Counted from the first letter of the whole stretch, positions 1 through 63,378 are shown. The stretch: DNA of 63,378 nt, filler included, from 4 parts of 4 records of this genome joined end to end with filler, not necessarily neighbours in it, one strand, 5' to 3'. Numbers and translations: made by a program. Notes: generated from the sequence alone by a model not told the origin.

Positions 1-1
1 T

Positions 2-109
2 AAAGGTTGGTGGGGATTTGCTGCACTTATTGAAGAGGGTAAGCTAAAACACGATGGAAAAAACTACCCAATTGAAAATGGTGCTCTAATGTGGATCAAA
101 GCGTACTAG
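2..109 (+). CDS. 3' end of DUF4198/NikM-like periplasmic nickel-uptake protein (partial)
   Basis: Frame from nt 2 reads KGWWGFAALIEEGKLKHDGKNYPIENGALMWIKAY*. GWWGFAAL is typical of this family, and it lies directly upstream of cbiM. Confidence 0.65.
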   Translation, partial: KGWWGFAALIEEGKLKHDGKNYPIENGALMWIKAY

Positions 110-110
110 T

Positions 111-704
111 ATGCATATAGCAGATGGTGTATTAACCTTAGAGGCTACAGTTGTAGTCTCTACTCTCTCTTTAATCGCTTTAATTAAAGCTGTACGTGAT
201 CTTAAAAATGAAGATATCTCCTTAACTTCTGTAGCGAGCGCTATGTTTTTTATCGCTTCATTTATCCATATCCCCTTTGGGATCACCCAGATACATCTTA
301 TTCTGCTGGGTGTAATTGGGATTTTAATATCATGGAGTGCTTTTATTGCTATATTTGTTGCTCTTTTATTACAAGCCCTACTTTTAGGATATGGTGGTAT
401 TGTAAGTATTGGTGTCAATCTATTTATTATGGCAGCACCAGCAGTAATAATCCACTATATATACCACACAACTCTTATGCAAAAACTAAATAATAAGATA
501 CGTTTTTTTCTTGTAGGATTTTTAGGAACATTTTTTGCTACACTTTTTTTAACGATGATCTTGTATTTTTCAAAAGAGGAATATAATTATGCTGCATTTA
601 CAGTATTTTCGGTTAATATTATCACCATGATTATAGAGGGGATTGTAAGTATGTTTTTATTGCTTTTTATTAAAAAAGTTTATCCTAAAATATTAAAGGT
701 CTAA
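111..704 (+). CDS. cbiM: Ni/Co ECF transporter substrate component CbiM/NikM
   Basis: N-terminal MHIADGVL metal-binding signature; hydrophobic multi-TM protein. Confidence 0.9.
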   Translation: MHIADGVLTLEATVVVSTLSLIALIKAVRDLKNEDISLTSVASAMFFIASFIHIPFGITQIHLILLGVIGILISWSAFIAIFVALLLQALLLGYGGIVSIGVNLFIMAAPAVIIHYIYHTTLMQKLNNKIRFFLVGFLGTFFATLFLTMILYFSKEEYNYAAFTVFSVNIITMIIEGIVSMFLLLFIKKVYPKILKV

Positions 705-705
705 T

Positions 706-1116
706 ATGAAATATCTTTTTTTATTCTTAATTTTTCTAAACATCTCATATGCCCATAAAGTAAATCTTTTTATCACGGAAGAGAATGGGACTTTAGATAT
801 CTACTCTTATTTTGCCAATGGTGCACCATGCAAAAACTGTGGACTTCTTATTAAAGATGGTGATCAAATTATTTTAAACGATCATTTAAATAAACAAGGA
901 AAATATCAATATAAACCAACAACTAAAAATATTGAAGTTATAGTAGATGCAAGTAGTGGACATATAGCACAAGAGAAAGTAACTGTGGAAAATATCAAAC
1001 ACGAAGATATAAAAATCCACAAAGAGAAAGAGCAAAATGAAGAGTATCTCAATATTCTTCTTGGACTTATTTTGATCTTTGCAGGTTTTTTTGCGCTCAA
1101 AAAAATAAAAAAATGA
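706..1116 (+). CDS. CbiL/NikL-like auxiliary component of the Ni/Co transporter
   Basis: Signal peptide ending AHKVNLF, DASSGH motif, C-terminal TM anchor; lies between cbiM and cbiQ. Confidence 0.7.
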   Translation: MKYLFLFLIFLNISYAHKVNLFITEENGTLDIYSYFANGAPCKNCGLLIKDGDQIILNDHLNKQGKYQYKPTTKNIEVIVDASSGHIAQEKVTVENIKHEDIKIHKEKEQNEEYLNILLGLILIFAGFFALKKIKK

Positions 1117-1763
1117 ATACAAAAGAATCTTTAAAACTTATCAACTCTTTTTTATACTCTTTTATAGTGGCTTTTTCACCACTACATTTTTTATTTTTAC
1201 TCCCTTTATTTATTGTACTATTTTGTGAAAAAGAGTTTTTAGCACATATCTTTAAAAAGCTATTATTGCTGAATTTTTTTATTGTAGTATTAGTTGTATT
1301 TGTCTCTTTACATGATACAAATCAAGCTATTGAGCTACTAATAAGAACCAATATGATACTTCTTTTTAATATCACCCTTTTTCATAGATCAAAGGGATAC
1401 GATATCATTAGAGGATTAGATGCCCTGAACTTTCCACCAAAGATCGTGAGTGTCTCTTATTTTACCCTTTCTCTTATAAGCTACTTAAGCAATGACTTTA
1501 AAGAGACAAAAAATAGTTTAAAAACAAGAGGGTTTCGTAGTAATACTTCCATGTTTACATATCAAACTTATGGTAATATCTTTGCCATGATATTTATAAA
1601 AGCCCTCAAAAAATCAGAAGATATGAAACTGAGTATGAATGCCCGTGGATTTGAAGATAAAATCTTCTTTTTAACCTCACAAAAAGTAGATATTTTTGAG
1701 AAAACTCTTTTTGCTGCGATCATACTTATTTCAATAAAGGTAGGTTATGAGCTGTTCAATTAA
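1113..1763 (+). CDS. cbiQ: ECF transporter T component CbiQ/NikQ
   Basis: TM protein with TRG and ARG motifs; overlaps both neighbouring genes. Confidence 0.85.
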   Translation: MNTKESLKLINSFLYSFIVAFSPLHFLFLLPLFIVLFCEKEFLAHIFKKLLLLNFFIVVLVVFVSLHDTNQAIELLIRTNMILLFNITLFHRSKGYDIIRGLDALNFPPKIVSVSYFTLSLISYLSNDFKETKNSLKTRGFRSNTSMFTYQTYGNIFAMIFIKALKKSEDMKLSMNARGFEDKIFFLTSQKVDIFEKTLFAAIILISIKVGYELFN

Positions 1764-2397
1764 CTTAAGGAAAATCTCCTATAGCAATGAGAAAGAGACT
1801 CTTTTAAAAGAGATCGAGCTTAATCTTGGACATGAAGAAAAAATAGCAATCATTGGTGCCAATGGAAGTGGGAAAAGTACTTTACTTAAAATCATCGCAG
1901 GACTTACACCTCCAAGTGATGGGTATCTTGAAATATTTCACAATAAGATAACTTCACTCAAAGAGTTTAAAAAATATAGAAACGATATAGCATACCTTCC
2001 ACAAGATGTAAGCAATCACTTTTTATGCCCAACTGTTATAGAAGATGTGATATTTTCACTTCGAGCAAGAGGTGAAAGTAAAGAGAAAGCTTTAGAAAAA
2101 GGGGAAAAGATATTAAATGATCTCCATATCGCTCACCTAAAAGAGAGAATCATCTTTGATCTAAGTGGTGGGGAGCAAAAGATCGTTGCTCTTGCAGGTC
2201 TTTTGATATTGGAGCCAAAGATATTACTTTTGGATGAGCCTACAAATGCTTTAGATGAAACTTCTGAGAAGAAAATAGTAGATATTTTAAACTCTATTAA
2301 AAAATCTATGATTATAGTTTCTCATCATAAAAGTTTTATAGAGAGTCTGGCTCCAACTATTTATAAACTTGATAAAAATCAATTAGAAAAAATCTAG
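1747..2397 (+). CDS. cbiO: ECF transporter ATPase CbiO/NikO
   Basis: Walker A GANGSGKS, LSGGEQ signature, LLLDEPT Walker B. Confidence 0.9.
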   Translation: MSCSINLRKISYSNEKETLLKEIELNLGHEEKIAIIGANGSGKSTLLKIIAGLTPPSDGYLEIFHNKITSLKEFKKYRNDIAYLPQDVSNHFLCPTVIEDVIFSLRARGESKEKALEKGEKILNDLHIAHLKERIIFDLSGGEQKIVALAGLLILEPKILLLDEPTNALDETSEKKIVDILNSIKKSMIIVSHHKSFIESLAPTIYKLDKNQLEKI

Positions 2398-2412
2398 AGA
2401 AGGAGAAAATAT

Positions 2413-2994
2413 ATGGGTAAAATAATAAATACACTTGCTATAAAAATAATTGCTTTTGCCTCTATAGTTATAGGGAGTTCTTTTATTATCACAAATATTT
2501 ATGCGGTCATGGTAGAGCCTGAGATACCAGAGCTTGAAGATCATGCTCATCCACATATTGAAGAGGTGAACTTTCAAAATGCAGATGATCTTGTAAAAAG
2601 TAAAACAAAAGCGGATATCACTTATGCTCAGATGATGGCTGGTATGGGAGAAGGTTTAGGTATGATTCAAAAAGGGATATTAACTCAAAATAAACTTTTA
2701 GTGGAATCTGGAGTATATATGATAGACGCCCACCCTGCTCCTAGACATAAGCCTTGGAGCATTATGAAAAAAGAGGATCAAGATAGCTTTAAAAAAACAT
2801 TGCTATCATATGATAAATTATTGCATGATGCAACCAGTGAGATTTTACAAGCGCTAGATGAAAAAGATTGGATCAAAGTAAATGAGAAAGCCTATATGCT
2901 TTCAACCCATTGTATAAGTTGTCATACCGCTTGGCAAAATAAAACGATACATTATAAACTTATAAAACAAAATACCACAAAGAAAGGAAAATAA
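2413..2994 (+). CDS. Membrane-anchored class II (c'-like) cytochrome c
   Basis: N-terminal TM helix, predicted helical body, single C-terminal CISCH haem motif. Confidence 0.7.
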   Translation: MGKIINTLAIKIIAFASIVIGSSFIITNIYAVMVEPEIPELEDHAHPHIEEVNFQNADDLVKSKTKADITYAQMMAGMGEGLGMIQKGILTQNKLLVESGVYMIDAHPAPRHKPWSIMKKEDQDSFKKTLLSYDKLLHDATSEILQALDEKDWIKVNEKAYMLSTHCISCHTAWQNKTIHYKLIKQNTTKKGK

Positions 2995-2995
2995 T

Positions 2996-3790
2996 ATGTG
3001 TAAAGATTGCGGATGTAGTATAACGGACCATGATCACGATCATGGACACTCACATGACCATAGCCATGGAGAGCATCACCATCACCACCATCATCACGAT
3101 GATAAAATGGAGAATGTTCATGCAAACCCACAGTTAAATGATAAAAAAACTGTTGATGTGATCAAAAAGATCTTAGATAAAAATGATCATGAAGCAGCTC
3201 ATAATAGAGCTCACTTTGATAAAAATAATGTTTTAGCGATCAATCTTATGTCGAGCCCAGGAAGTGGGAAAACTACCCTTTTAGAAAAACTTGCTGATAT
3301 GAGTGAGTTTAAATTTGGTGTAGTTGAAGGGGATCTTGAAACTAGTAGAGATGCAGATAGATTAAAAGCAAAAGGGATTCCAGCTCACCAGATACAAACA
3401 GGGTCTGCGTGTCACCTTGATGCATTTATGGTTCATAAAGGACTTCATGATATGCCTTTAGAGGATATTGATGTATGTTTTGTAGAAAATGTAGGGAATC
3501 TTGTATGCCCAGCTTCATATGATGTGGGAACTCACTTAAATATCGTCCTTGTATCAGTTCCTGAGGGAAATGATAAGATCGAAAAATATCCAGTGATGTT
3601 TAGAAGTGCTGATCTTATTTTGATCACAAAAACTGATCTACTTCCACATTTTGATTATGATATCGAGCATGAAAAACAAGTGGCTAGAAAACTCAAACCA
3701 AATGTAGATATTTTGGAGCTTAATATCCATGATGAATCAACTATTAAAAAAGTGATCCAATGGATTGAATTTAAAAGAACAATGAGATAA
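2996..3790 (+). CDS. hypB: Hydrogenase nickel incorporation GTPase HypB
   Basis: MCKDCGC N-terminus, His-rich tract, SSPGSGKT, ACHLDA, ENVGNLVCP, TKTD. Confidence 0.97.
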   Translation: MCKDCGCSITDHDHDHGHSHDHSHGEHHHHHHHHDDKMENVHANPQLNDKKTVDVIKKILDKNDHEAAHNRAHFDKNNVLAINLMSSPGSGKTTLLEKLADMSEFKFGVVEGDLETSRDADRLKAKGIPAHQIQTGSACHLDAFMVHKGLHDMPLEDIDVCFVENVGNLVCPASYDVGTHLNIVLVSVPEGNDKIEKYPVMFRSADLILITKTDLLPHFDYDIEHEKQVARKLKPNVDILELNIHDESTIKKVIQWIEFKRTMR

Positions 3791-3801
3791 GGGAAAAATA
3801 T

Positions 3802-4086
3802 ATGTGTCTTTCGATACCAAGTAAAGTTACTAAAATAGATAAAGAAAACAACATGGCTACAGTTGATACAATGGGTGTATCACGAGAAGCAAGTCTTGAT
3901 CTTATGGAAGAAGGAAGTATTAATATAGGTGATTATGTACTCCTTCACATTGGATTTATTATGAATAAGATTGATGAGGAGGATGCTTTAGCTTCATTAG
4001 ATACTTATAAGGAAATCTTAGAGAAAATGGATGAAATGGAGCTGGAACAAACCATCAATGAAAGTGATAATTGCCCCTCCAGATAA
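3802..4086 (+). CDS. hypC: Hydrogenase maturation chaperone HypC
   Basis: MCLSIP N-terminus; GDYVLLHIGF. Confidence 0.97.
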   Translation: MCLSIPSKVTKIDKENNMATVDTMGVSREASLDLMEEGSINIGDYVLLHIGFIMNKIDEEDALASLDTYKEILEKMDEMELEQTINESDNCPSR

Positions 4087-4098
4087 CTAACATAATGG

Positions 4099-6795
4099 TT
4101 GAAAACCGAAAGGATAGTTATGGAAAACCTCTTAAAAAAGAACTGGCACAGTTTAGATGAACAGGAGATACTTGACACTTTAAAAAGTGATAAGAAAAAA
4201 GGTCTTCTTTCATCAAGCCTTCAAGAAAAAGAAAAACTCTTTGGAAAAAACCAACTCAAACAAAAAAAACAAGATAGCAAACTCAAAATCTTTCTGATGC
4301 AATTTCATAGTGCACTCATCTATATTCTTCTTGGAGCTACGATCGTTACTGCACTTTTACAAGAATGGATCGATAGTGGAGTGATCTTTGCGGTTGTTAT
4401 TATCAATGTGATCATAGGATATCTTGAAGAGGTAAAAGCAGCAGAAGCAATAGAATCACTCAAAAATATGATGGTCTCAAATGCAACAGTGATAAGAGAT
4501 GGAAAAACTATCACTATCTCTTCATTTGATATAGTTCCTGGAGATATCGTCCTTTTAGAATCTGGAGCCAAGATCCCTGCAGATATGCGACTTTTGGAGA
4601 TCAAAAACCTTAAAGTGGATGAATCTATGCTCACAGGAGAATCTTTGCCTGCTGAAAAAAACCTCGAATCACTTGATGAAGACACTACCCTTAATGATAG
4701 AATCAATATGGTTTTTTCAGGTACCTATGTCACCTCTGGGCGTGCAAAAGGGATAGTCGTAGCCACTGCCAATGATACTCAAATAGGTAAAATATCTACA
4801 CTCATTGATCAGTCAGTACAAATAGAAACTCCTCTTACAAAAAAAATAGACTCTTTTAGTAAAGTACTTTTATATGTGATCTTAGGATTAGCAGCACTAA
4901 CATTTACTGCTGGGATATTAAGAGACAATAGTATGGTTGATATGTTTATGGCTTCAGTTGCTTTAGCAGTTGGAGCGATTCCTGAGGGACTTCCTGCTGC
5001 TGTTACTATTACACTTGCTATTGGTGTTAGTCGAATGGCAAGAAAAAATGCGATCATTAGAAAACTTCCTGCAGTTGAAACTCTAGGAAGTGTTACAACG
5101 ATCTGTTCAGATAAAACAGGTACATTGACTCAAAATAAGATGACCGTTACAAATATCTATTGTGAAGAGAAGAAGTATAAAGTAGACGGGTCTCATAATA
5201 CTCTTGAGGGAAGTTTTTTATTAGATGATTCAAAAGTAGATAAACTTAGTGATCCTTTATTAGAAACATTAAAAGCTGGATATCTTTGTAATGAAGCAAG
5301 TTTAGTAAAAAAAGAGAATTCTATTGAGACAAGTGGAGATCCAACTGAAGCAGCATTATTGATCAGTGCTTTAAAAGGTGGTCTTGATGAGAACTCACTA
5401 GAAGAAAACTATGAAAGAGTTGATATCTTACCTTTTGAATCTCAAAACCAATATATGGCAACTCTTCATTTAGATAAACAAAATGATACTAAAAATATTT
5501 ATATAAAAGGCTCAGTTGAAAAAGTACTTCCAAAATGTAATAGAAAAGATGAAAAGAGTATTTTACAAGTGGTTGAAGAGTATGCAAGTATGGGACTTCG
5601 AGTTTTAGTGATCGCTAAAAAAGAGACCTCTTCTAAAGAGATCAAAGATGATGAACTTAAAAATGAGTTTACCTTTTTAGGACTACAAGCGATGATGGAT
5701 CCTCCAAGAGATGAAGCTGTAGAAGCGGTAAAAGAGTGTTTAGATGCTGGGATAAATATTATTATGATCACAGGAGATCATGCCCATACAGCTTTTTCTA
5801 TCTCAAAAATGCTCTCTATTACAGATGAAAAAAGTGACTTTGAAAAAGTTGTCTTAAGAGGAGCAGAGATCTTAAAACTAAGTGATGAAGAGCTTCAAGA
5901 GAAAGTAGCTACTGTTAAAGTATTTGCCAGAGTTGAACCTGAACAAAAACTTCGCATTGTCAATGCTCTTCAAGCAAGAGGTGAGATCATCGCCATGACA
6001 GGTGATGGGGTCAATGATGCACCAGCTCTTAAACAAGCTGATATCGGTATCGCTATGGGAAAAGGTGGAACAGAAGTAGCCAAAGAAGCTTCCGATATGG
6101 TACTAAGTGATGACAACTTTCAATCAATAGCCAATGCAGTCAAAGAAGGTCGTAATGTCTTTGATAATCTTGTCAAATTTATCACATGGACACTCCCTAC
6201 AAATCTTGGTGAAGGCTTAGTAATTTTATCTGCAATTATGCTTGGGATGACCCTACCGATCCTTCCAGTTCAAATCCTTTGGATCAATATGTCTACCGCT
6301 ATTTTACTCGGTCTTATGCTTGTGTTTGAACCAAAAGAGCTTGATATTATGGAGAGACCTCCACGAGATCCCAAAGAATCGATACTTACTAGATCAATGG
6401 TGATACAGATGCTTGTAGTTGGGTTTTATCTCCTTATTGCTGCTTATAGTATGTTTGAATATTATATCAATCAAGGGTATACAATAGAATATGCAAGAAC
6501 AATTGCTGTAAATATCTTTGTTTTTACAGAATTATTCTATCTTTTTAGCTGTAAACAACTACAATTATCCATCTTTAAAACCAACCTTTTAAATAATAGA
6601 TATTTACTTTTAGGAGTTGGTATTATGATACTATTTCAAATAGCATTTACCCATCTAAGCGTGATGAATACACTTTTTGAAAGTGAACCACTTGAACTGA
6701 TAACTTGGATACATATTTTAGCTGTGTCTATATGTGTGATCTTTGTGGTGGAGATAAAGATGCTAGTTGAGCGAACTTTAATAAAAAAGAAGTGA
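4099..6795 (+). CDS. Cation-transporting P-type ATPase, P2A-like (probable start ATG 4120)
   Basis: TGES, PEGL, DKTGT phosphorylation site, TGD, GDGVND; about 10 TM segments. Confidence 0.93.
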   Translation: MKTERIVMENLLKKNWHSLDEQEILDTLKSDKKKGLLSSSLQEKEKLFGKNQLKQKKQDSKLKIFLMQFHSALIYILLGATIVTALLQEWIDSGVIFAVVIINVIIGYLEEVKAAEAIESLKNMMVSNATVIRDGKTITISSFDIVPGDIVLLESGAKIPADMRLLEIKNLKVDESMLTGESLPAEKNLESLDEDTTLNDRINMVFSGTYVTSGRAKGIVVATANDTQIGKISTLIDQSVQIETPLTKKIDSFSKVLLYVILGLAALTFTAGILRDNSMVDMFMASVALAVGAIPEGLPAAVTITLAIGVSRMARKNAIIRKLPAVETLGSVTTICSDKTGTLTQNKMTVTNIYCEEKKYKVDGSHNTLEGSFLLDDSKVDKLSDPLLETLKAGYLCNEASLVKKENSIETSGDPTEAALLISALKGGLDENSLEENYERVDILPFESQNQYMATLHLDKQNDTKNIYIKGSVEKVLPKCNRKDEKSILQVVEEYASMGLRVLVIAKKETSSKEIKDDELKNEFTFLGLQAMMDPPRDEAVEAVKECLDAGINIIMITGDHAHTAFSISKMLSITDEKSDFEKVVLRGAEILKLSDEELQEKVATVKVFARVEPEQKLRIVNALQARGEIIAMTGDGVNDAPALKQADIGIAMGKGGTEVAKEASDMVLSDDNFQSIANAVKEGRNVFDNLVKFITWTLPTNLGEGLVILSAIMLGMTLPILPVQILWINMSTAILLGLMLVFEPKELDIMERPPRDPKESILTRSMVIQMLVVGFYLLIAAYSMFEYYINQGYTIEYARTIAVNIFVFTELFYLFSCKQLQLSIFKTNLLNNRYLLLGVGIMILFQIAFTHLSVMNTLFESEPLELITWIHILAVSICVIFVVEIKMLVERTLIKKK

Positions 6796-6799
6796 AAAA

Positions 6800-7927
6800 A
6801 TGAGTGAATTAAACTTAAAAGACCTTTACGATGGATTTAGACAACCAGAAGTGATCAAATCCTATGCCAAGCTAATCAATGAAGAAGCAAAAAAACTAAA
6901 TAAACCAATCAATATTATGGAAGTATGTGGTGGTCACACCCACTCCATTATGAAATATGGACTCAATCAACTACTTCCTTCTAATGTAAACTTCATCCAT
7001 GGACCAGGGTGTCCAGTATGTGTGATGCCAAAAGAGCGAATCGATCATGCCTACACCCTATCATTACAAGAAGATGTGATCTTAGTCACTCTTGGGGATA
7101 TGATAAAAGTACCAGGGAGTGAGGGAAACTTACAAGACGCACGTGCAAAAGGTGCTGATGTACGATTTGTCTATTCTCCTATGGATTGTTTAAAAATTGC
7201 GAGTGAAAATCCTACAAAAACTATTATCTTTTTTGCCATAGGATTTGAGACCACTACTCCTATGACAACAGCACTTTTAAATCAAGTGATAAAAAAAGAT
7301 ATCAAAAATATCCTTTTTCATATCAACCACATCACAGTCCCTGAACCTATGAGAGTATTACTAGATGATCCTACAAATACAATAGACGCCTTTATAGGAC
7401 CAAGCCATGTAAGTGTAATAAGTGGAAGTAAAATATATGATGAGTTTGCCACTCATTATAAAAAGCCTGTAGTAGTAAGTGGCTTTGAACCAGTGGACGT
7501 AATGGAATCAGTTCTTATGATCTTAAAACAGTTCAATGAAAACAGATGTGAACTAGAAACCCAATACTCAAGAAGTGTAAATAAAGATGGAAACCTAGTC
7601 GCTCAAAAACTAAACGACACTTACTTTAAAAAAAGAGATCATTTTAGATGGAGAGGGATTGGTGATATTCCTGGGAGTGCTCTTAAACTAAAAAATGAAT
7701 ATGCTTCATATGATGCTGAAGTGATCTATAAAGAGATACTTCCAACAAAACTAATAGATGATCATAAACTCTGTATCTGCGGAGATATCCTAAAAGGAAA
7801 AGCCAATCCAAAAGACTGCAAAGTATTTGGAACAGCCTGTACACCATCTAGTCCACTTGGGAGTTGTATGGTGAGTAGTGAGGGGGCTTGTGCTGCTTAT
7901 TATAAGTATGGAAATATGGTTAACTAA
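6800..7927 (+). CDS. hypD: Hydrogenase maturation protein HypD
   Basis: CGGHTH, GPGCPVC, GFETT, PSHVS, CMVSSEGACAA motifs. Confidence 0.98.
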   Translation: MSELNLKDLYDGFRQPEVIKSYAKLINEEAKKLNKPINIMEVCGGHTHSIMKYGLNQLLPSNVNFIHGPGCPVCVMPKERIDHAYTLSLQEDVILVTLGDMIKVPGSEGNLQDARAKGADVRFVYSPMDCLKIASENPTKTIIFFAIGFETTTPMTTALLNQVIKKDIKNILFHINHITVPEPMRVLLDDPTNTIDAFIGPSHVSVISGSKIYDEFATHYKKPVVVSGFEPVDVMESVLMILKQFNENRCELETQYSRSVNKDGNLVAQKLNDTYFKKRDHFRWRGIGDIPGSALKLKNEYASYDAEVIYKEILPTKLIDDHKLCICGDILKGKANPKDCKVFGTACTPSSPLGSCMVSSEGACAAYYKYGNMVN

Positions 7928-7931
7928 ACTA

Positions 7932-8444
7932 TTACCTATTAGAATATCTTCTTGATATTCTTTTCCCTTTCTTATCTATAATTATTTGGGAATATAACTC
8001 ATCAATTTTATTATTATATTGAGTAATTTTATCCATATTTCTTGCTATTATAAAAAAAGGTATACATAAAAATAACAAATATTGAAAACTAAACTCTTCA
8101 CTTTTAAAATTTAATAAGTTATTATCAAGTTCTTCCTTACTGTCAAGATCTTTTTTTCTAAGTTGATTATAATTACGTGCTGCTGCTTGAACCATATCTG
8201 AATCATTTTTAATCATACCATTTCTTAAGGAATGTAAAATTGTATTATATTCTATCTCATAAAACTGATGCCGTTCTGCATATATTTTATTTATTCTTTT
8301 TTCAAGCTTCTGTTCACTATTATAAACAAAAGCCAAAAAACCCAAAATAAAAATCATACTTAATTTATACCATATATCAATATTGATATTTAAAGAGTCG
8401 ATTTTACTTTTATATTCTTCTATTTTAATTTCTTTGTATTCCAT
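7932..8444 (-). CDS. Hypothetical membrane protein with two TM segments
   Basis: 170-aa AT-rich ORF converging on hypD; two hydrophobic segments. Confidence 0.6.
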   Translation of the reverse strand: MEYKEIKIEEYKSKIDSLNINIDIWYKLSMIFILGFLAFVYNSEQKLEKRINKIYAERHQFYEIEYNTILHSLRNGMIKNDSDMVQAAARNYNQLRKKDLDSKEELDNNLLNFKSEEFSFQYLLFLCIPFFIIARNMDKITQYNNKIDELYSQIIIDKKGKRISRRYSNR

Positions 8445-8527
8445 TGGTTCCCTTATATTACTATTAAATTAAAACTTATTATATATAAATTTTATGTAAT
8501 ATTTGAACAATACTTAGTATTTATACA

Positions 8528-8556
8528 TTGACATCAGTATTTAATAATAGTATAAT
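8528..8556 (+). promoter_or_regulatory. Sigma70 promoter of the toxin-antitoxin operon
   Basis: TTGACA-17 nt-TATAAT, a perfect consensus. AGTATTT occurs three times across it and an AATACTTAGTATT palindrome lies just upstream (possible operators). Confidence 0.8.
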
Positions 8557-8587
8557 AAAATAGTATTTTATCTACTAAGGATATATT

Positions 8588-8845
8588 ATGATAACGATAA
8601 ATTCAAGTGATATAATCAAAAAGCCCTCATACATTACTCAACCCAAAGATATAACATTTGTAGAAGATGCTAAAAAACATATTATAAAAAGTGTAGTAAT
8701 TCCTGCTAAATATATAGATTTGATAAAAGAAAAGCTTGAAGATATAGAGTATGAGCTTTGGTTAAAGAGAAATGAAAAAGGTTTAGCACAAGATTTAGAT
8801 GGTCTTTTTGATGAAGCTACTGGAGAAATTGGAGATAAGCTGTGA
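8588..8845 (+). CDS. Putative antitoxin
   Basis: Small protein with an acidic tail; its stop overlaps the toxin start (GTGA). Confidence 0.7.
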   Translation: MITINSSDIIKKPSYITQPKDITFVEDAKKHIIKSVVIPAKYIDLIKEKLEDIEYELWLKRNEKGLAQDLDGLFDEATGEIGDKL

Positions 8846-9189
8846 TAAAGCAAAAAGAGGTTTACCTTGTAGATTTTGCTAAAAAATATAATAGTGATTT
8901 TGGCAAAATAAGACCTGCTGTTATAGTTCAAAATAACTTTTTAAATAGAACAATTGAACGAAACAAATATCAAAGTGTTATGGTAGTACCTTTAAGTTCA
9001 ACAACCATAAATGATGATTTCCGTGTGGTAATAAAAGCTAGAGATAATCTAAAACAAGATAGTGAATGTGTAGCAAATTGGATATGTACATTAGATATAA
9101 ATAGAGTACAAATTGATAAAGGTTTGATTACTACATTGAGTGATGAAGAGTTTGAAGATTTAAAACAAAAAATTTGTAATGTAATGTAA
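8842..9189 (+). CDS. PemK/MazF-family endoribonuclease toxin
   Basis: GKIRPAVIVQN and VVPLSS motifs; 115 aa. Confidence 0.9.
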   Translation: MIKQKEVYLVDFAKKYNSDFGKIRPAVIVQNNFLNRTIERNKYQSVMVVPLSSTTINDDFRVVIKARDNLKQDSECVANWICTLDINRVQIDKGLITTLSDEEFEDLKQKICNVM

Positions 9190-9197
9190 GGTAAATA

Positions 9198-9413
9198 ATG
9201 TTTAAAAATAGTACTATAAAAAGTTTTGTATTAAAAAAAGAGATTGTTGAACAACTAGAAGAATTAGCTAAAATTAAAGATGTATCTATAACAAAAGTTA
9301 TGGAAGAGCTTATAGAAGATAGATACTATACCTTGGTTAATGAAAAAGCATTATCAAAAGAATCATATCAAGAGTTTTTAGAAATTGAAGAAGTTTGTGA
9401 GGATCTTAAATAA
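9198..9413 (+). CDS. Ribbon-helix-helix (CopG/RelB-like) small protein
   Basis: KSFVL strand, then IVEQLEELAK and SITKVMEELI helices; acidic C-terminus. Confidence 0.6.
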   Translation: MFKNSTIKSFVLKKEIVEQLEELAKIKDVSITKVMEELIEDRYYTLVNEKALSKESYQEFLEIEEVCEDLK

Positions 9414-9550
9414 TGAAATATATACTTTTTTTAATACTTTTCACCCTCTCCCTCTTCTCGTTCGAAGTACAAAAACCAAAAATCTACAATGATCAAGATA
9501 TCTCAGGCTGGGTGATGAGTGAAAAGCTTGATGGAATAAGAGGATATTGG
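9413..9550 (+). CDS. ATP-dependent DNA ligase with signal peptide (LigE-type), partial at the contig end
   Basis: Hydrophobic leader, then SEKLDGIRGYW (motif I, KxDG). Confidence 0.85.
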
Positions 9551-9650
9551 NNNNNNNNNNNNNNNNNNNNNNNNNNNNNNNNNNNNNNNNNNNNTTAATT
9601 AATTAANNNNNNNNNNNNNNNNNNNNNNNNNNNNNNNNNNNNNNNNNNNN
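9551..9650. other. Artificial contig linker
   Basis: N44-TTAATTAATTAA-N44 (stops in all six frames); gene content changes across it. Confidence 0.98.
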
Positions 9651-9679
9651 GTGCTCTGAACCAACTGAGCTAATCGCCC
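9651..9679 (-). tRNA. 5' end of a tRNA truncated by the contig edge (probably tRNA-Val; anticodon not visible)
   Basis: Minus strand GGGCGATTAGCTCAGTTGGTTCAGAGCAC = acceptor 5' strand plus D-arm. Confidence 0.8.
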
Positions 9680-9708
9680 TCAATATTTTATATTTAACTT
9701 TTTTAGAA

Positions 9709-9830
9709 CCTCGATGTGCTCTGAATCCCGAAACAATCAAAATTTTCAATTTTGTTTTGTTTCGTGGACTCACGATTTTTACAAAAAAGCGTAGCTTTTT
9801 AAAAATCGGAGCCAACTGAGCTAATCGCCC
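9709..9830 (-). pseudogene. Duplicated tRNA 5' half with an 86-nt double-hairpin insertion in the D-loop
   Basis: GGGCGATTAGCTCAGTTGG-[insert 9726-9811]-TTCAGAGCAC-ATCGAGG; no anticodon loop or T-arm follows. Confidence 0.75.
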
Positions 9831-9903
9831 TAAGTGTTAAATAACGTCAGATTTTTCAATCTTTTTGCCTGTGATAAATGTGTTTATTTCTCGTAGGCGG
9901 ATG

Positions 9904-9934
9904 CAAAAGTACACACATTTTTTTTACCGCCAAA
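9904..9934 (-). promoter_or_regulatory. Bacteroidota -33/-7 promoter facing the tRNA region
   Basis: Minus strand TTTG, 19 nt, then TACTTTTG (TAnnTTTG). Confidence 0.7.
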
Positions 9935-10038
9935 CTTTTTTCAAAAAAAATATAAAAAAATATGATTTCCATATCTCAATTCTTGAACAATTGTCAAAAA
10001 ATGCGACCTTTGACCTGCTAACCGTAAAATAATATAAA

Positions 10039-12237
10039 ATGAAAAAGTATTCGATAATTGTTTTGTTGCTAGTATTTTCAATTCAACTTATTGGCCAACA
10101 AAAGAAAGTTTCAATTGATGACATCTATAAAGAATATGCTTTTGGAACCAGGTCTGTTTATGGCTTAACTTCTATGAAAGATGGAGTACATTATTCTGCT
10201 CTCGTAAATAGAGGAACAGCGGTTGTAAAATATAGTTACGAGTCAGGAGAGGCTGTAGATACTCTTTTCAAAGTTGCTGATTTTAACGTAGAAGATATTA
10301 AAGGTATCTCCAATTATCAGTTTAATGATGATGAATCGAAAGTGGTATTCTATATCAATTATGAAAGAATTTACAGAAGATCATTCTTTGCAGATTACTT
10401 TGTATATGATCTATCTGCAAGAAAGTTAATTAAGGTAACTGAACAAGGTCGCGAAAGGCTTGCTACACTTTCGCCTGACGGGACAAAAGTTGCTTTTTTG
10501 AGAGATAATAACCTTTTTATTCGTAACCTTAAAAGTGATGAAATAACTCAAATTACTCAGGATGGCGAGCGCAATAAAATTATCAATGGTGCTCCGGATT
10601 GGGTTTATGAAGAAGAGTTTGGCTATAATCAAGCTTTTAGCTGGTCACCTGATGGTGCATTTATTGGATATTGTAAGTTTGACGAAAGTGCAGTTAAAGA
10701 GTTTGCAATTTTAAAATATAAAGGTCTTGCACCAGAATATAAAGATAATATGCTTTACCCTGAAGTTTATGACTTTAAATATCCTAAAGCAGGCGAAGAT
10801 AATTCAATAGTTACTGTCCATACATATAACGTTGCTTCAAAAGAGACCAAAGAAATGGAAATTGGTGAAGAAACAGATGTGTATTTCCCACGAATTTTCT
10901 GGACAAAGAAAGCTAATATACTTTCTATAATTAGATTAAATCGTCTTCAGAATCATATGGATATTCTGTATGCTAATGCCAACGATGGTAAGTCTGAAGT
11001 TGTGTACAGTGAAGATAATAAGTATTACATTGATCAGCCTCCATATGAGAATCTTACTTTTATAGATGCGGATAATTTCATCATAATGAGCGAAGAGGAT
11101 GGCTATAATCATATTTATCTATATAATACTTCAAAAAAAGAAAAAAAACAGATTACAGAAGGTGAATATGATGTTGTGAGTTATTATGGATACAATCCAG
11201 ATAATGAAATGGTTTACTATAGTTCAACAGAAGAAGGAGCTATTTACCGCAGTGTGTACATGGTGAAAACAGATGGTAAAAAGAAAACTAAATTGAGCGA
11301 GCAAAAAGGAAGTAATCGGGCTGCGTTTAGCTCAAATTATAAGTATTACATTAACTATTTTTCGAATTCAAATACACCTCCATTTGTAACTTTGCATGAT
11401 AAAAAGGGCAAGCAAATTAGAGTTTTGGAAGATAATGCCAAATTCAAAGAAAGCGTTAAAGAGTATTTTATTCAACCAAAAGAGTTTACCTCATTTACAA
11501 CTTCAGAAGGTGTTGAGCTAAATTATTGGATTATAAAACCAGTTGATTTTGAAAAGGGTAAATCATATCCACTTATAATGACTCAATATTCAGGTCCTAA
11601 TTCGCAGCAGGTTGTTGACCGTTGGGGGATAGATTGGGCGCAGGTTTTAGCCAGTGAAGGGTTTGTGGTTGCTTGTGTTGACCCACGTGGTACCGGTGGT
11701 AGAGGTGAAGAGTTTCGTAAAATGACTTACAAAGAGCTTGGTAAATATGAAACAATCGACCAAATAGAAGCTGCTAAATATTTCGGTGGACTCGACTTTA
11801 TTGATGCTGATAGAATTGGCATTTATGGATGGAGTTATGGTGGATTTATGGCATTGAATTGCATGACACAGGGAGCCGATTATTTCAATACGGGTATCGC
11901 TGTAGCACCTGTAACTAACTGGCGTTATTATGATAATATTTATACTGAGCGTTTTATGCGTAAGCCTCAAGATAATGCTGAAGGGTATGATAATAATTCA
12001 CCGATCAATCATGTTGAGAAATTAAAAGGTAATGTGCTTATTGTTCATGGTTTGGCTGATGATAATGTACACCCTCAAAATACATTTGAAATAACGGAAG
12101 CTTTAGTGCAAGCCAATAAGCAATTTGATATGGCTATTTATACCAACAGGAATCATAGTATTTATGGTGGAAATACCCGTTATCACTTGTTTACTAAAAT
12201 GATAAATTATTTTAAGCAACATCTTAAAACTGAATAA
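10039..12237 (+). CDS. Dipeptidyl peptidase IV (S9B)
   Basis: Signal peptide, DWVYEEE, GWSYGG nucleophile, DDNVH, catalytic His in NHSI. Confidence 0.95.
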   Translation: MKKYSIIVLLLVFSIQLIGQQKKVSIDDIYKEYAFGTRSVYGLTSMKDGVHYSALVNRGTAVVKYSYESGEAVDTLFKVADFNVEDIKGISNYQFNDDESKVVFYINYERIYRRSFFADYFVYDLSARKLIKVTEQGRERLATLSPDGTKVAFLRDNNLFIRNLKSDEITQITQDGERNKIINGAPDWVYEEEFGYNQAFSWSPDGAFIGYCKFDESAVKEFAILKYKGLAPEYKDNMLYPEVYDFKYPKAGEDNSIVTVHTYNVASKETKEMEIGEETDVYFPRIFWTKKANILSIIRLNRLQNHMDILYANANDGKSEVVYSEDNKYYIDQPPYENLTFIDADNFIIMSEEDGYNHIYLYNTSKKEKKQITEGEYDVVSYYGYNPDNEMVYYSSTEEGAIYRSVYMVKTDGKKKTKLSEQKGSNRAAFSSNYKYYINYFSNSNTPPFVTLHDKKGKQIRVLEDNAKFKESVKEYFIQPKEFTSFTTSEGVELNYWIIKPVDFEKGKSYPLIMTQYSGPNSQQVVDRWGIDWAQVLASEGFVVACVDPRGTGGRGEEFRKMTYKELGKYETIDQIEAAKYFGGLDFIDADRIGIYGWSYGGFMALNCMTQGADYFNTGIAVAPVTNWRYYDNIYTERFMRKPQDNAEGYDNNSPINHVEKLKGNVLIVHGLADDNVHPQNTFEITEALVQANKQFDMAIYTNRNHSIYGGNTRYHLFTKMINYFKQHLKTE

Positions 12238-12284
12238 TACTTAATTTGTTACATAATTAAAACATATTTAAAACACATAAAATC

Positions 12285-13745
12285 ATGAGTGAAGAAATTA
12301 GAAATTTAGAGCCCAAAGTATTGTGGGAGCATTTTTATAGTTTAACACAAATTCCTCGTCCATCGAAAAAAGAGGAAAAGGTGAGAGCTTTTATGAAAAA
12401 GTTTGGTGAAGATCTTGGATTGGAAACCATCGAAGATGAGGTTGGAAATATAATTATTAGAAAACCTGCTACTCCTGGAATGGAAGATCGCAAAGGTGTT
12501 GTAATGCAAGGTCACTTGGATATGGTTCCGCAAGCAAATAGCGACTCTAATCACAATTTCGAAACTGATCCAATTGAAGCATTTATTGATGGAGATTGGG
12601 TAACAGCAAAAGGAACGACTTTAGGTGCCGATAATGGAATGGGAGTTGCTGCTGCAATGGCTGTACTTTCATCAAATGACCTTGAGCACCCATTAGTTGA
12701 AGGTCTTTTTACAATTGATGAAGAAGCTGGAATGACTGGAGCGAATTATTTGAAACCAGGAATTCTTAAAGGTGATATTCTTCTAAATATGGACTCAGAG
12801 GACGAAGGTGAATTATATGTTGGATGTGCTGGTGGAGAAGATGCAAACGTTTCTTTGCCTTACACAGAAGAAAACATACCAGCTGGTTATAAAGGATATA
12901 AATTATCAGTGACGGGTCTAAAAGGTGGTCACTCAGGTATGGATATTCCATTGGGACGTGGTAATGCCAATAAAATTATGTTCCGTTTATTCAATAAAGC
13001 TATTGATGCACAGGAACTAAGAGTATCAGAGATTAATGGCGGTAGTTTGCGTAATGCAATACCTCGTGAAGGTTTTGCTACTTTAGCTGTTCCTTCTGCT
13101 AAAGCTTCTGAATTTGAGGCTTATGTGAAAGAGTATGCTGCAATTGTGCAAAAAGAGCTTTCAGGTGCTGATCCGGGTGTTAAAATTGAACTTACTTCTG
13201 TTGAATCACCTTCAAAAGCAATTGATAAAGATACTTTCCGTAAATTTACGGATGCTATTATGGCTTGTCCAAATGGAGTAATTCGTATGAGCGATGCCAT
13301 GGAAGGATTGGTTGAAACATCAACTAACCTGGCTGTTGTAAAAACTGAAAATGGTGAATTAATTGCACAAGCTCTAATGCGTAGTTCAGTTGATTCAGCA
13401 AGAGATGAATTAGCTGAGCGCATGATCTCTAATTTCCGCCTTGCTGGTGCAAAAGTTGAATTAGATGGAGCTTATCCTGGTTGGAAGCCTAATATGGATT
13501 CTGAAATCTTAAAAGTTATGCAAAAAACTTATGAAGATAATTGGGGAAAGGTTCCTGAAATTAAAGCTATTCATGCCGGTTTAGAGTGTGGTATTTTAGG
13601 TAGCGCTTATCCAAACTGGGACATGATATCATTTGGACCAACCATTCGTTTCCCTCACAGTCCTGATGAAAAAGTAAATATCGAAACTGTAGGGAAATTC
13701 TGGGAATGGTTAGTGCTAACACTAAAAAATATACCTAAGAAATAA
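12285..13745 (+). CDS. pepD: Aminoacyl-histidine dipeptidase (M20C)
   Basis: QGHLDMV, LGADNG, DEEAGM, IHAGLECG, HSPDE. Confidence 0.95.
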   Translation: MSEEIRNLEPKVLWEHFYSLTQIPRPSKKEEKVRAFMKKFGEDLGLETIEDEVGNIIIRKPATPGMEDRKGVVMQGHLDMVPQANSDSNHNFETDPIEAFIDGDWVTAKGTTLGADNGMGVAAAMAVLSSNDLEHPLVEGLFTIDEEAGMTGANYLKPGILKGDILLNMDSEDEGELYVGCAGGEDANVSLPYTEENIPAGYKGYKLSVTGLKGGHSGMDIPLGRGNANKIMFRLFNKAIDAQELRVSEINGGSLRNAIPREGFATLAVPSAKASEFEAYVKEYAAIVQKELSGADPGVKIELTSVESPSKAIDKDTFRKFTDAIMACPNGVIRMSDAMEGLVETSTNLAVVKTENGELIAQALMRSSVDSARDELAERMISNFRLAGAKVELDGAYPGWKPNMDSEILKVMQKTYEDNWGKVPEIKAIHAGLECGILGSAYPNWDMISFGPTIRFPHSPDEKVNIETVGKFWEWLVLTLKNIPKK

Positions 13746-13765
13746 TTTGAATATCAGTTTGTTAG

Positions 13766-13800
13766 AAGCCGTTTTGTACTTTTCAAGGCGGCTTTTTATT
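13766..13800 (+). terminator. Intrinsic terminator after pepD
   Basis: AAGCCGTTTT...AAGGCGGCTT hairpin plus T tract. Confidence 0.75.
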
Positions 13801-13978
13801 TGAAACCATAGACTAAATCATACATAATCAATCAAATAATTTTTATATTAGCGGACTTAAAATAACTATCATCATTTAAAACGTTCAAGATGAAACATTC
13901 ATAACAAATGAGGTTTATCAAGAAAATGGGAAATACTATGGATGTTACATTGGAAAAATAAAATCAAAATTAGAGCAA

Positions 13979-15364
13979 ATGAATCAAATTACACAGTCAC
14001 TTAGAGACTCAAAAACAGCAAGATGGGGAGCCCTTGCAGTGGTGTCATTTACCATGATGACCGGTTACTATATCAATTATGTGATTTCTCCTCTAAAGCC
14101 ACTACTTGAGCAATATATGGAGTGGAATTCAAAAGATTTTGGTCTTTGGAATAGTGCTTATGGATGGTTTAATGTATTTTTCTTAATGCTTATTTTCGGT
14201 GGAATCATTCTTGATAAAATGGGTGTGCGTTTCACAGGTAAAGGAGCTGCATTAACCATGATTATTGGTACCGGATTGCAATATGCTGCTATTACTGAGA
14301 TGTGGCCAATGGACGGGATGATTTTCGGTGTTAAATCCCAAATTGCAATTGGTGCTATTGGTTTTGCTATTTTTGGAGTTGGTGTTGAGATTGCTGGAAT
14401 TACGGTGTCAAAAATTATTGTGAAGTGGTTTAAAGGTAAAGAACTTGCCCTTGCAATGGGATTAGAAATGGCTACTGCTCGTTTAGGTACAGCATTGGCT
14501 CTTGCCGTTCCGGTTCCTTTAGCAATGGCTTTTGGCGTTGATGGTATTCCAAGTGTGTCAGCCCCTGTAATGTTAGGATTAGGATTACTTGTTGCTGGGT
14601 TTATTTCATTTATTTGGTATGCTTCAATGGATAAAAAACTTGAAAAATCCGAAGGAGTTACCGATGAGGTTGCAGAAGAAGATGCATTTAAACCGAGTGA
14701 TATTTTTGATATCATTAAAAATAAAGGATTTTGGCTTATTGCCCTTCTTTGTGTACTTTTCTATTCAGGTGTTTTCCCATTTTTATATTATGCATCGGAT
14801 TTAATGGTGCAAAAATATGGCGTAGATCCAAAATTTGCCGGATCAATTCCTAGCTTGTTGCCTTTTGGAACAATTATCCTTACTCCATTTTTTGGAAATA
14901 TTTATGATAGAAAAGGTAAAGGTGCAACAATTATGTTGATTGGCTCTGTCATGCTTTTAGTTGTACATTTACTATTTGCAGTTCCTGGAATTAATCATTA
15001 CTTGTTAGCAATCGTATTAATTATATTATTAGGTGTTACATTCTCTCTTGTGCCTTCTGCTATGTGGCCTTCGGTTCCTAAATTGATTCCTGAGAAACAA
15101 TTGGGTACTGCTTATGCTTTGATTTTTTGGGTGCAAAACTGGGGATTAATGGGAATGCCTTTACTTGTTGGATGGGTACTTGAAGAATATTGTATTATTT
15201 CAAGAACAGAAGTAGCAGGTAAAATAATTACAAAATATGATTATACAGTTCCAATGTTGATTTTTGCAGCAACTGGATTACTTGCTATTATTCTTGGATT
15301 AATGCTTAAAGCTGAAGATAAGAAAAAGGGATATGGATTGGAATTACCTAATATTGAAAAATAA
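13979..15364 (+). CDS. MFS transporter
   Basis: About 12 TM segments; motif A GGIILDKMGVR and GNIYDRKGK. Confidence 0.9.
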   Translation: MNQITQSLRDSKTARWGALAVVSFTMMTGYYINYVISPLKPLLEQYMEWNSKDFGLWNSAYGWFNVFFLMLIFGGIILDKMGVRFTGKGAALTMIIGTGLQYAAITEMWPMDGMIFGVKSQIAIGAIGFAIFGVGVEIAGITVSKIIVKWFKGKELALAMGLEMATARLGTALALAVPVPLAMAFGVDGIPSVSAPVMLGLGLLVAGFISFIWYASMDKKLEKSEGVTDEVAEEDAFKPSDIFDIIKNKGFWLIALLCVLFYSGVFPFLYYASDLMVQKYGVDPKFAGSIPSLLPFGTIILTPFFGNIYDRKGKGATIMLIGSVMLLVVHLLFAVPGINHYLLAIVLIILLGVTFSLVPSAMWPSVPKLIPEKQLGTAYALIFWVQNWGLMGMPLLVGWVLEEYCIISRTEVAGKIITKYDYTVPMLIFAATGLLAIILGLMLKAEDKKKGYGLELPNIEK

Positions 15365-15405
15365 TCATATAATTATCTAGTTTTGATAATCAATCAAAAT
15401 ATTTT

Positions 15406-15440
15406 AGCGCCTGATAGTTAGTCTGTCAGGTGCTTTTTTT
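15406..15440 (+). terminator. Intrinsic terminator
   Basis: AGCGCCTGA...TCAGGTGCT plus T run. Confidence 0.75.
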
Positions 15441-15582
15441 AAGCACTTTAGAACAATGTAATATCGTTTTGGTTGTATTCATGTCAATCTGCTTTTTAAC
15501 ACAATTAAGAATGAAAATTGGTAAAGATTTTGATTCCTTGAGAAGAACAATAAGATATAAAATAATAAATAAATAGATCACA

Positions 15583-17358
15583 ATGGATAGTAACAACAAA
15601 AAGCGAACAGGTAAACTTATTGCCATTCAGGATTCGCTTGTGCAAGCGCGTTTCTATGACGATGTCGTGATGGGTGAAACTGCCGAAATTGCTGTTGAGG
15701 GGAAGATGCTGCAGGCTGAAGTATTACAAATTAAAAAAGATGTGAAAGATCCGGAAGCCGGTATTGTAGAAATGCAGGTTTTTGAAGATTTAACAGGGGC
15801 TTTAATCGGTGATACTGTAGAATTTACAGGAAAACCTTTGTCAGTTCTATTAGGCCCGGGACTACTCACTAGTGTTTGGGATGGTTTACAGAACTCTCTT
15901 TACCCCTTAGGTAAGCAAAATCCGTACCTACAGCCGGGAATGAAAGCTCCTGCTCTGGACGAAGAAAAATTGTGGGATTTTACACCAACCGCAAAACCTG
16001 GAGATATCCTTCAAGGTGGAGATACAATTGGTTTTGTTCCAGAAGGTCGTTTTGAGCATAAAATTTTGGTACCCTTCGAATTTGGCAAATGCACGCTTGA
16101 TAGTATAATTGACAGAAGTGAAGTAAATATAAATCATGTGGTTGCCACTATTATTGATGGACAAAACAAAAAACATGAATTGAAACTCGCTTTTCGGCAA
16201 CCTGTTAAAAAAGCTATTCCATTTAAAAAACGCTCAATACCTAAAAAGACGATTTCTACAGGTGTTCGTGTAATAGATTTATTAGCTCCAGTAAGTTATG
16301 GTGGAACTGTTGGTAATCCTGGCCCTTTTGGAGCAGGCAAAACTGTAATGCAGCACACGCTATGTAAAAATGCTTTAGCTGATATTATTGTGATGGCCGC
16401 ATGTGGTGAACGTGCAGGTGAAGCGGTAGAAGTTTTTAAAGACTTTGCTGAATTGGAAGATCCATCTACAGGCGAATCACTTATGAATCGTATGTGTATT
16501 TTTGGAAATACTAGCTCTATGCCAGTTGCTGCCCGTGAGGCCAGTGTATTTATCGCACTAACTGTAGGTGAGTACTATCGCTATCAGGGTTTTAACGTAA
16601 TTATGCTTGCAGATTCTACTTCGCGATGGGCGCAAGCACTTCGTGAGCGTAGTGGTCGTCAGGGTGATATCCCCGGCCCAGAAGCTTTCCCAATGGATAT
16701 CCCTGATCAAATTAAAGGGATGTATCAGAGAGCAGGTGCTGATGATGAAACAGGAGGGTCATTAACTTTTATTGGTACAGTTTCGCCAGCAGGTGGTAAT
16801 TTCCAGGAACCCGTAACTCAGGCAACAATGGATTCTACAGGTGCTTTCTGGGGACTTTCACAGGATCGTGCCGATGCTAAAAAGTATCCGGCAATCGATC
16901 CATTAGCCTATACTACTAGTGTTTATGATAGTTTTATTTCACGGGAAGATAGACAAAGAATGCTAAGTACACTTCAAGAAGCCAATGGTATTGATCAAAC
17001 AATTAGTACAATTGGATTGAAAAAAGTGCCGGTTGAAAAGTATATTCTTTTTCAGAAAGGTTTGACGATTGATTTTTGTGTGCTGCAGCAGGATGCTTTC
17101 CATGATTATGATGCAGTAACTCGTCCAGAAAGGTTGAAAATCATTAATGAGGGCGTACAAAAACTAATTGAAGGTGATGTTCAATTTAGCAATGACAATA
17201 TGGATGATGGAGAGTTCAAATTATACATAAAGTCTAAATTTGATAATTTGCGCCAATGGTGGAAGGATTGGAACAATAATGCCCGTGAGGATGACCAAAT
17301 TGCTGCCCTTCCTCAAAAAATAAGTGACTTCATTAAACAAAAACCTGAAGAAAAATGA
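15583..17358 (+). CDS. ntpA: V/A-type ATPase catalytic subunit A
   Basis: GPFGAGKT P-loop, CGERAGE, NTSSMPVAARE, DSTSRWAQALRE, VSPAGGN. Confidence 0.95.
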   Translation: MDSNNKKRTGKLIAIQDSLVQARFYDDVVMGETAEIAVEGKMLQAEVLQIKKDVKDPEAGIVEMQVFEDLTGALIGDTVEFTGKPLSVLLGPGLLTSVWDGLQNSLYPLGKQNPYLQPGMKAPALDEEKLWDFTPTAKPGDILQGGDTIGFVPEGRFEHKILVPFEFGKCTLDSIIDRSEVNINHVVATIIDGQNKKHELKLAFRQPVKKAIPFKKRSIPKKTISTGVRVIDLLAPVSYGGTVGNPGPFGAGKTVMQHTLCKNALADIIVMAACGERAGEAVEVFKDFAELEDPSTGESLMNRMCIFGNTSSMPVAAREASVFIALTVGEYYRYQGFNVIMLADSTSRWAQALRERSGRQGDIPGPEAFPMDIPDQIKGMYQRAGADDETGGSLTFIGTVSPAGGNFQEPVTQATMDSTGAFWGLSQDRADAKKYPAIDPLAYTTSVYDSFISREDRQRMLSTLQEANGIDQTISTIGLKKVPVEKYILFQKGLTIDFCVLQQDAFHDYDAVTRPERLKIINEGVQKLIEGDVQFSNDNMDDGEFKLYIKSKFDNLRQWWKDWNNNAREDDQIAALPQKISDFIKQKPEEK

Positions 17359-18662
17359 TCAGAAAAGAAATAAATAAAATCAACGAAGTTGGGAAAGCAC
17401 TTATATCTGTTGAAGGAAATCCTGGTGTGGCCCTTAACCATATAGTAGAACTGCTCAATGCAGAGAATGATCAGAGTATATCTTTTGCTAAAGCAATTAA
17501 TATTACTGAGGACAATACAACATTTCAGGTATTTAGTGGAACTCAGGGATTGAGCACTAAAACTAAAATTAGAATGCACGAAGTGCCTTTGACAGTTGGG
17601 TTTTCATCTAAAATGCTAGGAAGAAGTTTTGATGGTATTGGAGATGTTGCTGACGGTGGACCTGAAATAATTCATGAAAAGCAACTTTCAACAAGACTTG
17701 ATACTTTAAATCCCACAGTACGTTTGGTTCCGAAACAAGCCATGTGGACTGGGGTACCTATGATTGATGTTTTCAATACACTCGTGAAATCTCAGAAGAT
17801 ACCAATCTTTGCTGGTCCAACTGAACCCTATAACCGTTTGCTATCTCAGATCGCAAAAGGAGCCCAGGCTGATGTAATTATTTTTGCAGGTATTGGACTG
17901 AAATTTGATGAATACCAGTACTTTAAAGATGAGTTGTCTTCTTCAGGAAATATGGATAAAACAATTATGTTCACCCACCTTGCCGGTGAATCTCAGATTA
18001 AAGGTCTAATGTTACCTGATGTAGCCTTGAGTGTAGCCAGAGAGTTCGCAGATCAGGGTCGCGACGTACTAGTGCTACTAACTGATATGACCAACTGGTC
18101 TAATATCTTGAGAAACGTAGCAAATTATCAGGATATGATTCCTTCATTACAGGGTTATCCAGGGTCTTTGTACTCAGAATTGGCCCGTAGATATGAAGTG
18201 GCGGCAGATATTGAAGGTGCCGGATCAATTACAACAATTGGAGCAACTACACTTGAATCATTAGAAGATCCAGTGCCGGATAATACAGGTTATATCACTG
18301 AGGGACAGTTTTTTCTTGAGGATGGTAAACTTAAATTAGCTCGCTCTCTCTCTCGTTTGAAACAGCAAGTGAACGGTAAGACACGAAACGACCATCGCGC
18401 AATAATGACAGTGATGGCCTCATTACTTGCCGATGCAGAAAAAGCACACGAAGCAGCAGAAGTAGGAGCAGCTAACGATGCTTTCTCTCAAAAGCTATTG
18501 AGGTATCGTGAAGATTTTATCAATAATATAGAAGAACCATTTGGTAAACCTGTTCAATTAGAGGAGGCTCTTGATATGTGTTGGGATGTTTTGAGAAAAC
18601 ATTTTGAACCAACCGAAACAGGTTTAAGTCAGCAATTGATTGATGAATATTGGAATAAATAA
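17355..18662 (+). CDS. ntpB: V/A-type ATPase subunit B
   Basis: SQKIPIF, TDMTN, GYPGSLYSELARRYE, PDNTGYITEGQ, SLSRL. Confidence 0.93.
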   Translation: MIRKEINKINEVGKALISVEGNPGVALNHIVELLNAENDQSISFAKAINITEDNTTFQVFSGTQGLSTKTKIRMHEVPLTVGFSSKMLGRSFDGIGDVADGGPEIIHEKQLSTRLDTLNPTVRLVPKQAMWTGVPMIDVFNTLVKSQKIPIFAGPTEPYNRLLSQIAKGAQADVIIFAGIGLKFDEYQYFKDELSSSGNMDKTIMFTHLAGESQIKGLMLPDVALSVAREFADQGRDVLVLLTDMTNWSNILRNVANYQDMIPSLQGYPGSLYSELARRYEVAADIEGAGSITTIGATTLESLEDPVPDNTGYITEGQFFLEDGKLKLARSLSRLKQQVNGKTRNDHRAIMTVMASLLADAEKAHEAAEVGAANDAFSQKLLRYREDFINNIEEPFGKPVQLEEALDMCWDVLRKHFEPTETGLSQQLIDEYWNK

Positions 18663-18730
18663 AGACAAAGTAGCGCCTAATCTGGTGCGCAGCGTCAATT
18701 AATTAAGTTCTAATTTGAAAATACACAAAA

Positions 18731-19336
18731 ATGGAAAAATATAAAGAAAACCTCGAAGGAGTCGTTTCTAAACTTAAAGAGCAAGGTATACAAGCAGGAG
18801 AAGCCGAAAAAGAACGTATTATTGAAGAGGCGAAAAAAGAAGCTGAGCTAATAATTGCTGATGCAGAAAATAAAAGTAAAAGCATTATTGAACAAGCTAA
18901 AAGTCAGGCAGAACAAGATAAAAGTAATGCAACGGCTGCAATTGAGCAAGCTTCGAGAGATATGATGGAAGCTACAAAAATTGCTATTATAGACCATTTG
19001 AAAGAAGCGTTTGGTGCACAGTGTCAAGCACTTTTTACACAAGATCAGTATCTTCAAGAGATTCTTAAGGTTGCAGTTGAGTCAATACCTGGAAACAAAA
19101 CTGTTAAAGTTGCAAAAGAGGTAGCTTCAAAGATGCAGTCATATATTACTAGCCAGGCTTTTAAAGATAAAGTACAAATTGAACCGTTGGCAGAAAACAA
19201 GGCTCGTATTGAAGTAAGCTGCGATGAGAATAGTGGAGTGCAATTTATACTTACTTCAAAAGATGTTGAAGATGGATTATTTGCATTGCTGAATCAAGAT
19301 TTAGTTGATCGCATTACTCAAAATAAGGAGGCATAA
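18731..19336 (+). CDS. ntpE: V/A-type ATPase subunit E
   Basis: N-terminal charged coiled coil (IIEEAKKEAELII); operon context. Confidence 0.8.
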   Translation: MEKYKENLEGVVSKLKEQGIQAGEAEKERIIEEAKKEAELIIADAENKSKSIIEQAKSQAEQDKSNATAAIEQASRDMMEATKIAIIDHLKEAFGAQCQALFTQDQYLQEILKVAVESIPGNKTVKVAKEVASKMQSYITSQAFKDKVQIEPLAENKARIEVSCDENSGVQFILTSKDVEDGLFALLNQDLVDRITQNKEA

Positions 19337-19338
19337 TT

Positions 19339-19839
19339 ATGGCAAGTCTGGTATATCTCATTAGCAGTATACCTGCGCTCAACTTTGATCAAGACCCACC
19401 CATTAGTATGGATGAGTTCTTGGCTGATGCTCAAAGAGAAGTGTCTAAAAAGCAGTTTCAAAGGCTTGAAAAACTGGATTTGCAGCACATCTCTGAGATC
19501 AAAGTAAAAGGTAAACTTCGAAAGTTTGTTGATTCAATTACCGATTTGAATGCTGACATAGCTGAAATACGCGATGCCAAAGAACAAGAGCGAAACCCAG
19601 GTCTTACAACACTTACAAGTGTTTTTATGGAAAAAGATCCTCTTCAAAGAGAAAAATATCTGATGCAATGGCAATGGGACGAACTTACAGATATTGAAGT
19701 TGATCAATATTTTACCTTCGCTAAAGTCTTAATTTATAAGCTTAAACTTCAAATATTAATAAGACTTCAATCTTTTGATCAGCAAAAAGGTGTGAAAAAG
19801 TTAAACTCCATAATTGACCCAACAAAAAGAAAGGAGTAA
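19339..19839 (+). CDS. DUF2764-like V-ATPase-associated subunit (C-like)
   Basis: YLISSIPALNFDQDPPIS N-terminus and YKLKLQILIR C-terminus; follows subunit E. Confidence 0.75.
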   Translation: MASLVYLISSIPALNFDQDPPISMDEFLADAQREVSKKQFQRLEKLDLQHISEIKVKGKLRKFVDSITDLNADIAEIRDAKEQERNPGLTTLTSVFMEKDPLQREKYLMQWQWDELTDIEVDQYFTFAKVLIYKLKLQILIRLQSFDQQKGVKKLNSIIDPTKRKE

Positions 19840-19843
19840 CCAA

Positions 19844-20437
19844 ATGGCAGGACTAAAGATAAAATATACAAAAACTGAACGAGCCAGACAGAAGAAAATT
19901 CTCAAGGTATCGCTCAGGATGCTCCCGCTTTTTGAAGCAATGGAGAAATCATTAATGGTAACTATTAATACTATTTCTGAGAAAATAGATGAAATAAGAA
20001 GTAAAATAGAAAGTAATAGCAACAAAGCAAGACCATGGTATGCTGTACTAAACGATGATTGGATTGATATTGCCGATTATATTTCAGTTAATGAGATAGT
20101 TACTCGTCCTGTTGATATTGCAGGAGTAAGGGTGCACCAATACGAAAGTGTTGATTTTGATATTAAACCAATTACAAAAGATACACCTCTCTGGGTTGAT
20201 GATGCCATTGAGTTTATGCAAGAACAGTTGCAGTTGCTTGCTGAAATAAAGTGCTTAGAGGAGCAAATTGAATTGCTTGAGGAAGAATTACTTGAAGTGC
20301 GTGCAAGGGTGAAGCTATTCGAAAATCGCCGTATACCAAATGCGCAAATAGCAATTCGGAAGATTGGACAAAAATTGCAAGATGATGAGCGATTGACAAT
20401 TGCTACATCGAAAGTAATGAAATCTAAAAATAACTAG
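19844..20437 (+). CDS. ntpD: V/A-type ATPase subunit D
   Basis: TKTE...LPLF, IAGV and RVKLFENRRIP motifs; ATG 19844 follows AAGGAG. Confidence 0.88.
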   Translation: MAGLKIKYTKTERARQKKILKVSLRMLPLFEAMEKSLMVTINTISEKIDEIRSKIESNSNKARPWYAVLNDDWIDIADYISVNEIVTRPVDIAGVRVHQYESVDFDIKPITKDTPLWVDDAIEFMQEQLQLLAEIKCLEEQIELLEEELLEVRARVKLFENRRIPNAQIAIRKIGQKLQDDERLTIATSKVMKSKNN

Positions 20438-20448
20438 GAGGTCAGCGA

Positions 20449-22281
20449 ATGATTACAAAAATGAAAAAACTGACGCTCTTTATGTCAGAGCCAAACGAAG
20501 GAATGGAAGAAAACATTAATCGTTTGGGTGAGCTGGGAGTTGTGCATATTTCGCCTTTTCAAACTGCAAAAGATACATCTATTGATAGAGTTTACACACG
20601 TATAGGTCAATTGCAAGAGGCTATTGATATACTTGATGCAAGTCCTAATTCAGTAGATCCATCAAGTATTGGGGCAATAGAGTATGCTGGAAAAAAACGA
20701 GGTGAAATAGCCCTTCTTGACAAAGTACTTGATTTCACTCAGCATAAAATTCGACGTGAGAATACGCTTAAAGATCTTTATGAAACTAAGAAATGGTATG
20801 AGGAGTGGGGTGCTTTTAGTTTGCAAGATATAAGCACTTTGCAGAGAAAAGGTATTTATCTGCGTTTATATCTTGTTGATGATAATACACTAAAGAGACT
20901 TAACGATAGAGATGATATTGTAGTTGTCGGTAAAACAAATAAACTAAACCAGGTCGCTCTTATTTCAGAGAAATTAGAAACCAAGCTTGATGCTGTAGAG
21001 GTATCTTTTCCCGGAGTAACTTATGAATCACTAGAGAGTCAAATTCAAAAAACAGAAGCGCAAATCCAGAAAATTAGTCGTATAATTTCCGGATTGAGCC
21101 ATCAAAAAGCATTATTGAAAGATGCTTTGGAGGAGCGTTACCGTCGATTGAACATTCGTAATATACAATTTAGCGGTATCAAAGCTGAGGAAAAGATTCG
21201 AATTTGGAAGGGATACATACCTGAAAATACATTGGATGAATTCACGGAAGCATCTCAAAAAGAAGGTTGGGGTTATATTATAGAAAATCCAACTGATGAA
21301 GAATTAGGGGAAGTACCAACACTAATTAAATCTCCACGTTGGGCCAATAGGATAAAACCTGTTATGAATTTTATGGGATTAGTGCCTGGCTATAACGAAA
21401 TGGATGTTTCCAATTTATTCTTATTGTTTTTCACCTTTTTTACCGGAATATTAGTGGGAGATGCAGGATATGGTTTGGTATTCTTACTGATCACTTTCCT
21501 CGTACACATGAAGAAACGATTTAAACGAAGTGTTGAATTTCAACTTTTTTATACACTGTCGATTTCCGTAATGCTTTGGGGAATTATTTCTGGAACTTAT
21601 TTTGGTTCACAGGTAATTGCTGAGGCTCCGGTGCTTAGATTGCTTGTAATTGATAAGTTAGCGAGTTTTGGAGGTGATGATATTTTCTTCCAAAAAGTGA
21701 TGTTTTTTGTCGGTGCCATTCATTTGAGTCTAGGACACATTCAAAGAGGATTTAAATTGATTAACAGTGTTCGAGCTATTGCAGAAATTGGCTGGATTGC
21801 AATTGTGTGGGGATTATATTTGGTAGTAAATCAATTAGTTCTAACTATTCCTGCACCTGAAATCATGAAATGGTTATTTATTGGAGGTGCAGTACTAATT
21901 GCATTATTCTCTAGTCCAGGAGGAAACTTTTTCAAAGGAATGATCTCATCAATAGGTAATTTGCCACTTAGTATTATAAATGGCTTTTCTGATATTATTT
22001 CCTACATTAGACTTTACGCAGTAGGTTTAGCTACGGTATTAATGGCTGTAAGTTTCAATGAAATGGCCATTGGCGAAGGGATATCAACCATATTTTCAGG
22101 TATTGGAGCAGTAATAATTCTAATACTAGGTCATACATTAAACATGATTCTAGCTGGAATGGCTGTTATTGTGCATGGAGTAAGATTAAATATGCTTGAA
22201 TTTGCTGGCCATGCAGGAGTAGAATTTTCAGGAAACGAATACAAACCTTTTCAAATTAAAAAACAAAATCAAAACAAATAA
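20449..22281 (+). CDS. ntpI: V/A-type ATPase subunit I (a)
   Basis: GDAGYG, SDIISYIRLYAVGL (essential Arg), HGVRLNMLEF. Confidence 0.95.
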   Translation: MITKMKKLTLFMSEPNEGMEENINRLGELGVVHISPFQTAKDTSIDRVYTRIGQLQEAIDILDASPNSVDPSSIGAIEYAGKKRGEIALLDKVLDFTQHKIRRENTLKDLYETKKWYEEWGAFSLQDISTLQRKGIYLRLYLVDDNTLKRLNDRDDIVVVGKTNKLNQVALISEKLETKLDAVEVSFPGVTYESLESQIQKTEAQIQKISRIISGLSHQKALLKDALEERYRRLNIRNIQFSGIKAEEKIRIWKGYIPENTLDEFTEASQKEGWGYIIENPTDEELGEVPTLIKSPRWANRIKPVMNFMGLVPGYNEMDVSNLFLLFFTFFTGILVGDAGYGLVFLLITFLVHMKKRFKRSVEFQLFYTLSISVMLWGIISGTYFGSQVIAEAPVLRLLVIDKLASFGGDDIFFQKVMFFVGAIHLSLGHIQRGFKLINSVRAIAEIGWIAIVWGLYLVVNQLVLTIPAPEIMKWLFIGGAVLIALFSSPGGNFFKGMISSIGNLPLSIINGFSDIISYIRLYAVGLATVLMAVSFNEMAIGEGISTIFSGIGAVIILILGHTLNMILAGMAVIVHGVRLNMLEFAGHAGVEFSGNEYKPFQIKKQNQNK

Positions 22282-22293
22282 AATACACAAACT

Positions 22294-22761
22294 ATGACTT
22301 TATCAGTATTATTAACATCGGTAACAGGTTTTGGCGGACACGCTATTGCATTGGGTATAGCAGGTGTAGGTTCTGCAATCGGAACTGGAATAGCTGCATT
22401 AGGTGCTATGGGACTTTGGAAACAATCTATCAAAGATAAGAAGAAGCTTCCTGCACTTGCTTTGGCTATGGTAGGTATGCCATTGAGTCAGGTGATTTAT
22501 GGTATGATTTTCATGAATGCTTTAATAGGAGCTAATTTGTCTCCTGATAGTTATGTGAATCAAATGATTTGGGCTCTATTTGTAGGTGTAGCTATGGCTG
22601 CTTCAGCAATTATGCAGGGTAAAGCAGGTGCTGCTGCTTGTTCGAACTTAGCCGTTGACGATAAACAAGGTGCCGGTATGTATATTGCTGCAATGGGTAT
22701 TATTGAAACTGTTGCACTATTGGCAATGGTATTCGGTATGGGTGGAATTCCAACAGCATAA
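22294..22761 (+). CDS. ntpK: V/A-type ATPase rotor subunit K (4 TM)
   Basis: GSAIG, PLSQVIYG, MQGKA, IIET. Confidence 0.92.
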   Translation: MTLSVLLTSVTGFGGHAIALGIAGVGSAIGTGIAALGAMGLWKQSIKDKKKLPALALAMVGMPLSQVIYGMIFMNALIGANLSPDSYVNQMIWALFVGVAMAASAIMQGKAGAAACSNLAVDDKQGAGMYIAAMGIIETVALLAMVFGMGGIPTA

Positions 22762-22777
22762 AATACACTTTAAATAT

Positions 22778-22813
22778 AAAGGTGATGCAATGCTATTGTA
22801 TCACCTTTTTTTT
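22778..22813 (+). terminator. Terminator of the V-ATPase operon
   Basis: AAAGGTGATGCAAT-GCT-ATTGTATCACCTTT plus T tract. Confidence 0.8.
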
Positions 22814-22901
22814 GTTTCAGAATTTAATTTTGAAAAGGGAGTTGCAACAAATTGTTGATTAATCTGTGATATTTACGTATAATGCAGTTTAAATATATCA
22901 T

Positions 22902-23492
22902 ATGAAGATTATAGTACTAATTGCCACATTTGTCTTCTCTGTTTTGAGCAGTGCCTTAGCGCAAGATGATGTTAAAAGTGAAGTGGAAAAACGTATTAAG
23001 GAAAGTGATTTTCCACAACCAGCGCTTAATTTAATTGATTTCAATTTGGCTGAATTCAAGCGAGTTAAATACTACCTGGAAGTAGATGGTATTGATACTT
23101 CTTATGAGCTTAAATACAACATGAAAAAACAATCCTTCAGTATTGAATTTAGTGTAAATGGATTATTACAGGACGTAGAAAGAAGAATTGATTTTAATGA
23201 TTTAGCTTCTGAAGTAAAAGAAAGAATTGATGAGTATTTGAAAGCTAATTATAAAAAATATAAAATCAAAAAAGTACAGATTCAATATAAGCAAAACAAT
23301 GTAACAGTTGAAATGCTTCGAGAATTATTAAATGAGAGTTTTGGCCAATTTAAAGTAGCTTATGAAATAGAAGTAGCAGTAAAAACCAAAGCAGGTAAAC
23401 CTGCTATGTACGAGTTTCATTTCGATAGAGAAGGTCAATTTTTAGATAAAAGAATTTTTAGACAGCAAGGTGATGATAATATTTTATACTAG
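22902..23492 (+). CDS. Secreted hypothetical protein with PepSY/BLIP-like repeats
   Basis: Signal peptide; two repeats of YE...(I/F)xFxxxG. Confidence 0.55.
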   Translation: MKIIVLIATFVFSVLSSALAQDDVKSEVEKRIKESDFPQPALNLIDFNLAEFKRVKYYLEVDGIDTSYELKYNMKKQSFSIEFSVNGLLQDVERRIDFNDLASEVKERIDEYLKANYKKYKIKKVQIQYKQNNVTVEMLRELLNESFGQFKVAYEIEVAVKTKAGKPAMYEFHFDREGQFLDKRIFRQQGDDNILY

Positions 23493-24153
23493 ACGATTTA
23501 AACTTCTGGTAGTTATAATTTTTGCTGTTTTAAGCATAAAAGCTCAGCAAACAGAATACTATTGGGAGTCTAGGTTTTCTGTGAGTAAAAATTTCAGTGA
23601 TTTGTGGCGTGCGCAAGGTTCTGTTTCTTTTAGGCAATTGATAGATGAAAATCCGACTGTTTTGCAAAAAATGGAGTCCGAAATTTCAATAGATCGGTCC
23701 CTTTTTGATGCATCAAAAGTTGGTGCAGGTTATTTATTTGGAGGCGATGATTTATTTAGACCAGAAGTGGAAAATGAGCATCGATTTATGCAACAATATG
23801 CCTTTTATTTAAAGATTTTAAAATACAGAATTGCCAATAGAATAAGAACTGAGCAACGTATTTATGAAGATAGTTATAAAAACAGATTCCGTTACAGATT
23901 AAGTATTGACTTTCCAATTAATGGAGATAAATTGAATGTGAATGAAGCTTACCTTATAGCATCAAACGAAATTCTCATGAATACTACAGCCAAAGAACAG
24001 GATTTTGAGAATAGGTTTGGGGCAGGAGTTGGATGGAAGTTAAAGAAAATCAACAAGATTCAGCTTCAATTGCAATACAGGTATACAAAAATAGGACTCC
24101 CTTCGGAGTCCCATGCTATATTTTTGGCAAGTGCCTTTTATTTTAAATTGTAA
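23470..24153 (+). CDS. DUF2490-like outer-membrane beta-barrel
   Basis: ENEHRFMQQ, RIRTEQR, RFRYRL, SNEI, ENRFGAGVG; aromatic C-terminus. Confidence 0.75.
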   Translation: MMIIFYTRRFKLLVVIIFAVLSIKAQQTEYYWESRFSVSKNFSDLWRAQGSVSFRQLIDENPTVLQKMESEISIDRSLFDASKVGAGYLFGGDDLFRPEVENEHRFMQQYAFYLKILKYRIANRIRTEQRIYEDSYKNRFRYRLSIDFPINGDKLNVNEAYLIASNEILMNTTAKEQDFENRFGAGVGWKLKKINKIQLQLQYRYTKIGLPSESHAIFLASAFYFKL

Positions 24154-24154
24154 T

Positions 24155-24913
24155 CTACTCTTTTACTGTATTTGTAGAATTAGCTTGCGCAGTAGGCATA
24201 ATCCATACATCATTTATATTTACATGGGGAGGGCGCATTGCAACCCAGGCGATTGTTTCGGCAACATCTTCAGCTTTAAGGGGTTGGAATCCATTGTAAA
24301 CATTAGATGCCCGTTCTTCATCACCTTTAAAACGAACTAAAGAGAATTCAGTTTCAACCATTCCAGGACTGACAGAACTAACTTTGATACCATGTTTCAA
24401 TGCATCCAGTCGCATTCCTTTTGTAATTGCTTCAACCGCATGTTTGGTTGCACAATACACATTACCGTTTTCATAAACCTCTTTACCGGCAATTGACCCC
24501 ACATTGATTACGTGACCTGATTTTTTTTCAACCATTAGTGGCATTATTTTTCTTGAAATGAAAAGTAATCCCTTAATGTTGGTATCTAGCATTTGTTCCC
24601 AATCATTAGTACTTCCCTCGTATATGTGACTTAATCCTGCAGCAAGACCTGCATTATTAACTAATAGATCAATGTTCTTCCATTCTTCCGGTAATTGATC
24701 TATAGCTGCATCAACCTCTTCCTTATTGCGAATATCAAAGTTCAATACACAAACCTCAACATTACATGATTGCTTGATATTTTCAGCTAATTTTTTTAGT
24801 CTTTCTTTTCTTCGACCTGTTATAATTACATTGTAGCCTTCATCAGCAAGTTTTAGTGCGGTTGCTTCCCCTATACCTGCTGTAGCTCCTGTTATTAATG
24901 CTATTTTATTCAT
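24155..24913 (-). CDS. SDR oxidoreductase (YdfG-like)
   Basis: TGATAGIG, NNAG, YCATK, PGMVETEF. Confidence 0.92.
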   Translation of the reverse strand: MNKIALITGATAGIGEATALKLADEGYNVIITGRRKERLKKLAENIKQSCNVEVCVLNFDIRNKEEVDAAIDQLPEEWKNIDLLVNNAGLAAGLSHIYEGSTNDWEQMLDTNIKGLLFISRKIMPLMVEKKSGHVINVGSIAGKEVYENGNVYCATKHAVEAITKGMRLDALKHGIKVSSVSPGMVETEFSLVRFKGDEERASNVYNGFQPLKAEDVAETIAWVAMRPPHVNINDVWIMPTAQANSTNTVKE

Positions 24914-24956
24914 TTTGAGTTTTTATTTCTTTAAATACGAAGTTACTATATTTTGA

Positions 24957-26285
24957 TTATGATTTTGTGAATATTAAATTCTTAAGCTTTTCGCTACATA
25001 AAACTATATTCAACTTATTTTGTAAAAAATTCCAATTAATACTCATCATTAAAATGGCATAAAGGAATGGCTGGGCTGGAATTTTATACCTAACTAATGC
25101 TCCTAGTACAGGAGTTGTCATACCTGCTAATGCGAATAGAATAAATGTGAATGAAATACCGAAAAAAAGATATTTCATTTTAAAAGTTTTGTTTCTAGCA
25201 AAAGGTATAATTAATAAAAGTCCTATTGTTAATAGGTTTTCCAGCGCAGCAGGTAAGGCTGCAAAGTTATGAACCTCAAATAAATGTGGGCGGAATAATG
25301 TGACGAAAGCTCCTCGAAAGCCCTGCCATGTGAAATCAAAAATATTACTTGTAAGCACTGGAGTTTCAATATAGCTACCCACATGATTAAGTGATTGTAC
25401 AAAATTGATAAAATCGTTTTGTTTCTGACTTATTATATCAGGAATATCAGGAAAAAAACCTGTTAATGGTAAAAGAAATATAGCTAGATATAAAACAAGA
25501 TGCAGTCCTAAGAAAACTATAGCAGGCTTATTGTACCATTTCAATAGAAAATAACTTATAATGGCCGGGCTAATAGCAAGTAATACGTAAAATTTCGAGA
25601 TGCTAAAAATTAGAAGTGATATTGTCAGCGTAATATAAGGTCTGATGGAAAATCTATTCAGATTTAATTGTGAGATTCCGAAAACAAACATCCCTAACGC
25701 AAAAATTACGATACCTTCTTTTAATAAACCAGAGCCCCAGAAAAGTAATGATGGAGGCAGTGCTATTGCTATTAATGAAATTACCTTATTAAAACTAAAA
25801 GTAGATGTTAAAAATCGATATATTCCAATTAATCCAGCCAAAGCTAGGCCATTCATAATATACGTATGGACGTAAATGTTCTTAAATGAGAACAGCATTA
25901 TCAACGCATTAAAGCGGATAACCGTTCTGTTGTCATTGAACATATCGTAATTAAAATCTTTTAACCAGAAATTCATTTGGTCATAATAATACATCAAATG
26001 AGGAGCTTCATCATTTATTCCAAAGAGCATTCTGAAATAATCTGTAGTACTATGACTAAACGCACTGTGCAATACTTTCCCATCATTAAAATAATTGAAA
26101 ATATCTGAACTGCCAATCGGGTAATAATAGGTATAAACGAGTATTAACCCTATTCCTACTATAGCCTTTAAAAGGAATAAAAATTGCACGGTTAAAGGGG
26201 TCAGCCCCGAGTTTTTAAAAAACGGGATTTTTGGCAGTATCCAAACAATAAATGCTAAATATGGTAAAGAATAAATAATGTCCAT
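24957..26285 (-). CDS. Polytopic membrane protein (possible GT-C/polymerase-like)
   Basis: Ten or more hydrophobic segments; LLKE and LVRYK motifs. Confidence 0.6.
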   Translation of the reverse strand: MDIIYSLPYLAFIVWILPKIPFFKNSGLTPLTVQFLFLLKAIVGIGLILVYTYYYPIGSSDIFNYFNDGKVLHSAFSHSTTDYFRMLFGINDEAPHLMYYYDQMNFWLKDFNYDMFNDNRTVIRFNALIMLFSFKNIYVHTYIMNGLALAGLIGIYRFLTSTFSFNKVISLIAIALPPSLLFWGSGLLKEGIVIFALGMFVFGISQLNLNRFSIRPYITLTISLLIFSISKFYVLLAISPAIISYFLLKWYNKPAIVFLGLHLVLYLAIFLLPLTGFFPDIPDIISQKQNDFINFVQSLNHVGSYIETPVLTSNIFDFTWQGFRGAFVTLFRPHLFEVHNFAALPAALENLLTIGLLLIIPFARNKTFKMKYLFFGISFTFILFALAGMTTPVLGALVRYKIPAQPFLYAILMMSINWNFLQNKLNIVLCSEKLKNLIFTKS

Positions 26286-26447
26286 TTCGAAGATTATTTA
26301 TTGCAAAAGTACTATTTGAACTTTAATTAATGCATGAACTGGTTTAGAATATTTATTCTATTCCTATTTTGTTGGCATGAAACCCAAAACCATAGGAAAA
26401 AAATTAGTAAGTTTGCCACCGTAAATTCAATCAAATAATAATTCAAA

Positions 26448-28676
26448 ATGGCACAGAATAAAGTTGATCTGGACACCGTAAAATCCCTTGGATTACTACC
26501 CGAAGAGTTTGATTTAATCAAGAAGTTTTTAGGACGTGAGCCTAACTTTACTGAGTTAAGTATTTTTTCAGTAATGTGGTCAGAGCATGCTGCATATAAA
26601 AACTCAATTAAATGGTTAAAGAAACTTCCAAAAGAAGGAAAAGCTGTGTTAGCAGCTGCCGGAGAAGAGAATGCCGGGCTTGTGGATATTGGCGGTGATT
26701 TAGCTTGTGCCTTTAAGATTGAATCACATAATCACCCATGTGCAGTTGAGCCATATCAAGGTGCAGCAACGGGTGTTGGTGGTATAAACCGAGATATTTT
26801 TACAATGGGTGCGAGACCTATTGCTCAATTAAATAGTTTGAGATTTGGAGAGTTGAAACTTGATCGTACTAAATGGCACATGAAAGGTGTTGTAAAAGGT
26901 ATTGGCGATTATGGTAATGCTTTTGGAGTGCCTGTTGTCGGTGGTGAAGTAGTATTTGATAAAAGCTACAATACAAATCCACTGGTAAATGCCATGAGTG
27001 TTGGTATTATGAAGAAAGGTGAAATGATTAGTGCCAAAGCTGAAGGTGCTGGTAATCCAATCTATATTGTGGGTTCATCAACAGGGAAAGATGGTATTCA
27101 TGGCGCTACATTTGCTTCTGCTGATATAACTGCAGATTCTGCTGATGATATTCCATCAATTCAGGTCGGCGACCCATTTCAAGAAAAATTATTGCTAGAA
27201 GCTACGTTAGAAGTAGCTAAAACTGGAGCTGTTGTTGGAATGCAAGATATGGGAGCAGCGGGAATTATATGTTCTACTTCTGAAATGTCTGAAAAAGGTA
27301 ACAGCGGTATGCGTATAGATCTTTCAAAGGTACCTCTACGTCAGCAAAACATGGAAGGCTGGGAAATATTGCTATCAGAAAGTCAGGAACGTATGTTGAT
27401 TTGTGTGCAAAAAGGTCGTGAGGCAGATGTAGAAGCCGTTTTTGAAAAATGGGACCTGAATTGCGAAATTATTGGAGAAGTAATAGACGAAGATAGATTA
27501 TATTTTAGTTATAATGGTGAATTAATAGCTGATGTTCCAGCTTCTGCATTGGTATTAGGAGGAGGTGCACCTCAGTATGATCGTGAATTTAAAGAGCCAA
27601 AATATTACAAAGAATATCTTGAGTTTAGTATTGATGATGTTTCAAAGCCTAAGGATTTAAAAGAAGTTGCTGATTTTCTGTTGAAGCATCCAAATAATGT
27701 GAGCCGTGGTTGGGTTATGGAGCAGTATGACTCAATGGTTGGAACTAAAAATATGACTACTAATCGTCCCGCAGATGCAGGCATCGTAAATCTTAAAGGT
27801 ACAAACCGTGCTTTAGGTTTATCTGTTGATTGTAATGGACGTTATGTTAAAGCTGATCCTGAAATAGGAACAGCAATTGCTGTAAGTGAAGCCGCACGTA
27901 ATTTAGTGTGCTCAGGTGCAAAACCTTTAGCTATAACCAACTGTCTCAATTTCGGTAATCCATATAGTCCTGAAGTATACTGGCAGTTTGTTGGTGCTAT
28001 TAAAGGAATGAGTAAAGCATGCAAGAAATTTGACACACCTGTAACCGGTGGTAATGTGAGTTTCTATAATCAAAGTGCCATAAGTGGAACTGAAGTGCCA
28101 GTTCATCCGACTCCAACAATTGGAATGCTTGGACTTATTGAAGATAAGAACAAAACAATGTCTCTCGACTTCAAAAATAAAGGAGACATGATTTACTTAC
28201 TTGGAAAATCTAAAAATGATATTGGACAATCAGAATATCTGACATCCTATCATGGAATAGAAGCAAGTCCTGCTCCTGATTTTAATCTTGACTTTGAATA
28301 TAAATTGCAAAATGCAGTGTTGGAATTGATTGATAATGAATTGATTAATTCCGCTCATGATGTTTCAAATGGAGGGTTATATTTAACGTTGGTTGAATCT
28401 TCAGTGCCAAATGATTTTGGCTTCGACATTACCACTGATGCTGAAATTAGAACAGACGCCTTTTTATTCGGAGAGTCACAGAGCCGTATCGTTGTCACAT
28501 GCTCAGAAGAGAATGAAACAGCGTTTATCGATTTATTGATGAAACTGGATATTCCATTCTCTGCATTAGGCCATGTAACCAAAGGCGAATTGAGGATCGA
28601 TGATAAATCTTTTGGGTTTATATCTGAAGCTAAGAAAGTATATCAGGAAACTTTAGCTGAGTACCTTGAAGGATAA
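26448..28676 (+). CDS. purL: FGAM synthase subunit PurL (small form)
   Basis: [43 protein letters not shown]; no glutaminase domain. Confidence 0.95.
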
Positions 28677-29397
28677 TTTAGTTACTCCATACAAAAATCG
28701 GTTATCTAAAAAAGAACAGGTTGCCGGTATGTTCAATCATATCGCGCACCGCTATGATTTTTTAAATCATTTTCTTTCACTTGGAATTGATAAAATCTGG
28801 AGAAAGAAAGTAGTAAAAGAACTAAAGCAGGCGAATATTAAGCAAATGCTTGATGTAGCTTCAGGTACTGGTGACTTGGCTATTGCAGCAGCAAAGCGTA
28901 TTCCCGAATTGAAGGTTGAAGCTACTGACATTGCTGCTGTAATGCTTGAAAAAGCACAAATAAAAATTGACAAGAAAAAACTTTCAAATCGTATAAATGT
29001 TTCCATTGGAGATGCTGAAGATTTGAAATTTGATGAGAACCGTTTTGATGCAGTAACAGCGGCATTTGGTGTAAGAAATTTTGAAGATGTTTCTAAAGGG
29101 TTGTCTGAAATGCACAGAGTCTTAAAGCCAAAAGGAAAAATCATTATACTTGAATTTTCAAAACCAAGAAAAGGGTTCTTTTCAATTTTGTATAAGTTTT
29201 ATTTCAAGTTAATTTTACCTATTGTTGGGCGCTTGTTTTCTGGAAATAACAGAGCTTATACTTATTTACCAGAATCAGTTGAAGCGTTTGAGGAACGTGA
29301 AAATTTTGTAAGCTTATTAAAAGATGCAGGCTTTCAAAATTGTGATTATAAGGTATTAACGTTTGGAGTAGCTTGCATGTATCAGGGAATTAAGTAA
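28666..29397 (+). CDS. menG: Demethylmenaquinone methyltransferase MenG/UbiE
   Basis: [34 protein letters not shown]. Confidence 0.92.
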
Positions 29398-29436
29398 ATT
29401 CGCACAATATTTTAGTGCAATTACGTTTTTTACATT

Positions 29437-30153
29437 ATGAAGCGAATTGGAGTAGTCATATTAATATTGTTTGGGTCACTTATCTCAAGTGCCCAGGAAG
29501 GTAGATATGTATGGAATAAACCGCGTTATGATACATACTTGTTTCATTTTGGTTTTGCCGTAGGATATAACCAAATGGATTTCAGAATAATACCTGATTC
29601 CAAACTATTAACTGATTTTGATAGCGTTTTTTCTGTAGAAAACTTTGATAGACCGGGCTTTAATATTCATATGGTTGGAAATCTAAAGCTAGGTGAAAAC
29701 TTTGATTTGCGATTTATACCGGGATTAGCTTTTGGTCAACGTGATTTACATTACAGACATAGGATTGTAAATGGCAATGATACATCAATTTCAAATCATA
29801 TAATGAAGATTGAATCAACAATGCTTGCGTTTCCATTGTATGTGAAGTATCGTGCTAAGAGATTGAATAACTGGCGTCCATATATTCTTTTTGGAGGAAA
29901 TTACACATGGGATTTGGAAGCCAGGAAAAAAATTAAGGAAGAAGAAAGACCCAAAATACGTCTTTCAAATCAAGACTTTTATATTGAAGCAGGAGTTGGT
30001 ATAGATTACTATTTTCCATTTTTTAAATTAGCAACTGAACTGCGTTTCTCATGGGGTATGATGAATATGATCAAATATGAGGGAACGGAGTATTCTAATT
30101 TTTACGAAAGATTAAACTCAAAGATGTTTACCCTCCTTATCTTTGTTGAATAA
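29437..30153 (+). CDS. porT: Type IX secretion/gliding outer-membrane protein PorT/SprT
   Basis: HFGF, LRFIPG, GIDYYFPFFK motifs; usual ubiE-porT neighbourhood. Confidence 0.8.
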   Translation: MKRIGVVILILFGSLISSAQEGRYVWNKPRYDTYLFHFGFAVGYNQMDFRIIPDSKLLTDFDSVFSVENFDRPGFNIHMVGNLKLGENFDLRFIPGLAFGQRDLHYRHRIVNGNDTSISNHIMKIESTMLAFPLYVKYRAKRLNNWRPYILFGGNYTWDLEARKKIKEEERPKIRLSNQDFYIEAGVGIDYYFPFFKLATELRFSWGMMNMIKYEGTEYSNFYERLNSKMFTLLIFVE

Positions 30154-30165
30154 CAAATCAACATT

Positions 30166-31713
30166 ATGGCTAAACAAATACAATTGGTGTTGACTCCGGA
30201 GCAAGGCGCTTCACAAGAGTTGTACACAAAACTGTTCGCTCAAAAAGCGGGTATCAAACAAAGTGATATTGTTAAACTTCAGATTGTTTCTAAATCTATT
30301 GATGCCAGAAGATATCCCGTTAAAGTAAATATGTCTGCTCGTATTTATACTGATGTGAAAGATGATGAGTATATGATTGAGCCATTTGCAGCCAATGATG
30401 TTTCACTTGCAGAGGAGGTTATTATTGTAGGTGCTGGTCCTGCAGGATTATTTGCAGCATTAACGCTTATTGAAGCTGGTAAGAAACCAGTGATTATTGA
30501 GAGAGGAAAAAGAGTTGGCGAGCGTAAAAGAGATGTAGCAGCTATTAGTACTAAGCATATCGTAGATCCTGACTCAAATTATGCATTTGGAGAAGGAGGA
30601 GCCGGAACATTTTCCGATGGTAAACTTTATACCCGTAGTAAAAAGCGAGGTGATCTTCATAGAATATATGAGTTATTATATTTACATGGAGCGCAAGAGG
30701 AAATACTCTATGAGTCTCAACCGCATATCGGATCTGATGTGCTTGCTCAGGTAGTGGTCAATATTCGTGAAACAATTCTTGATGCCGGAGGGCAAATATT
30801 ATTCAGGCATAAAGTAGAGGATTTGTTAGTTGAAGGAGAGCAATTAAAAGGGGTGAAGCTTTCTGATGGGCGAACATTAAAATCTAATCATGTCATTTTA
30901 GCCACAGGACACTCAGCTCGCGATGTATACGAGATGCTTCAAAACAGGGGTGTTATGTTGGAGTCAAAAGGCTTTGCAATGGGCGTCAGATTGGAGCATC
31001 CACAGGAGTTAATAAACCAGATTCAATATCACAGCAAAAATCCCGATCCTCATTTACCGCCTGCTTCCTACAAGTTAGTTCAACAGGTAGATGATAGAGG
31101 TGTTTATTCGTTCTGTATGTGCCCTGGGGGTTTTATTGTCCCGGCTACTACTGCAAGTGATCAGTTAGTTGTGAATGGGATGTCACCATCAAAGCGTAAT
31201 GCATATTTTGCAAATTCAGGAATGGTAGTTGAAATAAGGCCGGAAGATATTCCTAATGCTGATAAAGATCCATTAGCAGGTATGAAGTATCAGGAGCATT
31301 GGGAAAAAATTGCTTTTCAAAATGGGGGTAAAGGACAAATAGCTCCGGCACAGGGAATGGCTGATTTTGTTAATGGCCGAATTTCGGCTGATATGCCCGA
31401 GAACTCATATTTCCCTGGAATTATTTCATCTCCTATGCATTTTTGGATGCCCGATAGCATTTCTGGACGATTGCAGCAGGCTTTTAAAGCATTCGGTAAA
31501 AAAATGAAAGGCTTCCTTACTAATGATGCGCTGGTTATTGGTCTAGAAAGCCGAACTTCTAGCCCGGTGAGAATATATAGAGACAAAGAAAAATTTTGCT
31601 CATTTCCTTTTGAAAATTTATATCCTACAGGTGAAGGTGCAGGCTATGCAGGTGGTATAGTTTCAAGCGCACTGGATGGAGTGCGGGTAGCAAAAAGGAT
31701 TATTGAGAGTTAA
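30166..31713 (+). CDS. FAD-dependent oxidoreductase (COG2509-like)
   Basis: GAGPAG, FGEGGAGTFSDGKL, SFCMCPGG, GEGAGYAGGI. Confidence 0.9.
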   Translation: MAKQIQLVLTPEQGASQELYTKLFAQKAGIKQSDIVKLQIVSKSIDARRYPVKVNMSARIYTDVKDDEYMIEPFAANDVSLAEEVIIVGAGPAGLFAALTLIEAGKKPVIIERGKRVGERKRDVAAISTKHIVDPDSNYAFGEGGAGTFSDGKLYTRSKKRGDLHRIYELLYLHGAQEEILYESQPHIGSDVLAQVVVNIRETILDAGGQILFRHKVEDLLVEGEQLKGVKLSDGRTLKSNHVILATGHSARDVYEMLQNRGVMLESKGFAMGVRLEHPQELINQIQYHSKNPDPHLPPASYKLVQQVDDRGVYSFCMCPGGFIVPATTASDQLVVNGMSPSKRNAYFANSGMVVEIRPEDIPNADKDPLAGMKYQEHWEKIAFQNGGKGQIAPAQGMADFVNGRISADMPENSYFPGIISSPMHFWMPDSISGRLQQAFKAFGKKMKGFLTNDALVIGLESRTSSPVRIYRDKEKFCSFPFENLYPTGEGAGYAGGIVSSALDGVRVAKRIIES

Positions 31714-31716
31714 TAA

Positions 31717-32463
31717 CTATCGTCTTCTAAATTCAGCTAAAGTAACAGCTGTCGCTACGGCCACGTTTAATGATTCCATGTTTTTTGCTTCAGATGGATA
31801 AGAAGGTAATCTCAATTTTTGAATGTTATATTGATTGAACTTTTCAGAAACACCTTTAGATTCATTTCCCATTATTATGAACCCGTTATTGTTAATTTCA
31901 GCAGTATGGATGTTTTGACCATTCAAATGTGTTACATATATCCCGAAGTTTTCTACAACATTAAACTGTTCTACTAGTTTGTAAATGTCTAAGTAGTGAA
32001 TTTTAACTCGGAAAATAGCGCCCATTGTTGCTTGCACAACTTTTGGATTATAACAATCAACGGTGTCATTACTACAAAAAATATGTTCAACACCGTACCA
32101 ATTGGCTATCCGAATAATTGTACCCATATTGCCCGGATCTTGAACACTTTCAAGTACAAGACTTAATTTACTTTCCAGGTTTGATGGTACTTTGTCATTT
32201 TTTGGTATTTCTGCAATGGCAAGAGTTTTATTAGGACTTTTTAAACAACTAATTCTATCAAGTTCTTTCTCATTAATAAGTTCAACCTTTGTTTCAGTTT
32301 TTATCAGGTCTTCTTGACCAGTAGTATAAATAGCTTTTGTTTTAAAATCTGATTGTAAAAGCTCATTCACCATCTTTGTTCCTTCTATAACAAATTCACC
32401 CTGCAGTGTTCTATACTTTTTTTGTTGAAGATTCTTAATGTATTTAATTGTGTTCTTATCCAT
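31717..32463 (-). CDS. TrmH/SpoU RNA methyltransferase
   Basis: QDPGNMGTIIR, MGNESKG, ESLNVA (SPOUT motifs). Confidence 0.92.
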   Translation of the reverse strand: MDKNTIKYIKNLQQKKYRTLQGEFVIEGTKMVNELLQSDFKTKAIYTTGQEDLIKTETKVELINEKELDRISCLKSPNKTLAIAEIPKNDKVPSNLESKLSLVLESVQDPGNMGTIIRIANWYGVEHIFCSNDTVDCYNPKVVQATMGAIFRVKIHYLDIYKLVEQFNVVENFGIYVTHLNGQNIHTAEINNNGFIIMGNESKGVSEKFNQYNIQKLRLPSYPSEAKNMESLNVAVATAVTLAEFRRR

Positions 32464-32558
32464 GATTACGGTTGAAAAATGCTAAACTAGTTAAAAGATT
32501 ACTGCAAAATAAAATAAATAACGATATTTGGAGTCATATACATTACAAAAACTACTAA

Positions 32559-34889
32559 ATGAAGGGTAATGTCCTTATAAAAATATTGATTTTGTTAGTT
32601 TTAGTTTCTGCATTTCTGCAATCTTGTAGAGTCAGTCGACATGTGCCTGAAAATGAATATCTTTTAAATAAGGTCAATATTAAAGTAGATAATAAGAAAT
32701 TAGATAAAGATAAGCTCGAAGTTTACATTCAGCAGAAATCAAATCGTAGAGTTTTATACTTTTTGAGATTTCATTTAGGGGTTTACAATTTATTTAAGCC
32801 CAAAAACAAAGACAAAGGATTTTTTAATAAAATTGCAACCGTTATAGGTGAAGAGCCTGTTATATATGATAGATTCTTAGCTGGGAAAACAGTAAGGCAA
32901 TTTGAAAGATACCTCAAAAACCGGGGGTATTACAATGCTGAAATTAAAGATTCAATTAGCAGACAAGGTCAAAAGCTTGATTTATTTTATATTATTAAAA
33001 CGAATGAGCCATATTTAATTGACTCAGTTGGTTACGAATTTGCTGATACCAGTATTGCAAAATTAGTTTTGAGTGATACAGCTTCTGGATTTTTTAAGAA
33101 GAATGATGTATTTGATGTTGAATCATTTCAAAAAGAACGAAACCGTATTACCAGGCAAATGAAAGAAGCTGGTTATTATTTTTTTAGAAAAGACTTCATT
33201 AATTTTGTCGCAGATTCTACATTATTGGGAAATAGGGTTAGAGTAGTTTGTAATATTGATAAATTTGTAAGAAGAGATGAGGCCGGAAAGGTCATCAGAG
33301 AAAATCATCGCGTTTGCAGAATTAAAGATATTTATTTGTACCCTTCATTTGATCCTAAGCGTGCTATCTCTGAACAACAAATGTACTTCAGAACATTTGA
33401 TACTGTACCTTTTGAAGATTATGAGGTAATTTTTTCGGAAAAATTAAGAATTAAGCCGGATGTTATTTTGCAAGCTAATACTATTGAAGAAGGCGATAGA
33501 TATGATATACGAAAAGTTGAGTCAACTAAAAGGTTTTTAAGTTTATTAAGATTCTTTAAGTTAATACATATACAGTTTCAACCAACTGAAAACAATAATG
33601 ATTCTGTTATTTGGTTAGACGCTCATTATCAGCTAACTCCATACACACTTCAATCTTATACGGTTGAACTTGAAGGAAGCAATACTGGAGTTAACTGGGA
33701 GGCTGGTTTGAATTTAACATATCAACATCGTAATGCATTTAGAGGTGCAGAGTTGCTTGAAACCAAAGTGAAAGGTGCCCTTGAAGCAACTCAAGATGTG
33801 GTTGGAGAAGAAACAGATAAACAATTTAATTTCAACACATATGAGTATGGCGCGGATTTTAAGCTAGAGTTTCCGAAATTTTTAATGCCATTCCGTAAAC
33901 GAGGATTCTATAAGAAATATCGCCCTCAAACAACCACGGGACTACAATACAATTTTCAACAGCGACCTGATTATACCCGTACTCTTTTGAGAGGTAACTT
34001 CGGATATTTTTGGAATAGCTCTAAAAATATGCGTCACATTGTAACACCTATTGAGTTAAATTCTGTTCGTTTACCTAGAGCTGACTCGACTTTCCTTGAA
34101 GAGATTGAAAATAATGTTTATTTGAGAAACTCATATGATGACTATTTTATTACAGCAACAGGATATCAAATGATCTTTAGTAATCAGAATCTTCAAACCA
34201 ATAAAAATTATTTTTATTTAAGAACAAGCGCAGAATTGTCGGGAAATATATTAAATGCAGCTTATAGTTTATCAGATGCTGATACTGTGAATGGGAGCTA
34301 TCAAATATTTAACACTAGATTTTCTCAATATTTTAAAGCAGATGTTGATTTCAGATATTATAACGTCCTAAATAAAAAGAACAGAGTTGTATATCGATTC
34401 TTTACCGGTGCTGGAGTGCCTTACGGAAATGCAAACAGTTTACCTTTTATAAAGCAATATTTTGGAGGTGGTGCAAATGGAATTAGAGCTTGGCGTTCTC
34501 GTGATTTAGGACCGGGTACTTATCGAGATACATCCATATATCCTAATCAAACTGCGGGATTAAAAATAGAGTTTAATGTAGAGTATCGTTTTCATATTGT
34601 ATGGATGATTGAAGGAGCTATTTTTGCTGATGGCGGAAATATTTGGTCAATTGCAAAAGATGACAACAGGGAAGGAGCAAAATTTAAATTTGATAAATTC
34701 TATAAGCAGTTTGCTTTGGGAAGTGGTATCGGGCTTAGATTTGACTTTTCATTTTTTGTGTTTAGACTTGATGGAGGATTCAAGCTAATTGATCCAGCGA
34801 TAGCGGGAAGAAATAAATGGGTACTTCATGATCGAAGTTGGGGTAGAGATGATTATCAGATTCATTTTGGAATTGGATATCCGTTTTAA
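32559..34889 (+). CDS. Omp85-family lipoprotein (TamL/BamA-like)
   Basis: Lipobox LQSC, POTRA region, GGANGIRAW, C-terminal GIGYPF. Confidence 0.88.
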   Translation: MKGNVLIKILILLVLVSAFLQSCRVSRHVPENEYLLNKVNIKVDNKKLDKDKLEVYIQQKSNRRVLYFLRFHLGVYNLFKPKNKDKGFFNKIATVIGEEPVIYDRFLAGKTVRQFERYLKNRGYYNAEIKDSISRQGQKLDLFYIIKTNEPYLIDSVGYEFADTSIAKLVLSDTASGFFKKNDVFDVESFQKERNRITRQMKEAGYYFFRKDFINFVADSTLLGNRVRVVCNIDKFVRRDEAGKVIRENHRVCRIKDIYLYPSFDPKRAISEQQMYFRTFDTVPFEDYEVIFSEKLRIKPDVILQANTIEEGDRYDIRKVESTKRFLSLLRFFKLIHIQFQPTENNNDSVIWLDAHYQLTPYTLQSYTVELEGSNTGVNWEAGLNLTYQHRNAFRGAELLETKVKGALEATQDVVGEETDKQFNFNTYEYGADFKLEFPKFLMPFRKRGFYKKYRPQTTTGLQYNFQQRPDYTRTLLRGNFGYFWNSSKNMRHIVTPIELNSVRLPRADSTFLEEIENNVYLRNSYDDYFITATGYQMIFSNQNLQTNKNYFYLRTSAELSGNILNAAYSLSDADTVNGSYQIFNTRFSQYFKADVDFRYYNVLNKKNRVVYRFFTGAGVPYGNANSLPFIKQYFGGGANGIRAWRSRDLGPGTYRDTSIYPNQTAGLKIEFNVEYRFHIVWMIEGAIFADGGNIWSIAKDDNREGAKFKFDKFYKQFALGSGIGLRFDFSFFVFRLDGGFKLIDPAIAGRNKWVLHDRSWGRDDYQIHFGIGYPF

Positions 34890-34946
34890 TGATCTTTTTT
34901 TACTAAAAATATTAGATTTGCAAAGCGTAAATAAAGTATAATAGTC

Positions 34947-36311
34947 ATGGATTTAAAAGATAGAGGTAGTTTTTCAAGTAAATTTGGAGTTATTGCAGCA
35001 GCTGCCGGGTCAGCTGTAGGTTTAGGAAATATTTGGCGTTTCCCTTATGTGGCCGGAGAAAATGGAGGAGGTGCATTTCTTTTAATTTACCTTCTATTTA
35101 TTATTGCTATAGGTATTCCTGTAATGCTCTCAGAGTTCACTATTGGACGTAATGCTCAAAGAAATGCTTTTGGTTCATTTAAAAAGCTAGCTCCAGGATC
35201 TGGTTGGTCTATTGTTGGATTAATGGGGGTATTAGCTGCATTTGTTATACTTGCTTTTTATTCTACCATTGCAGGTTGGACCCTGGAATATATTATTAAA
35301 GCCATTCAGGATGGTTTCAGTAGTGGAGACACCGGTGAAATATTTACCTCATTTAGCACTAGTACATTTAAACCATTACTTTGGCAATTTATTTTTATGA
35401 TACTTACGGCATGGATTGTTTTTGCAGGGGTGCAAAAGGGAATTGAGCGCTATACTAAAATTTTAATGCCTGTTTTATTAGTGCTTATTCTAATAATGGT
35501 TGTAAGATCAGTAACACTGGAAGGTGCAAGCAAGGGTTTAGAGTTTTTATTTGCACCAGATTTTTCGAAAATTACTTTTAGTGTAGTCCTGGAAGCCCTG
35601 GGGCAAGCTGCATTCTCTCTAAGTATTGGTATGGGAGCGTTAATTACATATGGATCTTATATTAAAAAAGATAATAATTTAGGTAGTACTGCCCTCCAGG
35701 TTGCAAGTGCCGATACATTAATCGCAATACTTGCTGGCGTTATGATTTTTCCGGCTGTATTTGCTTTTAACCCTGATTTGGCAACTGAAGGTCCGGGTTT
35801 GGTATTTGTTGTGTTACCCAAGCTCTTTTTATCAATGCCGGGTGGATACTACTTTTCAATTCTGTTTTTTATCCTTTTAGCAGTTGCCGCACTAACATCT
35901 ACAGTTTCTGTGTTGGAAGTTGTAGTTGCTTATTTCTCAGAAGAGTTAAATATGAGTCGGCGCAAAGCAACCATAATTAGCTCAATATCGATTTGGGTAT
36001 TTGGCATAATAGCCACGTTATCTTTCAGCGATTTAAGTGAGGTAACAATATCCGGGCATACGATATTCGATATAATGGAATACCTTGCTGCCAATATTTT
36101 ACTTCCTTTAGGAGCGCTGCTTATTGTAATATTCCTCGGCTGGAAAATGAAAAAGAAATTGGTTTCTGATGAATTGTCAAATTCTGGAGAATTGAAAGCA
36201 AATTATTTTCAAATATTCTATTTTATCATAAGGTATTTAGCTCCAGTTGCCATAGTATTGGTATTTTTAAACTCTTTGGGAGTTATTAATTTTATAATTG
36301 ATTTATTTTAA
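34947..36311 (+). CDS. Sodium-dependent NSS/SNF family transporter
   Basis: GSAVGLGNIWRFPY, GGGAF, GQAAFSLS. Confidence 0.93.
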   Translation: MDLKDRGSFSSKFGVIAAAAGSAVGLGNIWRFPYVAGENGGGAFLLIYLLFIIAIGIPVMLSEFTIGRNAQRNAFGSFKKLAPGSGWSIVGLMGVLAAFVILAFYSTIAGWTLEYIIKAIQDGFSSGDTGEIFTSFSTSTFKPLLWQFIFMILTAWIVFAGVQKGIERYTKILMPVLLVLILIMVVRSVTLEGASKGLEFLFAPDFSKITFSVVLEALGQAAFSLSIGMGALITYGSYIKKDNNLGSTALQVASADTLIAILAGVMIFPAVFAFNPDLATEGPGLVFVVLPKLFLSMPGGYYFSILFFILLAVAALTSTVSVLEVVVAYFSEELNMSRRKATIISSISIWVFGIIATLSFSDLSEVTISGHTIFDIMEYLAANILLPLGALLIVIFLGWKMKKKLVSDELSNSGELKANYFQIFYFIIRYLAPVAIVLVFLNSLGVINFIIDLF

Positions 36312-36330
36312 AACAGGTTCACGCTAATTC

Positions 36331-37386
36331 ATGAAACAGTTTTTTCTTAACCTTGCCGCTTTTACTAAGAGAGAGCGAAGAGGAGCATTTGTTTTAATCT
36401 TAGTTTTGGTAATTATTATATTGATTAATAATCAAATTCCACGCTTTGTTTCCACTGAGAATAATCTAATACCTGAAGATACTGCTATAATAAATAAATG
36501 GATTGGTGAACTTAAACATCGAAAGCTGAATTTATCCCCTTTCAATCCTAATCAAATGGATATGCAGAAATTAATTAAGATGGGTTTGCCAGCTTCAATA
36601 TGTTCAAGTTGGTCAAAGTACCTTGATGCCGGTGGTAAGTTTTATGATAAAAAGGATGTAAGGAGATTATATGGGATGAATGATTCTGTTTTTTACAAAG
36701 TTGAACCAAACCTTATAATACCAACTCAGAAAAAGCGAAAGAACAAGACATTTAATAAGGAACCTGAACGTGAGCTTAAGAATTTCGATCCAAATAAATT
36801 TACTTTTGACCAATTGGTAGGGGCAGGTCTCGAAAAAACTATAGCATCAAACATTATTAATTATAGGAATAGTATAGGAGAATTCTTAACGAAGGAGGAT
36901 TTGAAAAAATTATATGCAATTGATGAGGATACTTATAAATCAATTGCATCATATATAATTATAGAGCCTGCTGCTATGCAAGTTGTTAAAATAGATAGTG
37001 TAGAATTAAATTCGACTACCTTTGAAGAATTGATAGAAATTGGTATAAGTAGAAAAACAGCAAAAGGTATTGTTGGTTATAGAAACGTATTAGGTGGGTT
37101 TTATAGAATAAGTCAATTAAGTGAAGTTTATAGTATTTCAGAAGAAGAAATTAAAAAGTTGCAAGAGGCAAGTTGGATTGATACTTTATTAATAAGAAAA
37201 ATCAATTTCAATAAAGCTGATGAATATCAATTATCACAACATCCATATATATCTAAAAGACAAGCCCGCCAATTATTAAAATATAAGCGCTTTGCTTCAA
37301 AAGTAGATAATTTTAAAGAAATTGAATCTTTAAATGTGTTTTCTGATGATTTGGCCCCAAAATTGCGTAAATACTTCGCTTTTTAG
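36331..37386 (+). CDS. ComEA-like helix-hairpin-helix repeat protein
   Basis: N-terminal TM; repeated F(N/D)PN...L..G...I..YR...G.F...L..Y units. Confidence 0.8.
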   Translation: MKQFFLNLAAFTKRERRGAFVLILVLVIIILINNQIPRFVSTENNLIPEDTAIINKWIGELKHRKLNLSPFNPNQMDMQKLIKMGLPASICSSWSKYLDAGGKFYDKKDVRRLYGMNDSVFYKVEPNLIIPTQKKRKNKTFNKEPERELKNFDPNKFTFDQLVGAGLEKTIASNIINYRNSIGEFLTKEDLKKLYAIDEDTYKSIASYIIIEPAAMQVVKIDSVELNSTTFEELIEIGISRKTAKGIVGYRNVLGGFYRISQLSEVYSISEEEIKKLQEASWIDTLLIRKINFNKADEYQLSQHPYISKRQARQLLKYKRFASKVDNFKEIESLNVFSDDLAPKLRKYFAF

Positions 37387-37569
37387 TTAGAGTTACAATA
37401 TTTAGATGTGCTAGCTATAGATTTTAAATAAAAAAATATAGCTAAACTGACTGAATGTGAAAAAATTGCATAACTACCTGAAAAAAAAGCAAAAAATTCT
37501 TTTTTTGAAAAAAATAATTATACCTTTGCAACCCAATTTATTAGGGTAAAATGTCTTAATTTATAGAAT

Positions 37570-37944
37570 ATGCCTACAATACAGCAGTTAGTAAGAAAAG
37601 GAAGAAAAAGAATCGAACAAAAAAGTAAGGCACCTGCATTAGGCGCAAGTCCGCAGAAACGTGGAGTTTGTACACGTGTATATACAACTACACCTAAAAA
37701 ACCAAACTCAGCGATGCGTAAGGTAGCCAGGGTTCGATTAACAAACGGGAAAGAAGTTAATGCTTACATCCCAGGAGAAGGTCACAATCTTCAAGAGCAC
37801 TCAATTGTGTTAATTAGAGGTGGCCGTGTGAAAGATCTGCCAGGTGTTCGTTATCACATTGTTAGAGGAGCACTGGATACTTCAGGAGTTGAAGGAAGAT
37901 TACAACGTCGTTCTAAATACGGCACTAAGAAACCGAAGAAATAA
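37570..37944 (+). CDS. rpsL: 30S ribosomal protein S12
   Basis: [32 protein letters not shown] -7 box at 37521. Confidence 0.99.
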
Positions 37945-37956
37945 TAAAGTCGATCC

Positions 37957-38433
37957 ATGAGAAAGAGTAAACCTAAAAAACGGATACTTACACCTGATCC
38001 AAGATTTAATGATAGCTTGGTAACTCGTTTCGTAAATGAGTTAATGATGGACGGTAAGAAAAATTTAGCGTACGAAATTTTTTATAATTCGCTAGACATT
38101 GTTGGAGAGAAGATGAAGGATAATGAAGAGTCTACTTTAGAAATTTGGAAGAAAGCATTACAAAATGTTACACCAAAAGTTGAGGTTAAGAGTAGACGAG
38201 TTGGTGGTGCTACATTTCAAATTCCAACAGAGATTCGAGAAAGTCGCAAAGTTGCGCTTAGTATGAAAGCTTTAATTAAGTATGCAAGAGAACGTAACGG
38301 TAAAACAATGGCCGATAACCTTGCAAATGAAATTATGGCAGCTTACAACGAAGAAGGTGGCGCCTTTAAAAAGAAAGAGGATACACACAGAATGGCTGAG
38401 GCAAACAAGGCATTCTCACATTTCCGCTTTTAA
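37957..38433 (+). CDS. rpsG: 30S ribosomal protein S7
   Basis: [20 protein letters not shown]. Confidence 0.99.
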
Positions 38434-38455
38434 TATTGAAATTCTATAATACACG

Positions 38456-38620
38456 ATGGCAAACAAATTAGAATTTAATCGCAATATCGGTATCATGGCG
38501 CATATCGATGCGGGAAAAACAACAACTACCGAACGTATACTTTACTATACGGGAATTACTCACCGTATTGGAGAGGTGCACGATGGTGCTGCAACCATGG
38601 ACTGGATGGAGCAGGAGCAG
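38456..38620 (+). CDS. fusA: Elongation factor G (partial)
   Basis: [24 protein letters not shown]. Confidence 0.98.
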
Positions 38621-38720
38621 NNNNNNNNNNNNNNNNNNNNNNNNNNNNNNNNNNNNNNNNNNNNTTAATTAATTAANNNNNNNNNNNNNNNNNNNNNNNN
38701 NNNNNNNNNNNNNNNNNNNN
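38621..38720. other. Artificial contig linker
   Basis: N44-TTAATTAATTAA-N44. Confidence 0.98.
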
Positions 38721-38721
38721 G

Positions 38722-39285
38722 GGATTTACTGAAGAATGGGAACAGCGTAAAGCAAAAGAAATTTTTGTACCGACAGTCGATAAGAATCAACCTGAACTCC
38801 CAGTCCTATCAGTTACACAAGATTCTGGTGTAGTATACAGAGATCAGTTGGGTATCGATATTAAGTACGATAAGACAACTCTTAAGAACTATAAGGTTGT
38901 ACATCAAGGTGATTTTATAATTAGTTTGCGGTCTTTTCAGGGTGGATTTGAACTCTCTGATAAGTTAGGTATTACTAGTCCTGCATATACTGTATTTATC
39001 CCCAAAAATATAAATAACCAAGATAGTTTATTTTGGAAAGTTAAGTTTAAAACATTCACTTTTATAGAATCATTAAAAACAGTAACATTTGGAATTAGAG
39101 ATGGTAAGTCTATAAGTTTTTCTGAATTTGGAGATTTGAAGCTGTTATTTCCAAAAAATATCGAAGAACAACAAAAAATCGGAACTTTCTTCAAACAACT
39201 CGACGACACGATCGCTCTTCATCAGCGTGAGCTAGATTTGTTAAAAGAAACCAAAAAAGGGTTCCTGCAAAAATTATTTGTCTAA
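38722..39285 (+). CDS. hsdS: Type I RM specificity subunit, last TRD plus conserved tail (5'-truncated)
   Basis: Frame is open from the contig edge: GFTEEWEQRK...EEQQKIGTFFKQLDDTIALHQR...KKGFLQKLFV. Confidence 0.92.
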   Translation, partial: GFTEEWEQRKAKEIFVPTVDKNQPELPVLSVTQDSGVVYRDQLGIDIKYDKTTLKNYKVVHQGDFIISLRSFQGGFELSDKLGITSPAYTVFIPKNINNQDSLFWKVKFKTFTFIESLKTVTFGIRDGKSISFSEFGDLKLLFPKNIEEQQKIGTFFKQLDDTIALHQRELDLLKETKKGFLQKLFV

Positions 39286-39297
39286 GGAGGTGCGGGA

Positions 39298-42200
39298 ATG
39301 AAAATAAAGCATCGTGACGAAGCAGAAGTAGAAAATCACCTGATTCATATACTAGGCGAAGGACACAATCAATGGGTCTACCGACCAGAGTTAAAGTCCG
39401 AAGCAGATTTGTGGCAAAATTTTCGTGAGAAGATCACGCACAATAATCTTTCAGAAATTGGCGAACATCCTTTAACTGATAAAGAATTTGAAACTATTAA
39501 AACAGAATTGTTATTAAAAACTCAAACGCCTTTTGATGCAGCGAAATGGTTAAAAGGAGAAAATGGTATCGCTCGAATCAAGATTGATCGTGAAGATGCT
39601 TCTTTAGGATCAATCTCGTTGATTCTCTATTCAAACCAAGACGTAGGTGGAGGATTATCGACATATGAAGTTGTGAATCAAATTGCCAAACAAGACAGTA
39701 GTGCAGACGCACGTGACCGCCGGTTTGATGTGACATTATTGATCAGTGGCTTGCCAATTGTTCAAATTGAATTAAAGCAGGTCACTGCAAAAGACGGTGT
39801 TTTTCAAGCCTTTAACCAAGTAAAAAAATATGCTGAAGAAGGTGTCTTTCGTAATAACATCTTTTCGACGCTTCAATTGTTTGTTGTCTCAAACGAGCAA
39901 ACGACACGCTATTTTGCCAATGCGATGCCCAAAGACATGCATCGGAAATTTTTGTTTAGTTGGCGGACAAGAGACAACAAAAAAGTAGATAATCTTTATG
40001 AATTTTGTAAGCAAGTGTTGAATATCCCAGATGCGCATCGGCTTATCGCTAACTACACGATTGTGAGCGAAGATCAAGACAATAAAACATTAATGGTCTT
40101 ACATCCCTATCAGGTACATGCGATCGAGGCATTATTTGTGGCGGCGAATAAGCATCAATCCGGCTATGTTTGGCATGCTACTGGTTCAGGAAAAACGTTG
40201 ACAAGTTTTGTTTCAACTAAACTTTTAGCACGCAAGTCTGGTATTGATCGTACGATTATGCTGGTGGATCGCAAGGACTTAGATAATCAAACCACCAATG
40301 AATTTACAAAATTTGCCTCAGAATTTAATACAGGGACATCTTCGGGAGATGCGAAAGCCAATAGTTTAATTGTGGGAACTGGTAATGCAAAAGAGCTAGG
40401 TAGAACACTTTTGGCTGATGCAAATGCCAACGTCATTATTATTACTACCCGCCAGAAATTGGACGCAGCGCTAAAATATGCAAAAAAACAAGAGGAAAAG
40501 AATGGAACCAAGCGATTTGAAAAGCTGATTGGGCAACATATTGTTTTTGTCGTGGATGAATGCCACCGAGCTTTAAGCGCTGAAAATATGGAGGAAATCA
40601 AGCAGTTCTTTCCAAACTCTACTTGGTTCGGATTTACAGGAACGCCAATTTTTGAAGTGAATAAGAAGCAGGCCCAAGGACAATTGGCTCGTACTACTCG
40701 AGATCAGTATGGGGATGTCTTGCACACCTATACAATCAAAAATGCTTTAGAAGATGGTTCAGTATTGGGCTTTCAAGTAGAGCATGAAAATACCATTGAA
40801 CCCACATCATTAGATAATCGAATTCACCAGAAATTACTTGAAGTTGAAAAATATGCCAAATATTCTCCTGAACAAATCAATTTGATCGTGGATAATATGG
40901 ATCAAATGAAAAAGGAGAGTTATATTGAGCCGATTGTTTATGAATCAGAGGATCATATTCAGAAAGTGATCCATAAAATCTTTCGTCCTAATAATGCCTA
41001 TACAAAATTCGATTTTAGAAATGGACGACCAACAAAGTCGGCTATTTTGACAACAAGCTCCATTGAGATGGCAAAGCAATACTATCGAGCGATCAAAGAA
41101 ATGACGAAAGAATCAGATTGGCTTCAAAAAGAATTTCCTGATCAACCGATTCGTGAAGGAAGAACGATGGATGATCCAGATTTTCCGCGAATTGCCATTA
41201 CGTACTCAATGGATGAAAACGCCGCAAGTGCCAAAGAAAAGCAAGATGAAATGCAACGAATTATTTCAGAATACAATGAGTATTACCATACAGTATGGTC
41301 AATCGCAGAAATTGAACGCTATAACGGAGATATCAATAATCGTTTAGCACGGAAACGAGCAGAATTTAAGCAATTTGGTAAGCAAATCGATTTAGTGATC
41401 GTTGTTGATCGACTTTTAACAGGGTTTGATGCCCCTACGATTCAAACATTGTTTGTTGATCGAAACCTAGAATATGCAGGATTGATTCAAGCCTTTTCTC
41501 GAACGAATCGTACATATCCCGAGAAGAAGAAAGGGCTAGTCGTTACATTTAGAAAACCCGCGACAATGGAATATAATGTGGCGGAAGCTACAAAGCTATA
41601 TTCAGAAGCACAAGAAGAATCCGGGTTGATTTATCCAACCTATGAAGAATCAAAAGCTCGCTTTGAAAAAGCATATAAGCAATTACAAACATTTACCGTA
41701 ATACCTGGAACAACGGAAAATACTCCGATAGAAACCCGAGTAGATTATGTGAAAGCTTTCCAAGAGCTGAACAAAGCTTATGAGGCATTGGTCACATATG
41801 ACAATTACAATGAAGAAATGGAACAATCGGAAGTTCTAAAAGAACAAATATCAATCTTAGAAGAACAAGTTGGATTTTATGAGACGGTGAAAGGATCACT
41901 GATAGAAGAATACGAAGAAGAAGAGGATATTAATTTCTCAGCTATTGAATTTTATAGTGATAATTCAATTCGACTATATGATATCGACTCCTCGTATATC
42001 GATCAATTATTAGGTACCTATGCAGCGAATAGTTCTGATGTGCGCGAGGAAATAGAGAAAGCTCTGAAGAAGTTAAACAAAACTGAATGTGTCAAAAAAG
42101 TGTATCGTCAAATCTTAAATTCAATAGATTCTGGAGAACTTGATGAGAAAGAAGATATTTTTGCGATCAAACGACGATTTTTTGTGCAAGCAAGGGATCA

Positions 42201-42447
42201 GATGATTCATGCGTTTGCAAGAGAGTGGAATGTTTCCACTGATGAACTGCACTACTCAAGTATCCAATATGTTGTTGGAGAAGATCCCATTCCGAATATG
42301 AAAGGTATTATTCAAAGCAAAGATTTTGAGGCATACAAAGAAAAACACCCAAATGCAAAACCATTTCAATACCCGCAACAAATGAAACGAGCTTGGCGAC
42401 TCGTATTAGACGATACATTGATACCACTTGAGAATGAGCTAAGGTAG
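39298..42447 (+). CDS. hsdR: Type I restriction subunit R (IC/EcoR124I-like)
   Basis: RFDV...VQIELK nuclease motif, HATGSGKT, DECH, GFTGTP, LLTGFD, QAFSRTNR; AAGGAGG RBS. Confidence 0.96.
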   Translation: MKIKHRDEAEVENHLIHILGEGHNQWVYRPELKSEADLWQNFREKITHNNLSEIGEHPLTDKEFETIKTELLLKTQTPFDAAKWLKGENGIARIKIDREDASLGSISLILYSNQDVGGGLSTYEVVNQIAKQDSSADARDRRFDVTLLISGLPIVQIELKQVTAKDGVFQAFNQVKKYAEEGVFRNNIFSTLQLFVVSNEQTTRYFANAMPKDMHRKFLFSWRTRDNKKVDNLYEFCKQVLNIPDAHRLIANYTIVSEDQDNKTLMVLHPYQVHAIEALFVAANKHQSGYVWHATGSGKTLTSFVSTKLLARKSGIDRTIMLVDRKDLDNQTTNEFTKFASEFNTGTSSGDAKANSLIVGTGNAKELGRTLLADANANVIIITTRQKLDAALKYAKKQEEKNGTKRFEKLIGQHIVFVVDECHRALSAENMEEIKQFFPNSTWFGFTGTPIFEVNKKQAQGQLARTTRDQYGDVLHTYTIKNALEDGSVLGFQVEHENTIEPTSLDNRIHQKLLEVEKYAKYSPEQINLIVDNMDQMKKESYIEPIVYESEDHIQKVIHKIFRPNNAYTKFDFRNGRPTKSAILTTSSIEMAKQYYRAIKEMTKESDWLQKEFPDQPIREGRTMDDPDFPRIAITYSMDENAASAKEKQDEMQRIISEYNEYYHTVWSIAEIERYNGDINNRLARKRAEFKQFGKQIDLVIVVDRLLTGFDAPTIQTLFVDRNLEYAGLIQAFSRTNRTYPEKKKGLVVTFRKPATMEYNVAEATKLYSEAQEESGLIYPTYEESKARFEKAYKQLQTFTVIPGTTENTPIETRVDYVKAFQELNKAYEALVTYDNYNEEMEQSEVLKEQISILEEQVGFYETVKGSLIEEYEEEEDINFSAIEFYSDNSIRLYDIDSSYIDQLLGTYAANSSDVREEIEKALKKLNKTECVKKVYRQILNSIDSGELDEKEDIFAIKRRFFVQARDQMIHAFAREWNVSTDELHYSSIQYVVGEDPIPNMKGIIQSKDFEAYKEKHPNAKPFQYPQQMKRAWRLVLDDTLIPLENELR

Positions 42448-42454
42448 GTGAAGA

Positions 42455-45367
42455 ATGGAAATGGTTGAACAAACTGAAACAATACAAGACAATAATGAAG
42501 CTAAAAATAAAATTGTGATTGTAGGAAATGGTCTTGATATAAGTATTGGATTGAAAAGTTCTTATGAACAATTTATTGATTATATAAAAGATAGAAATCA
42601 CTTTATTGAAGATCTGGAACTGTATGAATATAACCGTCTCTTTTTAAGAAGTTATGAAAACTTTAAATTGAATTGGTCTGATTTTGAAAGTTTATATGAA
42701 GAGACGGTTAGAAAGGTTAATAAACGTATGTCTCAGCATGAGGACTTACATGATTCCTTTGAAATCACAGTGATCAATGATGCAATAAAAAAATTGGAAA
42801 AAGATTTTTATGATTATATTTCTGATGAATACCAGCGATGGTTGCAACAAAATACTGTAGTCCAAAATGATTCAACATTTAAAAAGTTTTCAATGAAAAT
42901 AAATCCTGTCATAAAAGAACTTCTTAGTGACGATGATACTTTTTTTATTAATTTTAACTATACAGAAACATTAGAGGATATTGTTGAGGATGTCATATTT
43001 GAAAAAGTTCAGAAAGACAGTAGTATCGATGATAAGCTCAAAAACCGAGTAGCTAATAATCAGATTAGAAAGGCTAAAAACAGAATTGCGCACATTCATG
43101 GAAGCATTGATGAAGATAATATTCTTTTTGGAGGAGGATTTGCTGACAGAGAGGATACGGCAAATATCCATTATTCAAGATCATTATTAAATGATAAGTT
43201 ATTTAGAATTAAGGAAAATAACAAATTGAATATTACAAGGAAAACCATCATGGAGGAGTTAAACAAAAAAGAAGATGACTTTGATTTGTACATAATGGGA
43301 CATTCTTTGCAGGGAAGTGATTTTACTTTTTTAAGTAAAATACTGAAGAATGCTAAAAGGGTTTTTATTTTTTACTACGAAAACGATTATGCTGCAAAAA
43401 TGGAAGAGCTCATAAAAAGACTAGGCTCATCTATTATAGAAAAAGTTACTTTAGTTCCTTTTGTAGAAATTTTATTTGAAGACAAAGATGTGCTAATTGA
43501 TAATTATAATAAGTATGAGACAATTTTGCCTTTCATGGAAAATAAGTTTCCAAATGAACAGATCTTAAGAAACCTATCTTTAACTACATGTCATTTTAGC
43601 TTTAAACATATATCTGAATTAGCTATTACACCGAATAATATTAACGTAGTTGTAGAATTAATAAATAAACTGTATGAAAAAAAAGTAAAGATATCAGTAA
43701 AGAAATTGTCATTTTCAGGAGAACTAGAAGAGTGTGCTTTCGAAAATTTTAATAGTTCTAAAGCATTTATTGACCTTTTAGGATCTGTAGAACGAGTGTC
43801 GTTTGAAAAAACAGGCATTGATATTGGCTTCTTAAAAATTTTATTAGACAAATCCAAACGATTAAGCCATTTAACACTAGATGATTGTACTTTGTTGAAT
43901 AATGACTATCAGGAAGTTGATTTATCCGTGTGTGAATCTTTAACACGTTTAGAAGTAAGAGATTGTATATTTAATCCAGAAGATTTAGAAAAGTCGGTTA
44001 GTTTTGGTTCTAGTAACGCGGAACATTCTGTTGAAAAATTGGTTATTGATACAAATACGAATATTATTTTTGATAATTCTATGTTTGAACAAGCAAAGAA
44101 TTTAATCGACTTGTCAATTACACTTTCCGATACAGATATTCATTCAATTGAAGGGTATCTAAAAAATTTAGAGATCTTGTTTATTGATTGTTCCGCAGCA
44201 TCTTTTCCAAAGCTAACAGTGGGAGATAAAATCAAAGAAATAACAATTGTAGGTTACCCTAGAGAACAGCTCAAGCTCTCATCAATTTTAAAGAATACTG
44301 AGGTATCACTGGGATTTCCAAAATTTCAAATTTTGCAATTAAATAGTGCAGACAATATTACAGATTTCTCCCAAATTGATATCGATGTATTTGTGGATAT
44401 TTTTTCTCGAAATATCAAATTAATTCTTGATGGTCATAACATATCAATTGAAGAATATTATAATACGTATAAGCCACATCCATCCCAAACATTCTTAACG
44501 GAAACAAAGGATATAGTGAGAAAAACGTTGTTAGCTACTTTTAATAATGATATATATGCTTCGAACAATGTATTGGAAGAATTTAAAAACTGGTATGATG
44601 AAATTTCGAATCTCTCATTTGAAGAAGAGGATAGTAAATTTTTGGATTTTCTGGAGCAAAGAATAGCAACTACTTACCCTAAAGAGGGAGAAACAGTGGC
44701 GCCCGAAATAGATAGTGCAGATACAGGAAAGTTTGCGGCAAAGGAAGCGTCACATAAATATGGGACTACTCATGAATCCTTAAAAGTAACGGATGGAAAT
44801 TTTTTAGGCAGAATTGATAAAAAAGAAAAATCGTCTCAGTATGAAGATAATCATCTGATTTATGGTAAGAATATAGGGAAGCATGCTATACAGGAGACTT
44901 CAGAAAATTTTAAGATTTCTAAAATAACTAATTCTATAATTGATTATTCAAAAAGAAACATTACAAAATCTGAGGTAATCAATCTCTTGAAACAAAAAGA
45001 TAAGAAAGAGTTCATCATTGATTTATACGATAAAATTTTAAATAGCATAACTAGTCCTATCGATAAAGAAGTAGTAAACAACCTGAAACAACAATACTTT
45101 GGTAATGAAGTAGCTAGCATTTTAAGTGAATTTTCTCACGAATGGTGTGTTTCTGAAGAAGACCTAGAATTATCTAGTATGCAGTATAAAAAAGGAATGG
45201 ATACAATCCCTAATTTAAGAAAAATTATCGAAAATAAAGATTTTGAGGAATATAAAAAGAAACACCCTGAGAGTAATATCTTCAAATATTCGCAAGAATT
45301 AAAACACAATTGGCAGTCAGTACTTGAGAATAAACTGATTTTTATTAAAGAAGAACTCGAAGTATAA
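42455..45367 (+). CDS. AbiH-family (SIR2-like) protein fused to an LRR region and an HsdR-like C-terminal domain
   Basis: IVGNGLD, INFNYT, HIHG and IMGHSL AbiH motifs; LxxLxL repeats at about aa 386-632; C-terminus aligns with the HsdR C-terminus. Confidence 0.85.
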   Translation: MEMVEQTETIQDNNEAKNKIVIVGNGLDISIGLKSSYEQFIDYIKDRNHFIEDLELYEYNRLFLRSYENFKLNWSDFESLYEETVRKVNKRMSQHEDLHDSFEITVINDAIKKLEKDFYDYISDEYQRWLQQNTVVQNDSTFKKFSMKINPVIKELLSDDDTFFINFNYTETLEDIVEDVIFEKVQKDSSIDDKLKNRVANNQIRKAKNRIAHIHGSIDEDNILFGGGFADREDTANIHYSRSLLNDKLFRIKENNKLNITRKTIMEELNKKEDDFDLYIMGHSLQGSDFTFLSKILKNAKRVFIFYYENDYAAKMEELIKRLGSSIIEKVTLVPFVEILFEDKDVLIDNYNKYETILPFMENKFPNEQILRNLSLTTCHFSFKHISELAITPNNINVVVELINKLYEKKVKISVKKLSFSGELEECAFENFNSSKAFIDLLGSVERVSFEKTGIDIGFLKILLDKSKRLSHLTLDDCTLLNNDYQEVDLSVCESLTRLEVRDCIFNPEDLEKSVSFGSSNAEHSVEKLVIDTNTNIIFDNSMFEQAKNLIDLSITLSDTDIHSIEGYLKNLEILFIDCSAASFPKLTVGDKIKEITIVGYPREQLKLSSILKNTEVSLGFPKFQILQLNSADNITDFSQIDIDVFVDIFSRNIKLILDGHNISIEEYYNTYKPHPSQTFLTETKDIVRKTLLATFNNDIYASNNVLEEFKNWYDEISNLSFEEEDSKFLDFLEQRIATTYPKEGETVAPEIDSADTGKFAAKEASHKYGTTHESLKVTDGNFLGRIDKKEKSSQYEDNHLIYGKNIGKHAIQETSENFKISKITNSIIDYSKRNITKSEVINLLKQKDKKEFIIDLYDKILNSITSPIDKEVVNNLKQQYFGNEVASILSEFSHEWCVSEEDLELSSMQYKKGMDTIPNLRKIIENKDFEEYKKKHPESNIFKYSQELKHNWQSVLENKLIFIKEELEV

Positions 45368-45414
45368 GTGTTACTTTAAAACAACATTCAATAGCTGCAA
45401 AGGAGGACAAGTAC

Positions 45415-46347
45415 TTGGTGCTTTATCAATTAAGCAATCAAAAAATGGAAGAGATTGAAGAAGAAGTTTTTGTGAAAGAAAAACAGTTACAAGCCATTAT
45501 CGAAGAAAACTTAGAGATTTTGTTTAATTTACTCTTTGTAGCCTCTGAGTTTCCTGTAGGGAATTTTCGTTTAGATACTGTTGCCTATGATCCTGATACA
45601 AAAAGTTTTGTGATTATAGAGTATAAAAAAGGAAAGAGATACAGTGTCATTGACCAAGGATATGCCTATCTTAATACATTATTGGCTCATAAGGGTGAAT
45701 TTGTACTTAAGTACAATGAGCGTTATCCAGAAAATTTAAAACGAATTGACGAGATTGATTGGTCTCAGACACGTATTATTTTTGTCGCTAATGAGTATAC
45801 AAATTATCAATACGGAGCAGTCAACAATCCCAATCTACCTATCGAGTTGGTCATTGCGAAAAAGTACAAAAATAATTTGATCAATATAGAATCTTTAACA
45901 AAAACAAACAGCACTATTGAACCAATTAAGAAGGTAGAAAAGACGTCTTCTGAGCAAGGGCTATCGAAAGAAATAAGCATTTATACAGAGCAAGAACACC
46001 TGCTAAAAGGATCAGAAGAGATTCAAGAATTGTATTTAGAATTAAAAGAAATTATATTGAGCTGGGATAGCGACATTAAGGTAAAAGCTGTGAAGTTATA
46101 CAATTCGTTTAAACTCAAGCGAAACATCGTTGATATTCAAATCCAAAAAAATGCTTTGAAAATTTGGATTAATCTAAAGACAGGTCAGTTAAATGATTCA
46201 CGAAATGTGGCGAGAAATGTGAGTGAAATCGGACATTGGGGAAACGGGGATTATGAGATCGTTATAAAAGATAATCGAGAGATTGAGTATATTGCTAGTT
46301 TGATTAAACAGTCTTGGATGAACTATAAAAATCAACAAGGAGAATAG
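45415..46347 (+). CDS. NucS/EndoMS-like PD-(D/E)xK nuclease domain plus DUF5655-like domain
   Basis: EKQLQ...RLDTVA...IIEYKK...DQGYAY nuclease motifs; C-terminal RNVSEIGHWGNGDYE; AAGGAGG RBS. Confidence 0.75.
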   Translation: MVLYQLSNQKMEEIEEEVFVKEKQLQAIIEENLEILFNLLFVASEFPVGNFRLDTVAYDPDTKSFVIIEYKKGKRYSVIDQGYAYLNTLLAHKGEFVLKYNERYPENLKRIDEIDWSQTRIIFVANEYTNYQYGAVNNPNLPIELVIAKKYKNNLINIESLTKTNSTIEPIKKVEKTSSEQGLSKEISIYTEQEHLLKGSEEIQELYLELKEIILSWDSDIKVKAVKLYNSFKLKRNIVDIQIQKNALKIWINLKTGQLNDSRNVARNVSEIGHWGNGDYEIVIKDNREIEYIASLIKQSWMNYKNQQGE

Positions 46348-46427
46348 TATATGACGGGCATTCTTCTTTGATTTTTATCTAATAGAGTATCGGTTCATTT
46401 AGTTTAAATTCTGAAATTTAATACGTG

Positions 46428-46477
46428 TAAGTCTCGCTATAATCTTGAAGGTCTTTTCAAGATTATAGCGAGACTTA
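46428..46477. repeat. Perfect 22-bp inverted repeat with a 6-nt loop
   Basis: TAAGTCTCGCTATAATCTTGAA-GGTCTT-TTCAAGATTATAGCGAGACTTA. Confidence 0.9.
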
Positions 46478-46638
46478 GTATAAAATAAGAGTCATATTAC
46501 ATAGAGAATGTAAAAAAATCTGCTATTTCAAACACGTTTGCTTCAAAATAGATTACATGCACTCTAAGTAAATATATGAAAAACCAATTCTCTATCAAAA
46601 ACTCTTATCCCTAAAAAACGAAAGGAACTACACCTACC

Positions 46639-46974
46639 ATGCAAAACCAACCCTCTTCAATGGAACGGATCAATAAATTCCGAGATGATCGCAATTGGCG
46701 ACAATTTCATAATGAAAAAGATCTAGCTATTTCTATCTCCATCGAAGCCGCCGAATTGTTGGAGATTTTTCAATGGAAAACACCTAAAGAAGCCACTCAA
46801 GATTTCGAACATTTAAAAGAAGAAATTGCCGATGTTCTGATTTATTCCTATATGCTGGCAGACAATTTGGGTCTTGATATTGATGAGATCATCAAAGAAA
46901 AGCTGGAAAAAAACAACATGAAGTATCCGGTAAAAGAAAGTAAAGATTCGAAAAAGAAGTATAATGAGTTGTAA
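46639..46974 (+). CDS. MazG-like nucleotide pyrophosphohydrolase
   Basis: RNWRQFH, EAAELLE, EEIADV, KYP. Confidence 0.92.
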   Translation: MQNQPSSMERINKFRDDRNWRQFHNEKDLAISISIEAAELLEIFQWKTPKEATQDFEHLKEEIADVLIYSYMLADNLGLDIDEIIKEKLEKNNMKYPVKESKDSKKKYNEL

Positions 46975-46975
46975 C

Positions 46976-47018
46976 AAAAAAAGAAGCAAGGACGTTGCAA
47001 GTTCTTGCTTCTTTTTTT
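46976..47018. terminator. Bidirectional intrinsic terminator
   Basis: A-tract-GAAGCAAG...CTTGCTTC-T-tract. Confidence 0.8.
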
Positions 47019-47099
47019 GATGGAATAGTAGCAACAATGGCTTTCTGAATTCATCAGTGATTGGTTACGAACGTCAAAAATCTGACATAATTGAGAAAG

Positions 47100-47190
47100 T
47101 TGAAGATAACTTCAAATTGGTTACATTTTTTCGGAAATTTGAAGATAACTTCAAATAAGCCCAATTTTTTATAAAAAATGAAGTTAGACC
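47100..47190. repeat. Palindromic repeat with 39-bp period (two exact copies, one degenerate)
   Basis: TTGAAGATAACTTCAAAT at 47100 and 47139; TGAAGTTA at 47179. Confidence 0.7.
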
Positions 47191-47458
47191 TACTGTCTGC
47201 TCGAGCAAAAACAAGATTATCCTATCCGAAAATGAAGACAAGATCATCGGGAAAAAATCGGCAACAATGAAGGGCGTTTTCTATCAAAAAGATTTCTCCC
47301 CAAAAACCTAAAAAACCTATTGCCCCCCCAAGCCCACTTACTGTATAGTAAACAAGAATATTTCATGAAAATAACCAAAAATAACTAATTAAAAAGACTT
47401 TGTTATTGAAAATTGCGATTAAACGATGCTGTAAACGGAATGTAAGAAGGAGAAAACA

Positions 47459-48202
47459 ATGACGTATTTAACAAACAATTTTGTGAATTGCATGATCACT
47501 TTAGGGTTTATCTTCATCCATCTATTTTCAAATGTTATCTCATCCAGAAAACTAAACGTGCAATACATGAGCTCCTTTGCCGCTGGGGTAGGAATCTCCT
47601 ATGCGATCGTTCATCTATTGCCCCATTTGGCGTATTTTCAAACGGTGTTGATTGATGAATTTGGCTGGGACTCGGGGATTTTTTATAGTCATGGGGTCTA
47701 TGGCATCGTTTTGTTTGGCTTAGTCTTCAGTTACGTGATCTACAAAATCGATGAGCGGACGTTTATGGTGTTAGAAAAGAAAGACATCACCAGTGCCAAA
47801 AACGCCTTTTTTTGGTCGGATATCGCTTTTCATGTGATTTATAATATTATGATCGGCTATATCGTGATTGCCAATACGCTATCAGAGCGTTTCTACATTT
47901 TGACCTACTTTATCGCTTTTGGTTTGCACTTTCTCATGAACGATTGGTTGCTCTATCACCATCATGGTGCCCTTTATAACAAATATGGCCGCTTTGTGCT
48001 TTCCTTCAGTATTTTCGCGGGAGCGGCGTTCTCCCTCTTTGTATCATTGCCCTACTATTTGGTGGTCATCATTGAAGCCTTGATCACCGGCGCTTTGCTG
48101 GTGAATATCATCAAATTTGAGTTACCCAATGAAGGGGAAGGCAGTATTCGTGGGCTATTGGTAGGCACGATCTGCTCTGGAATTTTGTTTGTATTTGTCT
48201 AA
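47459..48202 (+). CDS. Polytopic membrane protein, ZIP-like
   Basis: SFAAGV..SY..VHLLP, LHFLMND, LYHHH, KFELP; about 8 TM segments. Confidence 0.6.
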   Translation: MTYLTNNFVNCMITLGFIFIHLFSNVISSRKLNVQYMSSFAAGVGISYAIVHLLPHLAYFQTVLIDEFGWDSGIFYSHGVYGIVLFGLVFSYVIYKIDERTFMVLEKKDITSAKNAFFWSDIAFHVIYNIMIGYIVIANTLSERFYILTYFIAFGLHFLMNDWLLYHHHGALYNKYGRFVLSFSIFAGAAFSLFVSLPYYLVVIIEALITGALLVNIIKFELPNEGEGSIRGLLVGTICSGILFVFV

Positions 48203-48206
48203 CGCG

Positions 48207-48249
48207 AAAAGGAGGACTGAATCATGGATGATTCGGTCCTCCTTTTTTT
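48207..48249 (+). terminator. Intrinsic terminator
   Basis: AAAAGGAGGACTGAATC...GATTCGGTCCTCCTTTTT. Confidence 0.8.
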
Positions 48250-48350
48250 ATAAATACGCAAAGTAATTACTATTTTCTATTTCAATCGAACAAATCACAA
48301 TAGTTTTTTATTTTTTTGACCATTATTTACAATTTTGTTACGATGTTCGC

Positions 48351-48392
48351 TTGCTTTTCCCAAAAACATTCTATAAAATGTAAGCGAATAGA
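48351..48392 (+). promoter_or_regulatory. SigA promoter with an overlapping putative cre (CcpA) site
   Basis: TTGCTT-17-TAAAAT; ATGTAAGCGAATAGAA matches the cre consensus with one mismatch; upstream of a sugar PTS gene. Confidence 0.55.
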
Positions 48393-48909
48393 AACCAAAA
48401 AAATAGGCACCTCGTATCTCTGCGCCAACAGATTTACGAGGCCCTGATCAGTCACACCCTTAAGACGGATGACCAATCAAGTTGCCATAGTTGATCGCCA
48501 AAGGCATCAACGTGTTTATTGTACCCGATTTCCTTGTCGATTTCTAGTAGATTCAGGCAGGTTTTTGGGCAAAAACCGTGGGATGCTGGACGCTTATTTT
48601 GCTATGCCAAAGGCATTGGACAATCTTGTCCAATGCCTTTTTTGTCGTTTGAAACGGTTCATGCGCAGGATCGTTTGCGGCAAATAAAAGGTGTGAAGAT
48701 CAGTTGAGAACAGTTGCATGGAAAATAGGCAGTCATAGTTGAGAAATCCAATGCCTTGCGTTCTTACTGTGTTCATAGCAATAGCGTTTTGGCGATCAGC
48801 ACTTCAATCCTAGGTTCTTGAAGGTGGCAAGCCTTGGTTTCTATTCACACTTCGAAAAGATACCTGAACGCACTCTTTCAGCGATCTTTTAAGGTTAAGG
48901 AGGAAGCTT

Positions 48910-50190
48910 ATGAAGGATTCGTTAAAGAAATTTATGGAAGAAAAAATGCTGCCATGGGGAATGAAAATTGGCAGTGAAAAGCATCTAGTTGCCATCCGTG
49001 ATGGACTTGTCACCACGATGCCTTTGATTATTATCGGTTCCATTTTTGTTATTTTATCCAACGTTCCATGGGAAGGCTTTAACCTATTTGTTACTAGTAT
49101 TTTTGGCGGGGAATGGCGCAGCAAATTAGACTTTGTCGTCCAAGTGACCTTTGGTGTGATGGCGCTGTTCAATTCCTTTGCTATTGCGTATAGTTTAGCA
49201 ACCACTTACCGCGTCAGCGGTTTATCTGCCGGTGTATTGGCAGCGTCGGTTTTTCTTTTAGTCACTCCGATTGAAGATGGCGGCATTCAAATGTCTTATC
49301 TTGGTAGCCGCGGGCTGATCGTAGCAATCATCACTAGTCTAATCACGGCGGAGATTTTCCGATTATTCGTACAAAAGAATATCGTGATTCGCATGCCAGA
49401 AAACGTTCCCCCGGCGGTCAGTCGCTCCTTTATTGCATTGATCCCCTCATTCTTTTGCCTCTCGCTTTTCTGGGTGATTCGTTTATTAGTGGAATCATTC
49501 GGCAACACGAATGTTCATGATCTGCTGTACAGCCTTGTGGGACAACCTTTATCGATCATTGGCGGAGGCTTTATAGGTGGTCTATTTGCCATTATGTTTA
49601 CGTCATTGTTTTGGTCAGTGGGCATCCACGGTTGGGACTTGGTCTTGAGCGTCCTGCAGCCGACATGGATTCAAATGATCGATGAAAATCGGATCGCTTT
49701 TCAAAACGGCGAAACGATTCCGCATATCATCAATTATACCTTTATGAATACCTTTGTCTGGATTGGCGGTAGTGGGGTGATTTTGGGCTTGGCGATCTTG
49801 CTATTAGTCAGAAGTAAAAGTAAGTATTTAAAAGAGTTGGGGAAACTCGGATTTCCATCAACGGTTTTTAATGTCAATGAACCCATCATGTTTGGGTTGC
49901 CTGTTGTCATGAATCCATTGATTTTGTTCCCATATATTCTGACGCCGGTCGTGTGCTATGTCATCTCTTATACGACAGTTGCCATGGGGATCGTCCAACC
50001 TGCCGTCGTTTTGGTTCCCTGGTCGATGCCGCCAATCATCGGCGGTTATCTAGCCACAGGCGGACATATTTCGGGGGCAATCTTACAGCTGGTGAATCTG
50101 ACGGTTTCTATCGCCATCTATTATCCATTCTTCAAAATGCTAGATAATCGGACATTAGCCAGTGAACTCGGTTCAGAAAGTGGGGCATAA
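48910..50190 (+). CDS. PTS lactose/cellobiose-family IIC component
   Basis: AIRDG, MPENVPPAV, GIHG, IGGSG, FNVNEPIMFGLP, YYPF. Confidence 0.93.
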   Translation: MKDSLKKFMEEKMLPWGMKIGSEKHLVAIRDGLVTTMPLIIIGSIFVILSNVPWEGFNLFVTSIFGGEWRSKLDFVVQVTFGVMALFNSFAIAYSLATTYRVSGLSAGVLAASVFLLVTPIEDGGIQMSYLGSRGLIVAIITSLITAEIFRLFVQKNIVIRMPENVPPAVSRSFIALIPSFFCLSLFWVIRLLVESFGNTNVHDLLYSLVGQPLSIIGGGFIGGLFAIMFTSLFWSVGIHGWDLVLSVLQPTWIQMIDENRIAFQNGETIPHIINYTFMNTFVWIGGSGVILGLAILLLVRSKSKYLKELGKLGFPSTVFNVNEPIMFGLPVVMNPLILFPYILTPVVCYVISYTTVAMGIVQPAVVLVPWSMPPIIGGYLATGGHISGAILQLVNLTVSIAIYYPFFKMLDNRTLASELGSESGA

Positions 50191-50191
50191 A

Positions 50192-51091
50192 ATGAAGACA
50201 AAACGATTATTGAATTGCACGGCAGCTGATTTTAAATCATTTGATAAAGACCAACTATTGGAAAGTATCCGAGGAAGTGCCGGTCGGACGATCGTAGCAG
50301 AAAATGATGTCCAAATCGATCCGATGTCTAGAGGAATCACTAATGCTGAATTCGTCGCTGCATTTGGGGCGGATTTGATTTTGCTGAACCTTTTTGATTG
50401 CGAAAACGGCGCTATCAAAGGTTTACCGACAACGGATGACCCGATTCGCTTTTTGCAGTGCTTAACGGGGCGGCCTATTGGGGTCAATCTTGAGCCTGTC
50501 GACGATTGTGCGGAACAGATGGAACAGTTGACAACTATCGCTACTGGGCGTTTGGCAACAAAGAAAAACATGGCTCGTGCAGAAGCACTTGGATTTGATT
50601 TTATCTGTCTGACAGGAAATCCTTCCACTGGCGTTTCAAATAAGGAAATCACAGCGGCAATCAAACAAGCAAGAGCCATTTTCTCTGGGATCATTATTGC
50701 TGGAAAAATGCACGGAGCTGGTGTCAATGAACCCGTGTTAGATGAAGAAATTGCGTCTGCGTTCATTCAAGCTGGAGCCGATGTTATTCTTGTACCCATT
50801 GCGGGCACGATTCCTGGGCTGAGTGAACAACACATGAGTGATCTAGTGGCCTTTATCCACCAAAAAGAGAAGTTGGTCATGGGCACCATCGGTACTACAC
50901 AAGAAGGTGCAGATATAGGCACGATCCGTGCCTTGGCATTGACTAGCAAACGTGCCGGTTGCGACCTTCATCATATCGGAGATGCGGGTTTTTCTGGGAC
51001 CGCTGATCCCGAGAACATCTTGCAACTATCCATCGCCATCAGAGGTAAGCGCCATACCTATCACCGAATGGCCGTCTCAGTGAATCGATAG
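50192..51091 (+). CDS. Uncharacterised TIM-barrel protein (PEP-mutase-like annotation family)
   Basis: GADLILLN, GVNLEP, LTGNP, AGKMHGAG, HHIGDAG; ATG 1 nt after the IIC stop. Confidence 0.7.
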   Translation: MKTKRLLNCTAADFKSFDKDQLLESIRGSAGRTIVAENDVQIDPMSRGITNAEFVAAFGADLILLNLFDCENGAIKGLPTTDDPIRFLQCLTGRPIGVNLEPVDDCAEQMEQLTTIATGRLATKKNMARAEALGFDFICLTGNPSTGVSNKEITAAIKQARAIFSGIIIAGKMHGAGVNEPVLDEEIASAFIQAGADVILVPIAGTIPGLSEQHMSDLVAFIHQKEKLVMGTIGTTQEGADIGTIRALALTSKRAGCDLHHIGDAGFSGTADPENILQLSIAIRGKRHTYHRMAVSVNR

Positions 51092-51169
51092 GTGGAACAA
51101 ATCGGCACATGACTATGAAATGCAAGAAGTGTTAGAAGAATTTTTCGTTGAATGTTGAATAATGAAGCA

Positions 51170-51208
51170 AGACCGAAACAGAGAGTGAACTCTTTGTTTC
51201 GGTTTTTT
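51170..51208 (+). terminator. Intrinsic terminator
   Basis: ACCGAAACAGAGAG-TGAA-CTCTTTGTTTCGGT plus T tract. Confidence 0.8.
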
Positions 51209-51263
51209 ATAGTGAGTAGCATTGAAGTGTGGATAAAGTGTTTTTATAATAAATCTATCGGAG

Positions 51264-52088
51264 GTGCGTATGTTTAAGATAGGTGAATTTTCAAAGCTCT
51301 CTCAAGTGAGTATCAGAATGTTGCGTTACTATGATGAGATGGGTCTATTAAAGCCCGATAGGATTGATATGTTTACTGGTTATCGACTGTATTCGGCTGC
51401 TCAATTGCCTGAACTCAATAAAATACTCTATTTACGTGATAGCGGCTTTAGTGTAGCAGAAATTGCGGTGTTGCTGAAAAACCAAGAGCAGGACTTCCTT
51501 GCAGAACAATTAGAAAGAAAAAAAGATGAAATTGAGACAACTATAGAGGTGGAAAAACAAAAATTAATCAAACTAGAAGTGGCTAAATTAGAATTGACGA
51601 AGGAACGAACAGAGCGCCATTATCAGGTTACAATGAAAGCAGTCCCGAGTTATCATGTGCTCTCCCTTCGCAAAGTCATACCAAATTATTTTTCTGAAGA
51701 GGAACTGTGGAGAGAACTATCCACTTTTATGGAAAATCAGAAAATAAAGAATTTCGGACAATCATTTTCGATTTATCACGACCAAGAGTTTAAAGAAAAA
51801 AATGTCGATGTTGAATTGTGTGTGCAAGTGAAAGCAGGCCTGCAGGTAGATTCCAAAGTATTTTCCATCTACGAAACGGAGGCAGTGCCAATTATGGCGT
51901 GCACGATGGTGTACGGTGCATTCTCCAACATAGCCAACGTCTATTTGTCCTTGGCTGAGTGGCTACAAGAACATCCTTATTACCAAATGGACGGACCAGA
52001 CAGGCAAATCGTGCATCGCGGTCCTTGGAATGAGAAGGAAGAACGTAATTATTTGACTGAAATACAAATACCGCTCATAAAACGTTGA
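51264..52088 (+). CDS. MerR-family regulator with a GyrI-like effector domain (start probably ATG 51270)
   Basis: FKIGEFSKL..VSIRMLRYYDEMGLL, GYRLY; C-terminal YLTEIQIP. Confidence 0.92.
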   Translation: MRMFKIGEFSKLSQVSIRMLRYYDEMGLLKPDRIDMFTGYRLYSAAQLPELNKILYLRDSGFSVAEIAVLLKNQEQDFLAEQLERKKDEIETTIEVEKQKLIKLEVAKLELTKERTERHYQVTMKAVPSYHVLSLRKVIPNYFSEEELWRELSTFMENQKIKNFGQSFSIYHDQEFKEKNVDVELCVQVKAGLQVDSKVFSIYETEAVPIMACTMVYGAFSNIANVYLSLAEWLQEHPYYQMDGPDRQIVHRGPWNEKEERNYLTEIQIPLIKR

Positions 52089-52112
52089 GTAGCAGATTTT
52101 TTCTGTTTTTTC

Positions 52113-52143
52113 TTGACTCTCACACTGTGTCAGGCACTATTCT
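52113..52143 (+). promoter_or_regulatory. MerR-type promoter/operator
   Basis: TTGACT-19 nt-TATTCT, with the dyad CTCACAC-T-GTGTCAG in the spacer. Confidence 0.85.
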
Positions 52144-52174
52144 GAGAGCACAAAGAGGAAATGGAGGAAAGAAA

Positions 52175-52651
52175 ATGACAGAATATAAACTACAACCGAT
52201 TGGGATCATTCAAAACAATGAGGAAGGATGCTTGCTCAAGCTTAAGAAAGAATATATTCCAGCTTTAGCAGGGATTGAAGGATTTAGTCACCTTCAATTA
52301 GTATGGTGGTTCAGTGATTTTGCGGATGCAAAGTATCGAATGATTTTGGATGCTGAGCAACCCTATAAACATGCGCCTGAAAAAATGGGGATTTTTGCTA
52401 CGAGATCACCCATCCGACCAAATCCAATTGCATTAAGTGTTGTTCAAGTATTATCAGTCGATGTTGAGAAAGGAATTCTTTCTATTCCTTATATTGATGC
52501 AAACGACCAAACGCCACTAATAGATATCAAACCGTACACACCAAGTTTGGATCGAGTAGAAGTGCCCAGAGTTCCTTCCTGGTGCCATCATTGGCCGAAC
52601 AGTTTAGAAGAATCTGCTGATTTTAATTGGGAAAATGAATTTAATTTTTAG
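52175..52651 (+). CDS. TsaA/TrmO-like SAM-binding protein (N-terminal domain only)
   Basis: GIFATRSPIRPNPI and TPLIDIKPY; ATG follows a GGAGG RBS. Confidence 0.88.
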   Translation: MTEYKLQPIGIIQNNEEGCLLKLKKEYIPALAGIEGFSHLQLVWWFSDFADAKYRMILDAEQPYKHAPEKMGIFATRSPIRPNPIALSVVQVLSVDVEKGILSIPYIDANDQTPLIDIKPYTPSLDRVEVPRVPSWCHHWPNSLEESADFNWENEFNF

Positions 52652-52817
52652 AGGATGAAAAAATAGAGGAATCAATCGGAAGATTGTTGGCGCAACAATG
52701 AAAATTTAAGCAATGTCGATGTTCGATTCAAGTAAAGAAAAAACGCGGTTTGTTTTTAAGGGATATCCTCCGCTATAATTGGGGGGAACATTAGGAAGAG
52801 CGAAAGGAGTACACCAC

Positions 52818-53399
52818 ATGCTAACAGGCAACAAAGTCACTTTAACCCCTGCGGAAATCAAAGATAAAGAAGCGGTCTATCAATGGTGTTTTCACTCTGA
52901 AACCACAAAGTATCATTCTGGACCACCTTCTTATCCTAATGCACCGATCGCCACTGAAGCAGAGTTTTTTGAGGACTATCAAGAGTATTACTTTACTGGT
53001 GCCCAACCGCAAGATGGCAGAGGCTTTTTGATTCTACATGCAGGTGAACCTATTGGCTTTATTAGTTACTCCTCGTCTCATCTAAAAGACGGCATAGCAG
53101 AATTGGATATCTGGTTGAATCGAGAAGCTCATTGCGGCAAAGGATTTGGTACCGATGCGATCGTCACCCTCGGTGATCATTTACATGAAACATTCGGCAT
53201 TCAAAAATTGATGATGCGGCCGTCGAGAAAAAATATCCCTGCAGTCAGATCTTACGAAAAGGCTGGTTTTACGCAATCTACCCAAGACCTTGCTGACTAT
53301 TTGTTGGAAGAGTATCTTGCTTTATATGCCGAAGGGGATTATGGGGCAGAAGAAACGGTGACATTGATCAAAATGTTTCCGTCAACTGTATTGAGCTGA
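52818..53399 (+). CDS. GNAT acetyltransferase (RimJ/RimL-like)
   Basis: ELDIW, CGKGFGT, N..AVRSYEKAGF; AAAGGAG RBS. Confidence 0.88.
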   Translation: MLTGNKVTLTPAEIKDKEAVYQWCFHSETTKYHSGPPSYPNAPIATEAEFFEDYQEYYFTGAQPQDGRGFLILHAGEPIGFISYSSSHLKDGIAELDIWLNREAHCGKGFGTDAIVTLGDHLHETFGIQKLMMRPSRKNIPAVRSYEKAGFTQSTQDLADYLLEEYLALYAEGDYGAEETVTLIKMFPSTVLS

Positions 53400-53458
53400 T
53401 CTGGCTGATCTGGCCGATCTCTAACATTCGGCTTCAAACGATTAAAGGTTATTTCATG

Positions 53459-53506
53459 AAAACAGTCCATTTCACTTTGCAAACAAGGGGAAATGGACTG
53501 TTTTTT
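53459..53506. terminator. Intrinsic terminator
   Basis: AAAACAGTCCATTTC...GAAATGGACTGTTTT. Confidence 0.75.
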
Positions 53507-53759
53507 ACCTTTTAGCAATTTAAGGTCATTCAAAATACTCCTTCTTCGCTCTATCTTCTAACTTCGTTCGCACTCTAAATTCCTTCCTATGCAACAGTTA
53601 TTGAAAAATTGCATAAGCCCTCTATCCTTGCTATTCCAACATTGAGAACAAAACATAAAATAAACATAGTTTTTTACAAAATTCCGAGAAACAGCGAGAA
53701 TGTTTGTGCTATAATGGTCGCTCACTGTAAAAATTCAATAGAATCTGGGAGGGTATAGC

Positions 53760-55997
53760 ATGCAGGAATACATTACGATCCACAACGCCAGGCAGAACAA
53801 TTTGAAGGGCTTTGACTTGAAGATTCCCAAAAGAAAAATCACGATTTTCACGGGTGTCTCTGGTTCTGGCAAGTCATCGATCGTCTTTGACACGATCGCA
53901 CAAGAAGCTGGTCGACAGCTGAATGAGAACTTTTCGAAATTTGTCCGCAACTTTTTGCCAAAATATAGCCAGCCAGATGCCGATGCCATCGACAATCTTT
54001 CGATGGCGGTAGTAGTTGATCAAAGCCGTTTAGGCGGCAATTCCCGCTCCACATTAGGGACGATCACAGATATCAATCCTTTGATCCGCTTGCTCTTTTC
54101 TCGTCTTGGTCAACCGTATTTAGGTCCTGCATGGAATTTCTCCTTCAATGACCCTCATGGGATGTGTCCCACTTGCGAAGGGATTGGGCGGATCGTCGGG
54201 TTAGATTTAGAAAAGGCACTGGATCTTGAAAAGTCCTTGAACGAAGGGGCGATCCTGCTTCCTGGCTACAAAGTCGGTTCTTGGCTACTGAAGTCCTTCA
54301 CCAACACGGGCTTTTTTGACAATGACAAGCCGTTGGAAGAATATAGCGAAGAGGAAATGAACCGCTTTTTGTATGCCCAAGGAGAAAAAATCGATTCCTT
54401 GTATATGGAAGGCATGAGTTCCACCTATGAAGGCTTAGTCGCTCGTTTTAATCGCTCCAATATCAAAGGTGGCAATGAAAGCTCCGCTGCTACGCAGAAG
54501 AAAATCGCTTCTTTCATGAATGAGCAGAAGTGTCCTGACTGTCAGGGAAAGCGATTCAATCCACAAGTACTCGCGTGTAAAATCGCGGGCTATTCGATTG
54601 CGGACGTTTTGGCGATGCAAGTGGATGAACTATTGACGGTTCTTCAAGAAATCTCGGAGGAGAGTGTCCAACCCCTGCTTCAAAACATCCAAGCGAGAAT
54701 CACTGATCTGATCAATATCGGGTTGGATTATGTTTCCTTAGACCGTGAAACAACGACGCTTTCTGGTGGGGAAAGTCAGCGGGTAAAAATGGTCAAACAC
54801 TTGTCTTCTAGCTTGAACGATGTGATCTACATTTTTGATGAACCGAGTATTGGGCTGCATCCAAGGGATGTCCATCGATTGAATGAATTGTTAGTCAAAC
54901 TACGGGACAAAGGGAACACCGTCATCGTAGTGGAGCATGACCCAGATGTCATTAAAGCAGCCGATCACATTATCGATGTTGGTCCTAAAGCTGGAAAAAA
55001 TGGCGGCTATATTACTTACGAAGGAACCTTTGAAGGTTTGCTGCGATCAGATACACTGACTGGCAAAGCCTTTGGACAGATGGTGGATTTCAAAGAAGCC
55101 CCTCGCAGAAGCCAACAGTTTATCGAAACGAAAAAATCGACGCTGCATAACTTGAAAAATACAGCACTGCGGGTGCCATTAGGGGTATTTACGGTGGTGA
55201 CCGGTGTCGCTGGTTCTGGAAAGAGCAGTTTGGTAAATGGTGTTTTTGCCAAAGAATACCCTGAAGCCATTACGATCGATCAATCAGCGGTGGCGGGGAA
55301 TATTCGCTCTAATCCTGCAACCTATTCAGGAATCATGAATGACATTCGCAAGTTGTTTTCGCAAGAAAACAAGGTTTCAGCAGGTCTTTTTTCCTACAAT
55401 TCCGAAGGTGCTTGTGAAACGTGTAAGGGCCACGGGACCATCAAGATGGAGCTGTCCTTTATGGATTCCGTCGAGGTTTTGTGTCAGGCATGCGGCGGCA
55501 AACGGTTTAAAGAAGAAGTCTACCAGTATCGCTTGAAAGGCAAGTCGATCGATGAAGTCCTTGCCATGAGTATCACGGAAGCGGTGGAGTTTTTTGAGGA
55601 AAAAGCGATTCAAAGAAAACTAAAACAGATTTTGGCTGTAGGTCTAGGATACATGACCCTCGGACAGCCATTAAATACCTTGTCTGGCGGTGAATGCCAA
55701 CGACTGAAGTTAGCAAAAGAATTAAGCAAAAAAGGCAATATCTACATTATGGATGAACCAACGACCGGATTGCACATGGCCGACATCAAAAGCATCTTGG
55801 CGATCATCGAACGATTAGTAGAAAAAGGCAACACGGTGATCGTTATCGAACACAACCTTGAGGTCATGAAAGCAGCGGATTGGCTGATCGATGTCGGTGT
55901 TGATGGTGGGATTCGCGGTGGTGAAATCTTGTACGAAGGAACCCCAGACCAACTGATCAATTGTCAATCGTCGATTACTGCGCAGTATTTATTTTAA
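53760..55997 (+). CDS. Class II UvrA-like protein (UvrA2/DrrC-type)
   Basis: Two ABC modules (GVSGSGKS, GVAGSGKS, two LSGGE) and Zn-finger CxxC pairs; 745 aa, shorter than class I UvrA. Confidence 0.9.
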   Translation: MQEYITIHNARQNNLKGFDLKIPKRKITIFTGVSGSGKSSIVFDTIAQEAGRQLNENFSKFVRNFLPKYSQPDADAIDNLSMAVVVDQSRLGGNSRSTLGTITDINPLIRLLFSRLGQPYLGPAWNFSFNDPHGMCPTCEGIGRIVGLDLEKALDLEKSLNEGAILLPGYKVGSWLLKSFTNTGFFDNDKPLEEYSEEEMNRFLYAQGEKIDSLYMEGMSSTYEGLVARFNRSNIKGGNESSAATQKKIASFMNEQKCPDCQGKRFNPQVLACKIAGYSIADVLAMQVDELLTVLQEISEESVQPLLQNIQARITDLINIGLDYVSLDRETTTLSGGESQRVKMVKHLSSSLNDVIYIFDEPSIGLHPRDVHRLNELLVKLRDKGNTVIVVEHDPDVIKAADHIIDVGPKAGKNGGYITYEGTFEGLLRSDTLTGKAFGQMVDFKEAPRRSQQFIETKKSTLHNLKNTALRVPLGVFTVVTGVAGSGKSSLVNGVFAKEYPEAITIDQSAVAGNIRSNPATYSGIMNDIRKLFSQENKVSAGLFSYNSEGACETCKGHGTIKMELSFMDSVEVLCQACGGKRFKEEVYQYRLKGKSIDEVLAMSITEAVEFFEEKAIQRKLKQILAVGLGYMTLGQPLNTLSGGECQRLKLAKELSKKGNIYIMDEPTTGLHMADIKSILAIIERLVEKGNTVIVIEHNLEVMKAADWLIDVGVDGGIRGGEILYEGTPDQLINCQSSITAQYLF

Positions 55998-56223
55998 CGA
56001 AAAAGCCAAGACTAGCCGTAAGTAGCTCTTTTCATCGAGTGTTGCTTGCGGCTTTTTTTCATTCCATCGAAGAAGCGATTACAAGTTAGAAAATAAAATT
56101 CAGAACGCTATTTTTTTCATTATTAGTAGGTTTTTTGATAAAAATACTGTAAATTTGAGTATATAATTACCAAATAGTGGTCTATTTATGTAATAGTATA
56201 GAAAAGAATCTCTTGAAAAAGGA

Positions 56224-57708
56224 GTGGAGTGGATGAGAGAGCTGCAATTGGCCTTCATCAGCAACCGCACAACCGCGCGGTTGTTTCGGCTGTTGAGTAC
56301 GATTGAGCGAGATCGGGTGTTTACGATTGGCGACTTAGCTGAGCGCAATCAGGTAACTCAGCGGACGATTGCCAATGATATCAAATACATGAAAGAATAT
56401 TTTGGGGACAGTATAGTTCTTGTTTCCGGCAATAGCGGGTTTGTTTTCGAAGAGAAAAAGCCTACAGAATATCAAAAAAGAAAACAAAGTTTGTTAAAAA
56501 ATGAATGCTTATTTGAAATTATCGGGAATATCTTTCATGGCAAGTTAGCTAAGGTGGATGAGCTAGCACATCATTACCATTTTTCAGAGAGTACATTTCG
56601 GCGCTTACTTAATCAGCGCAACCCTATTTTGAAAAGCTATGGCTTACAATGGACCTCCAATCCTTTAACGATTGAAGGAAGCGAAGCCAACTTACGTAAG
56701 TTTTTCAAAGATTTTTACTATGAAGGGGTCGAAACGATCTATACATTGGTCCCAGACCAAGCATTGCATGACTTGATTTTAGGGCAATTGGATGACAAGT
56801 TCGGCTATTATGAAATCGGATCTGGGGCGACCCCCGCAGCGTTTTACTATACGTTTTATATTGCCATCAAACGCGCGAGCCTTGGCTATCATATCACTGT
56901 GCCCAAAGAACTGGTCAGGCAAGCGTATAAAGGGAATAGTTTCGCCAAACTTTATTCCTTGAAAAAAGGCATTGAAGAAATCTATCAGACCCAGTTGCCC
57001 AAAGAAGAATTTGCTTGGATTTACTTGGTCACCCTGTGTAAGCGAACCTTGGATCAAGAAGAACGAGAGCAAAAATTTTACCGTCAGTTTCATCAAGGTA
57101 CAGCGATTGCAAACGTGGCCGAATTGTTTCTGCAGAACCATGATGTGCCCAAAGAGCAAGCCATTACGGTGGCGACGTTTTTACGTTCTTTCTTTTTATC
57201 GAGGAAAATAAACCATGCGATTGCGCCGGTTTTGAACAAGGAAATGGATGATATCAAAGAAGTGATCATGCGTTCCAACAGCGAGAATTATCAAAAGAAC
57301 TTACAATTTCTTAAGGAGCAGAGCAAAAAACTCTCTTTGTCTAGTGCTTACTTAGAAGACATCTGTGTCAGTTTAACAATTTATAGCGAGTTGATTTTCG
57401 ATTATTACGCACCAGCAAAAACCATTTATTTTCTCCTAGAAGGAGATCATTTTGTGTGCCAGCACATTCAAACTCGAGCAATCCAGCGGTTTGGCAGCAA
57501 GCACGAGTTGACCTTTGTGCAGCTGCAATATTTAACAAAGAAGACGCTAAATGGATCACATATTGATTTGATCGTGACCAATTACAATCGCTATCTCGTC
57601 GATTACAAAGTCAAAACAGATTATTTATTATTAAAATCTCTTCCAGATGATCGAGATTGGGAACATCTTGAACGGAAAATAAACCCGTATCAAAAACCGC
57701 TTTTTTAA
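56224..57708 (+). CDS. Mga/AtxA-like HTH transcriptional regulator
   Basis: Two N-terminal HTHs (TQRTIANDI, SESTFRR), G(S)EANLR, C-terminal DLIVTN. Confidence 0.85.
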   Translation: MEWMRELQLAFISNRTTARLFRLLSTIERDRVFTIGDLAERNQVTQRTIANDIKYMKEYFGDSIVLVSGNSGFVFEEKKPTEYQKRKQSLLKNECLFEIIGNIFHGKLAKVDELAHHYHFSESTFRRLLNQRNPILKSYGLQWTSNPLTIEGSEANLRKFFKDFYYEGVETIYTLVPDQALHDLILGQLDDKFGYYEIGSGATPAAFYYTFYIAIKRASLGYHITVPKELVRQAYKGNSFAKLYSLKKGIEEIYQTQLPKEEFAWIYLVTLCKRTLDQEEREQKFYRQFHQGTAIANVAELFLQNHDVPKEQAITVATFLRSFFLSRKINHAIAPVLNKEMDDIKEVIMRSNSENYQKNLQFLKEQSKKLSLSSAYLEDICVSLTIYSELIFDYYAPAKTIYFLLEGDHFVCQHIQTRAIQRFGSKHELTFVQLQYLTKKTLNGSHIDLIVTNYNRYLVDYKVKTDYLLLKSLPDDRDWEHLERKINPYQKPLF

Positions 57709-58081
57709 ACCCATTCCCGTACCTTTCACACAGTGAAAGAGGTAGGTTATTTATTCATCTATTTCAGGTGTTTATGAAAATAATGATTTTCTTTTGCTAA
57801 AGCACCACGCTATTCTTAGTTTAGTAAGGACCACGCGTGATACACTTACAGTTTTTTTCGTCTCAATAACCTTCGTTTTTAAGAAAACGGAACTCGTATG
57901 TAGATATTATTTTACAAAAACCCAATCTAACAACTTTCTTCAGACATTTGATTCGTCCAAATGTCTTTTTTTGTCGTTCCCCCAAAAACGAAGAATATTG
58001 AGACAACTTTGTGTGAAAAGGAGGAGGCTGTTTCTTAGCTTCAACCTTCTTGACGCACCAAAGACTTGAAGAAAGGAGGAT

Positions 58082-58178
58082 ATGATGAAACTACTTACAT
58101 TGTTTTCTGCAGTATTCCTACTAAGCAGCACGGCGGTCAACACGACGCTGGCGTTCCAGCAAGTTGCTTATGCAGAAA
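58082..58178 (+). CDS. Secreted or surface protein, signal peptide only (partial)
   Basis: AGGAGG RBS; MMKLLTLFSAVFLLSSTAVNTTLAFQQVAYAE ends in AYA-E. Confidence 0.7.
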
Positions 58179-58278
58179 NNNNNNNNNNNNNNNNNNNNNN
58201 NNNNNNNNNNNNNNNNNNNNNNTTAATTAATTAANNNNNNNNNNNNNNNNNNNNNNNNNNNNNNNNNNNNNNNNNNNN
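58179..58278. other. Artificial contig linker
   Basis: N44-TTAATTAATTAA-N44. Confidence 0.98.
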
Positions 58279-58305
58279 AGATACATCGTTGTTAAGCAAG
58301 ACTAA
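58279..58305 (+). CDS. rpsF: 3' end of ribosomal protein S6 (partial)
   Basis: RYIVVKQD* directly upstream of rpsR. Confidence 0.6.
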   Translation, partial: RYIVVKQD

Positions 58306-58344
58306 TTTTAAATAGTTATAAAATTTTCGGAGGTGAAATATACA

Positions 58345-58572
58345 ATGGCAGAAATCAGAAGAAGAAGAAGAAAAAAGAGATTAATGGTTAAACCAGCTGA
58401 GATCGATTATAAAAACTATGAATTATTAAAAAGATTCATGTCTGATAGAGGAGCACTTAAGCCTGCAAGAGCAACTGGTGCAAACGCTAAACTTCAAAGA
58501 AAAATCGCTAAGGCAATTAAAAGAGCTAGAAACATCGGTTTTTTACCTTACACAATCCAAAAAGAAAAGTAA
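58345..58572 (+). CDS. rpsR: 30S ribosomal protein S18 (no Zn-binding Cys)
   Basis: [32 protein letters not shown] follows GGAGGT. Confidence 0.96.
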
Positions 58573-58594
58573 AAATAATTTTTTAACTTTTTAT

Positions 58595-58648
58595 AAAAAA
58601 GCAGGTCTAATTTAATGTTATTTACATTAAATCCGACCCGCTTTTTTA
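58595..58648. terminator. Bidirectional terminator between convergent genes
   Basis: A-tract-GCAGGTC..ATTTAATGT...ACATTAAAT..GACCCGC-T-tract. Confidence 0.7.
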
Positions 58649-58649
58649 T

Positions 58650-59222
58650 TTACACTACTTTGGCAACTTTTTCTAAAAACTTTTTCTTTCTTGCTCTTGA
58701 ACCACTAGAAGTATAATCATTATTTAACCATTTAACATTTTTTAATCCTATTCCCTTGAGTGTTACTTTTATAAATATTCTTCCTATTGGATTTCCTGCG
58801 AGATATTTTATATACCATGTTGGCGATTCTGATGTTGAAACTATTGTCGTTTTTTTAACATGTGTTAATAAACCCGTTAATCCTGTTTTTCCTTGTTTGT
58901 ATGCGAAATTTTTAAGCATTACCTTATCAATAAACCCTTTTAAAATTGCAGGGACATCAAACCACCAAATTGGGAAAATAAATACTATTTCATTAGAATT
59001 TTTCAGGATATTTTGATATTTTTTAACCTGCGGGTCTATTGCTTCTCCCTTGGAAAATTTCGAGAGATCAACCTCATTTAGTACCGGATCAAACTTATCT
59101 TTATTTAGATCAATAATTTCATACTCTTTTTTTCTTTTCTCCAAACTTTCAATTGTTCTGTCAAATATAGCTTTATTAAAACTTCCATGCCATGGATGAG
59201 CTAAAATAACTGTTGTTTTCAT
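58650..59222 (-). CDS. Flavodoxin-fold NAD(P)H oxidoreductase (MdaB/NQO-like)
   Basis: AHP..GSFN, FPIWWFDVPAILKGFIDKV. Confidence 0.92.
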   Translation of the reverse strand: MKTTVILAHPWHGSFNKAIFDRTIESLEKRKKEYEIIDLNKDKFDPVLNEVDLSKFSKGEAIDPQVKKYQNILKNSNEIVFIFPIWWFDVPAILKGFIDKVMLKNFAYKQGKTGLTGLLTHVKKTTIVSTSESPTWYIKYLAGNPIGRIFIKVTLKGIGLKNVKWLNNDYTSSGSRARKKKFLEKVAKVV

Positions 59223-59572
59223 TTTTCTTTCTCCTTTATAGTAAAGGTACTGTCAAAGAAAAACAATGTTTCCCTTCACAACCCTTGTTTTTATTTAATT
59301 TCTTAATTTATTCTTGAATCCCCCCTACTTTTATGGTGTCTCTTTATCGACCAAGACTAAAAAATACAGGAAAAAAAAGAGGGAGAAATTTTGACTAATA
59401 TTATTAATAAATTTATTCAAATTATTACTTTACAAAATAGACTTATCATCGCTTTAATTATCTTTGCTTTTGGTAAAAGGTTTGAGTATTTTTCTAGTTT
59501 ACGATTAATTTCACTTCTTTTCCTCTGTAATAATCATAGTACCACCACAGTCTAGACTGCTCAAATTGATTT

Positions 59573-60220
59573 TTATGTTTTATGTATCTTCTTTGTCGCA
59601 ATAAAATAACTAGATGCTCCTTTATATATCTTTTCAGTTTCAATTGTCTGAAAATCCTCATTTGCTATTAAATCGTCTATTTCAGAGCTTTTAAGTCTTC
59701 TTATAGGAATAGGAATTATTCCAATCTTACACAATATACGGACAAGTTGAATTTGAATATTGACAAAAAATGACATCTTATTACGGAGGCAAGGTGTTAC
59801 AGAAATAAATAACCCATTAGGTTTTAACAATTCATATATTCTTTGCATAACATTCTGGGGATTAGATACTGTATGCAACATGTTGAAAGCCAAAATCACA
59901 TCAAATGATTCTTTTTTAAATCTTTTATCATAAATATCCGTCTGCACGAATTTTATATTTTCAACTTTACTAGCAACTGCTTTCTCTTTTGCTATTTCAA
60001 TCATTTTAGACGATATATCAATAGCATGAATCTCTTTCACTTGAGCGGAAATTTCACAAGATGTTGTGCCTGTTCCACATCCATAATCCAAAACAATATT
60101 GCTGTCCTTCAGGTACTTTTTGGTGTTCTCCCTAGACTTATTATGAATGTATTCAAATCGCTCCTCTGTCTTGTCATAGTTTTTTGAAGATTTATCCCAG
60201 AATTCTTCCGATTTATTCAT
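59573..60220 (-). CDS. Class I SAM-dependent methyltransferase
   Basis: VLDYGCGTG, IDIS, FDVILAFNMLH, LKPNG. Confidence 0.92.
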   Translation of the reverse strand: MNKSEEFWDKSSKNYDKTEERFEYIHNKSRENTKKYLKDSNIVLDYGCGTGTTSCEISAQVKEIHAIDISSKMIEIAKEKAVASKVENIKFVQTDIYDKRFKKESFDVILAFNMLHTVSNPQNVMQRIYELLKPNGLFISVTPCLRNKMSFFVNIQIQLVRILCKIGIIPIPIRRLKSSEIDDLIANEDFQTIETEKIYKGASSYFIATKKIHKT

Positions 60221-60310
60221 TTTTATACCTCTTTAGTATTTTTTAATAGAATCATAATATTTGCTAAACCATTACCGATTTCACCCTATTTTTATCAAGC
60301 TTCTTTTTAA

Positions 60311-60326
60311 AGCCGATCGATCGGTC
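60311..60326. promoter_or_regulatory. Putative TetR operator upstream of the methyltransferase
   Basis: Palindrome CCGATCGATCGG, nearly identical to the site at 60993-61008. Confidence 0.75.
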
Positions 60327-60370
60327 AGTTTTCATATATAAATAAAAGAGCAGATCAATGCTCATTTATT

Positions 60371-60958
60371 TTAGTTATTTGCCTGCTCTCGAATTGCTTT
60401 AATATACATTTCCGATTTAATTTTCCAAATCTTTAAGTATTTTTCACTCTCATTATCGAATAAATAATTAGTCATCATTCCATCTATATCCATTTGCAAC
60501 ATTTTAGCTAATTCCTCGGAGATTTCTATTTCTCCTACACTTAAAATTGATGATTTTATACCCTTTAACACTTCACTTTTTTGATTAGCAAGTGTAGCTT
60601 TTATATTAACATTATCTAATTTTTCAAAGTAAAATGCATAAAGTACCTTGTAATATTTTTGTGCTTCACTATCTAAATCAAACATCTGTCTGCCAAAAGC
60701 AAGGAACAGTGACTCTAAATTGTCAAATCGAACTCCCGTAAAAGCTTCGGAGCTCTTTTCGCATAATTTATTAATAAATGCTTCCAATATTAATTCTACA
60801 TTTGGAAAGTGATGAAATACATTACTCTTACTTATCCCTGCTCTATCTGCAATTCTTTTCGTACTTAGACTGGATATTCCATTCTCGGATATAATATCTA
60901 ATGCTGCGTTTAATATTTTAGCCTTAGTTTCTTCCCCTTTTACTTTTCTTTGATCCAC
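60371..60958 (-). CDS. TetR-family regulator (probable GTG start 60958)
   Basis: ILNAAL...LSTKRIADRAGISKSNVFHHF HTH; GAGGTG RBS. Confidence 0.92.
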   Translation of the reverse strand: MDQRKVKGEETKAKILNAALDIISENGISSLSTKRIADRAGISKSNVFHHFPNVELILEAFINKLCEKSSEAFTGVRFDNLESLFLAFGRQMFDLDSEAQKYYKVLYAFYFEKLDNVNIKATLANQKSEVLKGIKSSILSVGEIEISEELAKMLQMDIDGMMTNYLFDNESEKYLKIWKIKSEMYIKAIREQANN

Positions 60959-60981
60959 TATTTCACCTCTTCTCAATTCTG

Positions 60982-61010
60982 ATTATATAACAGACCGATC
61001 GATCTGTCAA
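60982..61010 (-). promoter_or_regulatory. Consensus promoter of tetR with an operator in the spacer
   Basis: Minus strand TTGACA-17-TATAAT overlapping the near-palindrome GACAGATCGATCGGTC. Confidence 0.88.
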
Positions 61011-61062
61011 TATGTTTTTGAATTTATTTTTCTTTTAGCCATACAAAATAGTTTAGGAAACT

Positions 61063-62199
61063 TTACATATATTTTTTTAAATATTCTTGAAAGTTCTCAT
61101 AAATTCCTGCCATAAAATTCTGATCATGCTCCATATATCTGGAAAAATTAACAACCATATCAATGAAGTATTGCTCCTCTATCTCTTCATGATTCAACAT
61201 TAAATAATTCAAGTGTAAAACTAGTAAAGAGTAGCTAATTACCAGTTTATTATATTCTGGCAAAATATTATCTGTATCACTTAGCGGGAATAAATTTTGT
61301 AAAATGAAATTCTGTAGAAAGTTTTCTAAAAAATTAATATATCTTTTATTCGTATTTTTTTCAAAATCAGGAAAAGCAATAAAACTATAGTCAATTTCCT
61401 CTTGAAATTTAGAAATAAAGTTCGAATATTCTCTATCAGCAGAAGCCCTCTTCTCACAAATCGAAAATAGATAAGAGAAGTATTCTTTTTCATTTTCAAT
61501 TAAAATTTTACTAAGATAATTTTCCTGTGAGAAATTTTCTAAAAACCTTTTTGGTAAAAAAATCAAATGTTTTTTATTTACTTCATCTTGGATATTTTTT
61601 ATAAAATATCCTATTTTTATAATTTTTTCAGTAATATTAAGCTTTTTATCTATACTAATATCCATAATTATTTCTCTTATTTCCGGTAAAGCATACTGCC
61701 ATTCAGAAGTATAATTATTCTGTTCGTATATCTCCCCAAGCGCAAATACTCCATCTAAATATTGACTTGCCTTTACTCTTTCAAATATTGGCGACGTTTC
61801 TCCCATCATAAACCTTACTACTTCAGGGCAAGAGATACTCCAGGCTATCTCATATTCACCATTTTCGACATTAACTATTCTAGGATAAGTATTACAAACA
61901 TTAGATAAACCTCGAACTCCATAACGTGAATGAATTTTACACAGACCTTTTTCATCTAATATACTGCAATTACCATTGTTTTGTTTAAATCGTGCGTACT
62001 TATACTTCGAACGACTTTCTTCAGGATATAAAATTATATTTTCAGTAAAATTAACAACTTTATCATCTTTTGCCGTCATATACAGATTATAAGTTGCTTC
62101 GTCGATATTTATATTCCATCCTTTGCAACATGATGTTTCACACTCTCCTCCAATACAACTAAAACCTTTCATAGAGTTACTTGCTAATATTTTTTCCAT
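61063..62199 (-). CDS. FliB-like flagellin lysine-N-methylase family protein
   Basis: FSCIGGECETSCCKGWNINID, CSILDEKGLCKIH, CNTYPR, SCPE Cys cluster. Confidence 0.8.
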   Translation of the reverse strand: MEKILASNSMKGFSCIGGECETSCCKGWNINIDEATYNLYMTAKDDKVVNFTENIILYPEESRSKYKYARFKQNNGNCSILDEKGLCKIHSRYGVRGLSNVCNTYPRIVNVENGEYEIAWSISCPEVVRFMMGETSPIFERVKASQYLDGVFALGEIYEQNNYTSEWQYALPEIREIIMDISIDKKLNITEKIIKIGYFIKNIQDEVNKKHLIFLPKRFLENFSQENYLSKILIENEKEYFSYLFSICEKRASADREYSNFISKFQEEIDYSFIAFPDFEKNTNKRYINFLENFLQNFILQNLFPLSDTDNILPEYNKLVISYSLLVLHLNYLMLNHEEIEEQYFIDMVVNFSRYMEHDQNFMAGIYENFQEYLKKYM

Positions 62200-62477
62200 A
62201 TATTCTCCCAGCTATAATTTGTTATTTTAGTTCAATTATATTCTCTTTTGATAAATAAGAGAATGGAATTATTACGGTTTTTAATATAAAAAAAGGTACT
62301 TTTTACTGATTTTTAAATATCCTTCTATTTTGAAAAGAGGGATAAGGAGTGAATTAAAAACAGTGGAGTCAAAATTATTATTGTTCAACAAAGCAAAGAG
62401 AATAAGCTGAAGGCTACCAAAACATTAGTGTTTTTCAACTCTTTACTTTTTTGATAAAAAATTTTTTTTATTTTCTA

Positions 62478-62540
62478 TTGACTTTTATTTCATTTCAAGA
62501 TATACTTATTCCATAAGTGACCAGAAAACTAAATTAGTCA
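62478..62540 (+). promoter_or_regulatory. Promoter and putative operator of the second tetR
   Basis: TTGACT-17-TATACT, then TGACCAGAAAACTAAATTAGTCA; a related site lies at about 63195-63216. Confidence 0.65.
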
Positions 62541-62550
62541 GAGGTGTTTT

Positions 62551-63138
62551 ATGGACGAAAAGAAGCTACAAATATTAAAAAAAGCAAAAGAGTTATTTTT
62601 CATATACGGAGTTAAAAAAACAACTGTGGATGAGATTGCAAAAGCCGCCGGTATTGGAAAAGGTACTGTATATCTATATTTTTCATCAAAAGGAGATATA
62701 GTATCAGATTTGGCAATACAGGAAGCAAATGCTATTGCATCTCAACTTAAGGAAGTTATTGCAAAACAAACTAGTGCCGAGGATAAACTAAGAGTATTTA
62801 TAAAATCATTCATATTGAACTGTCATGATTTTGTCAATTCAAATGTGCATGCTGCTGATATCTTTGATGTAATGTGGGAGTACAGAAGTAAGTGTGAAAT
62901 TGATGAGCAGGATTATGAAATAGAGATGGCAGCTATTACAAAGATTGCGTCAGAAATCTTGTTATTAGGAAAAGAGGAAGGTACTTTTGTATTCGATAAG
63001 CTTTTTGATCTTATTGAAAATATCTCTTTTGTTCTTCGAAGTTTTTTCCCGCCAAATTCAATAACAGTTACAAGAGATGAATTAGATAAAAAAAGTGACT
63101 ATGTAATAGATATAATTATAAAAGGTTTAAAAAAATAA
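62551..63138 (+). CDS. TetR-family regulator
   Basis: TTVDEIAKAAGIGKGTVYLYFSSK HTH. Confidence 0.93.
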   Translation: MDEKKLQILKKAKELFFIYGVKKTTVDEIAKAAGIGKGTVYLYFSSKGDIVSDLAIQEANAIASQLKEVIAKQTSAEDKLRVFIKSFILNCHDFVNSNVHAADIFDVMWEYRSKCEIDEQDYEIEMAAITKIASEILLLGKEEGTFVFDKLFDLIENISFVLRSFFPPNSITVTRDELDKKSDYVIDIIIKGLKK

Positions 63139-63351
63139 CTAAAAATCCGACTTATTAATAATTTTAGTAAAGTCGGTATTTTTTCACACTACACTGACCA
63201 AAAGACTTAATCAGTTCTAGGTTCAAAGCGAGAGTTTATCAATACAGAACAGAATATTTCAGTTTTTTAGGAGCAGGAAAATGGATCATTCTAAAGTAAA
63301 ATAAGATAAGCACAATATTAGAAAAAAGGAATTTAAGGAGTGGGTTTTAAA

Positions 63352-63378
63352 ATGAAAGTATTATATTTTACAGCAACA
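63352..63378 (+). CDS. Start of a probable flavodoxin/EFR1-like protein (partial)
   Basis: AAGGAG RBS; MKVLYFTAT resembles the flavodoxin YF(S/T)xTG start. Confidence 0.5.

Follow-up and report, generated by a model that had tools for sequence, protein, structure and literature searches.

A predicted AbiH-leucine-rich-repeat protein with an HsdR-like tail, encoded beside type I restriction genes in Bacilli, as a possible guard of restriction

The window, i.e. the whole stretch of 63,378 nucleotides that was analysed, is a string of contigs with N-padded TTAATTAATTAA spacers at 9595, 38621-38720 and 58223. Because these spacers join unrelated contigs, the rpsL-rpsG-fusA stretch to the left of 38621 lies on another contig and is no neighbour of the restriction-modification (RM) locus described here. 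The contig of interest begins at 38721 and opens with hsdS, of which the contig start leaves only the 3' part (38721..39285, + strand); hsdM falls outside the window. On the same strand follow an intact EcoR124/type IC-like hsdR with helicase and nuclease-region motifs (39298..42447) and, starting 7 bp past the hsdR stop, a gene encoding a protein of 970 aa (42455..45367). This protein consists of an AbiH/SIR2-like domain (aa 18-340; 42506..43474), a predicted leucine-rich-repeat (LRR) solenoid with caps (aa ~355-674; 43517..44476) that contains ten LxxLxL strands (aa 386-634; 43610..44356), a connector that is helical in the AlphaFold model (aa 675-738; 44477..44668; the helical segment starts at about aa 665), a length-variable linker that is disordered in the same model (aa 739-819; 44669..44911) and, as its tail, a copy of HsdR's C-terminal region (aa 820-970; 44912..45364). 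Directly downstream, also on the + strand, lies a PDC-S18 candidate defence gene (DUF5655; 45415..46347; PADLOC E 4e-122), which has a similar ORF at the same place in one other locus (L008) and is not a constant partner, and further on a gene for a MazG-like nucleotide pyrophosphohydrolase (46639..46974, +). A scan of the locus for promoters and terminators gave matches at chance level only. Near-identical proteins are named as coming from Enterococcus casseliflavus and E. entomosocium.

The N-terminal domain matches the Pfam AbiH family well above its cut-off (PF14253, 90.2 bits against 30.9, E 3e-25), and by VIA re-alignment aa 3-374 of the predicted model superimpose on the SIR2 domain of SIR2-HerA chains with Z 13.5; a sequence match of this region to any solved SIR2 was not found. 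The motifs NFNYT (N168) and HxHG (H215) are invariant in 55 of 55 proteins, and the two residues form a putative catalytic pair, mapped by motif and spacing only to residues N112/H152 of ThsA as given in the available part of 10.1101/2024.09.18.613514. The AbiH domain is a predicted NAD-destroying effector. AbiH is the sole match of Pfam and PADLOC on the 970-aa protein, in which neither an ABC-ATPase/HEPN tRNase nor RonA was found. In its N-terminal domain, its SIR2 fold and its invariant N/H motifs the protein resembles the lactococcal Abi family, also listed as the SIR2-like 'sirim' proteins. In contrast, ordinary AbiH ORFs, as represented by our viral-contig set, have 290-450 aa, no LRR match and no hsd neighbours, so that the fusion family adds an LRR region of about 320 aa and the HsdR-like tail. 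DSR2, which senses the phage tail tube, is a further point of comparison: like DSR2, SIR2-HerA and ThsA, the fusion combines a SIR2 effector fold with a regulatory module, but the sensor domains of those systems are different and none of them is described as RM-linked in the passages available. In the accessible parts of the literature AbiH is a tested Abi family, the mechanism and trigger of which reviews list as unknown.

The initial annotation had pointed to about 10 LxxLxL-type strands at roughly 20-30 aa spacing, and the ORF indeed contains ten such motifs (positions 43610-44344 of the window), starting at aa 386, 415, 445, 470, 496, 526, 550, 572, 593 and 624 with spacings of 29, 30, 25, 26, 30, 24, 22, 21 and 31 aa. 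In at least 94% of the 54 proteins aligned, hydrophobic residues occupy the three core positions of the ten strands (the alignment omits P0003, a near-duplicate). In the single sequence the loose LxxLxL pattern is weakly enriched (14 occurrences against 8.6±2.6 in shuffled sequences, p=0.036), and a stricter version of the pattern occurs 10 times against 3.2±1.6 (p=0.0002). Across the alignment we counted 11 triples of conserved columns against 2.7±1.5, a number reached by none of 5000 shuffles, and the AbiH domain has none. The repeats are degenerate: the canonical N/T/C at position 9 is kept in four of the ten, no Pfam LRR family matches the 970-aa protein at E<=1, and profile matches are weak, with Skp2/FBXL2 at E 0.07-0.4 and F-box LRRs reached by the LRR profile at E 1e-4 to 1e-3. 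The weak sequence matches are mostly to LRRs of what we take to be the F-box and cysteine-containing subclasses. Among 4518 candidates there was no stand-alone or shorter homologue of the LRR region, and a search of the LRR profile against 1.84 billion representatives returned four matches at E<=1e-10, all from the same family and none with another effector.

Two AlphaFold models, one of the full-length protein built with 55 sequences and one of the LRR region built with 10, agree on the fold. The full-length model places a beta-strand at each of the ten motifs (block pLDDT mostly 84-96, one block 74), and the LRR-only model is concordant with a pTM of 0.79. The modelled solenoid extends over aa ~355-674, includes an N-cap and has an additional, 11th strand (aa 655-658); long convex helices are found in repeats 1-3 only, and the later repeats have short helices, loops and extra strands, which adds to the degeneracy of the region. 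The top Foldseek matches of the full-length model are LRR proteins together with SIR2 proteins. By VIA re-alignment, aa 355-674 match the LRR of NRG1C (Z 14.4, rmsd 3.5, 237 aligned), and in a search of 48,161 PDB representatives the best 50 matches listed are all LRR proteins (Z 11.4-14.4), led by FBXL17 (Z 14.4, rmsd 5.8, 265 aligned). The named neighbours in the ESM Atlas belong to LRR-clan families (0.90-0.91), which we take as a lead only. Structure prediction thus supports the proposal that an LRR solenoid lies between the AbiH domain and the hydrophilic linker.

The same annotation had drawn a parallel to plant NLR receptors, and this parallel fares less well. Like bacterial and plant NLRs such as bNACHT16, which has an LRR, and the RRS1-type integrated decoys, the protein has an N-terminal effector, an LRR and a C-terminal integrated host domain. 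In the wide PDB search, however, LRRs of the NLR, F-box, SDS22 and bacterial kinds score alike to about 2 Z units, so that the solenoid has no specific affinity to the LRRs of NLRs. The remark that no NTPase motif is visible was borne out: a Walker A motif was found in none of 61 proteins, no Pfam NACHT or NB-ARC family matched, and no modelled domain is left over that could be an NTPase. Furthermore, the LRR is not diversifying. Hypervariability of its concave face, suggested as a feature to look for across homologues, was not observed: entropy at the concave face is 1.49 compared to 1.55 at other polar LRR sites (p=0.58), and dN/dS in eight pairs, which share branches and are therefore not independent, is 0.07-0.17 for AbiH, 0.19-0.29 for the LRR and 0.20-0.41 for concave sites (one pair being saturated for AbiH and one for the concave sites, leaving 7/8 usable). 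Among the near-identical members compared, one of 50 concave sites varies. A partner that stays the same would fit the absence of hypervariability better than a phage ligand that changes. In total, the AbiH-LRR-tail protein is an LRR protein but no NLR.

The C-terminal tail has its counterpart, by sequence likeness, in the product of the adjacent gene. Its BLAST core (aa 838-968) is 40% identical to aa 916-1048 of the neighbouring HsdR (E 1e-25; 42043-42441, +), and 53 of 55 proteins possess the tail, the two exceptions being one truncated and one partial record. HsdR has the same consensus residue at 29 of the 31 most conserved tail sites, including the polar K850, K878, Q910, N920, K950 and E967. 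Values of dN/dS are 0.21-0.59 for the tail, 0.03-0.27 for the true HsdR C-terminus and 0.53-1.46, i.e. near-neutral, for the linker, and by these comparisons the tail is under purifying selection, though of a weaker degree than the true HsdR C-terminus. Pfam EcoR124_C covers aa 778-1026 of HsdR. Since the HsdR in the window aligns to EcoR124I only up to aa 838, with no alignment in the tail region, the link of the tail to the EcoR124 C-terminal domain rests on this Pfam match; a search of the tail profile against the PDB did not match the EcoR124I C-terminus. The sole PDB match in that search, a Plasmodium methyltransferase (E 3e-4), was rejected as composition-driven. HsdR's C-terminal part is described, in the accessible text of PMC2878639 and PMC5248579, as presumed to bind HsdM/HsdS.

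In one E. faecalis locus (L009) the last 150 nt of hsdR and abiH are identical at 148 positions (9256-9405 and 12009-12158, a direct repeat). The protein ending recurs in P0058, which is recorded on 81 contigs, and this counts against a one-off misassembly; the repeat likely arose by gene conversion. Such a direct repeat could also permit clean loss of abiH by recombination. We also looked for co-evolution of cognate tails and HsdR proteins within group 1 (defined below) and rejected it: except in L009 and marginally in L002, a tail resembles the HsdR of its own locus no more than it does other HsdR proteins, and there is thus no fine-scale co-evolution.

We found 54 homologues, and all named ones come from Bacilli (Enterococcus, Bacillus, Carnobacterium and Brochothrix, with members including B. 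subtilis). The family is rare (2/134 Enterococcaceae, 2/401 Bacilli and 3/401 Lactobacillales genomes), and its linkage to hsd genes is tight. An AbiH-LRR gene is present in 18 of 19 loci, and hsdR is present in all 18 of these (about 15 distinct; L010 broken); in the 13 intact group-1 loci the gene lies directly after hsdR in every case, with a gap of -4 to 391 bp. By comparison, neither hsdR nor hsdM was found near short AbiH genes in 50 viral-contig loci, of which 20 are distinct and in which hsd genes are rarer. Conversely, an AbiH gene lies within 1.5 kb in one of 30 loci with an hsdR of the second subfamily (group 2), from which it follows that the AbiH fusion is an optional add-on. The 19th locus (L023) holds a tail-only remnant and no hsdR: an orphan C-terminal fragment at 8001-8792, with connector and tail but no AbiH or LRR, is annotated there as 'class I tRNA ligase family protein', and because the downstream gene order is like that of L002, L023 is likely a deletion derivative. 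Fragments account for many members of the P0092, P0037 and P0083 clusters, particularly in Brochothrix thermosphacta, which suggests that the gene is often inactivated.

A second clade was reached when the LRR profile matched P0095 (E 1e-4) and led to AbiH-LRR proteins of 774-798 aa with a shorter tail. All 12 group-1 tails scored 102-142 bits on the group-1 HsdR profile and 21-41 on that of group 2, and all five group-2 tails scored 29-61 bits on the group-2 profile and 4-19 on that of group 1. A quick tree gave the same split (SH-aLRT 100, long branches). As judged from these profiles, the two clades bear tails of different HsdR subfamilies and tail type follows clade, the two clades being one independent contrast only. 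One group-2 locus (L080) has the order hsdM-hsdS-hsdR(group 2)-AbiH-LRR(group-2 tail). Two others depart from this arrangement. L079 combines a group-2 tail with an HsdR that is the only one detected and of group-1 type; here (10111-14087) the group-2 AbiH-LRR gene stands directly before an extra divergent hsdM, with NPTY instead of NPPY as motif IV, and a complete group-1 operon follows, possibly a Ronin-like decoy layout. L030 (8992-10476) encodes a tailless AbiH protein of 494 aa in which the LRR is partial; the gene lies between hsdR-fic and hsdS of a group-2 operon in an integrase-bearing element.

Combining these data, we suggest that the protein is a guard of type I restriction in the manner of PrrC and Ronin, tethered via its HsdR-like tail and with the LRR restraining the NADase, a reading that we hold at about even chances. 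In this model, the HsdR-like tail would dock the protein on the type I methyltransferase, the LRR would hold the SIR2 NADase off while docked, and sabotage of the restriction complex would release the effector and lead to NAD loss and cell shutdown. For a SIR2 effector that carries a copy of the HsdR docking region maintained by selection, and that was found next to hsd genes only, a tethered guard is the simplest account. For the LRR, a role in auto-inhibition or relay is suggested by its position between effector and tail and by its lack of diversification, and it draws on analogy; docking, auto-inhibition, trigger, NADase activity and phage defence are all things that we infer. PrrC is an ABC-ATPase/HEPN tRNase, the gene for which lies between hsdS and hsdR. 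The PrrC guard of the type IC RM system EcoprrI offers a toxic effector in a type IC operon that is released on inhibition of the RM enzyme, but as far as the available descriptions go it has no LRR, SIR2 domain or HsdR copy. In Ronin (RonA plus an HsdMS decoy), according to the accessible text, the effector is suppressed by HsdMS and triggered by Ocr/ArdA, and methyltransferase catalysis is not needed; it differs in that the toxin RonA is a membrane protein of 61 aa and hsdR is absent from the locus, whereas in the AbiH-fusion locus hsdR is intact and the effector has its own HsdR-like tail.

A more specific version of the guard model, which we put forward only tentatively, is that of an NTPase-free NLR-like receptor: a captured HsdR tail would hold an LRR-restrained SIR2 NADase in the socket that the methyltransferase has for HsdR. 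Displacement of the receptor by anti-restriction proteins of the Ocr/ArdA type, or by ones that bear an HsdR tail, would set it off. Each HsdR subfamily would have had its own capture or swap of the tail, and gene conversion from hsdR would renew it. DarB-like phage proteins with group-1 or group-2 HsdR tails were not found, with none for group 2 and none in viral contigs; the group-1 tail search gave three matches in unverified phage records, including one full hsdR and one cut at the contig start. Two such 'phage' records (L112 and L113) carry an hsdR of chromosomal type (79% identity, full length in L112) and are likely host contigs. Several observations speak against a guard. Group-1 tails do not track their own HsdR beyond the exceptions given above, the tail is under weaker selection than the genuine HsdR C-terminus, L079 has mismatched tail and HsdR, and the L030 form, which is part of an hsd operon, lacks the tail and has half an LRR. 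Moreover, a tail that occupies the HsdR site would compete with restriction, and tails would equally match their subfamily if they arose from an insertion at the 3' end of hsdR that made a long duplication.

The last point leads to the reading to which we give the least credence, namely that the tail is the scar left when an AbiH-LRR cassette entered at the 3' end of hsdR and duplicated a long target stretch, and that it has no functional link to restriction. Insertions of this type are documented for RM genes (PMC2853133, as far as accessible), and one would account for position, subfamily match and the L009 direct repeat; whichever reading holds, the tail could plausibly have originated in this way. 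A mere scar is difficult to reconcile with a tail that is in frame in 53/55 group-1 and 5/5 full-length group-2 proteins, that has dN/dS of 0.21-0.59 and that keeps the same polar residues as HsdR at about 40% identity. If the tail has a function, it could be that of an integrated decoy, as the initial annotation had proposed: a free bait for some protein of a phage or plasmid that attaches to the C-terminus of HsdR itself, with the LRR relaying to SIR2 and without methyltransferase docking. The effector-LRR-host-domain layout, the placement of the tail on a linker modelled as flexible, its greater variability compared to the true HsdR domain and its apparent refreshment from hsdR in L009 all fit such a bait, and the part of the proposal that stands is the copy of a host domain, the HsdR C-terminus, under purifying selection. 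This selection on tail and LRR is, however, not diversifying, a free bait would need no such tight hsd linkage, and the anti-restriction proteins in the literature, as far as available, act on HsdMS. The tail reads better as a docking mimic tethering the effector to the methyltransferase than as free bait, and we consider the decoy unlikely.

The LRR might instead sense a phage protein directly, as DSR2 does with the tail tube, in which case the tail would only anchor or silence the protein and the RM operon would be a host site and complementary defence. L030, with AbiH and part of the LRR kept and the tail absent, would suit this, and in the passages available LRRs are proposed as sensors in bacterial NACHT proteins and RM-embedded systems such as TgvAB are independent of HsdR cutting. 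Given that the concave face is not hypervariable, with a single varying site among near-identical members, and that our searches never returned the LRR by itself or joined to a different effector, we give direct sensing a rather small probability. Tuning of restriction without suicide, in which the protein competes with HsdR for the methyltransferase (restriction alleviation) and SIR2 serves as an NAD sensor or modifier, seems to us very improbable: AbiH is a tested Abi family, the SIR2-type residues are invariant, and copies are fragmented in several clusters, as for a costly gene. In its favour, the tail copies an assembly-implicated region, and type IC restriction alleviation works through assembly according to the available portion of the literature.

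If the guard model is true, type I restriction can be guarded in a new way, by a protein that mimics the region through which HsdR docks, and an LRR can act in bacterial immunity without a STAND NTPase; the model also gives a testable trigger for one branch of AbiH, a family for which activation is listed as unknown. Our results suggest that known kinds, AbiH/SIR2 defence and RM guards, are extended here with an LRR and an HsdR tail. A literature search by title and abstract start within full text, mostly without subscription papers, found no description of an AbiH-LRR-HsdR-tail protein, and supplementary domain tables, e.g. of sirims, could list the fusion; the full-text search likewise found no paper treating AbiH, type I restriction and HsdR together. 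Further literature behind our comparisons, accessible in part, comprises PMC13064643, 10.1101/2023.04.06.535777, PMC9613975, PMC11411939, PMC12707154, PMC12322248, PMC13434031, PMC11702601 and 10.1101/2022.07.19.500537. NCBIfam has no family for the protein, and beyond the label 'AbiH' the family is invisible to Pfam, PADLOC and NCBIfam. In some sources P0023, P0025, P0034 and P0052 carry the label 'magnesium transporter', likely a misannotation. Among the individual loci, hsdM is split into two ORFs in L001 (4422-6016), and a short tandem hexapeptide repeat is found at the N-terminus of the AbiH fusion in L074 (9709-9850).
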